Part shown: positions 1 through 64,000 of the stretch, piece after piece | Layout: every line of letters begins with the position of its first letter | How positions within the stretch are numbered: position 1 is the first letter of the stretch | Assembly: GCA_951406725.2 (NCBI GenBank) | Contig: OX597818.1 | Span: 82,398,001 to 82,462,000, forward strand | Length of the DNA stretch: 64,000 nucleotides | Origin: Octopus vulgaris | Taxonomy: Eukaryota | Direction: 5' to 3' | Translations under genes and position numbers: made by a program | Notes under the pieces: model-generated | Databases searched by the model: none | Seen by the model: only the letters and a program-made list of their open reading frames with translations | What the model was told of the DNA's origin: nothing

Positions 1-91
1 CATGATAGAATTATTTTAGCATTTTCTACCTTATCCAATCAGTTAAGATCAGAAGCCATGAGAGCCACTGTCTGGTATTGCATCAGAGCAT
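1..91. repeat. Terminal fragment of an interspersed repeat abutting (TTA)n; same family as 13640-14020
   Basis: gttaagatcagaagccatgagagccactgtctggtattgcatcagagcat (42-91) matches ctaagatcaaaaaccaccagagccactgcctagtactgcatcaagacatt (13971-14020); both run directly into (TTA)n. Confidence 0.7.
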
Positions 92-110
92 ATTATTATT
101 ATTAATGTTA

Positions 111-177
<67 letters not shown>

Positions 178-266
178 CATGATCATTATTATTATGGTCA
201 TTATTATTATTATTATTATTTTCATTATTATTATTATTTGATTATTATTATCATTATTACTATTAT
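91..266. repeat. (TTA)n microsatellite
   Basis: Direct reading. Confidence 0.95.
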
Positions 267-649
267 CTATAGATGTGAGAACGGAGAAGATGTTAAATGT
301 CATAATCAGATCATTTAAGAAACATATAACGTGGCTCTCTTTGCATAAGTAGATGCACCTGTGTCTTTGGTTGAATTACTTTTTACCTATTCACGCAGTC
401 ATTTAAGAACGTAAAGTATCTCTGGCGTCAGTGTCTGCCGTGTCACTATGTGTTTGTGTGTTTGCTTGTTCATTTGTGTGTGTGTGTGTGTGTGTGAGTG
501 CATGTGTGTGTGTGTGTGTGTGCATGTGTGTGTGTGTGTCCGTCCTTGTGAGAGTTAATGTCGTACGTTTACCAGAGTATATAACCGACAAGGAGTACAG
601 AGTCTCGCGAACATTTTCAGGACTGACGGTAGCTATTGTTGGAATGGTT

Positions 650-715
<66 letters not shown>

Positions 716-2784
716 AGACAACCATGTTTCTACGAACAAAATAATCAATCTTTTTAAAACTGTGAAATCGTTTAAAAAGCAAATAAAAAGCAAAACTGAA
801 AACAATTCCTTCTTAAAAATTAGAAATAATAAGAGATGATTAAAGTTTAATACATCTATCCTTTTGAAACACTACAAATATAGGAAAAAACAACGACACT
901 TGAAGATGAAGCAAGCGAACATTAATAATTCATTCCGTAGTCTACAATACTTTGAACATAGACCACCGTTAGCAATATCCAAGGCCGTATTTCTGGTTGT
1001 ACAAAGAAAATACGTGTTTCTTCCTTACGTATTAAATCTTAAATTTGAAAAAGAAAGAGATTAAGTACTCTGCATGCACTGATTTTAGTTCTTGAATCCT
1101 GGCGGGATGTGAACTCGGGGAATAAATCCTGGAATAACTAACTCTAGACATTTTGATTTTGTAGGAAGAATATAATACGATATCAATGGTATGATAATAA
1201 AGATAATTATGGTGATGATGATGATGACGACGACGACGATGATGAGAAGGAGGCAGAGGTGCAATATTCTAGAATATCGATGATGTCGGTAGTCGAGTTG
1301 AGGGTCATTTCCGATACCCTTTATTTTTTGGTAGATTTACGAATACTGTTGTTCTGATCTGTGGTTATTTGCAATTACGGTAATTTGTTTGTAGTATGAA
1401 TATTTGTGGTGTAAGTGATATCGCTCTTGACTGAACGGTAATGGTTTTGCTGGTGGGTTTGGTATGATAGTAATGCTGGTTTTAGTGCTGGCGATTGTAG
1501 TGGTCATCATGATGATAGTATTGTCGGTTGTTGTATTCAGATTTACATACAAATTAAGAAGAATACCGATGATGATGATGATGATGATGATGATGAAGGA
1601 GTGGGGATGGTGGTGGTGATAGTGGTCATGAGTGTGATAATAAAAACGATGGCCTTTTCCTTTATGTATTTTATCAAAAGAGCATCACTGAGGGAACTTT
1701 CAAAGATGGTGTACAAAACCATTCGTGACTTTACACTGTGTATGTAACACAAAACGCAGGAAGAAACATAAACGTAAAATAAGCTAAGAGTTTTCTTATG
1801 GACGAGAAAAGAACATCATAGGACCTGGATTACTTTGATGACTAATGACTATTGACAACTCCTACTTCTGATTGTTGAGTCAGCTTCATACTAATGCACC
1901 TTCGATATAACCGCTTATCTTTCAGCTCCACTTTTCTTTTCATGTGTTAATAGAAATCGTTATTTTGAAGGAAGTGGATAATTTCTGATTACATTCTTAC
2001 AAATAACGCCAAGCTCATTAAATGCTTCGTCAAAGCCATTATACGGAATAAAACTATCTATTGTTTCTTATTATTACCATGTGGTGAGGTGATCGTTGCC
2101 TCGCCCAACAACCGAATCTGTCCTTCACACGATAAATCCTGTTGGATGTAATTCTACATTTTATCATTGTTCTAGTATCGAAAGTATTGATAGAATATGG
2201 TCCGTGATAGCAGATATTCCAATCACGTAATAATGCCATAAAGCTATCTTTATATCCAACTTAATGCGTATCTTTTCTTTGGGCACAGAATACTGCCTTT
2301 TCTACCTTGAGAGGAAATCTCATAACAACGCAAGGTGCGAAAAAGCACTCATAATCATATTGTTAGAGACGAAAATTATCTGCTACAGGCGCCAGTACTG
2401 TCATATCACGTGATTTCAACCTACCGGTTTTCTTCAGTGAGAGAAGTCGGGAAGCAGCATAAGAGCCGAAATTCATTTTCAATAATATATACAATTTCAG
2501 TGTCTGTTCAGGTAATGATATCGCCTGAACAAATAGCGGACTATTCTCGTCTGCTTACGATATAGATATGAGTGTTTTTATGCAGCATATCTCCATGTGA
2601 GAAATCCTCACGCGGTAAGTGTATATGTTTGTGCGTGCGCGCATTGTGTGTGAATATGTGTGCATGTATGTATGTTACCTATTACATACATACTTACGTA
2701 CATATACACAGAAACCATAAATGCAAAATTTACTTATAGACTTCCATATGTTAGTTTAAAAAAAAATCTTTAATATATTTACAG

Positions 2785-3098
2785 TGGAGGCACATGGTCT
2801 AGTGGTTAGAGCAGCGGATTCGATGTCGAGGGATCGCGGGTTCGAATCTCAGACCGAGCGATGTGTGTGTTTATGAGCGAAACACCTAAACTCCACGCGG
2901 CTCCGGCAGAAGGTAATGGCGTACTTCTGCTGACTCTTTCACCACAACTCTCTCTCTCACTCTTTCCTCCTGCATCTTGCAGCTCACCTGCGACGAACCG
3001 GCGTACTGTCCAGGTGTGGAACCTATACGCCAAAGAAACCGGGAAACAGGCCCTAATGAGCCAGCCATGGATAGAGAAGGAGCAAACAACAACAACAG
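2785..3098 (+). mobile_element. tRNA-derived SINE
   Basis: A box (tggtctagtggttaga), B box (ggttcgaatct), central gcgacgaaccggcgtactgtccagg block and (AAC)n tail; related copy on the - strand at 42628-42911. Confidence 0.85.
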
Positions 3099-3273
3099 CA
3101 ATATATTTACAACTGTGGTTCCCTAGATGTCTAGTTTGTTATCCATATCAATTTCTTATTCTTTCTCTATGTTGCCAATTACATGTTTGCAGACATGACG
3201 ACTACTTAGATTCGAACTTTTGACTATGCAATATCCAGTAAGCTTACCTATGAGCACCTCTTTTTTAGATTTG

Positions 3274-3356
<83 letters not shown>

Positions 3357-3635
3357 CATCTATTCAATGATGTCTTTATACATCCATCAATCTAATCACA
3401 TCTATCCCCATATTAGATTCTTCTGCTGATAGCCACATATTATAGAAGTATATAGTATAACACTAAGAAGAGAACCGACTCTCACATGAACACAGACACA
3501 CCTGCACACATTCATGTACATAAAAGCATATACATGTATGTATGTATGTATGTATGTATATATATATATACATATATAGACGCATATATACATATACGTA
3601 TGTAAGTGTGTATGTGTATGTACATGTATATATAT

Positions 3636-3692
<57 letters not shown>

Positions 3693-4149
3693 TGTGTGTG
3701 CGTATGTGTGTGTTTGTATTTTCCACAGATGTATATGTAAAACTAATTTTCCTGCCTCAAGAATTGCTTGGCAATTGTAACCAAATATATACCCGCGCGC
3801 GCACACACACACACATATATATGTAGGCATATATTTATATGTAGGCATATATGTACATACATACAGTGACACGCGCACATTCACTTCACATATGTGCTTA
3901 TGTGTATGTATGTGGTTGTGTATGTCCCTCTCTGTGCACTAATCCCATGAGCAAGCAGAATTTTGAAAGCCAGGTAACAAAGAATCTGATGCAATTATAT
4001 TCTCTAAGACATCACCTTATCCTGAACATAAAGCATCTTGAGATATTTCTTTTGCTTTGTCCACTCCATCACCATGGCAACTAGATTTGGCTTCAGCATC
4101 TTTTCAATGCCACGTCCAGATAGCTACTCTCCGTTCAATGACTCACGGT

Positions 4150-4154
4150 TAATG

Positions 4155-4224
<70 letters not shown>

Positions 4225-4269
4225 TAATAATAATAATACTAATAATAATAATGAATAATAATAATAGTC

Positions 4270-4325
<56 letters not shown>

Positions 4326-4551
4326 TATAATAATAATGATAACAAAAGCAAAAATAATCCGATAATATAACATGCAACAATCACAAGAATATCAAGGGCT
4401 ACAACAAGAGCAATAGCAGCTGCAGCAACAACAACAACAACGGCTGTAACAGATGAGTTTTAGCCCAGCTTCAATATCAACAAATACTGCAACCACCATA
4501 ACATCTACAATTTTCACAAGCTGGACTAACAAATCCTGCAGCTCTTGCTGT

Positions 4552-4632
<81 letters not shown>

Positions 4633-4704
4633 GGCTACTACTACGACTACTACTACTACTGCTGCTGCTGCTGCCCACTACTACTACTACTGCTACTGCT
4701 GCTG

Positions 4705-4764
<60 letters not shown>

Positions 4765-4833
4765 ATATTACTACTACCATTACTGCTGCTGTTGCTGCTG
4801 CTGCTGCTTCTGCTCTTGCTGCCACTACTACTG

Positions 4834-4890
<57 letters not shown>

Positions 4891-4970
4891 TTACTACTAG
4901 TGTTACTACTACTACTGCTACTCCCTCAGCTCTTGCTGTCACCACTACTACTACTACTACTATTACTCCT
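4150..4970. repeat. Compound trinucleotide microsatellites (AAT)n, (CTA)n, (CTG)n
   Basis: Direct reading; explains the poly-I/L/T/Y ORFs. Confidence 0.95.
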
Positions 4971-5379
4971 GTTGCAATAGCTAGAACATCAGCAGCAGGA
5001 ATAGTAGTAGCGGGAAACAGCAGAAATATCTAGCAACTGTGACATACTATAAGGGAACAAAATCAACGGCAATAACAAGAAGAAGAATACAAATGTTAAA
5101 ATGACCACAACAATAACTGCGAAGAACATTAGGAACAAGAACTAAAAAATAAAAAAAAAACTGCAAACACCTAGAAGTAACAAGAACAAAAAATAGCGAA
5201 AAAAAAAACTGCAAACTCGAAGTAAGGAACGGTAAAAGTAATCCCATTGAAAACAACATGAAAATCAAAGAACACGAAATCCGATGATCACAACAAGGAC
5301 GACGCAGGCAGTGATACAAACAGCAACAGAAACAATTATTACATGCAAAAGTCTATAACAAACACAATGATCATTTTCA

Positions 5380-5775
5380 GTGGCGAGCTGGCAGAAACGT
5401 CAGCACACCGGGCGAAATGCTTAGAGCTATTTCGTTTGCCGCTACGTTCTGAGTTCAAAATCAGCCGAGGTCAACTTTGCCTTTCATCCTTTCAGGGTCG
5501 ATTAAATAAGTACCAGTTACGCACTGGGGTCGATATAATCGACTCAATCCGTTTGTCTGTCCTTGTTTGTCCTCTCTGTGTTTAGCCCCTTGTGGTTAGT
5601 AAAGAAATAGGTATTTCGTCTGTCTTTACATTCTGAGTTGAAATTCCGCCGAGGTCGACTTTGACTTTCATTCTTTCGGGGTCGATAAATTAAGTACCAG
5701 TTGTCTACTGGGGTCGATGTAATCTACTAGCCTTTTCCTCCAAAATTTCGGGCTTTGTGCTTACTGTAGGAAAGA
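5380..5775 (+). mobile_element. SINE with tandemly duplicated central domain
   Basis: ctgagttcaaa..gccgaggtc(a/g)actttg(c/a)ctttcat(c/t)ctttc(a/g)gggtcga..aagtaccagtt..actggggtcgat occurs twice (~5448-5545 and ~5633-5730); head ggcgagctggcagaaacgt. Decayed relative at 40285-40610. Confidence 0.75.
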
Positions 5776-5904
5776 ATAATCGTCATTTTCATCACCACCA
5801 TCGCAGAATTCTTGGCCTGCTAGAAATAGCACCCAAATCAATAGAGTGAAGTAACAATGGAGTGATAGTAAATGTATCATTTACAAGGAAGTATTAATGC
5901 ATGT

Positions 5905-6800
5905 ATATGTTGATTATGATGCTGATGTTCATGATGACATGGACGACAACGATGATGATGATTATGATAAAAATAATAATGATAATGATGTTGATGAGGT
6001 TTGCACGATCGTCATGGTGAAAGATTGAAGATGAGGATTATGTGCCTGGTGATGATGATTATGTCGATGATGATGATGTTGATGACAAGGTTGACGACAA
6101 CGACGACGGCGATGATGGAGGTGATAAAAATCATAAGGATGATGATGATGATGATGATGAGGAGGAGGAGGAGGAGGAGGAGGATTATGTGACTGGTGAT
6201 GAGGGTGATGAGGGTGAAAACGATACTGTTGGCAACGATCGTCATGATGATGATTGATGATGAGGATTATGTGACTGGTGATGATAATTATGACGATGAC
6301 GATGACAGTGATGAAGATGGAGCTACTGATGATGATGATGATGCTGACAACGATGATGATAACTAAGATAGTATTAGCGATATGGTTGTGGAGAGAATTG
6401 AATAAGAGAATTATGTGCATGGTGATGATAATTATGATGACGATGATGTTGTTGAAGATGGAGCTCCTGATGCTGATGATGATAAGTACGACGACGACGA
6501 CGACGATGACGATGATGACAATGATGGTGGTTGTGGTGGTGACAGCGAAATCGATGGTGTGCACGATGATAATGCTGATTATGACGACGACGACGAAGGC
6601 GACATGGTTGATGATGACGATGATGATGACTTTGACGATGAGGATGAGGATGATGATGATGAGGAAGATGATGATAATAATGATGACGACGACAAAAAGC
6701 AACGACGATACTTATACTGATGATGATGATGACGATGACGATGACCATGATAATAATGACGACGACGACGACAACGACGATGTTGATGAAAACGACTGTC
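5905..6800. repeat. (GAT/GAC)n low-complexity region with higher-order repeated modules
   Basis: GAT/GAC runs punctuated by a recurring (g/a)attatgtg...ggtgatga module at ~6036, 6183, 6265 and 6409. Confidence 0.85.
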
Positions 6801-7146
6801 GTAAAAATAATAAGACAGAAGAGAATGTGATCCAGAAAAGATTTTATATCAATCAATCCTAACTTCCACTTGAAGTGTAAACTCATTTGACTTGATATCT
6901 CTTCACCACATTACGTTCCTAAACTACAAATCATTGCATTCTATTTCACAACACTTCGACATTTTAGCGCATATAACTACCATATTTCATTTATTTGAAG
7001 GCTACAATGCACAGAACGACACAGCATTGTACAATATTTCTACGCTTCCAGTATTTCCCCATTATACGAACGTACTATAGTGTACTAATTTGATATCTAT
7101 ATCATATTATTTGGCGCCATTTTATCCCAATAGTTCACAATATAAT

Positions 7147-7438
7147 CGCAGGCGTGGTTTTGTGGGTAAGAAGTTTGCTTCTCAGCAGGATGGTTCCGGG
7201 TTCAGTCCCACTGTATGACACCATAGGCGAGTGTATTTTGCTCTAGCCTCGGGCCGAGCAAAGCCTTCCGAGTGGATTTGGTAGACGGAAACTGAGAGGA
7301 ACTGAAAGAAACATACTTAAAAAAATATCATGTTTTTATGTTGAAATTCCAATGAAGGAGCTATAGAACTAGGTTAGAAACCAGATCTTTCTCAATTGGC
7401 AATAAATTTTGAAAAAAACTGATTAACGACATACATGC

Positions 7439-7471
<33 letters not shown>

Positions 7472-7705
7472 AGTATGTGAATGTGTGTAACTGTGAGTGC
7501 TCCCCACCCCACCGCTTGACAACCGCTGTTGGATTGTTTACGCCCCCATAAATTGGCAGTTCGGAAAAAGAAACTGACAGAATAAATCCCAAGCTAAAAA
7601 ATGAGCGAAACATATGGAATAAAGACTGGAATCGATTCCTTCCACTAAAACTCTTTTATGCAGTGTTCCAGCTTGGCCGCTGTCCAGTGATTGGAACAAA
7701 CATAA
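7147..7705 (+). mobile_element. Decayed tRNA-derived SINE of the 56507-56915 family, split by an internal microsatellite and a short insert
   Basis: Head gcaggcgtgg...ggttccgggttcagtcccactg...ggatttggtagacggaaactga (7147-7310) and tail cttgacaaccg...gttcggaaaaaga (7495-7705) align with the 56507 copy. Confidence 0.8.
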
Positions 7706-8142
7706 AACAAGAGTACTCAGAGAGCGCAAATCTCCGCCAAAGCAACACCAACGTCTTCTCAACGATTAGCTAGAGATGATTTTTAGAATGAGATTATCTG
7801 AAATAAACTCGACAGCTCTCATAAACCAGAATACTACAAATGAATCCGACCGCTCTCAAAAATAAAGCAAAGAAACATGAAAAATAATATAGAATATTGC
7901 GTTTTCGGATTTAGTTTCCGAGATTTATGACCTTTCCCTAGACACAATAGAATAATCCAGAATCTTTGTCGGGTACATGATCGGTCCCAAAATCTAATCA
8001 GTTCGTGCCAATCACGATGACAAACATCCCTAAATGTTTCATCCATCTAGCGGTTCTTGAGATATCTTGTCCGCGGACAAACAAAAAAAAAACAAACACG
8101 ACTGAAAAATAATACATCCGGCTTCGCTAACATGGAAGTAAT
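7706..8142. mobile_element. Non-autonomous Helentron/HINE (DINE-1/Pearl-like) element, putative
   Basis: Begins aacaagagtactcagagagcgcaaatctccgcc and ends with an (ACAA) tract plus decayed atacatccggcttcgctaacatggaagtaat, the subTIR/hairpin layout of HINE-type elements. Decayed. Confidence 0.45.
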
Positions 8143-8504
8143 GAATTTAATTAGAAAATATCACAGTGCTTGTTTCATACATTCGTACAAACAACGCCAT
8201 CTTATCTACGTCTATATTGCATCATTATTTATACGTTACACTGCTCATCGAACATTTCACTTAAAACGATATCATCTTTGTTCAATACAGTTTACGATCT
8301 TCTGTTGTGAGATGATACGAAGCTCTTTTATTCGAAAATTCCTAAAAACAGTGCTGTTCAAGATAGTGGCAACATGCCTCATTTGTGTGGTGCGGCAATA
8401 TTTCGGTGTTGTGTGGGGTCTAACAGAATTACTTTTATACAGTTGAATTAAACTCCCAATAAAGTCTTAAGCTTCCGTTTTTATTGTATATATAATGCTT
8501 TATT

Positions 8505-8690
8505 TTTTATTCTTTTACTTGTTACAGTCATTGAACTGAGGCCATACTGGAGCACCACCTTGAATTGTATTTGTCGAACAATTCGATCGTAGGACTTATT
8601 TTTGAACCTAGTACTTATTCTGTCGGTCGCTTTGCCGAAGTGATACGTTACGATGGGTTCACAAACACAGACAATAAGACCCACATACAT
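8505..8690 (-). mobile_element. SINE 3' half (56507 family)
   Basis: cttttacttgttacagtcattgaactgaggccatactggagcaccacc is the reverse complement of the 56860-56910 tail. Confidence 0.75.
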
Positions 8691-8726
8691 ATACATACAC
8701 ACACACACATACACACACACACACAC

Positions 8727-8777
<51 letters not shown>

Positions 8778-9310
8778 TAGTCCTCAAGCTCTCTAAGAAA
8801 AAGAAAACGTCGAGTGTTTGATGTATACAATATTTCAATCATTTAGAAATATTTTTAACTGAATGGGATTTCAAAAATGTAAGTTTTTTGTACAGTAAGT
8901 ATATATAATTTAGCTTTCTTTAAGCAGACAATATTTCAATGTATTTTTAAAAATTATTTTCAAGTGAATGGCGATCTTCCGCTTTGACTCTCAGAACTGT
9001 CTTCCGGAGTTCGTTAATTTCCTTTAAAAGTTTTTATTTATTTACTTTTGTTTTCAAGCGAAAGAGAGGAGAAAGTGAAAGATGTATGTACGTGTATATG
9101 AAATGGACGTGTGTGTGTGTGAAAAAGAGAGAAAGAGAGAGAGAGATAAAGAGAGATGGAGGAAGAGAGAGAAAGGGAGAAAGAGAGAGTTAGTAAAGTT
9201 GTGTGTTGTCATGTATACGTACATACATCAATACATGTGTATGTGTGTGTGTGTGTGAGAGAGAGAGAGAGTAAGTGAGTGAATGTGTGTGTTCTCATGT
9301 ATGTGTAAGC

Positions 9311-9345
<35 letters not shown>

Positions 9346-9369
9346 ACACACACACAAACACGTTTATTC

Positions 9370-9500
9370 TCTATCATATCTACTGACAAGGCTTTGGTCA
9401 GCCTGAGGTTATGGTTGAAGACACTTGCCCAAGGTGCCACGCTGTGAGACTGAAACTGTAACCATGTGGCTTGGAAGCAAGGTTTTTCCCACACAGCAAT
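9370..9500 (-). mobile_element. SINE 5' half (56507 family)
   Basis: gaagacacttgcccaaggtgccacgctgtgagactgaa matches the reverse complement of the head at 56560-56600. Confidence 0.75.
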
Positions 9501-9869
9501 AGAAGTAACAGAGTGACTCAAGATGCGACAGTTTCATGCGTAGGTGATTATCACTTTCAATATAAATACATACATATATATATATATATACATACGTATA
9601 CATACACACCTACAATCACACATAAACACAAATACACACACACTCACACATACACACACACACATATTCAGTAGTGCTTAGGCATAAGCGCACTTTATGT
9701 GAGTTAAATATTTTTGTGGCATATTTCAACTTCTAAAGACAAATTCACTGCAGTTAGAGTGAAGAAAAAGATTTTGCCTTACAGTAAAAGGTGTAAAAGC
9801 ACTTTAACTGTCCAATACTGCTCCTATTGGATTCCCAGACTCGCTTGTAGCTCTTTAGCCGTTACAAGT

Positions 9870-10088
9870 CTTTTTATTCTTTTATTTGTTTCAGTCATTT
9901 GACTGCGACCATGCTAGAGCACCGCCTTTTTAGTCGAGCAAATCAAACCCAGGACTTATTCTTTGTAAACCTAGTATTTATTATATCGGTCTCTCTTGCC
10001 GAACCGCTAAGTGACGGGGACGTAAACACACTAACATCGGTTCTCAAGTGATGTTGGGGGGGACAAACACAGACACACAAACATAAAC

Positions 10089-10133
<45 letters not shown>

Positions 10134-10525
10134 TATAGGGAGAGTTTACGAAAAAAAACAAAAGAAGAAGACAGGTGGTGTACAAAACAAACAGGTGCAT
10201 TAGTATAACGCTCAAGAATAGAAAAAGTCTTTTACGTTTCGAGCCTACGCCCTTGTACAGAAAGGACCACAGAAAAAACAAGAAGAGAAACAAGGAGAGA
10301 AAAAACAAGGAGAAAAACAAGGAGACATAAAAGTAGAGATAAAAGGAGAGAAAATATATATATACGACGGACTTTTTTCAGATTCCATCTACCAAATCCA
10401 CTCATAAGGTTTTTGTGGGCCCGATGCTATAGTAGAAGACAATTGCCCTTGATGCAACGCAGTGGGACTGAAAACGGAACCATGTGTTTGGGGAGCAGGC
10501 TACTTACCACACAGCCATTCCTGCG
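9870..10525 (-). mobile_element. Near full-length SINE (56507 family) with a Penelope-terminus-like insert (10137-10350) in its internal microsatellite
   Basis: Tail 9870-10080 and head 10360-10525 both align to 56507-56915 in reverse. Confidence 0.85.
10137..10350 (-). mobile_element. Short Penelope-terminus-like remnant in (TA)n with a degenerate hammerhead-like motif
   Basis: Minus strand of 10233-10260 reads CTGTACA-AGGGC-gtag-GCTC-GAAAC-GTA; flanked by (TA)n. Confidence 0.45.
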
Positions 10526-11289
10526 TAACTTCTTTTTAGACATTGTGTGCGAAAAGTGTATTGTTAGTGTTGAGTGCAAATTTAAAATTGTGGTGCGAAC
10601 TATGCGTTACTAGTGATTATATTTGCCGATCTGTCTTTGCGATTACTCTCTAGGAAAATATAGAGTCCTTTGAATACCAAATACATTTGTTGTACGTTAC
10701 ATAATCGATTCTGTAAAAGAGCCGATCTTGCAGAACCTTTAATATAAAATTTGAAGGAAAAAAAGATAATAAAGAGCTTCATCATGTAAAGCGTTAAATC
10801 AATCCCACAACAATATTTTATCAACTCATTAGTAAATTACTCGTTAAGAAATAGTAATTTAGTACATTGGCACATAAACATTAATCAATAAGGAAGAGTT
10901 ATAGTTCAATCGATTGATCTTAGTTCATCTTCGGTAATTACTTTGTTGACGTCAGTTAACGCAAAGAACAAAGTTAACACTTGTGTTTTTTTGTTTTTGT
11001 TCTGTTTTTAGACTGAACGCTTTCTGTCCATATCTGTATCGCTTCAGCTTATTCACTATCTTAATTGTTTTGAAACATCAGTGATTTGTTAGAATGACAC
11101 AAGGTCATTTGTGTATAAGGAAGGTTAGTTTTTATATGCAACGGAATCTATTTCAATATACGCGTTATATATTCTTGCGTGGAACAAAAATATTTTTTTT
11201 TAAATAGAAAATCCCAATAAAATTATCATGCTAGTTAATGCTAGCTAATTAGTTGTTGCAGTGGTTTTCTTAGAGCAGTGCCTGAGATG

Positions 11290-11735
11290 CGTTTTGTACA
11301 CACAGAGTGGTTTAGAGCGCTGGTAGCTGGTAGGTAGTCAGCAGTGAAGGGTATGGCACAATCTCCATGGTAACATGGATAACCACAGGACGTGAGGGTA
11401 GGCTCCTCATTTAAGATGCTACACGCTGTGCCATCTCCAGCGTCAACTTGGTGCGTTCAGCTGCCAAGCAGGCTTCTCTACTCGTCAGGTTCAGAAGGGC
11501 AAACTGTCGAAGCATCGGTAGCTCTGCGACAGGTTGATGGTCGATCTTGTGGCAATAGAGACCTCCGCAGTTCTCGGCTGCCGGACCATATCAATGTTCA
11601 CCGCTGTCGAGGTGGAAATGGCTATCCGCAAATGTGAGCAACAGGAGACAGAGTAACTCTTCCAGCGAATCTCTCTTGCTCTCTTCTGGAGCAACGCCAT
11701 TTCCATTTTCGTCGCTGGCACCAAGATGTGACATA
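11290..11735 (+). mobile_element. CRE-clade non-LTR retrotransposon 3' fragment (restriction-like endonuclease), decayed
   Basis: GC-richer island. Translation gives GRLLI*DAT and AIETSAVLG...ETE*LFQRISLALFWSNAISIF, resembling CRE C-terminal GR.LVWDAT and AVETLG...FLFQRLSLAIQRGNA motifs. Confidence 0.65.
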
Positions 11736-12330
11736 AATGACAAGAAATCGAGAGAATGTAAAAATTTCGTAGCTTACTACACGAACAAATAAATGTATAC
11801 AACCTCTCTTCATTACATACCTCTGTCCTTCAATCGTAACGAAGCACTTTCTTGTCGTGAAAGCGAAAAACATGATGTTATGTACTACAATAACAACCGT
11901 CAGCAAACCATCAGGTCGGTGGCTATTGCCTGGGGATTTCTCTTAACGACGGAGATTTTACTGGTTAATTTTCTGGTATAACCGTGAAGTAACATTTGCC
12001 CGCTGGGCATTGCCCGATCGTATAGTCGGGGCTTTAGTAAATATAAATCATTGCATTCCTGGTATTGCGTTTACTAAGTCAGTGTGCTTCTTCCATGTGC
12101 ATCGTGTAGCATACCAAAAATATATATGCTGTCAATTGTGTTATTTACGGTATTCATTTAACGGTGGAAAACACACATTCGCATATAATGTTTATGCATT
12201 CTATACATACTCTATGTAGTCATGTATATAATATACATGCATTCTATAAATGTTGTAAGTATGTATGTATATATGTATCTATCTATCTAGCTATCTTATC
12301 TGTGTGTCTGTGTGTCTGTGTGTCTGTCTG

Positions 12331-12363
<33 letters not shown>

Positions 12364-12380
12364 ATATATATATATATATA

Positions 12381-12461
<81 letters not shown>

Positions 12462-12851
12462 CTATCTATCAATCTATGTATCTATATATGTAAGTACACA
12501 CCACATACACACTCACACACACGCGCGCACACACATACACACACATGACTGTTGAAAGTGAGTTTCTTGTTTTTTTCAAAGCAAAGAACTATGGAACACT
12601 TACTGGTGCGGGGAAACTCAATATGCCTGCCGACTCAATTCTTATTAAATTCTTAACTGAATATACACAATACACAAACACACACACACACACCCACCCA
12701 CCCACACACACAAACACACACACACACATACATACATATGCATATGTATATATATATATATATATGTGTGTGCGTATGTGTGTGTGTATGCGTGTGCATA
12801 AATGTACCTTTATATTTATCATATTTCATATATCATATATATATATATATG

Positions 12852-12901
<50 letters not shown>

Positions 12902-13639
12902 GGTATGTAGGTATGTATATATATATATTTTTTTGTAGCATCGTTAGTACTCTGACGCTTATACGAAGAATCTGTATCTATAATGGATTTATTTCGCTAC
13001 ATAGTTTGGGATGAATGTATTTGTACGTTTTTGTGATGTTGCAGTTATTGTTGACAGTGTTGTTTTTGTTGTTTAGCCCCTGGACTGTTCTCATCAAGTA
13101 AATCTATGATCAAACGACATCCCTACTGTTCGTGCGTGCTTTTGTATAGATGTCAATTTGGCTTCTCATAGCATGACGTCTCTTCCTCAAATATATATAT
13201 ATATATATATATTGATGGTTGCTTCTGCGTGCGCACGTATGTGTATTTACGTGAACAAATATATATTTATGAATATATTGTGTGCCTGTGAGTTACTGCG
13301 TACGCATGTTCGTTTGTACGTTCACTGAGGTGATTTTGTGCCTATGCCCCTGTCTGCATAACTGTGCACCGATGTGTATTTATGTGTACGCAGTTATATA
13401 TGCATGCGCGAGTTTGACTGTATAGATATATTTATCGATTTTAAGTACATATGCGAACCTTTGTATCTTATGCATGTTTTCCTATAATTTGTGTTTACGT
13501 TTGCACCATTATATTACATTATTTATCATCACCACTACCACCACCACCTCCACCGCCACCAGCACCAGCACCACCAGCACTAGCACCAGCTGCACCATCA
13601 CCATCATCACCACCATCATCATCATTATTATTAAATTAA

Positions 13640-14017
13640 ACGAGCGGCACATGCCATTAAAGTGATTCAAGTGTACAAATATACGTTGTCAATCCCGCTC
13701 AAAAGGTCACTGAATAAAGATTGTTTAGGAATGATGAACGAAACATCAATTTTTCCAAAGGTGAATTATCCAAACCCCAAAGAATTCCATTCAACACATG
13801 GCTATGATGCTCCCGCCCCCACTACTGCTCGTGATCAGAGATGCCCATATCGTCAGCCACTAAGGGACATGCTCAACTGGTTGAGGTCAAACAACTGACA
13901 AGCAAATCCATGGTTTTGAGCAAAATATTTGCTGTAGCCCATCCTTTATAGCAAGACAAAACATGTACATCTAAGATCAAAAACCACCAGAGCCACTGCC
14001 TAGTACTGCATCAAGAC

Positions 14018-14020
<3 letters not shown>
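13640..14020. repeat. Interspersed repeat abutting (TTA)n (same family as 1-91)
   Basis: Shares its terminal ~50 bp with the window start; bounded by (TTA)n at 14020-14150. Confidence 0.65.
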
Positions 14021-14081
<61 letters not shown>

Positions 14082-14088
14082 GTTGTTG

Positions 14089-14122
<34 letters not shown>

Positions 14123-14154
14123 CATCATCATCATCATCATTATTATTATTATCA

Positions 14155-15212
14155 CTAGTGTTTTACGTAGGATGTGTGCTATTTTCTGTATGTTATACAT
14201 ATTCGTTTGTCCTGTGGTTGTGTTATGTCTTTGTCTGAATATTTTTTATCATACCTAACACGCCCACTATGATAGGGATTGATTCTGTTTTTAGACTCCA
14301 CATTCGAGTTACCTCTATTTCCAGATCTTTGTATTTTGAGAGTTTCTCCATTTCTTTTACATAAACGTTGTCATCTGTTGGTATTGATACATCAATTAGA
14401 AAGCATTTTTTTTCTTCATGACCTCTGACAACTATATATGGCCGATTGGCCTTAATTTCTCTATCTGTGTGTATTGGCATATCCCATAGTAGTGTTGCTT
14501 TCTCGTTTTCTGAGACCTTTTCTGGCGTGTGCCTATACCAGCTTTTTTCTGTTGTTATTTCATAGTGTTGCCATAGTTTCCAGTGTATGTAGGTTCCAAC
14601 TCTGTCGTGTGTGTGTGTGAATAGATTCTTTCTTATCCAAGACTGAGCAGCCAGAGAAAATATGATTTATTGTTTCTTGTCCATCTTCACACATTCTGCA
14701 GTTAATTGTTATGTTTGTGTTCATTATATATTTTTGGTAATTTCTGGTGGGGAGGCTTTGGTCTTGTGCTGCAATTAAAAATCCTTCAGTCTCTGCTTTG
14801 AGTTTCTCAACCTTGGTTGAGATTTTGCTTTGTCTATTTCTTTAGCGTTTAGTTTAACCCAGTATTTGCCATGAAGGGACTTTTCTTGCCATTGTTTTAA
14901 CACGATCCTTTGCTGTTCTAGTTTTAGTTTGGAATTTATTTGTTTTACGGATTTTGTTGTTTCTTCTCTTTCTTCATAGTTGTTAGGTAGTGTGATTTCT
15001 TGTTTGTATTTGTCAGCTTCCTTAAAGACTGAAAACATTATTTTGTTTTGTTCGTGTTTTGTGGCTATTTGTATTAGTTTTCTTTGCTTCTGAAGTATTT
15101 CTGTAGTCCTATGATGGTTATTTTGTAATAGATTTCTAGCTGTATAATGCCTCTACCATCTTCTATACGTTGTATATATAACCTTTTTGGGTGGTGCATC
15201 TTGTTTCCTGTC
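14155..15212 (-). mobile_element. R4/Dong-clade non-LTR retrotransposon 3' fragment (CCHC + REL endonuclease), pseudogenised
   Basis: ORFs 14775..15038 (WQEKSLHGKY), 14223..14480 (ANRPYIV..LIDVSIP..EKLSKYKDL..IPIIVGVLG) and C-terminal IQKIAHILRKTL; adjoins (TAA)n, a known Dong target type. Confidence 0.9.
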
Positions 15213-16849
15213 TAATCGGCAGAGCGTCATAACTTGCACCATATTATCTAACCGTTAATTATTCCCCATTCGATTTAGTTGCAAGTAGGCACAGCAGCTG
15301 AATAGCAGCAAACTCAAGATTTTAAACGCTAGCGCTAGAATTAATGAAGCATTTTCATACGATAGCGACCAGGTTGTTATTTGGTGCGCTAGAAATACTT
15401 GACAAAATTCTTTCATACTGCACCATACCTTCTTTGCAAAGAACACGTTGTGTCATTTGGTGTTGGATTTCCGTTACATAAGAAATAATACAGGACGGTC
15501 TCAACTAACTTTGATCATGTTGTCCCATTCAGGATTACCTGGAACTAAAGAACATCAGTTAAACTATTAATGCTTATGGAGTTACCTCTTATATGTTTTA
15601 GGCGTTATACTTCAAGATGTTTTGCGATCTCCCGTATAACACATTGGCCTCATGAATCGCATCATCTGTAGAAATAAATGTCAGTCAAACCAATGAAGAA
15701 GCCCCTTCGTGTCATTCAGTCTTCTAGAAACAGTAATCTTGTCTCACATCTAATTATGTTTTTAAAATATTGTACATGAAATAACGTGATCTTAGGTGTT
15801 CACGATCTGGTAAAGAAAAGATGGGGTGGCCGTACTTGGAATTCATACGGATTATATATCTGCTTAATCTGGTTTACCTTAAAAACTACACTGTTTTATC
15901 TTTGGTAAGCGAACGGCAAGATTTTATTTTTTATTCTCAATCTTTTTAACATTTTGAAGGTGAAGTTATGGTCATATGATTTTACAGACTCGAGAGCATA
16001 TACGAGATCAAAGGAGTTTATATTTGACTTGATACGATGTTGGAAGAGAGAGAGAGAGCGAGAGAGAGAGAGAGAGTAGGGCAGTGAATAATTGTGAGAG
16101 GGAGAGCGATTTTGCTAGCACAACTCTAACCATGTGTGAAAGGAAAACATTTTAGCATGTACCGCTGTGGGTTGATGTCTTCGATGAACGTCTAGGCAGT
16201 GAGGGAACCGAGGGCGGAAGTTTGATATGATCGACTGAATCTTCTTGAAATCAGACTTTTCCTAGATTGCCGTTGTTGTAATTCCTTTGGTAAAAGATCT
16301 GCTTGATGTACAAAATTAAAGTAGCGTGGGAGTATCAGAACGAATCAAATCTCGCTCAGAATGATTGTTCAACGTTTTAGCGAAATATTTGTGTTGGATT
16401 AGATTTTATCAATCTTCGTCATAGCCGTCATAGACCTAATTAGAAAAGATAGGGATTAATAGATATTATATCCTTACTCCTCCAATATCGTAGTACGGTT
16501 GTTATTGTCGACGATAGATAAAGAATGCACTATAACAGTGTTATAACAATACAAAATAGAAACAGCTGCAGTAACAAACGCGCAACAAGCGAACAATCTT
16601 TTACGAACCAACAATCAATATTTCAAATACACTAACTCGAACTGTAAACTGTACCTGGACTTCAAAGAGCAAACTACGAACTGCCAACTACATCAGACCT
16701 CTACAATCTATATGTAAAGGTCCCGTTTATTCTCGTCAGATGGTGTCGTACTCTCGTTACAACAATAGGCACAGGGTTGTACTACCCTGCACCATCAATT
16801 TTCTACTTTGCTACTGAAACGACAACAAAAGAACGTATGAAGCCAACTC

Positions 16850-17070
16850 TGGAGAGAGCAGTACCTAGAGACTTGCATATGAAGTAGTGAAAGTCGAAAG
16901 GAAGCTACGATATGAAGCAATCTTCTCTCATTAAGGACGTGGAAAAGGTACTGAATAACAATTAGGCGGCTACAGTCGGGAACAACTGCAACCCATTGCC
17001 AAAGATCCAGACAAGTGGGGATCAGCTGTTATCCCTTTCATTCTACGTAGAGTTAAAGGGTGAAGTAATA
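16850..17070 (+). mobile_element. Possible RTE-clade LINE 3' remnant
   Basis: SREQLQPIAKDPDKWGSAV resembles the RTE C-terminal W..L...AQDR..WRS.V motif; heavily decayed. Confidence 0.35.
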
Positions 17071-17632
17071 AGAGGTTTTTCTCAGCAACTATTTCCATGT
17101 AACCAATTATAACCAGTGTTTTAGCCAGGCTGTTAGTAAATGAACCCACTAACCTCAGCCAGTTTACTGAGTAACAAAAAATGGTGTGTTTGGCACCAAT
17201 CCATTAACGTATCATGGCCCAAAGTTTCTTCATGTATGTTGTTTCTAAAATTACAATATATTTGCACCATATGCAATATGTGTGTGTGTGTATGTGTGTG
17301 TATGTGCTTGTGTGTACATTATTTGTAAATTACAAATAAAATAATGTAATTAAAACCCATGTATTGAAATTCCAGACTCCTTTGTGACTTTCGAGGCATC
17401 CTGTGTCAATACATACATATTACAACGAACGAAAAATTTATATTCAGATAATTTCTCGTTCGTACGGCGCGAATTAGAACACTGCTCTCTGGTTTTGCAA
17501 CCGAAGACGAAAAAATTAATTCTTTGTGGTCACGTAACTGTTTGAAGCTTAGGTGGTATGATTTTGAATCGCTTTTGCGATGTGGGCGAAGTATAAAGAC
17601 TACTGCCTGCGTGGTGAGATAGTTCGTGCTGG

Positions 17633-19330
17633 GCATTTGGGCTAGTCTGACAACGTAAAAGGTTTCCCTGAACGGTAGGTGTTATTCTTGAAAACAATGA
17701 TGAAAAGTGCTGCTATAGTTCAATATAGTTGAAAAGTTTTCATGCGAGCATTTTGTCTTGTCTGCATTTTAGTGGATTTGTTGCCGTTTTCCCCTGGTTT
17801 GAGCGGGAGAGCGTGTGTTATTATGCAGTCGTATTCCGACATAGTGTCCTATGAGGATGAATTACTGAGATGCGATGATAGCATCGACAAGGTGATGAAA
17901 AGAAAACGTTTTGCTGCAGTGACTGATAATCCGAGACAGGAGGTACAAATAAGTAAGGAAGATTTGGAGAAATTCAAAGGCTTAATAAAAAGGGAAACGC
18001 ATGAAATTGTTGTGACCTCGCTACAGGAAGTAAGTCATAGAGTGGAAAGAGAAACAATAGTGTATAAAACATTTGATTTGGAAAAGAAAAGGGTAGAGAT
18101 TGTATCAGAGGAAAACATAGAAAACTGTCTTAAAGACATATGTAGTGATATTACACACGTTATCAGAGGAAGAATGTACACCAAGGTGGAGGTGCGCTTT
18201 AAAGCAGAAGAAATGGCCAAGTGTTATTCTATGGCCTCCAGAAATACGACAGAGATAGTGCTCCTCCCAACTTACCTTGGGAGACGTGCTTTCAGGCCAA
18301 GAGTGGCTGAGATACCACCGGAAGTGGAAGCTGGCTGGATTATGGCAGCTATTATAATGGGGTTGGAGGATAAAATTCCCATCCTCCAAATGATCAAAGA
18401 TGCAACGCAGCTGGCAAGGGAAAGAGATTGAAATGATCATTTAGACCTCCACAAAAGTGCTAAGTGCTAGAGAATATAGTTAACACCATTTGGATCGGCC
18501 AAGACAGAAAATTTAGCGTGTTAGTGGAGGGCAGGAAACCGTGATGTTTCAAGTGTGGTCAGAAAGGCCAGATTAGAGAAGACTGCCCTCCACTACCATC
18601 AGTAATACCACTATTTGGCCCCGGCGAAAAAGGAAAAGAAAATGTAGAGAAATAAGAGACAGAGAATAGCGAGTGGTTGATGGTGATAGGAGAAAAACGA
18701 AGAAAGAGGAAAATTTCACCACTTAAGGGCACCAGTCCACGCCATTCCTCCGCTCCATTCCTTCGAGTCTCCGACTTACCTAGTCCTCTACTGCAGACAC
18801 CAATCTCCTCACTCCACCCGCCACTATTTCGGACCTTGCCCCCGCAGTAACACATGCAAACAAGACATTTTATCAAATCTCCCATCACCCACCCATAAAG
18901 AAAAAGACACTAACCTTGACGATCGATTCGAGAAATAGAAAACTGGTAGTAGAAATTAAAAAATTAAAGTGTGAAACGTGTGCTGGTGGATGAAAGTGAT
19001 TTCAAAATGCTAAAACAAAAATTCGGGCCAGATATTGCGGATCTATACAGAGAGGTGTGCATGGATGCATTGCTTCCTGAAGTGGAGTACAACGACATCT
19101 TGGAGTATGTGGTTTGATTGATTTTTAAAAAGTATTTGACTTTGGAACATTGTAAGCATTTAAAGTTTCAATGCGACTTCTGGGAATGGGGCTCGAATGA
19201 TCGTCATTCCATCTTTTCATTTATACATATTTTCATTTTTCATTCGATTTTACTCCCCTCCCCTCATCCATGTTTGTATGTCCTGTACTGTCCCATCTGT
19301 GTTTTGACCCTAGTAATTAATTAGAAATAA
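17633..19330 (+). mobile_element. ORF1-only (HAL1-like, L1/Tx1-related) non-autonomous retroelement with 12-bp TSD
   Basis: AGTTCGTGCTGG direct repeat at 17621-17632 and 19331-19342; 229-aa ORF, then a frameshifted zinc knuckle; AATAAA at the 3' junction; no RT found. Confidence 0.8.
17742..18431 (+). pseudogene. Gag-like ORF1 protein, continuing after frameshift/stops into a CCHC zinc knuckle at 18545-18586
   Basis: Non-low-complexity 229-aa ORF; downstream VLVEGRKP*CFKCGQKGQIREDCP = CX2CX4(H>Q)X4C, typical of L1/Tx1 ORF1. Confidence 0.7.
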
Positions 19331-19385
19331 AGTTCGTGCTGGAAGATGATGTGCGAAGGTCGACGTAATGAAAGTCGACGTGAGC

Positions 19386-20631
19386 AGATTTTTTATGTAG
19401 TAAAAGATAAACAAATTTCTTTTTTAATCTAAAATATACTCTCCTTCATTTTGTACAATGCTCTTGCATCTATCTGGTAGACTTTCAAGGCCCCTCTACC
19501 AAAATTCACATGTTTGTGACGAAAAGTGCTCCTCCAGTACGATTCTGACCGCATCTCCAGAATTTATATTTTTTCCGACAAAATGATTGTGAGGGATGCT
19601 GAATAAATGATAATCAGATGGAGCAATGTACGGTAAATATGGTGAGTGGGGCATCGTTTCCCATTCAAACTACTCCAGCCTTTCGACTGTCATCCTTGCT
19701 GTATGTGGCCCTGTATTATTCTAATGGAAGAATATCTTTCGTCTTGAAACCAAAGATGGTCGTTTCTCTTCTAGCGCTGACTTAAGCCGCTCAAGCTGCT
19801 CGCATTAGATTGCCTTTGTTATCGTTTGGTTTGGATTCAAAAGTTCAAAGTGAACTAAACCTTTCCTATCCTACCAAACAGATAACACCTTACGTGAGTG
19901 AAAACATTTAGCCTGTGGTGCCGGTGTTTCTGCTTTCCCTATTCACTGTCTTCGGCGCTCGACGTTTTTATAGAGAACCCATTTCTCGTCACCAGTCACT
20001 CTTCCTTCTGAAGAAAGGTTCATTCGTGAGACGTGACAGTGAAGAAGAGCATACATTCACTCTGCGTGCGATTAGACACGGAAAATTTGTGAGGATCACA
20101 TTGACCCAATTTACTGACTTTTCCGATGGCACGCAAGAGTCGATGAATGGTTGAATGACCAAATTCAAACTTCGCTTCTAGTTCCTCAACAGTTACGATG
20201 GGATTTTGTTTCACCAGTGTTTGAAGGAAGTCCTGATCGAGCTCTACAGATCTTCCGGGATGAGGCCCGTCCATTAGGCTGTAGTTTCCGGCTCGGAATT
20301 CCTAGAAGCACTGTTGACCCTGGATTACACTTATCGTCCGATCCCAATATCCTGCATTAATATTCCTCGCACTTTTCGTTGCGTTGTTGCAATAATTGAA
20401 CTCATAAAGCAAAATATGCCGAATATGATCCTTTGTCACTTCCTTTATGGCTTTGAAAAAATAACTGCTAAAATCGAACTGCATTCTTCAAAACTTACAC
20501 TAAGAATAAACACAGGGTCAAATTACTACCTGCTTTTATAACAAGTTGATGCAGGTAGTTTGTCCCGTCCCTGTCCGACTTTTAGTTCAGGCAACTGAAA
20601 AAAAACCCACATCGTTTATGGAATGACCCAG
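19386..20631 (-). mobile_element. mariner transposon, decayed; one TIR intact (~20602-20631, followed by TA)
   Basis: Fragments EVTKDHIRHILLYEF, PHPGRSVELD..LVKQNP, TIHRLLRAIGKVSKLGQCDPH and C-terminal LPDRCKSIVQNEGEYILD* (stop at 19424-19426). Confidence 0.9.
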
Positions 20632-20734
20632 TATATAAATTCATACGTCTACTACGACTGTTGCTACATTTTCCCCTTTCTCTTCCTCTTCCTCCTAATC
20701 CTCTTCCACCTCTTCCTCATCATCATCCTATTGC

Positions 20735-20739
20735 TACTA

Positions 20740-20798
<59 letters not shown>

Positions 20799-20814
20799 GC
20801 TGCTGCTGTTGCTG

Positions 20815-20852
<38 letters not shown>

Positions 20853-20891
20853 GCTGCTGCTGCTGTTGCTGCTGCTACTACTACTACTACA

Positions 20892-20931
<40 letters not shown>

Positions 20932-21015
20932 TTGTTACTGCTGCTGCTGCTGTTGCTGCTGTTGCTGTTGCTGCTGCTGCTGCTGCTGCTCCCTTCTGTC
21001 ATCACTGTTGCTGCT
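20735..21015. repeat. (CTA)n/(CTG)n microsatellite
   Basis: Direct reading. Confidence 0.95.
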
Positions 21016-21442
21016 GCTGTCACCGATGCCGCCGCTAATGTTGGTACATGTTTTAGTGCTGATAACAAAAAAAAAAGAATTATTTCGACAAAACTTGCAA
21101 AAATGAAAATAGGAATGTGGAAAATATAGTTTAAACAATCTAATATTTATAGGAAAACAAATCCCAAAAAGGTTGATGAACAGAAAATGTGTTGGAAGCA
21201 GGAGTAAGGATGTGTGCACGAGGGAGTAAGGATGATTGGGAGACATATAAGTAAAGAATAGAGATAGATACATTTAAAAAAGAAACAGACGGATAGCTAG
21301 CTAGTTAGACTGATACATAGACAGATAGACAGATAGACAGACAGATAAGTATTTAGTTAGACCGATATATAACAGTGGAATAGTTTTAAATATCGCTCTC
21401 TCTCTATATATATATATGTGTGTGTGCGTGTGTATGTATGTA

Positions 21443-21489
<47 letters not shown>

Positions 21490-21510
21490 GTTTGTATATA
21501 TATGTTTTTA

Positions 21511-21579
<69 letters not shown>

Positions 21580-21658
21580 ATATATTTGTATATCTATATC
21601 TATATACACATGTAGAACATGGATAGATAAGATATATGGATGGCTTGTTATGCAGCGA

Positions 21659-21691
<33 letters not shown>

Positions 21692-21927
21692 TGAGAGAGA
21701 GAGAGAGTGAAAGTGAGGAGGTGTGAGAAAGATGGAGAAAGAGTGAAAGAAAGACAGAAACACAGACATACAGACTGCTAGATTGCTTGATAGAGAGACA
21801 AACAGATAAATAGAAAGGCAGTTAGAGCTCGGTAGATATATATTTCGATAGATTAATAGAGTGATATAGGCGGATTGGCAAACAGACACATAGAATGACA
21901 AACACAAACAGATAGACAGGCAGATAA

Positions 21928-21997
<70 letters not shown>

Positions 21998-22794
21998 GAC
22001 AGATAGATAGATAGATAGATAGATAGATAGGAAAAACTGATATAGAATATTAAAGCAAGTTATTTTTATTACAGTCTGTGTTGGAGGTGTTCACTGGAGT
22101 TATGGCGCTAAGAGGATAAGCACATATGCAAATATCTGGTGGGTAAATTTTGCCCACAAGGTATTTGCATGTGTAATTTTCCCCATTCTATTTTCTTATC
22201 CCAGTTTATCATTGTGCCATTCATTTTTCTTTCTTTCTTTATATATTTTAATTTCATTTCTTATATATTCTCGCTTGTCTTTTTCTATTTTTCAATCACT
22301 CTTCACTTGTAATTTGCCAAACCAACCCAACACACTCACACTCACAAACATAACAGTCACACACATTTTTTTTTCTTTTCCCTTAATATTTTTTTTCCAC
22401 TTTTGAATCTTCCATGACGGCCTTTTTTCCACCTACGCATTATTTATTATTTATTATTTTCTCTCCGAGTTACTCAAGACAATTTACACCTCTCACTTAA
22501 AATGCACAGATTTGCTCGGATGAAATAAAGCAAACAACAGCAATACACACATGTCTGGGATTTTTTTCTTTCTCTCAGCGATGGAAAGATACAGTTAAAA
22601 AAGAAGCACCTTAATGGGGACTTAACACGCCTTATTACTAGAAATGAAAATCCAAAGGTCCAATGTTCGGTGACACAAAGGTGCTACCAATGATATTGAT
22701 TTTTCACAGTGTAGCCTTTATAATCTCTTGTAGTTTTGCTTATTTTTTTTATATTTTAACGATGCTATATGCCATTTGTGTTTGTTTTCAATCG

Positions 22795-22850
<56 letters not shown>

Positions 22851-23399
22851 GTATATATGTATATGCATATATATATGTGTGTGTGTGTATGACTATATAT
22901 ATTGTCACATATTTTACTTTTTATTTTTCATAAAACAACTTTTAGTTCTTAAGTTATTCTATGACACGTTTTATGCATAATTTGGGGAAAATTTAGTTCC
23001 TTTTTGCCTGTCTATCTTTCTATCTAATTATTTATCTAGCCATCTCTCTCTCTCTCTCCGTTTGTCTGTCTGTCTGTCTTTGTGATATTTTGATAACAGA
23101 CATTTCTGACCTATTCCCTCTTACATCTCTCGTGTGTGTACGTGTGTATATGTGTGTGTGTGTACGTGTGTATATGTGTGTGTGTGTGTGTGTATTGGTA
23201 TTGTTCGCACATCCAGCACCCAGACACGGAAATATGTCGGTTCAAACGTGCACCGCTTACGCAACGTCGGAACAACCACAAATCCTCTTTTAGTATCCTG
23301 GAATGACACAATATCTCGTCCCTCGCCAGTCACGTATGACACTTAAAAGAAGAAAATGCATCAAACATAATCAAATGGAAGCTCCTTGAATAACTGGGT

Positions 23400-24170
23400 A
23401 CTTATATAAATGGGAGGAAACGATGAAAGCTAAGCTTAACAGAAAGTAAGAATCATTAAAACAACTCACTCGAAACAGGGACCTTTTTAAACTTTAGGAA
23501 AAAATTATTCGTTCAATGCCTTTTGCTAAAACGTATCCTCGTGGCAGACTTAGAATAATGAAGAACGTATCCTCACTTTGCCAGCTACAAGAACGACAAA
23601 AATACATCCATCTCTACATATTCCGAATGCAACGTTCCGGTTATACACAGAACGATAGAATCAGCGTTTACAAAGGAGCGAAACCAAGATTCGAACGCAT
23701 TTTAAGAGATGATGAAACCGGTATATGCCCACTAAACCGCAACAAGTTCTGAAATAAGCTGGAGAGAGACACCAACAAAAAAAAAAATTTTTAAAGGACA
23801 AACATTTTTAAAATGACAAGAAGTTTCACAGTGTACTGTTTATTGACGTTACGCCTTTGAATGAATTGAGTAAGGTATTTAAGATAATCCTACTCACAAG
23901 TGGCCTCAAGATCAAAGTTGTAGATAAAACAGGTAGGACTATGCAATCTATATTTTGTAAGTCATACTCATTTGATAGAATCACGTATCAGAATAATTGT
24001 GTAGAATGTTCTACAAATCCGCATGTAAACTGTAAAACGAAGAACAGAGTATACCAGTGCTATGAAGAGTCCTACCTTGCTGACACATCTTGGATCATCA
24101 ATGTTAGGTTCAAGGAACAAATTCCATCTTCTCTCAAGAATCTGTAGACCGCCACAACGGTTCCATAGTG
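23400..24170 (+). mobile_element. Penelope-like element fragment (RT C-terminal extension + GIY-YIG endonuclease), decayed
   Basis: ORFs 23516..23752 (RMQRSGY..PLNR) and 23857..24147 (KIKVVDKTGRTM..C..C..NCKTKNRVYQC..SYLADTS..NVRFKEQ) follow the PLE pattern VY..C..Y.GET.R...RF.EH. Confidence 0.75.
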
Positions 24171-24178
24171 AGACTTAA

Positions 24179-24243
<65 letters not shown>

Positions 24244-24355
24244 GGTGAGAGAGTGAGAGAAAGATATAATGTATGTGTGTCTACTTAAGTACTTATATAA
24301 GTGTGTTTATTTATGCATTGCATGTCAGTGTAAATAATATATATATATATATATA

Positions 24356-25093
<738 letters not shown>

Positions 25094-25225
25094 TTACATA
25101 CTTGTCGATAAATTTATTTAAATGGGTCATTGTATTTTTTATGTTTGATTAGGTCACAAAAATCTCTCAATGTTTGTCATGAATTTATTTACGCCTATTT
25201 TCATTTCATTACTTCTTTCATTCTT

Positions 25226-25281
<56 letters not shown>

Positions 25282-25609
25282 TTATTCATTCTTTATTGCT
25301 TGCTTGCTTTCTTCCGCTCTCTGTCCCTCTCCCTCCCTTTCTTTTACTATTTCTCTCCCGCACTTCCTATCACTTGTAATATTTCTTTCATTTTTCGATA
25401 TTATTTTATACGTGACCCTTTCTTATGATTCTCCTTCCAGGATTTAATTTTAATATTACGACTTCCTCATTCGTTTAAGTGTTTATGTTCTTTCCAATTT
25501 TATAAGAACCTCTGGAAGAATTTCCAAGAAACGGAAAGGCCACTTTTATATAATTTTCTTACAATCATTTAAACCATTCGCTCTATTTCCTTATACTGAT
25601 TTTGTATAT

Positions 25610-25652
<43 letters not shown>

Positions 25653-25901
25653 TACACATGCGCGCATACGTACACACGCACACACGTGCCCACGCATGTG
25701 TTTATATATATATATATATACAGATACATATGCATACATGAGTATGTTTATACACACACACATATATATACATAAATAGATATAAGCATACATCGATACT
25801 CACAGGTTGATACATGTATATATGTGTGTGGATGTGTGGGTGTGTGTATACATATAAATAAATATATTTATACATGTACATATATCAATATATACACGTT
25901 G

Positions 25902-25968
<67 letters not shown>

Positions 25969-27066
25969 CATACATATATATATACACATATACATGAACT
26001 GCGAGACGAACAGACAGACAGATAGATAGTTATTCTGCTTTATTTCCGTTTTATGTCTTATGAATTTTATCATTTTTTAATATTTATCTTATTCAAATTT
26101 TATATCATTTTTAGCGCTGCAGTGAATATGGAAATCCGTAAAAATTAATAAAAACAAAACGAAATAAAAAACAAAAAAGCAAAAAAACAAAATGTTTTCT
26201 TTGCAACAGGAATTCTGTTTAAGAGTTTTATGTGGAGAGAAATGGGAAGATCTGAATCTGTCGGCTTTCGGAAAGGCGTAAACGACATGACAAAGAGATT
26301 TAATCCCAACTGGGAACGTTCGCATTCATCGCCGTCTCATATTCTTACACAAAAACATCCATTAACCAACGATGAGCGTCCGATGACGCATCGCAACATA
26401 TGCACATATTCTGACCATTAATTGTGTCAGGATAATACAACACACGTATTTGCTTTACTGTTGAATTACTTTTCGTGTCTTCATCTAAGATAAAAGTTCG
26501 TTTCAAACATTCAAGGTTTGAATGTGGTATTTCTTTTGTGATAACATATGCACAATTTTATTGCATTTCAATGGGTTCTCATGCACTTCAGTTATATTCT
26601 AAGAGTGTACTGCATTACTGAGAGTTCCCCACTTCCGCCTATAATATATTTAGGTTCTACTTACCTGAATTATATGCCTAAATATCTGGAACAAATTATT
26701 ATCAGTAGAAAGGGCGACATTTTTGGCACCTTTTATCTAATCTCTTTTGTTAAGGCTTAGTAAGCCCTTACGTGTTAAACGATTCCATATTCGTTAGTCA
26801 TCAGCTGCCATTTTGATTAGGTTGTTAGAATCCTGCATCAATAGGAGAGTTGTAAACCTATTCAAAACCCATTTGACTACCTATCTGCCCGTTATCATTC
26901 TGTCTGTACGTCTCTCTAGAAACACACACACATAGACAAACACATACATGTATATTTGTTTGCAAGTATATACATATACATATGTATACATGCATATATA
27001 TATATACATAAATATATATATGAATATACATGTATATATATATACATAAATATATATATATGAATA

Positions 27067-27127
<61 letters not shown>

Positions 27128-27574
27128 ACGCATATACATATACATATACACACACACATATATCGGCAAATAAATATGATATTTCATAAATAGCCAGTAA
27201 TTTTTTAAAGATGGTAATAGTTAATTTGGTAACGGTTTGGTGACGAACTAAAACATTTATTATTGTTAGCCATTTAAACAGAAGTTTGTATATTCCCAAC
27301 TAGTTAAATAAGAAACTGCTGACTAGTTAAAACAATGACGTTCATATTTTAAAAAATGGAAACAGCCCCCTCTGAAATAATGCGCACCTTCAGAAATACA
27401 TACACACACGTGCGCCCACTCCCCATCCATCTCTCTCTATCTGTCACACACACACACACACACACATAAGGCTTGTACAGACAGAATTCCGAAAGCTTGC
27501 ATAATTTCCATGTTAACTTACAATTTACATTCTCCATTACAATACGCCACCACATACTTGTTTGGCAAAAAGAA

Positions 27575-27928
27575 TAAGATGATTAGTCATTGGTTTTCCT
27601 GCCTGGGCATAGCCTGGAGGATCTGGTGTCCTCCGACTTCCGTCTGTTCGCTCCAGTGAAGGACACCCTTCAGGGACAATGATTTTATGACACGGACATC
27701 GCGAAAGTTGCAGTAAAAGTGGGTACGGCAGTGCACCGAACAAAGAGGGTTCTACAGTTGTGTTTAACGGTCACACCTTGCATCACTTCCGGTGGAGACA
27801 ATTTTCAGTCGTGACTTTGTATAGTGAATGAGTTACTCGGGACACAATATGCAATTTCAAGGGGAACTGTCACCTAAAAAACAAGTAGTTATGTCTAATT
27901 TTGCCTTAACTTTCACAGAACGCTCATA
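27575..27928 (+). mobile_element. mariner 3' remnant
   Basis: SLEDLVSSDFRLFAPVKDTLQGQ*F resembles YSPDLAPSDFHLFGPLKDALRGRRF. Confidence 0.7.
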
Positions 27929-27974
27929 TAAATAAAAAAAAAAACATATAGATTCATAGATATATTAACACATA

Positions 27975-28390
27975 TATTCTTTTACTCTTTTTCTTGTTTC
28001 AGTCATTTGACTGCGGCCATGCTGGAGCATCGCCTTTAAGCGTTTTTTAATCGCAAAAACCGACCCCTGTACATATTCATTGTAAACATACTGCTTATTC
28101 TATTGTTCCTTTTTTGCCGAACCGCTAGGTTATGAGGAATTAAACACAGCAAAATCGGTTGTCAAGCGATGGTGGGGGAAAAACACAGGCACAAAGACAG
28201 AGAGACAAACAGACAGACATACACAGATGTACAACAGGCTTCTTTCAGTTTCTGTCTGCCAAATCTACTCAAATGGGTGTGGTCGGCCCGAGACTATAGC
28301 AAGAGACAATTGCCCAAGTTACCCAGCAGTGGGACTGAAAACGGAACCATTTGGTTAGAAAGTAATCTTTATACTACAAAGCCAGTGCAA
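27975..28390 (-). mobile_element. SINE (56507 family), decayed
   Basis: cttgtttcagtcatttgactgcggccatgctggagc...cagtgggactgaaaacggaaccat aligns to 56507-56915 in reverse. Confidence 0.85.
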
Positions 28391-29322
28391 TTATTGTGTT
28401 GAACACGGCTATTGAACCAGAAACAGGTGTTCACAAATGTTTTCTTAACTACTTTTCTTTAAGAATTTGGCAGCTTTGGAGAATGCTTGAATTTTAAGAT
28501 TACCCACTCTTCCGAAATAGAGCTGGACTTAATTTCCATTTAGTAATAATCATACATGAAGTATTTATGTTGTATGTTATTTCATATACCTGTATTTGCC
28601 TACCCATGTATATATCTATATATATAAAACTCAACTTCTGTGTCTGTGTGTGTATCTGTGTGTGTTTATCTGTGTGTTTAACTTACCGGCACATCTTCTC
28701 CTAGACAACAAATCGTAGAACCACCAAAACTTCGGCGAATGAAAATTGAACTGCGCTATTTCTGTTCCGAAATTCATCTCGCAAGTGCAAAAATCGATAA
28801 TGTGTTTGTTTAGGCCTTATCCCATGCATTGAATAGTGAACTTTACTCAATCAGCTGTTTGACGTGAACTGTGTTCACCACGCGGGTAAGCATCCGTAAA
28901 TTGCAAGAAAAATAAAAAATCAAGATATGAAAACGAATCGCCGTAAACATTGTAGAAATCCGGCAAAGAAATGAATTTTCGGGATGTAGCCTGGAGGGTT
29001 TTTTCGTATTAATCGTTTGGACTTTGTGAACACATACCAATTGTTTTCATAACATTTTTAACGCTTTGAATTAAATGTGACCATTTTGCGTTGAGTCTGC
29101 AGTTTGAATCACTTTAACCAAATTTTAGCAGGCCGGATTTTTGATCATCACGATACATCGCCAGCGACTCCCTGAAACTCTCCCCTGAAATCCCCGTTGA
29201 GAAATCTATTTATATAAAACTCAACTTGTGTGTATATGTGTGTGTGTCTGTGTGTTTAACTTTTGGATCTACCAAGTTTCATTATTAAGGATGGAAAGTA
29301 GTGTGTAGCAAATCTATATGTA

Positions 29323-30601
29323 CGAGGGGCGTTCAATAAGTAATGCCCCTGACCCACTTCCCATAGCAGTAGAGCAACGAAACTTGGCACAGTTATTAGT
29401 CTTTTTCTACATAGAAACCGCCCAGAGTTATGCATTTCTCCCATCGTTTGATGCAGCTATGGAGACCGTTTTTGTAGAAGACCCCAGCTTGGTCCTCCAA
29501 CCACGACTTGACTTCAGAAATCAAGGCTGGGAGACGCTTTCCTTTCAAAAACAACTTCATGGCTGGGAAGAGGTGAAAATCAGAGGGTGCAAGGTCAAGA
29601 GAGTAGGGGGTATGGGGGAGGAGCTCATAGCCGCACGCCTGTGCTTCTGATCTGGCGGCACACGAGTTGTGGACCGGAGCGTTGTCCTGCAGGAGGAGGA
29701 TGTCTTTGCTGATCTTGCCCGGCCTCTTGATTTTGATAGCTTCTCTTAATTTCCTCAAAAGTGAAGCATAATAGGCTCCTGTAATTGTGGTACCCTTTGA
29801 CAGGAAATCTGTCATCACTATTCCGTCCTGGTCCCAGAAGACTGTGAGCATGACCTTGCCAGTAGAGGGCTGCACCCTTGCCTTCTTTGGAGGAGGTGAG
29901 TCACGGTGCTTCCACTGCATTGACTGGGCTTTGGTCTCTGGATCATAGTGATGGACCCAGGTTTCATCCCGTGTAATCAGTCTTTTGAACAATTTTGACT
30001 CATCTTCTTGGCACATCTCCAAATTCATCCTCGAGCACTCGACACGTTCTTGCTTCTGGAAAGGTTTGAGCAACCTGGGAATCCATCTGGCAGACACCTT
30101 TTGCATATGCAAATGGTCATGAATGATAGTTTCCACAGACCCGGCACTAATCTTGACCTCATGGGCTATTTAGCGAATAGTTATGCGTCGATCTTCCAAA
30201 ATGGCAGCATCAACTTGACGGACATATGCCTCATCAATGGCAGAAGGGGGCGACCAGATCTGGGAGCTGTTTCCACAGAGTTCCAACCATGTTTGAATTC
30301 ATGATGCCAGCATTGTACAAGGTCATATGATGGGGCATCATCACCATAAGTTACTTTCATTTCATCAAAAGTCTCCCGTGGTGTGCGTCCTTTCAAATAC
30401 AAAAACCGGATCACTGCTCGACACTCAACAGGCTCCATTTCACACTTGACTCAGTTCAAACACCTGTAAATCAGAAACCACAATTAGTTCAGAGCTGTAA
30501 TTTGCCAGTTAATCTATAGAGATATAAATAATTGCACATGATTTCAGCTAGATCAAACAATTGCAAGTGGGTCAGGGACATTACTTATTGAACGTCCCTC
30601 G
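29323..30601 (-). mobile_element. Full-length mariner (DD34D, irritans-like) with TA TSD
   Basis: TIRs cgaggggcgttcaataagtaatgcccctgacccactt and aagtgggtcagggacattacttattgaacgtccctcg, each flanked by TA. Confidence 0.97.
29396..30438 (-). pseudogene. mariner transposase with frameshift (ORFs 30181..30438 and 29396..30136)
   Basis: WIPRLL, TRDETWVHHYDPETK, LLQDNAPVH, YSLDLAPSDFHLF; 34 residues between the second and third catalytic Asp. Confidence 0.95.
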
Positions 30602-31034
30602 TATAAAGCTGAAGTTGTCTGTGTGTGGCAGGTTTGGTAGCCTTCAACTAACACTATCTCCTTCGGGACCCTGGAGCGCAAGTTGACCAAAATTTAGAGT
30701 ATTATTGAAGAAGGCTTGCTCTTCATTCTGTAGAAGATAAAATTCAAATCGGACCATGTTAACACCAAAAATTATTTACATCAAAAAGGTGCTTTTTTTC
30801 TATGAAAATCCCTATTTTTTTACGATTTTTCACTGCTGTGTCACCATTTTTCGATGTATTTCAACTGGAAAAATGTTCACAGGAAGAGAATAACAAGTTG
30901 CATAATGCAGAATTTTTACTTTTCAAAATATCCAATTCTAACGGGTCGAAACAAACCCAAGCAACACCGGGTGATACTGCTGGTATATATACATATATAC
31001 ATATGCATGTGCATATATACATGTATATATATAA

Positions 31035-31074
<40 letters not shown>

Positions 31075-31161
31075 GTATGCGAATATATGCATGTATATAT
31101 ATATATATAGGTGTATATATGTATATATATATTTGTATATATATGTATATACATGTGTGTG

Positions 31162-31215
<54 letters not shown>

Positions 31216-32042
31216 GTGTAGATAGATGGATGTATATACTTCAGCAGACTCCCCAGGAAATTTTTCTCTTGAAAAAATCTAAATTAATATGATAGCTTAT
31301 CTTGTGTCCTCGGCTGTCAGAACAGCATCAAAAGAAGCCCGGTTTGACTCGATACGTGGATGTTACGGCTCAGTCAACCTAAACAGAAACCTGAGGATTT
31401 AAAAAATACAATACAAAAAAATCAATAAAAGAAAAGACGAAAACCATATTCAACGAAACAGAAACAAAGAGATTTATTATGAAACTGAAAAGAAAGACTT
31501 ATAAATGGTCATACAAATATCAAAATGAAAGGAATTCTGGAAGTGAAGAATAATTAGAATATCTTCTTTTTTAAAAAAAATATTCTGGATAAGACTTACA
31601 AAAAATCATATGTGGTTCTTCCAAGGATTACAGATATTTGAAACAAATGCAAATATATTTCTACAGAGATTAATGATAACATATTGTGAAAGAAGTTATG
31701 GGAATATTAAAAGAAATTGAATCATAGAAGAGGATATAAGTGGAAGATATATAGCTTAATTAAGAGGTTTTACTTATTTATGACTTAGCAAAACTGGCAA
31801 GGTATGAAAGCAACTACAAACTGAAAGTTACTGAGCATGGACAATATCTTCTAGAGAAGAGTACACATAAAAATCATTGCAGTGTCTCTCTTTGATTGAT
31901 AACAGAAACCAGACTAAACATACTGTATAATTCGAAAGTCCCGGAAACGTTAATACATACAAGAGGATGACCGAACTCAGTTAAGAACGGTTTAGATTCT
32001 TATTGTAAGCCTGACTTCTTAATTTCTCTGTCTGTCTCTCTA

Positions 32043-32044
<2 letters not shown>

Positions 32045-32138
<94 letters not shown>

Positions 32139-32158
32139 AATCTATCTAGTCATCTATC

Positions 32159-32225
<67 letters not shown>

Positions 32226-32265
32226 TTATTTATCTATCTATCTATCCATGTACCTATCTATCTAC

Positions 32266-32338
<73 letters not shown>
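32045..32338. repeat. (TCTA)n microsatellite
   Basis: Direct reading. Confidence 0.95.
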
Positions 32339-32339
<1 letters not shown>

Positions 32340-32711
32340 CACACATCCACACACTTGCACCTGGCACTATATCATGCTTATCTTCACCCATCACCTCGCT
32401 GCAATCAATATAATTAATTGTCTCATTGACTGCTGTTCATCAAAGATTTCAGTGGAGATGGTCAGTTGTCATCCTGTTGTTTATAATGACAACCCACTGG
32501 ACCACCAGGGACAGTTGAGAAAGTGATATTCTGATGACTGAATAGGATTAACGTCAAATTCTACAGTTTCTTCCACAATGAATATTTTTTTTATATCTTT
32601 TACGTAGGTGTATGATATTGTTTGTTGCAAATCATTGATGGGTGGTCACTTTGTTTATAATATGTTGCTGGCAGAAGCGAATCTTAGCTATCACTTCAGT
32701 GCGCAGGTGCG

Positions 32712-32758
32712 CGTGGCTGACGAAGAGCCAACTAGATTGAAACTGGGCCAGTCCCACG
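32712..32758 (+). ncRNA. Type I hammerhead ribozyme motif in a probable Penelope pLTR remnant (~32600-32960)
   Basis: cgtgg-CTGACGA-agagccaactagatt-GAAAC-tgg g cca-GTC-ccacg: 5-bp helix I, near-palindromic helix III (actggGccagt), weak helix II. Confidence 0.65.
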
Positions 32759-33008
32759 TTTCTGTCAGCTAATGGAGTGTTAGGGGGGAGTTCGCTCCCC
32801 CTGCTAGCAATGTATTGTATATATAGGATGCATATCGTGCATCGAAAACCAGTTGGCGGAGAATCTGCCTGAGGTTAAACTAGCAGTAGACTTCACCTGG
32901 TACTTCGATGTGGCAACTTGTTCAGTTTTTGTACGCGTTACTACTCTATCTCGTCTTGAGATTTTATAACTAGCTAGTACACTATATGTATATATATATA
33001 TATATATA

Positions 33009-33262
33009 TGGAGGCGCGTGGCTTGGAGGTTAGGGTGTCAGCATCATGATCGTAAGATTGTGGTTTCGACTCCTGGACCGGGTGACACGTTGTGTTCTTC
33101 AGCAAAACACTTCATTTCACGTTGCTCCAGTTCACTCAGCTGGCAAAAATGGGTAACGCTGCGATGGTCTGGCGTCCCGTCCAGCTAGGGAACACATATG
33201 CCATTGAAACCGGGAAACCGGTCCCATGAGCCCGGCTAGGCTTTATAAGGCCGCATTTACTT
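33009..33262 (+). mobile_element. tRNA-derived SINE (same family as 52431-52685)
   Basis: A/B boxes and gcgatggtctggcgtcccgtccag core; aligns end-to-end with the 52431 copy. Confidence 0.9.
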
Positions 33263-33319
33263 TATATATATATATATATGTGTGTTTGTGTGTGTGTGTG
33301 TGTGTGTTTATCCTTGAGT

Positions 33320-33505
33320 GTCTCTGTCTCCCGCCATTGTTTGACAACTGATCTTGATGCGTTTATGCCAACGTAACATAGCAGTTCAGCAAAAGAAACC
33401 AATAGAATAAGAACTAGGGTCAATTTCTTCAACTAAAGCCCCATAAGACAGTCCTCCAAAATCATCACAGTCAAATGAATGACAGAAGTAAAAGAGTAAC
33501 AGAAT
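33320..33505 (+). mobile_element. SINE 3' half (56507 family), decayed
   Basis: ttgacaactgat...gttcagcaaaagaaaccaatagaataag...cagtcaaatga. Confidence 0.7.
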
Positions 33506-33732
33506 ATATAATATGTATATGTTTTTATGTATGAACATATATATATATATATATATTTATAAAATTAGATAGGGGTTGTAAATTCAACCCTCCATGGGAT
33601 AATATATATCCAATATACTGCTAGAGAAGTACCCAACAAAACTAATACATAAATGTTAAAAATTGCGATGCAATTAATTAATCTACTGTATTATGTGGCC
33701 AAGGGTAAAATTATTACCGTAAATTAATAATG

Positions 33733-33825
33733 CAAAATGAGAAAATGGACAAACATACCTAAATCAATCATTTAGGTATGTTTCTCCATTTTCTCATTTT
33801 GTATAAATATATACATATACATATT

Positions 33826-33865
<40 letters not shown>

Positions 33866-33869
33866 GCAT

Positions 33870-33930
<61 letters not shown>

Positions 33931-33980
33931 TAAATATGTATATGTATATATTTATACAAAATGAGAAAATGGAGAAACAT
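33733..33980. repeat. Nested fold-back inverted repeats
   Basis: 32-bp stem (33733-33764 / 33770-33801, one mismatch); 33777-33830 is inverted again at ~33925-33980 across a (TA)n tract. Confidence 0.85.
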
Positions 33981-34301
33981 ATATATATATATGTACGCAT
34001 ACATATATATATATGTACCCACATGCACACATGTATGTGCATGTATGAATGTTCCCGTAATAAGAATTTAAAAACTTCCAAGGAAAGGGAAAATGATTCT
34101 TTGGGGGTGGGGGGGAATATTGGTTCACGAAGCTATAAATAATGACATGTAAATATTGACTTGAAAATTCCTTTTGAATAGAAACATTTAACGGCTACTT
34201 ATGAGATTCGAAACCACATCCTTGGGCTAATTTACATGTTCGTATTCAACTTATGGGCTTCGAGAGCTACTCTTCCCCCAAACAAGTATATATACAAACA
34301 A

Positions 34302-34336
<35 letters not shown>

Positions 34337-34752
34337 GAGAGAGATAGATAGATATATGTATGTATTCGTATGAGTGTCCTACGGTCATTGGGCAGAAACG
34401 TATGAAAGAATATATTCACTAACACACGCACACACGCACACTCTCTCGCACACACATACACACCTGTGTGTATGTTAAAAGATATTCTCAGCTAAATGTT
34501 AAAGATAAGAATTGTAATATGATATGAAAACAAAATTACAAAGATTAAGGAATGAAAAATTCATATATCATTTAAATGTTAATGTTAGAGCTGAATCACC
34601 CATAATATTTGAAAAGAAATCAATACTGATTAGCAAAAGCAATATATATATAACTACATATATACGTATATATATATTATATACATATATATATATATGT
34701 ATACATGCATATATATATACATGTATATATATATATTTATATATATACATGC

Positions 34753-34823
<71 letters not shown>

Positions 34824-34851
34824 TATATATGTATGTATTCATATATATGTA

Positions 34852-34937
<86 letters not shown>

Positions 34938-35589
34938 CGAGAATCAGAAAGTGTATTTCAGCGGGGATCTTACTCATATTAAATCATAAATTACGTAAAT
35001 ATGATAATACATCACAATTCATATTTATAAGCAACAGTTTTATATAATCCATTGGAATTTATGTAAATTAAAATACTTTAAAATACAATAATTTATTCAA
35101 TGCATTTTACTTTAATCCCTCTCAATATGCAAATGATACTTTCCGGTTACCAATCCTTACCTTGATTTCGTATCTATTTTATCTCTTTTCTTTCTTTGTT
35201 CCTTCAATAGCTTCTCAGAAAAGATTCCCGTTAGAAAATAAAGTCATACTTCAGTTTGTTTGTTAGCGGCTATATATCTATGTATACGGTGCGCGTAACA
35301 TCAATATAATAAGAATTATTGCTTATCTGTGTGTGAGTGTGCATAACGAGCAGCCAGTTTAGATTAAAAACAACTGTGATATTTGCCAACTACCAACATC
35401 ACGAACTACCCGTAACCTTTTGCAACTGGTGTGCGGTGTCTTTTACTTTTTTATGTTATTACTTATTGCGATATTTGATGGAGCAAAATATTATCATCCT
35501 TTTTAGCTTCGAAGTCCCAATATAATTAAAATTCCTTTCGCTGATATATTAAAAAATATTTTTTAAAAGCAGTCAAAGGATACATATTA

Positions 35590-36070
35590 ATTGCCGATTG
35601 AGCATGCAAATTAATTAATTCTATTCATGAATATTCACTGCAGTTTAAGCATGTATATTAACTGCAGTTTATTCATGCATATTAGCTGCATTTTATGCAT
35701 GCATATTGACTACAGTTTAAGCATGCAAATTATCTCATTTTGTGCATGCATAGTAACTGAAGTTTAAGTATGCAAATTATTTCATTATACGCTTGCATAT
35801 TAACTGCATATTAACAGTCTAAGTATTATATCAACTGCATTTTAAATACGTTTATTACTGCCTTTTATGCATTCTTATTTACCACATTTTAAGCATGCAA
35901 ATTAACTTATTCTTGTATATCATCCGCAATTTAAATATGCATATTACCTGCCGTCTTAGCATGCTCATTAGCCGTATTTTAGGCATGCAATTTAAGTGCG
36001 CTCTATGCATGCCTATTAGCTACATTTGACGCATACATGCTAACTTCAGTGTAAGCATGTATATGAACTT
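35590..36070. repeat. Degenerate ~24-bp minisatellite (consensus ~ttaagcatgcatattaactgcagt) containing octamer motifs
   Basis: About 20 diverged units; exact ATGCAAAT at 35604, 35723, 35770 and 35895. Confidence 0.8.
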
Positions 36071-38439
36071 CAATCTCTATACGTCATCTAACATCATATA
36101 GATTTGTTAACGTCCTATTGAACCAAATGAATACTATCGAAAATCTACACCCAATCAACCTAGTGAAGAAATCTGAAAATATTCCATAATGTACGAAGAC
36201 GAAATGTATTTTGAGGTTCTCTTATCATAATGCAGGAAAAATGAAATAGATCTTCAGAAAAATAGAATCATTCTTTCGTAAGAAATAAGTAATATTATAT
36301 CGACAATTCGGAGAAAACTGTACACTTAAATAGCTACAGGTGCCTTTCAACAGCATATCCTCTTATACAGGTGACACTACACTTCATTCTTCCCTATCTT
36401 CTCTCAATCATGCATCATTACTTACCCCATGACAAACTCGCGGTGCTTTCATTATCAGAAATTTGGGAAGTTTCGGTGGATGAGGATATATATACCAATG
36501 TCGTTTCTTTCGGAAGCAAAGAGAAACAGATATTACTTACACTAAGAAATATCATCGCACCAAACTCCCCGTAATTATAAGAGGCACATAGCTATTTCCA
36601 TCCAAGTTGTACAAAATATTGGTTTGAGAATCTTTCCAGGTGAAAACACTTTCTTAACGTAGAAAACATTTCACAACAGGTTTAGAAGGTGCTCCAGCCC
36701 CCCCCCAATATTTTTGACACCCTACATACTTTAGATGAAGTTGATAATGGAATATTTCTCTCCCTTCGCGAGTGGTGCTACAACTGCTGGTGCTGCTGCT
36801 CTCACACAAGCATACTAAACTACGTCTAGAAAAGTGTGAAATAACTGACATCAAACTATTCTAGATTGTTGCCAAAGATCCATGTCTTTTCTCCCTTTCT
36901 TTCCATCTCTTTACCTCTCTCTCTGTCTCTCTGCTTTTCCTATTTGTCTTGACGGTTATCGCTTTTCAGTGCTGTTTTGGATTAGGCCGCCTCTAATTAT
37001 GTATTCTCAGTGTTCTAATCCCGTCACCCACCTGTCCAGATTCCAAGGCCTCATATAATCAGCTACATACAATCCTTTAATTCCTAAAACGCCAACCTTC
37101 TCGAGTTCCTTGACTGTGGCTGACTTTAGTACAGGTGCTACATTCAAAATGGTTCAAGATAAACAATAATGGTATTAATCTCATTAGTCTACGGGTCAGA
37201 AATGAGCGTCTCCGTGGATCAAGTGTACTTCCGTTTCTTCCAGACATAGCAACCAAAGAAAACAAATAAACGCATCTGCGCACTGAGAAATTACTTTATT
37301 AGAAATATTGACTCATGCTTTAGAACACTCGTAATACAATCTTTCGAATATAAATATATGATATAAAGCATATTTTACATAAGCATAGCTATCAACTTGT
37401 TACTTTTAGGTATTCAAGAATATATGAATGTAGCAGCTTTGTATGTGAAAGTTGTATGTTGACAGCTGCCAGAAGTTACACTTTCTATCAAGGGCTTCTA
37501 TAGAAATGTCACTAACTTACGTATTAAATAACGAATATTTATTAGGTGTTTGCAACTTTATATGAATAATCACCACGAGATTTTCGTCTTGTCAACAGTA
37601 TATTGCATGATTTGGATATCACAGTCCAAACACACCCTCGAGTCGTTGAGAAGGTTCATGTCACAAGAAATCTCACAAAGGTTTTACTGTTATTTATAAT
37701 ATGCTTTTCAGTTTAAAATGTTCGGTTCAAAATTTAATACTTGCTCGAAGTGAAATATTGGATTTGTTTTCTATTCTCAAAATCTATATTGTTAATTATT
37801 TTTTAAACGTTTAAACAAAATAGGTAATAACGATTCCTTTCATCACAAGAACAAGAGAAAAGTTTATTAGATTGAACAAACCGTGGCGTATGTTATAAAT
37901 AATGGCAATAATTTTATTAATTGTGAAAGAATGAAGAGCGAAGATGACCTCCCCAGCTTTGGAATTCAGAACACAAAGGATATGAAATAACTTACTGAGC
38001 ATATTTTAAATCAGTAAGCAGCACTCGAATTAATGAGGATGAAAATGATGGAAGAATAATGAGGAGTAGGGAAGGAAAGATATCGAAAGGCCCATTAGAG
38101 CCACCAATGCTTTTTATTAATTTGTACGTTATCTATTCAGGGAGGTAAGAAATAAAATCTACTTCATTGAGATTCGAAATCAGAACAGTTAATTTTGCCG
38201 GGAGAGCTGTTTAACTGAATCACCTGTTATATTTCGCTCTCGAATATGCACACTGTAAATTACCCAAATGGGTATATAATACCAAAGTAAAATCTGAGGA
38301 CAAATTACATTTAGTGTTTGAGTGAAATACTCATGCATTTATAAGGGATTCTAATCATCGGTTAACTATTATGCTAAATCATTCGAAATAGCAATTGTTC
38401 AACACACACACACACACACACACACATACACACACACAT

Positions 38440-38500
<61 letters not shown>

Positions 38501-38504
<4 letters not shown>

Positions 38505-39075
38505 ATACACAATAATAACAATAATTCTAGGATGGAATTTATAAATATTTAATACATTGCTACGTACGTTTCCACAAATCACAAAGTTTTGACATCAGTT
38601 GTCATCATTGGGATTAGTACAGTATAGTCCGTATTATCCGTGGGCGTCCGGTTGATTATCATTGATCCATTTCATCAGGTGATAATGCATTAATGAGTGA
38701 ATCACAGAGGTTTATCGTTTCTTGCAGTATGAACGCCAATCTATAGAACAAATGATGAAATGAATCAATGATGATTATCAAGCGGATACCAACGGATAAT
38801 ACGGACTATATTGTACTAATACGAAGGATGCGGACTCTCATGTCAAAATCATGTGATTTGTGGAAACGTACGTAGCGATGTATTGAATATTTATAAATCC
38901 CATCCTAGAATAATTGCTATTATTATATTTTTCTTGCATTATCTCGGTATAACAATGATGCAACCCCGCCAAAAAATGGAAAAAATTAATTCACTAGTCA
39001 GTATCATTAGACGGTAGCCGGCGCAATGAAATAGGAGCTTGATTTGCATATCCCTAACGTCACCATAAACGAATT
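38501..39075. mobile_element. Penelope pLTR-like fold-back element with ~175-bp inverted arms and a split hammerhead-like motif
   Basis: 38501-38676 is the reverse complement of ~38753-38932; GAAACgtacGTA in both arms; flanked by (CA)n and (TA)n; another family copy at ~63165-63290. Confidence 0.75.
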
Positions 39076-39079
39076 ATAC

Positions 39080-39145
<66 letters not shown>

Positions 39146-39154
39146 ATACATACC

Positions 39155-39450
39155 CTTGAAGATCTCCTAATCCAGGATGAATGTTGGGTTCATCATTCTG
39201 AGTCAGACAAAATGATCCACGCAGTGCAAACACCCCCTCCTGACTGATCTGCTCCAAAGAAAGCCAAGTTTGTTTCAACTGCTGGGAAGATGATCGCCTC
39301 AGTTTTGGGGAAAAGGGCCAAGCCATGAATGGAGAGTACTATGCCAACTTGCTGAGATAGTTGCAAATGGCTATCCAGATCAAACGCCCAGAAAAAACAG
39401 ACGAATGAAATCTTGCTTAAACTGGACAATGCTCCAGCACGCAAGACCGC
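39155..39450 (+). mobile_element. mariner transposase internal remnant
   Basis: IQDECWVHH..., APKKAKFVSTAGKMIASV, NGEYYANLLR, LDNAPA. Confidence 0.8.
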
Positions 39451-40014
39451 AGGAGGGACCTTGTTGAAAGATAAACTTCATTTGGTCATATTTTATAAGA
39501 GTATCTTTTTCAACCCATATACTTTTGTCGACCCTGGCGTATTCTACTAATATATTGTACAACTCATTATAAATGAATGTATATTCTACACGTAGGATTT
39601 TCATATTCAGAACTTCTAAGTAGTATTCAAAGTAGTGAAAATATTGAAAGTGAATGGTAATAAATTTTATCAAAACAGTTCATTTCTGCCAAAAGGGCAA
39701 TTTGATTGTCAAAGAATACTTGTGGGAATCACTGAGTTAGGTTTGTGACACTTATTAAGTACGTATTTGCATAGGGAGATACATTAATACCAATAATAGG
39801 TTATAAATTATTAACAAATTAGTCATATAGTTGGAAGAGGTGACGATGGAAGAGGATAAGGAGAAAAATAAAAATGAAAGATAAGTAACTCAGTGATAAC
39901 ATAAATCGATAGAAAGATAGAAACGTTGAAGATGATGATAATTATGATGAAGGTAATATAACAAACATAAAATTTAAACTGAAAATAGTCAGATAAATTG
40001 ATGAGGCACCCACG

Positions 40015-40076
<62 letters not shown>

Positions 40077-40284
40077 CAGTGTATGTGTGTGTGATTATGT
40101 CTGTGTACGCTTCTGTGTATGTACACAAAATCACACGTTGCACAACATGGCAAGCGTACTTATATATATGTATGTATGTATAAATGTATGTATGTATGTT
40201 TGTATGTATGTATAAAAAAATAATCATATTTGGAAATCATTGTGGATAGTTTAACCGAGTTAATATAAACCGTAATGAAAATGA

Positions 40285-40610
40285 TGACCTGGCAGAATCT
40301 TTAGCACACCGGGCAAAATGCTTAGCGGCATTTCATCTGCTGTTACTTATGAGATCAAAATCTTCGGTTCACTTTTACATTCTATCCTTCCAGGATCAAT
40401 ACAATATTTACCAGTTGATCACTAGGGTAAATATTATCGACCTACCTCCAAAGAAATTGCTGGCCTTGTGCCAAAATTTGAAACTATATTAACCGTAAAA
40501 AAGGCGATACGCTGGTAGAATTGTTAGCAAACGGGAGAAAAGATGCAGCGGCATTTCGCTCGTTTTTAAGCTCTGAGTTCAAATTTTGCTGAGTTCAATT
40601 TGGTCTTATG
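40285..40610 (+). mobile_element. Decayed SINE (5380 family), partly tandem
   Basis: ctggcagaatctttagcacaccgggcaaaatgcttagcggcatttc head; second head at ~40505. Confidence 0.7.
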
Positions 40611-40689
40611 ACTCGGATGCCATACATTTGGTTTTGCATAAGGTATTGTTTCTAGAGAAGGTTTAAGAAAACATAAAAGATTTATAAGT

Positions 40690-41682
40690 TTATGTTAAAA
40701 TTTGGGATTACATAGTATTTTACGAAGGATATGGGCAGTTCCCATGAGCACTATTTTTTAATTTCTGCCAATATTGAATTTTCTGGGATCTGAGCTAGGT
40801 AGTAATCAACCGCTTTTGCTCTTATTCCTAGGACACCTATGTCAACAGGTATTGTTTTAGTCTTGAGGTTTCACATTTTGCCAATTTCTGTTTCAAGATA
40901 TTTATACTTGCTCAGTATTTGGTAAGTCTTAACAGATACATTTATGTCGATTGGGACAGTCATATCGATGAGGAGGCATGAATTTTGTCTCAACTCCTTT
41001 AATATAATGTCTGGACTATTCGCATCTCTGTCAGTTTGAAAGGTGAAGTTCCAGAGGAGTGAGATGTGGTCATTTTCAAGCACTAGAGGTGGTCTGTGTT
41101 CTCACCATTTCTTTTCACGGGGCAGGTCCAAGTTTTTGCAAATTATCCAGTGAATATACTGTGCTGCTCTACCATGCCTGCTCAGATACTCTGTAGGTGC
41201 AAGAAAACTGCACATGGAGTCAACATGATCGATGGTTTCATTTTGATGTTTACATAAATGACATGTTAAACTGCTGCTGTTCTTTAATATATTGGTCTGG
41301 TAGCTTCTTGTAGGTAGGGATTGATCTTGGGCTCCTGTGATAAACCCTTCTATCTCTGATGATGTTAAGCCAGGAGACACTAATCATTGATGGGTAAGGG
41401 CTTTGTCAGCATTATTAGCTCTCTTTGGGTATTTGCAAATTGAGATTTTCTTGCCGTTTATCAACAACTTTAGCACGGGTTTTCACACGTTTACCTTTTT
41501 CTGTGCTTGTTTCCAGTACGTCTGATTCTGTGAATTGTAGTATTTGAAATTCACTTAGATATTTCTTTGCCTACTTTTTTTTTTACTGAATATGATGTTT
41601 TCTTGTTTTAACATCCAACCATCAGAGGTTTTCAGGTAGGTGTTTAAGCCAATTGAGTCAATCTTCATTGTTAATTCCAGAC
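40690..41682 (-). mobile_element. R4/Dong-clade non-LTR retrotransposon 3' fragment, second subfamily
   Basis: EGFITGAQDQSLPTR..CHLC...ETIDHV..C..YLSRH (41102..41380); DANSPDIIL..LIDMTVP..KYKYLE (40871..41083); MGTAHILRKIL. Confidence 0.9.
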
Positions 41683-41895
41683 CTTCTTCTTCTTCTTCTT
41701 CTTCTTCTTCTTCTTCTTCTTCTTCTTCTTCTTCTTCTTCTTCTTCTTCTTCTTCTTCTTCTTCTTCTTCTTCTTCTTCTTCTTCTTCTTCTCCTCCTCT
41801 TCCTCCTCCTCCTCCTTCTTCTTCTTCTTCTTCTTCTTCTTCTTCTTCTTCTTCTTCTTCTTCTTCTTCTTCTCCTTCTTCTTCTTCTTCTTCTT

Positions 41896-41926
<31 letters not shown>

Positions 41927-41955
41927 TGATTATTATTATTATTATTATTATTATT
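41683..41955. repeat. (TTC)n microsatellite followed by (TTA)n
   Basis: Direct reading. Confidence 0.95.
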
Positions 41956-42579
41956 CATATGCGGCTATTTTATTCCTAGAAATGCGTAGTAAATGCAGGG
42001 CAAATGTATCTTTATGATATGTGCCATAGTGTTTAAACACTACGCATGCATAACATAATATATAATATCGTACACAATTAAAATCTACAGTCACAAGATT
42101 TATCGTAGTCTACGATCAAAACCTGAAGTAAGCTATCATCATTAAGTGCTACGAGATGAACACAAATTAGATCGTGATCATTACAAATGATGAAACCAAT
42201 TGATTGAGATTTTCGAAACGATAAATATTAAGATTGATTAAGAAACTATTGAACCGTCTAATTAAATTAAATATTAGTTATTATGCAGACGCAATCAAGG
42301 CTTGAATAAAATTACCTGCAAGTTATGAAAACTGGTTTGAAATATATCAGATCAAAGTTAATTATTTTCTGCTGCTTTTCTTTTTTATTATCCGATCAAC
42401 AATTTTCACTTAATGCATAACATACTTCAATACGCACGCACTCCCGTGCACGTACATGTGCACATACATACATGAAAACATACACACACATACATATACA
42501 CATCCATACATATCTATATCAATCTATGTCTCTCTGCCTCTCTGTCTCTCTGTCTCTCTCATTCTCTCTCTCTCTCTCT

Positions 42580-42627
<48 letters not shown>

Positions 42628-42629
<2 letters not shown>

Positions 42630-42908
42630 GTCGCTCTTTACAAGCCTAGCCAGGATCATGGGCTCGGTTTCTCGGTTTCTTTGGCGTATGTGCTCCGCAC
42701 AGCTGGACGGGACGCCAGTCCATCGCAGCATTACTCAAGAAACAGGAAGAGAGAGTGAGAGAAAGTCGTGGTGAAAGAGTACAACAAGAGCCCCTTCCCT
42801 GCCGGGGCCTTGTGGAGCTTTTAAGTGTTTACGCTCAATAAACACACAACGCCCGGTCTGGGAATCGAAACCGCGAGTCCGCTGCCCTGGCCACTGGGTC
42901 ATTGCGGT

Positions 42909-42911
<3 letters not shown>
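42628..42911 (-). mobile_element. tRNA-derived SINE related to 2785-3098, inserted in (TA)n
   Basis: Reverse complement: tggaccgcaatgacccagtgg...gtttcgattcccagaccgggcg...gcgatggactggcgtcccgtccagctg. Confidence 0.85.
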
Positions 42912-42962
<51 letters not shown>

Positions 42963-43070
42963 ATCACGTCACCAACCAGTCCATCAGATGTAATTACACA
43001 TCGCTGGTCACAATACGTTCGCATTATTTTAGCCTTCGAATGACGCCACCCCGCTGGCTAAGCGAGCAGG

Positions 43071-43128
<58 letters not shown>

Positions 43129-43982
43129 CGAGGTTTGATCAATAAGTGTCCGGACCGATGCTATAAAAGCAATACTACAACACGTACCAATTTGGCATTT
43201 GTTTTCCTTCAAAGTAGTCCCACTCGGAAGCCACACACTTTATCCAGCGCTGTTTGCATTGAGGGAAACATTTCTCGAACTCGTTTTCTGAGGCAACCAC
43301 CAGCTGCCTCGTCGCATTCAATTTGATTGCCTCAACATCCTGAAATCTCCTTCCTTTCGAGCGACATTTGATTTTAGGAACGAAGAAAAAGATGCAAGGA
43401 GCGAGATCTGGGAAATACGGTGGCAGTCGGACCTGGAGAATGCTGTACCGAATGCTGGAGAATGGACAAGCTGGCCTGAATGAGCAGGTGCGCTGTCAGC
43501 TGAAAGCATTTTTGGTACAAATTTGGCTGACACGCGTCTTATACACAAATCTTCAGGGATAATAATCTGAACTGAATCGTAACTAATCTGCACATCACCT
43601 GATAACTCACGGAAGTTGATTCGACGATTTCCCTCACAGCTGTACGCAAATCTAAGATGTTTTTCTCAATTCTGTTGGTCGCGGGTCTCCCAGAACGTTT
43701 GTCACTACCGACATTTTTTGGGCTCATACCCTCTTCCCAATACACTTTCTGCAATTTTGCCTAGGTCCGACCAGGTATCGCTAAGCTTTTGTCAACATGC
43801 GATGCAGATTCATGGTCAATGCGACGATCACACGATACGCACGTTCCTTCCAAGAACTGTTGCATACAGTGCGCAAAATACTTAACACTTAGTGCGCATG
43901 CACAGCAGAAGTCATGGTCAATCTGTGCCTAGTGGCTTTACGCTGCATGCTTTAGATTGATAACTGTGGCAACAGACCGGAG
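43129..43982 (-). mobile_element. Internally deleted mariner
   Basis: TIR-like cgaggtttgatcaataagtgtccggac; minus-strand DKRSGRPAT, RRVSAKFVPKML and PDLAPC-like motifs. Confidence 0.85.
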
Positions 43983-44020
43983 ATGTGTGTTTATGTATAT
44001 ATATATATATATATATATAT

Positions 44021-44059
<39 letters not shown>

Positions 44060-44195
44060 TACATGACGCGCATTTTACAGTTTCCGCCTACGGAATCCAC
44101 ATACAAAGCTTTAGTTCGTCCGAGGTTATCGTATTTGTGAAACTGAACCTTGGACAATGCGGTTGAGAAGCAAGCTTCTTGCCACACAGCCACGC
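44060..44195 (-). mobile_element. SINE head remnant (56507 family)
   Basis: cagtttccgcctacggaatccac...aagcttcttgccacacagccacgc. Confidence 0.65.
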
Positions 44196-44318
44196 ATTAG
44201 ACTATATGTATGCATGTGTCTGAATACGTGCATGTGCATGTGTCATATACCAAAGGTAGTTGCATCGCACAAATTAATCTCATTTTATATAAATTTCTTC
44301 TACCCCAAGATGGCATAG

Positions 44319-44442
<124 letters not shown>

Positions 44443-45239
44443 GAGAGAGATGTATACATGAAGTAACACACTAAGGAAAGGAATTCCTTCAAAGGGGTGT
44501 GTAAAACATCCAATTCATTGGTACGTCAGTTGAATACCACATAAATATGGGTGCAATGCTAATTATAAATAATAAATTATTGTGAGAGATTCAATTGACA
44601 ATCCAAAAATTTATTCACATTATAATGTAACATAACATACTATGAATATAATAGAAGATAACATAAAAAATCCTTTAAAAAAATCAAAAGCGCCAACAAT
44701 GTGTTACGACTTATATACATTATTTGATTTACAAACAATTCAATTCATTTATAGAAGTCTGATCAACTGTATGGTTTACAGATAGATGAAATTCCGTGTG
44801 AAAGGATGGCTGGATTATGATTAAAAAAAGAATTAATATGCCTATGCATTTTGAGCGTGTGCTTTTCAACTATGTAACAACTACAATTAAACAAAACAAC
44901 AAAATTATAAAGGACAAAATAATTAAGTAATCTACAGCTATCGAAATATATTTCGATATATCTCAAATAATATTATTCCAATGTTGGTTAGCTCGAAGAC
45001 AATATTTGTCTATTATAATAATATACAACAACAATATATCGGTATATAAATTAGGATTCAGGGTCTTACTTAATCTAGAGACTGTAATAAAACGTGTAAA
45101 TAAATATGAATGATAATATGCTATCATACTGGTAATATACAACAACTCAACTCTTTATTTAAAGTTATTGATATAAGAAAATTGTGCTTTATTTACAAAT
45201 TTTATATCTGTCTGTCGCTCAACTATTTATCTTTCTCTC

Positions 45240-45296
<57 letters not shown>

Positions 45297-45327
45297 ATCT
45301 ATCTGTCTGTCTATCTGTCTATCTATC

Positions 45328-45386
45328 TTAGCCACACAGGGCTGCACACAGATTTGTTCTATCTGTGTGCAGCCCTGTGTGGCTAA
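45328..45386. repeat. Perfect 26-bp inverted repeat with 7-nt loop
   Basis: ttagccacacagggctgcacacagat-ttgttct-atctgtgtgcagccctgtgtggctaa. Confidence 0.95.
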
Positions 45387-45396
45387 TAAAGAAACA

Positions 45397-45473
<77 letters not shown>

Positions 45474-45698
45474 GTCCTTCTATTTCTCCATCTATCTATT
45501 ATACATATGTATATGCATATATATATATATATATATATGCATATATAATATAAAATAAATATAAGAGAGTGGTCACTATATGGCTCACTCTAGCACCAGT
45601 TAATCCAAAAGGTTTCAACCACAAAAATACATGTTTCCCATGAAAGTCAGTACGATTGTTAGCTCACACGGACAGGGCAAATAAAAAATAACAAAATA

Positions 45699-45794
45699 CA
45701 GATTATTTTGGGACAATTGTTTCGCTATTAATGAATTAAATGTAATTTTACTTACAATAAAATCCACTTGTAGCTCTTCAGCCAAAACTATCTG
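45699..45794 (-). ncRNA. Type I hammerhead ribozyme, array copy 1
   Basis: Reverse complement of the motif at 47479-47574. Confidence 0.9.
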
Positions 45795-46232
45795 GATGAA
45801 ATCCACTCAATCACACGCCAGATTTTACCATAACGATAAATACGCGTGTGGTTCAATTGATTACATCCGACGTTATAATTCAAATGCCCCAACTAACAGC
45901 GCGCCAAACTTTCACGGAAAACAAATACAGCATTTAGAAATAAATGCAGCATAATTATAATTAATTAATAAGGGTGAGAGAATTAGATACTAATTTAATA
46001 GTATATCTATTCTACACCAAGTGGCCTAGTGCTCCGAGAAACCTGGATTATTATAATATTTTATAATATATTATAATATTTTTACAAAATAAATATAAGA
46101 GAGTGGTCACTATATGGCTCACTCTAGCACCAGTTAATCCAAAAGGTTTCAACCACAAAAATACATGTTTCCCATGAAAGTCAGTACGATTGTTAGCTCA
46201 CACGGACAGGGCAAATAAAAAATAACAAAATA

Positions 46233-46328
46233 CAGATTATTTTGGGACAATTGTTTCGCTATTAATGAATTAAATGTAATTTTACTTACAATAAAATCCA
46301 CTTGTAGCTCTTCAGCCAAAACTATCTG
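46233..46328 (-). ncRNA. Type I hammerhead ribozyme, array copy 2
   Basis: Same sequence as copy 1, +534 bp. Confidence 0.9.
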
Positions 46329-46766
46329 GATGAAATCCACTCAATCACACGCCAGATTTTACCATAACGATAAATACGCGTGTGGTTCAATTGATTACAT
46401 CCGACGTTATAATTCAAATGCCCCAACTAACAGCGCGCCAAACTTTCACGGAAAACAAATACAGCATTTAGAAATAAATGCAGCATAATTATAATTAATT
46501 AATAAGGGTGAGAGAATTAGATACTAATTTAATAGTATATCTATTCTACACCAAGTGGCCTAGTGCTCCGAGAAACCTGGATTATTATAATATTTTATAA
46601 TATATTATAATATTTTTACAAAATAAATATAAGAGAGTGGTCACTATATGGCTCACTCTAGCACCAGTTAATCCAAAAGGTTTCAACCACAAAAATACAT
46701 GTTTCCCATGAAAGTCAGTACGATTGTTAGCTCACACGGACAGGGCAAATAAAAAATAACAAAATA

Positions 46767-46862
46767 CAGATTATTTTGGGACAATTGTTTCGCTATTAAT
46801 GAATTAAATGTAATTTTACTTACAATAAAATCCACTTGTAGCTCTTCAGCCAAAACTATCTG
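46767..46862 (-). ncRNA. Type I hammerhead ribozyme, array copy 3
   Basis: Same sequence as copy 1, +1068 bp. Confidence 0.9.
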
Positions 46863-47478
46863 GATGAAATCCACTCAATCACACGCCAGATTTTACCATA
46901 ACGATAAATACGCGTGTGGTTCAATTGATTACATCCGACGTTATAATTCAAATGCCCCAACTAACAGCGCGCCAAACTTTCACGGAAAACAAATACAGCA
47001 TTTAGAAATAAATGCAAAACAATTGTCCCAAAATAATCTGTATTTTGTTATTTTTTATTTGCCCTGTCCGTGTGAGCTAACAATCGTACTGACTTTCATG
47101 GGAAACATGTATTTTTGTGGTTGAAACCTTTTGGATTAACTGGTGCTAGAGTGAGCCATATAGTGACCACTCTCTTATATTTATTTTGTAAAAATATTAT
47201 AATATATTATAAAATATTATAATAATCCAGGTTTCTCGGAGCACTAGGCCACTTGGTGTAGAATAGATATACTATTAAATTAGTATCTAATTCTCTCACC
47301 CTTATTAATTAATTATAATTATGCTGCATTTATTTCTAAATGCTGTATTTGTTTTCCGTGAAAGTTTGGCGCGCTGTTAGTTGGGGCATTTGAATTATAA
47401 CGTCGGATGTAATCAATTGAACCACACGCGTATTTATCGTTATGGTAAAATCTGGCGTGTGATTGAGTGGATTTCATC

Positions 47479-47574
47479 CAGATAGTTTTGGCTGAAGAGC
47501 TACAAGTGGATTTTATTGTAAGTAAAATTACATTTAATTCATTAATAGCGAAACAATTGTCCCAAAATAATCTG
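47479..47574 (+). ncRNA. Type I hammerhead ribozyme, array copy 4
   Basis: cagatagttttgg-CTGAAGA-gcta..agtggatt..tgtaa gtaaaa ttaca..aattcatt..tagc-GAAAC-aatt-GTC^ccaaaataatctg. Canonical core; 13-position helix I (one mismatch, one GU); extended helix II; palindromic minimal helix III; predicted cleavage after C47561. Confidence 0.92.
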
Positions 47575-48012
47575 TATTTTGTTATTTTTTATTTGCCCTG
47601 TCCGTGTGAGCTAACAATCGTACTGACTTTCATGGGAAACATGTATTTTTGTGGTTGAAACCTTTTGGATTAACTGGTGCTAGAGTGAGCCATATAGTGA
47701 CCACTCTCTTATATTTATTTTGTAAAAATATTATAATATATTATAAAATATTATAATAATCCAGGTTTCTCGGAGCACTAGGCCACTTGGTGTAGAATAG
47801 ATATACTATTAAATTAGTATCTAATTCTCTCACCCTTATTAATTAATTATAATTATGCTGCATTTATTTCTAAATGCTGTATTTGTTTTCCGTGAAAGTT
47901 TGGCGCGCTGTTAGTTGGGGCATTTGAATTATAACGTCGGATGTAATCAATTGAACCACACGCGTATTTATCGTTATGGTAAAATCTGGCGTGTGATTGA
48001 GTGGATTTCATC

Positions 48013-48108
48013 CAGATAGTTTTGGCTGAAGAGCTACAAGTGGATTTTATTGTAAGTAAAATTACATTTAATTCATTAATAGCGAAACAATTGTCCCAAA
48101 ATAATCTG
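48013..48108 (+). ncRNA. Type I hammerhead ribozyme, array copy 5
   Basis: Same sequence as copy 4, +534 bp; predicted cleavage after C48095. Confidence 0.92.
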
Positions 48109-48387
48109 TATTTTGTTATTTTTTATTTGCCCTGTCCGTGTGAGCTAACAATCGTACTGACTTTCATGGGAAACATGTATTTTTGTGGTTGAAACCTTTT
48201 GGATTAACTGGTGCTAGAGTGAGCCATATAGTGACCACTCTCTTATATTTATTTTGTAAAAATATTATAATATATTATAAAATATTATAATAATCCAGGT
48301 TTCTCGGAGCACTAGGCCACTTGGTGTAGAATAGATATACTATTAAATTAGTATCTAATTCTCTCACCCTTATTAATTAATTATATA

Positions 48388-48449
<62 letters not shown>

Positions 48450-48450
<1 letters not shown>

Positions 48451-48746
48451 TAGCAGTATCGCCCGGCGTTGCTCGGGTTTGCAAGGGAAAAAACTATATA
48501 AACATTTTTAGAGAGTTACTTCCCTTATATAATAGCGAAAAAATGCATTAAAATGGAAAAAATGATGGTAATTTTTTTTTTAAATCGTAGACTCATCGTA
48601 GACGCGCGCTAATGCCCAGAAGGGCTCGATATGAATCCCGGCTATAAGATATCCAGTTTTGGTTAAACTGCACCGCCAAATGTGGGAGTAGTTAGGAATC
48701 TAAATCGTAGGAGACAGACACACATATTCACTTTTATATATAAAGA
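48450..48746 (-). mobile_element. Short non-autonomous Helitron (297 bp)
   Basis: Minus strand starts TCtttatatataaaag and ends with hairpin cccgagcaacgccgggc + gatactg + CTAG; inserted between A and T. Confidence 0.9.
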
Positions 48747-48786
48747 TATTGTTGTATTTCGGAATGGTCCTTTTGCCAGTTTAGCC

Positions 48787-48930
<144 letters not shown>

Positions 48931-49710
48931 TACATACATGCATTCATATATATAATAGATAGATATTGATATAGACAGTTAGAGAGATAGATTTGTGCGA
49001 GTGTTAGTGTGTTTGTGTGCATGTCGCGTATTGAGGAACCATATTATATTTGCTAAGACTATTTAGCGATATTCTGAATGTCTCATATGAACATTTAATG
49101 ACTTAGACATAGATACAGGTAGATTGATAGAAAATTCGAAATGAAAACTAGCGTATGCTGTTACATAAGATTTGAACAGCGAGAAATGTAAGAGGTGGGA
49201 ATTGAAGCGGCTTTTGGAAAGCAAGGTAGACATTGCAGATCTAGAAACCAGATGCATAAACGGAGAGACACAACACAAGAGAGGGTGACAGTGGGAAAAA
49301 CAGAGGGTGAAAGGGGAGAAAGAGAGAGGGGAAGAGGGAGAAGGAGTGACAGATAGGGGGGAGAGAGGGAGAAAGAGAGACAGAGAGAAACAATACAAAT
49401 TCTAACTGACATGCAGAAGGAGCCGGCATAAAACAGTGTGTCATTGAAATTTGCAACATTTTTTAAATGGCGGCTCTTAAGTTATTTCATATAATAAAAG
49501 ACTTGAGAAATGAAAATTGTTTATGTGAGCAATATTGTAAAGGCTAAGCCTCTTAATTTAATTTCTTTCAATATTTAAATCTTTTATTTTTAGTCATGAT
49601 TCAATATTTTATTATACTTATTATAGATATGGCAGTTTTATGTCGAAATACCAGTAGAAGGTGTGGAAAAAAATTTAAATTGATATACAAAATAGGGAGT
49701 TATTGTTATG

Positions 49711-49757
<47 letters not shown>

Positions 49758-49908
49758 TGCTCTTTCTTTCTCTAGCACTCGCTCTTCCTCCTTCTCAATC
49801 TGTCTAGCAATATGTCATTTTATGTATTCCCTCTCTTTCTCTCTATCATTCTCTCGCTCATCCTCTCTGTATCTCGAAATATATATATATATATATGTAT
49901 ATAAATAA

Positions 49909-49939
<31 letters not shown>

Positions 49940-50118
49940 CGTGTGTGCGTATCTGTGTGTGCGTGTGTTCGTGTCTGTGTATCTGTGCATGTGCGTTTGT
50001 GTGAGCATGTATATATATATATGTGTGTGTGTGTGTGTATATATGTATATACACATATATGTGTGTATATATATATGTATATGTGGATATATATATGTGT
50101 ATATATGTACATATATAT

Positions 50119-50450
50119 ACAATTGCAGCGTGGAAGGTGTTTGTAAGCCAGTTAAGAAACACACAAAAGCCGTTCAATTCACTTCAACATTTAAGTTTAA
50201 TTTGTCAAAATATTTTCGTCGCTAAAATCCGCGACAATCACTGACAAAAATCCGTGCGGATTTTTGTCAGTGAACAGGTCGCGGATTTTAGCGACGAAAA
50301 TATTTTGACAAATTAAACTTAAATGTTGAAGTGAATTGAACGGCTTTTGTGTGTTTCTTAACTGGCTTACAAACACCTTCCACGCTGCAATTGTTTTCGT
50401 TTCAGCACACGATCTCAGATCAAATCACTTGCTATGCGAGTACATCTCCA
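50119..50450. mobile_element. Near-perfect 276-bp palindrome (50119-50394) plus tail, in (TA)n; Penelope-terminus-like
   Basis: Arms of ~137 bp centred on 50255/50256 differ essentially only at gacaatcac vs gacctgttcac. Confidence 0.85.
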
Positions 50451-50455
50451 ATATA

Positions 50456-50498
<43 letters not shown>

Positions 50499-50622
50499 AC
50501 AAGTAAGAATATATGTATGCATATATCTATATATATATATGTTTGTATGTATGTACGTATCTATCTGTTTATATAATAATATATATATATATATACGAGT
50601 GTGTGTGTATGTATGTATGTAA

Positions 50623-50673
<51 letters not shown>

Positions 50674-50734
50674 GGTGCGTAGCCTAGTGGTGTGGCTTAT
50701 TACGCGTAAGATTGTTAGATCGCTCGCTGAGAGC

Positions 50735-52990
50735 ATGGAAGTTGAACAGAAAAAGCTCTTCAAATACTCACTGAAAAGCACTTGTGAAATGGAAGTACAA
50801 AACCATGCTGATTGGCGAAGCTGCACCAACGGAGATGCCACCTGTTACGAGTGGAAGAGTATTGCAATATCTATAACTGCATCTCCCTGCAATCCTGTAG
50901 CTGTCTCTCACACTTGGCGCGCTTCAATTCGTAGCCCAGAACACATTCTTTTTCCCGCGGAAAAGAGTTCAATCAGGATAATTTTCTTGGACTTTTCAGA
51001 CGAACAGAACCACATCTGTCCTCAGGGTGTTATGGATGACCTGGGGAAACGGCAGTCACTCCCCAGATCCACTTTCATATCCCATGATTGAGATTCATGC
51101 AGCAGGCTATGTGTCTCTTTTGTTCTCCTTGACTGCCTCTCTTCTTGTTTCATGAACTTAATTGCCACCGCTGTTTTCCACTGATGGTGATGATGTTTCT
51201 TGAGTCTTTCATACTCCAGAGCGTAAGTGAGTGTTGCATGCACCCTATCATGGCGCCACTTCATTGAGAAAGGGCAATTCTGCACCTTGAAAGGATGTGT
51301 GCCAGCATACATCTTTCAACACAAAATCTACACAGCTGGTCTTCCCTGAAACGCCATCTATGCAAGTTTGTTCGTGTTGGGAGTTTTTTTTTCATACGCC
51401 ACTCGTAGCAGAAAGAAGATGTGAAATGATTCCAGTCTCCATAGGTCTGCCTATATGACCTTCCTTTTCAGGAGGTCACATCGAGTCCAGGCACCCTGAG
51501 ATACCAGCTCCACAGCTTTTGATGTTCTTTCTTCCTTCTGGCTCCACACTTCTGTCTGGATCATGGGACTCCTCTCCCTGAAGCCCACCTTCTGCCATTG
51601 TCTGAAGTGGAGGGAATCGAGACGTTAGCAGCATCTGCTTGTAATTTCAATGATATCGCGTAGCTTCCGCAAGCCTTCAGCCTGAACGACTGTAGAGTTA
51701 GCTATCCACTTTCCACCAGACCTTGTAATACTTGCATGTCTGGTAATACATGCAAGTATTACTCCCAACTCTCCCAACACCAACAAACTTGCATAGATGG
51801 CGTTTCAGGGAAGACCAGCTGTGTAGATTTTGTGTTGAAACATGTATGCTGGCACACATCATTTCAGGGTGCAGAATTGCCCTTTCTCAAGGAAGATATG
51901 TGGCGCCATGATAGGGTGCATGCAACAAACTGATCCTGCGAATCTCTGTAATTCATTACCACATTACATTTTGCGAGTTCGAATTCCTCCACTACGGATG
52001 ACAGTTGTAGCTGTTCAGATCCTACGTAGCGGTCTAATGAAATGAAGCTTGGTGTGGACACCTAACTACCTTCAGAGGTATTTCTTTATCTTCCTCTCCA
52101 CCATTTCCACGCTGGTTATTGGAGTTTCATATGGTGCCAGTAACCAGATTAGTCCGTGTCGGTAAAGCTATGCCTTGTATTTTCATAGAAGGCCTGATAT
52201 TTCAATCCTACTCAGCTACTCCTCTGCTTGCTACTCCGTATTGGGGACATTGCTATTATTCGAGAGTGAATTCAAACCTAGCTCCAAGGCATTTCTTCTA
52301 ATTTTCTTCAACAGATGGGAAAGCCTCTCCGTCCACTTGCAGCTTAATTTTGTTTGTTATTTTACCTCTACTGACCACCAATAATACTACTACATTTTGG
52401 GGGCTTAAACTTCATTCTAGCCCATGCTGGTGGAGGCGCGTGACTTAGTGGTTAGGGTGTCAGCATCATGATCGTAAGATTGTGGTTTCGATTCCTGGAC
52501 TGGGCGACGGGTTGTGTTCTTGAGCAAAACACTTCCTTTCGCGTTGCTCCAGTCCACTCAGCTGGCAAAAATGAGTAACGCTGCCATGGACTGGCGTCCC
52601 ATCGAGCTGGGGAACACATACGCCATTGAAACCAGGAAATCGGGCCCATGAGCCTGACTAGGCTTTAAAAGGGCGCATTTTTTATTATTTCTTTTTATAT
52701 GCCATATGATCCACTGAAGCCCGCTCCCTTTCTCCATCCGCACGGGTTGTAGTTGTCACCGTGGGACCATTCAGGAAGCACCTTATCGGACGTTGAGGCA
52801 TGCGTAATTCCCTTGTTAGGTCTTGGGCTTGCTTATCAGTAGCAGGTATGACGAGAATTATGCCCCAAATGAAAGGGATCAGTGAAATTGTGCAGTCAGT
52901 TATAATTTTTTTCTCCAGATCTTGCCACCAAGTTCTAAAGTGTGCTGTTTAGATGCGTAACTGGATCTCTCCTTATTAGCAGGTAATTAT
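50735..52990 (-). mobile_element. HERO-clade non-LTR retrotransposon fragment (RT to REL endonuclease), decayed, with internal inverted duplication and SINE insertion
   Basis: WQDLEKKIITDCTISLIPF (RT), YETPITSVEMVERKIKKYL, SSVVEEFELAK, ADLWRLE..FLLRVAYE, C..C..HIISGCRIALSQGRYVWRHD, WDMKVDLG, and TLRTDVVLF..KIILIEL. Confidence 0.85.
52431..52685 (+). mobile_element. tRNA-derived SINE nested in the HERO element
   Basis: Same family as 33009-33262. Confidence 0.9.
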
Positions 52991-53643
52991 TTCCTTAATA
53001 AGCGTAGAAATACATATATGCATGCATGCATACCTACGCATATACAGATATGTGTACGTGTGTACGAATGTATGTGTGTGTATATATGTATATGTATTTC
53101 AGTGGATACACGAATGTAAGGAGAAACTGAGACACGTTAGTGTGACTTCTGAATGTATATATATATACCTAAATAAGTGTAAGGTTTATACATATATATT
53201 TCTACGTATATATAACCTACCTAGTTTTATGCACATATACCAGTAATGGATATGATCAGTTTTAGACATTTTAAATGTTTCTCCCCGGGAAGGATCAATT
53301 TAGAGGAAGCAATTGTGAAGTCATCGCGTCTAGTAAAACATTATCCAAGCCGATATTGCTTTCTGAAATGCATTTCTAACAAGCGAAAATATACATTCAT
53401 ATATACATACATATATACATACATACATACATGCATACATAAATACATATATACAAACATACATACATACGTACACACACACATACATACATGTATGTGT
53501 ATGAGTGTTTGTGTGTGTGTGTTTGTGTATATATATATGTGTGTGTATATATATGTATATATATGTCATGTTTATGAATACATACACACACACATACAAA
53601 CAAGTATATATGCATTCATGTGTGTGGAAGAGTGTATGTATGC

Positions 53644-53680
<37 letters not shown>

Positions 53681-54165
53681 GGCATATACACATTCACACA
53701 CCTCACACATGAACATTTTAAAAATAATATTTTCATTTTCGCCATTTTGATTTTATAACAAGCCAAAAAAATGAAACAATCGACTTTTTATAACATTAAG
53801 GAACAGTTATATTTCATATTTATAGAAAAATTAATTTAATAAACATAAATTAAAAAAGGCTTCCTATTTGACAGCACACGCAAATCTTACATGCACGTGA
53901 ATACAAATAAATATATGTGAGTCTGTGTGTGCGTGTATGTGCGTGTGTGCGCGCGTGTGTGTATAGTTAGTAAGGTAGAAGCGGTGGTAACACAGAGGTA
54001 AAAATATAAGGTCGTCATTACTATAAATCAAACTGCAGTGTGTGTTTGTAAGCTTATGTAAAAGGGAATTTACATATTTATATAATATATCGTTTCAGAT
54101 TATTACACGCGTACACACAAAAAAATTATCATGCCCACCACACACACACATGAAAATACGCCTCT

Positions 54166-54204
<39 letters not shown>

Positions 54205-54335
54205 TAGACACACTAGCACACACATATGTATATACATACATATGTATATATATATATATGTCTGTCTTTTATATATACACATATGTATGCATCTATACTT
54301 AATTATATATTTATATATTTTACATGCCTATACAG

Positions 54336-54429
<94 letters not shown>

Positions 54430-54438
54430 GGGTATATA

Positions 54439-54474
<36 letters not shown>

Positions 54475-55150
54475 TATACGTATGTATATTTATACACATG
54501 CATATTTACATAAACATAGCTAGGTAGATAGATAGAATAATTGATAGATAGATAGACAGAGAGAATGAGAGGGAGAGGAGAAAAGAAAATAAAGAAAGTG
54601 CCTTGAAGGGAGGTAGAAAACAAGAAAAGATTAATATATGGAAAAAGATTTGGGAGAGAAACCTTGAAGATAAAGGATGTGAGACAGATATAAAGAAGTG
54701 AAATACTTCAAGAATCCCGGGAAACCAAAGAAAAAAAAAGGAAAAAAAGAAGAAAACACAAAGAAGCATACAGGCCACACCCAAACATAAACCTAAGCAA
54801 ATATGATAACATGAATAAATAACCCAGCTATGGCAAGACTGAAATGATTGCGCACAAAATATCTCACAACACATCAAAAATCATACAGTGCATACTAATT
54901 TTCTTGCCGTGTACAGAGTAATATTTATTTCGCAAGGCGCCATAAATTTAACTGCAGTTTAAAATATTGCTGCAGCGATAAATTTTCTTCCTTCAAATGC
55001 AAGAGGCATTGCACGTAAGAATGAATTAATATTGCACTTGGTTTAGTTATGACATGACCTGTTGTTACAGTCATTAGTGATTAAGGGACCGATACACTGA
55101 GGTACAAGAATGCAAAATACATGTCATATATAGATGCTAATTTCTTTTAT

Positions 55151-55223
<73 letters not shown>

Positions 55224-55448
55224 GAGAAAAAGAGATAAAGAGATAAAGAGAATGGAGAACGCTTGTGTATCTATCTATCTATCTATCAATCTTATTTATC
55301 TACGTATCTATCTACTATCTATCTATCCATATATCTGTATGTCTGTCTATCTCTGTCTGTCCTTTTATGTATCTGTCTCTCTGTCTCTGAGTCAGTCTGT
55401 CCACTTATTTATCCTTCTCTCTCTGTATATATATATATATATATATAT

Positions 55449-55591
55449 AAGGTTAATCCAAACGGGAAAACCGGAAAAACAACAACACGTGGAACAATTA
55501 CAGTATTATTATTATTAGGCGCTCAGGAAAATGGAAGAAGGAGGGTATGACGTTTCGAGCGGAGCTCTTCGTCGGAAACATAGGAGAAAGA

Positions 55592-55592
<1 letters not shown>
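55449..55592 (-). mobile_element. Short Penelope-terminus-like remnant in (TA)n with minimal hammerhead-like motif
   Basis: Minus strand of 55549-55575 reads CCGACGA-AGAGC-tcc-GCTC-GAAAC-GTC; flanked by (TA)n. Confidence 0.5.
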
Positions 55593-55622
<30 letters not shown>

Positions 55623-55665
55623 CATACATATATATATACATATATATATATACATATATATATAC

Positions 55666-55700
<35 letters not shown>

Positions 55701-55711
55701 CATATACATAC

Positions 55712-55744
<33 letters not shown>

Positions 55745-56355
55745 TTACTGCCTGTCTGTATATGTGTGTCTGTTTCCTTGAGTATCTGTCTATCTGTCAA
55801 CCTCGTTGAGAAGCTCTCTGTCCGTCTGTTTATAAATCTCTCTCCTTCTCCTTCTCCTTCTCCGTCTCTCTATCTACCTGACAGAATGTGTGTGTGTGCG
55901 CGTGTGTTTCAACGTGACAAAACTGCATGGCCTACAGGCTAGTGTGTTGCACTAACAATCTCAAGATCATTGTTTGAATTCCTGGATTATGTGATGTATT
56001 GTGTTCTTGTGTAAAATTCATCCTCTCTCGTTGCTCTGCGAACAAGCTGTCACCTTATGTGTAGCACACCGTGTATCTGTACTGGCAATATGCATTTGTG
56101 CAGGTTCTTCCCCAAGAAATTGTAGAACCGTCATTTTCGAACTACGAGACAGCAACCTAACGCCGTTTTAGCAAAGATGAGATTTTTTCGCTTTGAATTT
56201 TCAGCGTCTTCACTAATTTCTACTCTTTGATAGCATAATGGTCTGTACAACGTATTTGTACTAAACACACGCACACACCACACATACACACACACACTAA
56301 CACACACGCATCACACAGGCACCACACACACACATCTATATGTGCGTGTCTGTCA

Positions 56356-56488
<133 letters not shown>

Positions 56489-56506
56489 TATATATATATA
56501 TATATA

Positions 56507-56915
56507 GGCGCAGGAGTGGCTGTGTCGTAAGTAGCTTGCTAACCAACCACATGGTTCCGGGTTCAGTCCCACTGCGTGGCATCTTGGGCAAGTGTCTTCT
56601 GCTATAGCCCCGTGCCGACCAATGCCTTGTGAGTGGATTTGGTAGACGGAAACTGAAAGAAGCCTGTCGTATATATGTATATATATATAAGTGTGTGTGT
56701 GTATATGTTTGTGTGTCTGTGTTTGTCCCCCTAGCATTGCTTGACAACCGATGCTGGTGTGTTTACGTCCCCGTCACTTAGCGGTTCGGCAAAAGAGACC
56801 GATAGAATAAGTACTGGGCTTACAAAGAATAAGTCCCGGGGTCGATTTGCTCGACTAAAGGCGGTGCTCCAGCATGGCCGCAGTCAAATGACTGAAACAA
56901 GTAAAAGAGAAAAGA
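56507..56915 (+). mobile_element. Full-length, well-preserved tRNA-derived SINE with internal (TA)/(TG) microsatellite
   Basis: ggcgcaggagtggctgtg..taagtagc (A box) and ggttcagtccc (B box-like); best-preserved of at least 8 related fragments in the window. Confidence 0.92.
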
Positions 56916-56974
56916 GAGAGAATATATATATATACATGCACATCTATCTATCTACATACATACATACGAACGTA

Positions 56975-57352
<378 letters not shown>

Positions 57353-57850
57353 CATATATGTACATATGTATATATATGGAGAAAGTGTGTGTGAGAAATT
57401 AACAGAGAAACATACACACACGCACGCACACACACAAACACACACACACACACACAGAGATATTGACGGAGAGACACAGACAGATAGATAGCCAGGTACA
57501 GAGAAAAATTGATAGACGAATAAATAGGTAGACAAACTAGCTACAGAATGAAAATATATTTCTATACATTTGCAAAGTATGTAAATCCAGTTTACTGGGA
57601 GATGTAGGTTCGATATACGGACATAGTAGATATAGCTTTACGTTACTGGAAGTTGAAAGAAATAATTTACATTATTGGAATTTATAGAAAATATAAGAGG
57701 AAAATATATAAATAAATGAATAAATATTTAGATGTGAAAGAGTTAGGTATATAAAAGAATGGAAGAAATGTGGGCAGCCGAAGATGAAAGGTGAGATAAA
57801 GGGGCAGAGAACTCTAAAAAAATCCATTAAATAAATATACATACACATGT

Positions 57851-57896
<46 letters not shown>

Positions 57897-57963
57897 GCTT
57901 GTATATGTGTATAAATACATATATACACGTGCAAAAATGTGTATGTCTATATGTATATTTGTG

Positions 57964-58061
<98 letters not shown>

Positions 58062-58689
58062 TATATGTATATGTATGTGTGTGTAGAGAGAGAAGGAAAG
58101 AGAAGGTATAGTGGTGTGCTTTAATTCATTTGAAGTTCAGAGGTGAGTACACATTTATTCAATGTTCGTGTTTCCTCGGTTCGCTTGTTTCTGAAATTCG
58201 TATTGTACATGGCGCTCTGTTTAGCTTGATGCGTCACCAAAAACCAGGGTCGGTGTGCATTAGAACACAAACACGCTTCCCTCTAACACACTCACACACA
58301 CACACGCACACAAATATTCAGACTCAGATATACACATATAAAGGCAAACTCACATATACAGGCTTCCACGTACATGATGTATTGTGACCATAATACACGT
58401 ATATGTGTGTTTGTCTATAATTGCTTGCTGATGAAATAAGTGTGAACTGTTATACGGCGCGCGTGTGAAAATATGTGTTGGCTTATAAGCATATCTTCTT
58501 TTACTTGTGTGTCGGTATGGATGGATCTGGGTACGCGTGTAGGGGGTTCGAGTAACGGAATGCTATTAATTTATTCAATTTGAGTGCTTGGATTTTTGCT
58601 TTATTTTACCAACGTAATTTTCCTTTTCTGATGCATACACACACACAGACAAAAACACGCACAACATACATCCATTATATATATATATG

Positions 58690-58759
<70 letters not shown>

Positions 58760-58867
58760 TATATATATATATATATACATATATATGTATATACATACAC
58801 ACACATGCATAAATACATACATAATTGTGCGTGTATGTGAGTGTATGTTTATATATATATGTATAGG

Positions 58868-58914
<47 letters not shown>

Positions 58915-58928
58915 ACACACACACACAG

Positions 58929-59000
<72 letters not shown>

Positions 59001-59154
59001 GCGCACACCCATGCGTGCACAGAGACAGATGGTGGGCTTGAATCACCTTTAAGGGTTTACATTGTTCACAGCTTCTTTCACATCTTCCTATATGAGGTAT
59101 TACATTTTTCTTTGCTTGTATTTTTATAGAATTAATGAATGCAGTTTGTCTTGC

Positions 59155-59241
<87 letters not shown>

Positions 59242-59543
59242 TGAATGCAGGAAGTTTTCTTTTTTAGGTTAAATGAGATCAATGGAATGTTTGTTGTCAT
59301 TTGACTCATAACAGAAGCCGACAACCTCTACGCTGCACCCCACTCCCCTCTCTACTCGCCTCTCACGCTGCCCCTCTCTGCACCTCCCACCCCATCCAAG
59401 TCCTCCGTTATATCTTCTGAATCCAGCACTATCACAAAGCACATTAAAAATAGCAACGATAACAATAATAAAATGTATAATGAATTCTATCACAATAAAT
59501 ATAATTTTTAATACAAAATAAAATTAATAACAATAATAGCAAC

Positions 59544-59621
<78 letters not shown>

Positions 59622-59915
59622 CATAATAATAATAATAATAGAAATAATAATAACAATGTGAATGAATATGATAAAAGTAATAATAACTATCATAATAATT
59701 GTTATTTTAATTGTTTATATTCTTTATTGCCTCAAGGGCGAAAATATAATGATATCGCATGCCAAGATGTTGTGGGAGTGTATCAAGTGTGAAAAAACCC
59801 CCCATCAAAACGCTGAAATGAGATAAAATGGAAGTGAAAAAATTACACACACATATGTGTGTGTGTGTGTATACTGTGTGTGTATTTGGTAGACAGAAAC
59901 TGAAAGTCGACCGTC

Positions 59916-59951
<36 letters not shown>

Positions 59952-60060
59952 TTCTGTTTGTGTGTATGCATATATGTATGTATATATATGTATATCTAGA
60001 TATCTCTCTATCTATGTATCTCTCTCTCTACATATATATATATATATATATGTGTGTGTT

Positions 60061-60136
<76 letters not shown>

Positions 60137-60160
60137 TATACGTATGTATATATATGTATG

Positions 60161-60209
<49 letters not shown>

Positions 60210-60366
60210 GCATGTATATATATGTATATATATATAAATATATATATATACATATATATATATACGTATATATATATATATATATATATAAACACACGAA
60301 CGTAGACACTCACAAACACATATACTCAAACAAACACATATGTTAATTATACATACATACATACAC

Positions 60367-61129
<763 letters not shown>

Positions 61130-61452
61130 CATATATATATTTGCTTGTATATATGTGTGGCTGTGCGGTAAGAAGATTGTTCTCCAGTCACATGGCCCCA
61201 ATTTCGGTCACTGAGATATGTAGCACACTGCCAAAATACCAATCTTAAGAAATTAAGATTCTCAAAACCAGATTGCAGAAAGCTGATTCGAAAACTACTA
61301 ATCCAATCCATCAATGGAACTGTAAAAATCAGTAAAACTTCCAAGTATTTTATCATTTAAGTATATATGAGCATGTCTAGCTATGGAGCTATTTGCATGA
61401 AAATACTTACACAAAACAAAGCATTCAAATCTGCAGGTATACATGTATGCAT

Positions 61453-62664
61453 CTACATACGTACATACATATGTACATACATACAAACATACATACATAC
61501 ATACGTACGAGGGGCGTTCAATAAGTAATGCCCCTGACCCACTTCCCATATCAGCAGAGCAACGGAACTTGGCACAGTTATTGGTCTTTTTCTACATATT
61601 GGTCTTTTTCTCAGAGTTACGCATTTCTCCCATTTGATCCAGCTCTGGAGACCGTTTTTGTAAAAGACCCCAGCTTGGTCCTCCATCCACGACGTGACTT
61701 TAGAAATCAAGGCTGCATCATCTGGGAAATGCTTTCCTTTCAAAAACAACTTCATGGCTGGGAAGAGGTGAAAATCACAGGGTGCAAGGTCAGGAGAGTA
61801 GGGGGGGAGTTCATAGCCGCACGCCTGTGCTTCTGATCTGGCGACACGCGAGTTGTGGACCGGAGTGTTGTCCTGCAGGAGGAGGATGCCTTCGCTGATC
61901 TTGCTCCGCCTCTTGATTTTGATAGCTTCTCTTAATTTCCTCAAAAGTGAAGCATAATAGGCTCCTGTAATTGTGGTACCCTTTGCCAGGAAATCTGTCA
62001 TCACTACTCCGTCCTGGTCCCAGAAGACTGTGAGCATGACCTTGCCAGCAGAGGGCTGCACCCTTGCCTCCTTTGGAGGAGGTGAGTCACGGTGCTTCCA
62101 CTGCATTGACTGGGCTTTGGTCTCTGGATCATAGTGATGGACCCAGGTTTCATCCTGTGTAATAAGTCTTTTGAAAAAGTTTGACTCATCTTGGTACGTC
62201 TCCAAATTCATCCTCGAGCACTCGACGCGTTCTTGCTTCTGGAAAGGTGTGAGGAACCTGGGAATCCATCTGGCAGACACCTTTTGCATATGCAAATGGT
62301 CATGAATGATAGTTTCCACTGACCCGGTACTAATCTTGACCTCATGGGCTATTTGGTGAATAGTTATGCGTCGAGCTTCCAAAATGGCAGCCTCAACTTG
62401 ACGGACAGATACCTCATCAATGGCAGAAGGGGGTCGACCAGATCTGGGAGCTGTTTCCACAGAGTTCCAACCATGTTTGAATTCATGATGCCAGCGTTTT
62501 ACAAGGTCATATGATGGGGCATCATCACCATAAGTTACTTTCATTTCATCAAAAGTCTCCCATGGTGTGCGTCCTTTCAAATACAAAAACCGGATCACTG
62601 CTCGACACTCAACAGGCTCCAAAATTTCAACTAGATCAAACACCTGGAAGTGGGTCAGAGGCAT
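61453..62664 (-). CDS. 403-aa open mariner transposase ORF, probably defective (native ATG lost, DD31D spacing, frameshifted C-terminus)
   Basis: ORF track; TQDETWVHHYDPETK, LLQDNTPVH, PYSPDLAPCDFHLF. Confidence 0.7.
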   Translation of the reverse strand: MPLTHFQVFDLVEILEPVECRAVIRFLYLKGRTPWETFDEMKVTYGDDAPSYDLVKRWHHEFKHGWNSVETAPRSGRPPSAIDEVSVRQVEAAILEARRITIHQIAHEVKISTGSVETIIHDHLHMQKVSARWIPRFLTPFQKQERVECSRMNLETYQDESNFFKRLITQDETWVHHYDPETKAQSMQWKHRDSPPPKEARVQPSAGKVMLTVFWDQDGVVMTDFLAKGTTITGAYYASLLRKLREAIKIKRRSKISEGILLLQDNTPVHNSRVARSEAQACGYELPPYSPDLAPCDFHLFPAMKLFLKGKHFPDDAALISKVTSWMEDQAGVFYKNGLQSWIKWEKCVTLRKRPICRKRPITVPSSVALLIWEVGQGHYLLNAPRTYVCMYVCMYVHMYVRM

Positions 62665-62684
62665 TACTTATTGAACGTCCCTCG
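61508..62684 (-). mobile_element. mariner (same family as 29323-30601) with 5'UTR deletion, inserted in (TACA)n with TA TSD
   Basis: Both TIRs present and flanked by TA; close match to the 29.3-kb copy. Confidence 0.97.
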
Positions 62685-62932
62685 TACATACATACATACA
62701 TACATACATACATACATAAATACATACATACATACATACATACATACATACATACATACATACATACATACATACATAAAAAATTACCCTGTTGTTGATG
62801 TTGAAATTCCAATGAAAATCCCTGGATCTAGGTTAGAAACCGGGTCTTTTCCCATCGGCAAGCAGTTTTTCAAATAAAACTGAATAGATATATTATTAAG
62901 GGAATTGATCACTAGGTGCTTGATGATATCGA

Positions 62933-63050
<118 letters not shown>

Positions 63051-63052
63051 GA

Positions 63053-63083
<31 letters not shown>

Positions 63084-63330
63084 TTTGTGTGAGTATATCT
63101 TTTAAATTTCTTTACGGGAAACCTGTTGAATATGCACTTAAAACTCCTACGGACGACACATAATAATCAAAACAATAATATTTGGATGGAATTTAAGAAC
63201 ATTTAATACATCGCTACGCCCGTTTCCACAAATCACATGTCTCTCAAGAGGATAGCTCGTATTCCTGGCATGATCACAGTATAATCCCTAGAAGTTTTAC
63301 GAGCATATTCAAGCAATTATAACATGTATA

Positions 63331-63984
63331 CAGTGTGCGGTGAATAATTTGCCGTCTAAACTACCCTGAACGAAAAATAACACTGACATCTCATTTTAAC
63401 AGATATGTTTACCAATATTACAAAAAAATATCTTGAAATACTAAAGTATAAATATATTCAATAAAATCGCCATTGACTTCAAACACGGCCTCCAGAGTAC
63501 GATTGTTAAATTGTCGCAATTTTATATTTTAATTTTCGTACATGCGCATTGTCTCCTTTTGATTTTATTTACTACACATTATAGTAGGGTCAGTTGGGCA
63601 CCGTCTGTGAGGGAAAAATCAGCACCATGACGCAATTCACTCTGCCAAAAGTTTAGAAACGACATCACACCTAACTCTCCAGACTGCAACCCCCTTGATT
63701 ATTGTGTGAGGTGCATTTGAGCGAGAGGCAAACAAAACACCTTGTTACACCAAAGATAAACTGAGGGCTAGAATTATGAGAGCACAGACAAAGAGACCGT
63801 CCAGAAGAGTTGCAGGAGATTCTGAAGTCACTGGAACCAATGGTGATTTTTATGGAATAAATTTACCCATTAGTATTTCAAGATATTTTAATGTAATTTG
63901 TGTAAATATATCTGTTAAAATGAGATATTAGTGTTATTTTCATTTTAGTGTAATTTAGACGACACTTTATTTACAGCACCCCAC
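63331..63984 (+). mobile_element. Internally deleted Tc1/maT-like DNA transposon with long (~120-bp) TIRs
   Basis: aataacactgacatctcattttaacagatat and atatctgttaaaatgagatattagtgttatt are inverted; residual PNSPDCNPLDY motif at ~63670. Confidence 0.8.
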
Positions 63985-64000
63985 ATATATACGAACACTA

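Follow-up and report, generated by a model that had tools for sequence, protein, structure and literature searches.

A protein-free 534-base hammerhead repeat of Octopus vulgaris forms two-armed insertions with a Penelope-type footprint

How a short repeat that encodes no protein comes to stand in a genome as a multicopy array is the question raised by a locus of Octopus vulgaris, located in a 64,000-nucleotide stretch of contig OX597818.1 (assembly GCA_951406725.2, positions 82,398,001 to 82,462,000) that was analysed as a whole and is referred to as the window. A first-pass annotation of the window had proposed a young retrozyme made of about 5.3 tandem 534-bp units and mobilised in trans by a Penelope-like element. 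The repeat is 534 bases long, codes for no protein and carries a predicted self-cutting RNA motif; the genome has roughly 800 or more young copies of it at scattered sites, among them this locus. On balance, we favour the reading that it is of the non-LTR retrozyme kind, inserted into a TA microsatellite by a Hydra-clade Penelope-like enzyme that would have acted in trans and copied one RNA, probably a circle, from both nicked strands. Mobilisation of the retrozyme by a Penelope-like element, taken by itself, is very likely. Statements on published work refer to the portions of the cited sources that were available.

The 534-bp period and the identity of the copies were confirmed, with zero mismatches at lag 534 within each arm and 100% matches among the four full units. 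The copies were claimed to lie head to tail, which was not borne out. The array consists of two divergent arms joined 5' to 5' (2.74 units on the minus strand and 2.56 units on the plus strand), and all copies are identical (Table 1). This inversion and the two fixed ends, both absent from the first-pass annotation, are the informative part of the locus. The unit has a GC content of 32% and is numbered from the base after the GUC triplet (position 1 = 47562). The insertion site is a (TA)n tract and is flanked on both sides by a 16-bp repeat, the orientation of which is unreadable at this locus because the duplication is self-complementary. The 130-nt tail that distinguishes the two ends includes the hairpin preceding end B, as well as the 3' strand of a long-range helix that shows covariation. 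The longest stop-free frames in the unit are 63 aa (sense) and 89 aa (antisense); the 63-aa limit given earlier was right for the sense strand and overlooked the antisense frame. The longest ATG-started ORFs are 19 aa and 52 aa. No reverse transcriptase (RT) or GIY-YIG ORF was found in the unit, and none was seen continuous with an arm at the loci examined.

Table 1 Features of the two-armed array, in positions of the window.
Feature	Positions	Strand	Details
Left arm, 2.74 identical units, 1,465 nt	45552..47016	-	5' end phase 298; fixed 3' end A (phase 160) at 45552
Right arm, 2.56 identical units, 1,369 nt	47017..48385	+	5' end phase 524; fixed 3' end B (phase 290) at 48385
5'-to-5' arm joint	47016..47017		Asymmetric, gapless, non-palindromic
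One unit, cut site to cut site (predicted), 534 nt	47562..48095	+	Equals the majority sequence of the 40 closest loci
130-nt tail (unit 161-290)	48256..48385	+	Present at B end, absent at A end
Target duplication, left 16-bp copy in (TA)n	45532..45547		4 more AT bases between copy and end A
Target duplication, right 16-bp copy	48382..48397		First 4 bases common with end B
Type I hammerhead	45699..45794	-	Core at 45781
Type I hammerhead	46233..46328	-	Core at 46315
Type I hammerhead	46767..46862	-	Core at 46849
Type I hammerhead	47479..47574	+	Core at 47492; predicted cut after 47561
Type I hammerhead	48013..48108	+	Core at 48026; predicted cut after 48095

The claimed parts of a type I hammerhead were recovered by the descriptor, namely the CUGAAGA core, GAAAC, the GUC triplet and the palindrome ACAAUUGU of helix III. 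Pairing extends over 12 of the 13 helix I positions (one G-U, one A-A), and the helix II region comprises 51 nt. The fold with helices I and II as drawn gave z = -4.1 and was matched by none of 200 shuffles. Five complete hammerheads, in consecutive tandem units of both arms, are the sole descriptor matches in the 64-kb window. Since three of them are on the minus strand and two on the plus strand, not every stretch has one on the same strand, and the claim of a complete hammerhead in each unit stands for the five and fails for a single strand. With regard to the predicted release of 534-nt monomers, one transcript would give at most two from the minus arm or one from the plus arm. A scan against Rfam, which the first-pass annotation had suggested, returned zero matches for the unit at the gathering threshold and at E <= 10, likely because the long helix II and the 2-bp helix III are outside the models.

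Comparison of 23 hammerhead variants (from 27 clusters, with 4 truncated or junction cases omitted) indicated that 14 of the 29 pairs in helices I and II change on both sides and that 89% of the cells pair. The covariation score was 0.395, compared with 0.218 ± 0.012 for shuffled and at most 0.122 for slid alignments. In 16 of the 23 variants, helix II lacks its first pair, and the GUC triplet varies in old subfamilies. Of 67 loci, 17 differ at N7, the free position of the core, and the 11 fixed core positions differ in 1 of 737 calls, a conservation that is partly circular for loci retrieved by core patterns. Across subfamilies, the hammerhead helices appear to be maintained by compensatory change. 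Both helices remain formed in the predicted 534-nt circle, which is strongly folded (z = -6.0), as is the antisense control at a nearly equal value (-5.5). Dimeric action through the palindromic helix III, as suggested earlier, agrees with the homodimer prediction, in which two copies would pair via the 8-bp palindrome into a double hammerhead (-44.0 versus 2 x -17.7 kcal/mol). The short helix III, palindromic loop and predicted dimer are shared with the minimal Penelope hammerheads (Cervera and de la Pena 2014, PMC4209133). In contrast to those, the octopus hammerhead has the nearly complete 13-position helix I and a 51-nt interrupted stem as helix II, and therefore is not a minimal form.

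The family was searched for in the genome of 2.8 Gb (227 contigs). Of 1,134 candidates, 40 were scored and yielded 228 matches, and the 150 matches listed have 96-100% identity. Hammerhead cores with the same helix II base numbered 818 + 1,407 = 2,225 and cores with other helix II bases 279, with 0 in the control for each (a reversed pattern for the former). Exact end junctions into TA sequence were found genome-wide for 785 B ends and 397 A ends, and arrays reach 12.75 units. Subfamilies extend from ~95% down to ~70% identity or patchy similarity, differ in frame and unit lengths, and are non-coding where read. These counts and identities bear out the description as a young, high-copy, non-coding element of the retrozyme type. 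Linkage to RT + GIY-YIG ORFs, which the first-pass annotation had suggested checking along with the copy number, was not seen, as no such ORF is continuous with the arms examined. Solo-looking hammerhead variants were considered as ends of a helper element and rejected, as they are older non-coding subfamilies with ~70-80% identity or patchy alignment.

In the 40 loci closest to the unit, 3' ends are concentrated at two phases, 153-160 (A, 34 arms) and 284-290 (B, 29 arms), and always enter AT-rich sequence, nearly always (TA)n. Arm lengths vary from 0.1 to 13 units. The two-armed layout is present in 26 of the 40 loci, with different joints, and 23 of these 26 pair A with B. As for the others, L031 has a damaged A with B, and one arm ends elsewhere in L052 and L064 (phases near 233 and 95). 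Neighbours within 12 kb in the end lists were A+B and divergent in 23 of 23 cases; the listed part (46 of the 397 A ends and 100 of the 785 B ends) extends over contig 1 and as far as 101 Mb into contig 2, and a few of these cases overlap with the 40 loci. True AA or BB pairs were absent from both the 26 two-armed loci and the 23 listed neighbour pairs. At four of the 14 one-armed loci, the opposite side bears a few bases that belong to the complementary end. Direct repeats with 9-10 readable bases were observed in L035, L049 and L061, and were unreadable or unseen in 22 of the 26 two-armed loci. According to 10 subfamily sequences, both ends lie ~14-17 nt downstream of a conserved stem followed by C-U/C-U/C-A-U, and the A site is enclosed by the covarying long-range helix, in which 11 of 36 pairs change on both sides.

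The combination of an inverted 5'-truncated copy, a one-sided tail and an AT-rich target is the footprint of a Penelope-type insertion. Penelope-like insertions carry an inverted 5'-truncated copy with a tail at one end (PMC8557442, PMC3846280). In vitro, the tail corresponds to the distance between two internal reverse-transcription start sites, and the Penelope protein nicks and extends both target strands (PMC11167929). It is extremely unlikely that the unit is a mere terminal repeat of an autonomous Penelope-like element, or that the inversion is an assembly fold-back. Hammerheads and tails of this kind do occur in the terminal repeats of Penelope-like elements (PMC4209133, PMC8557442), and the joint 47016|47017 is bridged by no listed contig of four public runs. 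However, the RT/GIY-YIG matches nearby are separate insertions and the units abut directly, and a fold-back is unlikely because the arms are asymmetric, the flanks are unique and the layout occurs in 26 of 40 loci with different joints. Three other arm-to-arm joints were found in one run, with a short side of just 24-28 letters.

The sequences of the arms were then compared with respect to the template. Among loci with at least 100 shared sites, the opposite arms have an identical majority sequence in 21 of 34, where 4.4 would be expected for arms from different loci; they differ at 1-2 sites in the remaining 13. It is likely, judging from this concordance, that both arms were copied from one RNA molecule. 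The 5' ends are evenly spread (KS p = 0.18). Two of the 70 fall no more than 15 nt from the cut site, against an expectation of 3.9, and this lack of enrichment makes cleaved linear monomers unlikely as the template. Cut-site junctions within arms are intact in 154 of 155 cases. Private variants can be present in every copy of a locus (10/10 and 6/6 copies), and young loci include long arms of 10 and 12.75 units. Because the 3' ends are fixed and 5' sequence is lost, arrays would become shorter if linear multimers were the sole template, and a step through a single unit would be needed at some stage. A monomer circle is the form of template RNA that we regard as fairly probable.

Alternatively, the template could be a linear multimer that comes from a tandem source locus and is left uncleaved, copied by the same enzyme from the same two start sites with the hammerhead as a passenger. 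Such a template would also account for intact cut sites and identical arms, and aperiodic variants in part of the copies could reflect a mixed source array. Unprocessed RNA was the dominant substrate of the anole Penelope protein (PMC11167929). This explanation is nevertheless unlikely. Daughters could only be shorter than their source, whereas the young arms reach the lengths given above; the variants in 10/10 or 6/6 copies require the single-unit step; the arms of L033 share no single copy order at offset 0 or 1; and compensatory change keeps the hammerhead helices. Insertion of one unit followed by local satellite expansion through unequal crossover, the route proposed for retrozyme arrays (10.64898/2026.07.22.740005), is highly improbable. 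It could account for variants in a subset of copies, but both arms are multimeric with haplotypes common to the opposite orientations, the ends and target duplications are crisp, and very young loci are already at 10-13 units.

Several observations speak against the favoured reading. Uncleaved RNA was the main substrate in vitro and hammerhead mutants were still inserted (PMC11167929), and 8 of 9 retrozyme dimers failed to cleave (10.64898/2026.07.22.740005). In 10 of 59 loci, a variant is present in several but not all copies without periodicity, which is at odds with one unmodified circle as template. Such variants could arise from misreading of a modified base at each pass, a mixed multimer, gene conversion or a polishing error. 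Private variants found in all copies lean to A>G. In the 40 closest loci, A>G makes up 5 of 6 such variants and 5 of 48 single-copy changes (p = 0.0004), and two of these five are the usual base in other subfamilies. In 59 loci, A>G makes up 10 of 25 all-copy variants. When L168, a separate subfamily that contributes 14 rows, is excluded, the counts become 5 of 11 versus 8 of 103 single-copy changes (p = 0.003). These few events are compatible with A-to-I editing of the hammerhead-strand RNA before copying.

Public sequencing runs were also consulted. The 20 rows listed come from seven studies under five organism labels and are of guessed or unknown kind; 19 of them contain at least half of the unit's words, and no RNA run containing the unit is listed among the 20. 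In contigs from four runs, taken by guess to be RNA, the unit is covered in full together with its unit-to-unit joint, a pattern that would be the same for a circle and for tandem DNA. Six of the 18 differences in those contigs (5 A>G, 1 T>C) are absent from the 67 genomic loci, which is a weak hint, since other alleles or species could have the same effect.

The joints and the A>G lean can be set against the rotifer Penelope model, which explains the inversion by self-priming of a fold-back, with an antisense strand as the template. That model was derived from head-to-head repeats with palindromes at the joint (PMC3846280). The octopus arm-to-arm joints are asymmetric, with two different 5' phases and an overlap of mostly 0-5 nt. 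A sense template primed twice fits both the strict pairing of A with B and the A>G bias on the hammerhead strand, and fold-back self-priming is improbable here.

We looked for the element that might supply the enzyme. With a looser pattern, 2,001 short hammerheads were retrieved whose helix III is the same, compared with 19 for the control. The best helper candidate is one of the families among these, designated P0001, a 6.3-kb element with an ORF of ~840 aa and 97-99.8% similarity among 8 copies. It has a canonical hammerhead with the same ACAAUUGU helix III and a (TA)n target, and its inverted copies have ends A+B in 10 of 10 cases with a tail of about 88 nt. The motifs DKT, YRDD, CxCX5C, CxxC and CxH were read in the translation of its ORF, and DKT, the CxCX5C linker, CxxC and CxH, as well as the canonical hammerhead and the (TA)n target, are reported for the Hydra clade of C-terminal-endonuclease Penelope-like elements (PMC8557442). 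RIKWK is present in the translation, and the Hydra-clade feature in question is an N-terminal RWK motif. At 6.3 kb, P0001 differs from that clade in size (<3 kb reported, PMC8557442). The ORF has no Pfam or PDB match and reached just E = 0.1 to the Neptune-like ORF.

Two end motifs occur once each in the unit and in P0001, at matching ends and in the same order, and are absent from the Neptune-like family. The end-A set of the repeat scored best at end A of P0001 across its 6.3 kb (13.6, against a background of -9.3 ± 4.9), and the best score in the Neptune-like control was 4.5. The end-B profile scan did not single out end B of P0001. Both the end-motif patterns and the end-A/B scans were devised after the two sequences had been seen. 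ATAGTGG is also located upstream of TA junctions in another, Neptune-looking family. The unit and P0001 have no alignable similarity beyond AT-rich noise, so descent of the unit from the P0001 family is not shown. No alignable protein-coding parent was found among the 30 examined of 2,319 long-helix-II hammerheads, and the heterodimer prediction for repeat and helper gave no full double hammerhead.

A 781-aa RT + GIY-YIG protein of the Neptune-like type was evaluated as another helper. Its family is the young one among 148 GIY-YIG matches and shares the TA target; it was rejected, with two ORFs, no descriptor hammerhead, no similarity to the unit and neither end motif. Because the patterns are post hoc, the end-B scan is unspecific and no alignment exists, the likely helper is placed at the level of the Hydra lineage. 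We consider it probable that the helper belongs to the Hydra lineage, and give the P0001 family itself somewhat less than an even chance. The proposed mobilisation in trans by a Penelope-like element is supported genomically by the footprint, the A/B rule, the common helix III and the end motifs.

From these observations, a pathway can be outlined. As in known retrozymes, tandem loci would be transcribed, paired hammerheads would cut at GUC via the palindromic helix III, and a host ligase would circularise the monomers. The end motifs suggest that the helper protein would bind two analogous RNA sites, each consisting of a stem followed by CUUAU and an AU run and ending at unit 160 (A) or 290 (B). 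Insertion at a (TA)n target would leave the footprint seen in the genome, with direct duplication where readable and one end A and the other B. Each DNA 3' end would prime at one site, and reverse transcription would circle the template for 0.1 to 13 units. The products would be the observed two 5'-truncated copies joined 5' to 5' with little or no overlap. A more specific version is tentative: a dimeric Hydra-clade Penelope protein may bind a single ribozyme circle through two conserved stem-CUUAU pads, which are 130 nt from each other, and perform rolling-circle reverse transcription simultaneously from both target strands, giving two divergent multimers per event. A-to-I edits, and perhaps modified-base misreadings, would then be fixed in the germ line from a single RNA, and the common palindromic helix III could couple the cleavage of parasite and helper.

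By its genomic features, the unit is a non-LTR retrozyme, a known class. It resembles metazoan non-LTR retrozymes (PMC7229834; 10.64898/2026.07.22.740005) in the non-coding low-GC tandem unit, the type I hammerhead per full unit, the dispersed copies, a target duplication of >4 bp (16 bp here), the lack of an LTR, the co-occurring Penelope-like elements and the strongly folded predicted circle. The unit had been called long for its class, and at 534 nt it does exceed the 170-400 nt of the retrozymes of Cervera and de la Pena 2020 (PMC7229834), from which it also differs by the long helix II; its length falls within the 51-972 bp given for retrozymes by Li, Clavereau and Pollet 2026 (10.64898/2026.07.22.740005), where retrozymes are argued to be non-autonomous derivatives of Penelope. 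Circles have been demonstrated for metazoan retrozymes (PMC7229834) and are a predicted RNA form of the octopus repeat. Like Penelope-like insertions (PMC8557442, PMC3846280, PMC11167929), it has partial tandems, a head-to-head inverted copy, a one-end tail, an AT-rich target, a hammerhead upstream of the ends and two putative tail-defining start sites. Unlike Penelope-like elements, it has no ORF, both arms are multimers, and the tail-on-one-end rule is near strict; the tail is 130 nt, compared with the usual 30-40 bp (PMC8557442, PMC3846280, PMC11167929).

The word 'inverted' has 0 occurrences in the main text of PMC7229834, and a two-armed layout, fixed ends or a named helper clade were not seen for retrozymes in the available text of PMC7229834 and 10.64898/2026.07.22.740005. 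The literature search returned no two-armed retrozyme insertions with complementary fixed ends, no Hydra helper matched by end motifs and no cephalopod retrozyme, and the supplements of PMC7229834, PMC8557442 and 10.64898/2026.07.22.740005 may bear on all three points. In the available text of these sources, the mobilising enzyme of animal retrozymes and the circle as template are still proposals (PMC7229834), the mechanism is asked for in 10.64898/2026.07.22.740005, and the origin of the inverted ends with a one-sided tail in Penelope is an open question (PMC8557442).

As a catalogue entry alone, the repeat is one more retrozyme family. It gives exact predictions on a small RNA, with starts at unit 160 and 290, one per target strand, together with insertion into (TA)n, a young helper protein that can be named, and multimers as the products of a circular template. 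Retrozyme mobilisation and Penelope end formation would both be addressable in one in vitro assay. A mechanism that writes DNA by rolling copying on two strands from a small RNA circle would, if true, be interesting in itself.

Variants private to a single locus were found in several copies of the 534-bp hammerhead repeat, with no periodicity, at four loci elsewhere in the genome (L033, L063, L163, and L068), and at L033 and L068 they are present in both arms. At three further loci (L204, L210, and L059), copies of the repeat lineage are nested within the TA runs of other Penelope-like elements, and these runs lie inside or at the end of the host elements.

The Hydra-type element at L225, the candidate helper of the repeat, has a non-coding stretch of approximately 3.5 kb on the 3' side of its ORF, and its RT and endonuclease are joined by an asparagine-rich linker. 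N-rich inserts have been described for rotifer Penelope elements (PMC3846280). The young two-ORF family represented by L113 targets (TA)n and carries a tail of ~40 nt; a hammerhead descriptor scan of this family found none. The features are listed in the table below.

Coordinates of Penelope-like elements and of features in the window.
Feature	Location	Strand	Description
Hydra-type element	L225:2436-8746		6.3 kb
Young two-ORF Penelope-like family	L113:2318-6018 and 15 similar loci		ORFs of 479 aa and 781 aa (RT-GIY-YIG)
Open frame	window 17733-18431	plus	232 aa; no match in Pfam search
Mariner/Tc1-type transposase frame	window 29396-30169	minus	Pfam Transposase_1, HTH_48
Inverted repeat	window 45328-45397		26 bp, perfect, 7-nt spacer; within (TATC)n
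~293-bp element	window 48449-48747	minus	adjoins array on right side
Mariner/Tc1-type transposase frame	window 61453-62667	minus	Pfam Transposase_1, HTH_48

The element adjoining the array, as read from the sequence, begins with TC at its 5' end, terminates in a hairpin and CTAG at its 3' end, and is flanked by A and T; by these hallmarks, we take it to resemble a non-autonomous Helitron. On the other side, 160 bp left of the array, the inverted repeat has ~11 additional bases on one side only. It may represent a very small Penelope-type insertion, arranged head to head, into a different target.

Genome-wide pattern searches indicated that one helix III palindrome recurs in over 6,000 hammerheads, which belong to many families. 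Because this palindrome is identical among them, mixed dimers between RNAs of different hammerhead families could in principle form.

Follow-up and report, generated by a model that had tools for sequence, protein, structure and literature searches.

In the sampled inverted copies of a tandem repeat with a predicted hammerhead in the octopus genome, the outer ends of the two divergent arms, not the junction between them, are the fixed feature. These ends lie at two sites of the repeat unit, A (positions ~284–290) and B (~153–160), with (TA)n following each. One A end and one B end were found at 73 of 75 inverted loci; A+A and B+B combinations did not occur (0 and 0), and two loci had an aberrant end. 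The two arms are probably the products of two reverse transcriptions, primed by both nicked strands of the target at two fixed internal sites of the RNA, in which case the junction would mark the points where copying stopped. The original prediction for the insertion studied here concerned its junction and made no mention of the outer ends.

An inverted array in the window

The window is the whole 64,000-nt stretch of Octopus vulgaris DNA that was analysed (contig OX597818.1, positions 82,398,001 to 82,462,000, forward strand). Sequence, inverted-repeat and period analysis placed a 534-nt repeat at 45552–48385 of the window, split into two arms, and the units of both arms are all identical in sequence. 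Position 1 of the unit is the first base 3′ of the predicted GUC cut. The features of the insertion are the following.

45532–45547, + strand: likely left copy of the target-site duplication (TSD), 16 nt, within a (TA)n tract (direct repeat with G/C)
45548–45551, + strand: four additional A/T bases separating the TSD from the B end (sequence)
45552–47016, − strand: left arm, 1,465 nt, 2.74 units, in RNA sense from unit position 298 to outer end B (160)
45565–45593, − strand: predicted hairpin directly 5′ of putative priming site B, bounds approximate (fold)
45706–45787, 46240–46321 and 46774–46855, − strand: complete hammerhead motifs of the left arm
47016–47017, no strand: inversion junction, divergent and blunt, unit 298 // unit 524
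47017–48385, + strand: right arm, 1,369 nt, 2.56 units, from unit position 524 to outer end A (290)
47028–47561, + strand: one complete 534-nt unit between successive cut sites, the predicted RNA monomer
47486–47567, with a second copy at 48020–48101, + strand: complete type I hammerhead motif of the right arm (sequence)
48328–48361, + strand: predicted hairpin directly 5′ of putative priming site A, bounds approximate (fold)
48382–48397, + strand: likely right TSD copy, whose first 4 nt (TATA) overlap the end of the element

The original prediction described the junction accurately. It falls at 47016/47017, and the predicted type I hammerhead GUC cut (after 47027) follows 11 nt downstream; the left arm stops at 47016 (unit 298), the inverted block begins at 47017 (unit 524) with AAACAATTGTC, and the two sides have zero bases in common. 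The ribozyme-sense strands of both arms do point away from the junction, and the suggested TSD holds as a 16-nt, G/C-containing direct repeat (45532–45547 / 48382–48397) that behaves like one. A hairpin of >1.3 kb had also been proposed; the inverted pair is real, but the size was a little high, the longest hairpin being 1,250 nt with a spacer of 210 nt.

The sole ORF of ≥110 aa inside the insertion spans the junction (46753–47124). Among the 84 ORFs of this size in the window, no host gene was recognised by eye, and a tblastn search with 781-aa proteins of Penelope-like elements (PLEs) gave no match in it. The sequencing runs listed include none recorded as RNA, and the dsRNA, ADAR and siRNA roles raised by the original prediction are hypothetical. 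Two minus-strand ORFs (29396–30169 and 61453–62667) are, by their look, presumably mariner-type transposases. Downstream of the right TA tract lies a separate repeat-like sequence (48450–48790) that begins with CTAGCAG and that we take to resemble Helitron-type ends. The window also holds two more inverted repeats, 117 and 125 nt long (50119–50394 and 51259–51895), 96–100% complementary and unrelated to the repeat described here.

The repeat unit and its class

Each full unit carries, with a period of 534 nt, the parts of a hammerhead motif: stem I, CUGAAGA, a long stem II, GAAA, a short stem III with an AAUU loop, and GUC. G and C account for 171 of the 534 bases. The 21-nt core has 2,148 exact matches in the 2.8-Gb genome, and the monomer has a predicted fold of −155 kcal/mol (z = −7.8), which 0 of 100 shuffles equalled in stability. 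The Rfam hammerhead models gave no match at the gathering score in the window and none at E ≤ 5 in 47300–47700, an absence that the long stem II may explain; the class to which the element is assigned below takes its definition from structural descriptors, not from Rfam.

Evidence that the ribozyme is maintained comes from eight hammerhead copies of young and older subfamilies, in which 97.9% of cells pair. Both sides are altered in four of the six pairs of stem I, and 0 of 500 shuffles reached the covariation score of this stem, although related sequences can beat shuffles. Stems II and III are nearly invariant among these copies and hence little informative. The preservation of stem I through compensatory changes suggests that cleavage matters.

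Published metazoan non-LTR retrozymes are non-coding, low-GC tandem units with a type I hammerhead that occur as many dispersed arrays and lack LTR, PBS and PPT; they have a highly self-paired predicted monomer and TSDs of >4 nt, and a PLE reverse transcriptase (RT) is proposed to copy them from a circular intermediate (PMC7229834; bioRxiv 10.64898/2026.07.22.740005). The octopus element shares with them tandem low-GC hammerhead units, a self-paired monomer, dispersed arrays and a TSD of >4 nt. Its unit of 534 nt compares with 170–400 nt (PMC7229834) and 51–972 (bioRxiv 10.64898/2026.07.22.740005) in these descriptions. By its sequence, the element fits a young tandem non-LTR retrozyme and so adds a new family to a class already described. 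Having no ORF for RT plus GIY-YIG endonuclease, the unit resembles PLE cargo rather than an autonomous PLE.

Three loci (L157, L163 and L180) belong to an older subfamily of 69–80% identity that retains the B end and the hairpin before it, a stem judged by eye, together with a hammerhead core that has compensatory changes in stem I. Polarised family variants lean toward A>G in the RNA sense (12 among 126 A, vs. 7 T>C among 176 T), and changes private to single laps of the unit are symmetric (10 vs. 11). The weak A>G lean could be RNA editing fixed by the RT, or tolerance of G-U pairs. Further type I hammerhead families with a long stem II and a palindromic stem III lie near the fetched loci (L111:126-570, L086, L090, L131, L156, L158 and L168), with inverted pairs at L090 and L111; these are likely additional retrozyme families.

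Two fixed outer ends and their pairing

We parsed 133 loci, consisting of the window and 132 others: the 39 best DNA matches, 33 core-motif loci that follow one another on contig C1, and a further 60 drawn from end-motif lists for C1, which contained nine more new loci that were left unparsed. The forward strand gave counts of 556 and 410, from which we estimate roughly that the whole family likely comprises a thousand or more insertions; the 133 parsed loci are biased to contig C1 and to young copies. Genome-wide end counts were inflated on the reverse strand and served only as lists of places. The parsed set divides into 56 loci of a single orientation, 75 with one switch and two that are complex. 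Removing aberrant ends, more than two segments and gaps of >40 nt from the 75 inverted loci leaves 63 clean ones. A set of 144 junction ends was obtained by dropping the window, L149 (a parse artefact) and L170, whose junction and flank are those of L072. These last two loci (L072 at C1:7.51 Mb, L170 at C1:205.7 Mb) have their junction and right flank in common and differ in left-arm length; we read them as one insertion duplicated along with host DNA and later altered by one unit.

The pairing of ends survives the removal of loci that had been selected as A-B neighbours, of the window and of the duplicate: 61 of 63 loci then carry one A and one B end. Every single orientation switch is divergent (75/75). 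Copies of a single orientation end at B in 31 cases and at A in 25, and several of them bear 9- to 18-nt matches to the other end on their 5′ side, the shortest of which are possibly chance given the AT-rich flanks. Both sites lie shortly 3′ of a hairpin in the predicted fold. The target shows (TA)n on both flanks in 56 of 59 loci. Direct repeats of 8–16 nt that contain G/C were found at 7 of the 59, including the window (19 informative), as compared with a mean of 1.06 and a maximum of 4 in 300 shuffles.

The two ends differ in their texture. A ends are mostly uniform (65/88), and B ends are ragged, often with short extra ATT-type repeats ahead of the TA tract (L036, L046, L051, L094 and window 45548–45551); B values of 170 are alignment run-on into that tract. 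The raggedness of B ends is possibly slippage at initiation.

Two other accounts of an inverted array are that it is an assembly artefact from chimeric fold-back reads or a pair of independent insertions in one TA tract. Repeat insertions are indeed drawn to TA tracts (L135, L225), and none of the contigs listed bridges the window junction, although that listing carries no weight either way. However, neither process yields the pairing of one A with one B end, an exclusively divergent orientation, TSD-like repeats or private variants present in both arms, and contigs from two other runs carry like divergent joints elsewhere (short sides 20–28 nt). We therefore regard both accounts as very improbable.

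Junction position and the ribozyme cut site

The original prediction had interpreted the insertion as a Penelope-type event with twin priming, which fits our data, and had further tied its breakpoint to the catalytic core. This second element of the interpretation fails, since the junctions of other copies are scattered along the unit and show no clustering near GUC: of the 144 junction ends, 9 are no more than 12 nt away from the cut, where 6.5 are expected (p = 0.20). Pooling them with the 5′ ends of single-orientation copies gives 9 of 200, against 9.0 expected. Among the 63 clean loci the count is 8 of 126 ends, with expectations of 5.7 under a uniform distribution (p = 0.21) and 6.4 under smoothed arm lengths (p = 0.30).

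A junction such as that of the window, 11 nt from the cut site, would nonetheless be accounted for by an RT that halts or switches template where the RNA is cleaved or within the catalytic core. Without filtering, 12 of 150 ends lie within 12 nt (p = 0.039), a count that takes in the window, the L149 artefact and the L072/L170 duplicate; one end (L152) is precisely at position 1. Five of the 144 ends fall at positions 523–529, just ahead of the entry to stem II (expected 1.9, p = 0.04 post hoc), perhaps because the RT pauses mildly before the folded core. Against this, 30 other overlapping 7-nt windows of the unit contain at least as many ends, with denser ones at positions 38–50 and 63–82, and the excess near the cut disappears in the cleaned and pooled sets. 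None of the 56 single-orientation 5′ ends lies within 12 nt, and arms cross the cut site 198 times, with one exact stop there. Placement of the junction by the ribozyme is thus an improbable proposition for the family. In the window itself, the right arm reads 11 nt through the cut and each arm crosses it three times, so this junction was not set by a cleaved linear end. The chance that either end of a junction falls ≤11 nt from the cut is 8.4%, and the closeness of the window junction to the cut looks like a chance position.

Relationship of the two arms

Both arms of a locus carry the same version of the repeat. At the 44 loci with overlapping arms, the arms within a locus differ by 0.23%, vs. 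a median of 2.5% to other loci, and for 36 of the 44 no closer arm exists elsewhere. Locus-private variants (n = 6) were found in every lap of both arms. Mixed laps make up 29 of 2,806 polymorphic cells, vs. 1,205 expected for random family members, and 27 haplotypes occur among 48 multi-lap loci. The longest arms reach 12.8 units. Gene conversion could have homogenised the arms.

One way to obtain two arms of one haplotype is fold-back or self-priming, in which a single cDNA would turn back to serve as its own template, its far end then being resolved by the endonuclease at the second of the fixed sites. Self-priming was proposed for the Penelopes of Adineta (PMC3846280) and endonuclease resolution for the tail of PLEs (PMC8557442). 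Fold-back accounts for the shared haplotypes; the arms are nested, and individually compatible with it, at 50 of 63 loci. The two stops of a locus are also closer than chance (14/63 within 30 nt vs. 7.4, p = 0.012), and palindromic junctions occur at a few loci (L174, L190, L149), so that fold-back or a common RNA break may account for a minority of loci. In the remaining 13 of 63 loci, however, the arms are not nested, the second containing sequence that is absent from the first, and eight of these have no overlap at all, which excludes fold-back for those 13. The stops lie >30 nt apart at 49 of 63 loci, and the longer arm can start from either site (A 39, B 24). As a general explanation, then, fold-back appears unlikely. 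We also considered a collision model, in which one RT is halted at the start of the other, and rejected it: B arms stop within 15 nt of A at only 4 of 63 loci, and A arms within the same distance of B at 2 of 63.

A closer relative of our preferred reading keeps the two priming sites but places them on a long tandem transcript left uncleaved, or on a pair of RNAs of one source array, instead of on one circle. This arrangement is compatible with all of the end, haplotype and read-through counts, and in the available part of the Poseidon study, unprocessed RNA was the one mainly used in vitro (PMC11167929). Its difficulties are that the maintenance of stem I by compensatory changes suggests a role for cleavage and that arms reach 12.8 units, whereas linear-only copying would tend to shrink arrays. 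A junction common to two loci was found, moreover, in only one pair among 75 loci (L072/L170), and there the host flank is common too. We hold this arrangement to be the less probable one, though a good deal easier to credit than fold-back.

The same pairing in autonomous Penelope-like families

Two protein-coding families of the same genome show the pairing as well. The first, found through a GIY-YIG search, has a 781-aa frame with RT and GIY-YIG domains (Pfam) and two ends ~40 nt apart. All six of its divergent pairs within 12 kb are mixed (100 short and 19 tailed ends, from one common stretch of contigs C1–C3). Short ends are ~5 times commoner than tailed ones (541 vs. 110), and the probability that all pairs are mixed is 0.0005 if ends are independent. 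This family (L136:1418-5121, L123–L139) is young and (TA)n-targeting, with a CX4CxxC finger ahead of the GIY-YIG domain; a hammerhead pattern search of it found none. Several copies have their coding region divided between two overlapping frames, of 479 and 781 aa; a frameshift or an intron could account for this.

The second family, ~6.3 kb long, has 17 mixed pairs among 17 divergent ones, from 35 loci chosen by their A-type end. Its 840-aa ORF (L232:5137-7659; G000:C4:22479800-22489700; also L203–L247) includes an asparagine-rich insert. The family is young and combines a minimal hammerhead with a 3′ region that is long and AT-rich; its ends lie 98 and 183 nt 3′ of the cut, and a first look gave 1,335 candidates. 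Pfam returned no RT or GIY-YIG match for this ORF. Its motifs are KWK at 44 (an RWK variant), DKT at 129, YRDD at 360, CTCRDKSNC at 691, YIG at ~733, CYLC at 797 and CRH at 826. PLEs of the Hydra clade are characterised by RWK, DKT, CxCx5C, a C-terminal GIY-YIG with CxxC and CxH, a hammerhead and a (TA)n target (PMC8557442), and the motifs suggest that the ORF carries the features of this clade.

The Hydra-like family and the retrozyme are alike in their (TA)n target, type I hammerhead and CAATTG stem III and, by eye, in end motifs of CT/CCT plus AT-rich sequence. They differ in that the former is autonomous, is ~6.3 kb long and has a minimal stem II. The retrozyme unit has no alignable homology to the Hydra-like pLTR (score 40 vs. 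a shuffled mean of 39), and blastn found no match between it and 40 GIY-YIG loci. The Hydra-like family is the best candidate for the mobilising protein; with no alignable homology between the two, it is an unproven helper and the partnership a candidate only.

A model of paired initiation

The copies display the hallmarks of PLE-type insertion, namely random 5′ truncation, a divergent inverted arm, a one-ended tail and a (TA)n target. We suggest that the array would be transcribed, self-cleaved to monomers and ligated into circles. A borrowed Penelope-like RT/GIY-YIG protein pair would then assemble on one RNA, one member at the hairpin before A and the other at that before B, and would nick both strands of a (TA)n tract with a stagger of ~10–16 nt. 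Each 3′ end would prime at its own site and copy round the template, for up to 12.8 laps and through the ligated cut site. Copying would stop at random, and the two cDNA ends would be joined with 0–4 nt of microhomology, the junction overlap observed at 55 of 75 loci. Single-orientation copies would be events in which one of the arms has a length of no more than a few bases, or none. Like ends would never pair because one RNA bears the two sites. As to the template, conservation of a ribozyme that the RT nevertheless copies through makes us lean modestly toward a circular monomer rather than a linear multimer, although a homogeneous source array copied as a linear multimer yields the same haplotype pattern.

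It is useful to contrast this scheme with twin priming by L1, in which two target-primed cDNAs are joined at their 3′ ends to give divergent arms within a TSD. The internal site at which the second L1 primer anneals is variable, and L1 arms overlap little, whereas both sites of the octopus element are fixed and its arms overlap and run for several laps. Parallels exist in endonuclease-containing (EN+) PLEs, which have an inverted 5′-truncated copy, a one-ended tail, (TA)n targeting and two alternative 3′ ends (PMC8557442; PMC3846280). The octopus element matches them in its (TA)n target, its divergent inverted arm, random truncation at the 5′ side and two alternative 3′ ends of which one alone is extended, but its tail is ~130 nt as compared with 30–40, it apparently encodes no protein, and its pairing is quantified and near-absolute. 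The papers on EN+ PLEs invoke self-priming or endonuclease resolution; here, non-overlapping arms oppose fold-back in at least 13 of 63 loci. The tandem and inverted structure of PLEs and their one-ended tail have been ascribed to “still undefined” steps (PMC8557442).

The biochemical counterpart is the Poseidon PLE of Anolis, which when purified cuts and extends both strands at AT-rich targets (Frangieh et al. 2024, PMC11167929). In the available part of that paper, two sites within the RNA, which correspond to genomic ends and define the tail, serve as RT starts, the start site is equal between strands, a dimer is predicted, and the ribozyme is dispensable for insertion in vitro. The Poseidon start sites are adjacent there, whereas those of the octopus element are 130 nt apart, each past its own predicted hairpin. 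That same part draws no link between the two sites and inverted copies, one site per strand or coupling within an event, and the supplementary text of PMC11167929 does not mention “inverted”, “tail”, “dimer” or “both strands”.

The one-ended tail is already in the literature; the coupling of two sites to two arms is apparently new. Fixed priming sites and paired ends are absent from the available parts of the two retrozyme papers, and the word “inverted” occurs 0 times in the main text of PMC7229834 and once in the accessible portion of bioRxiv 10.64898/2026.07.22.740005. Inverted repeats and 34-bp repeats are treated in the part of PMC2377424 available to us. No title or abstract opening that we found states the one-site-per-arm rule or a twin-priming mechanism; the 2005–2006 reviews of PLE tails lie outside this search.

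More broadly, we raise tentatively, at somewhat less than even confidence, the idea that Penelope-like retrotransposition is obligately twin-primed, with two hairpin docking sites on one RNA and an asymmetric RT-endonuclease pair that assigns one site to each target strand. If so, obligate twin priming would account, for autonomous PLEs as for retrozymes, for the TSD and the inverted arm as well as the tail, and a retrozyme circle would be copied by two RTs rolling simultaneously. The copying of retrozyme circles into the genome has so far been a hypothesis. The pairing rule ties retrozymes to the PLE machinery through the anatomy of their insertions rather than through co-occurrence, and its near-absolute observance, with one site per arm, in three families of one genome makes a precise prediction for the existing in vitro PLE system. 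Overall, the anatomy of these insertions sharpens the model of Penelope-type integration and makes it testable: the fixed A and B ends likely represent two reverse transcriptases that start together on one RNA, which would explain the long-puzzling shape of Penelope-like elements.
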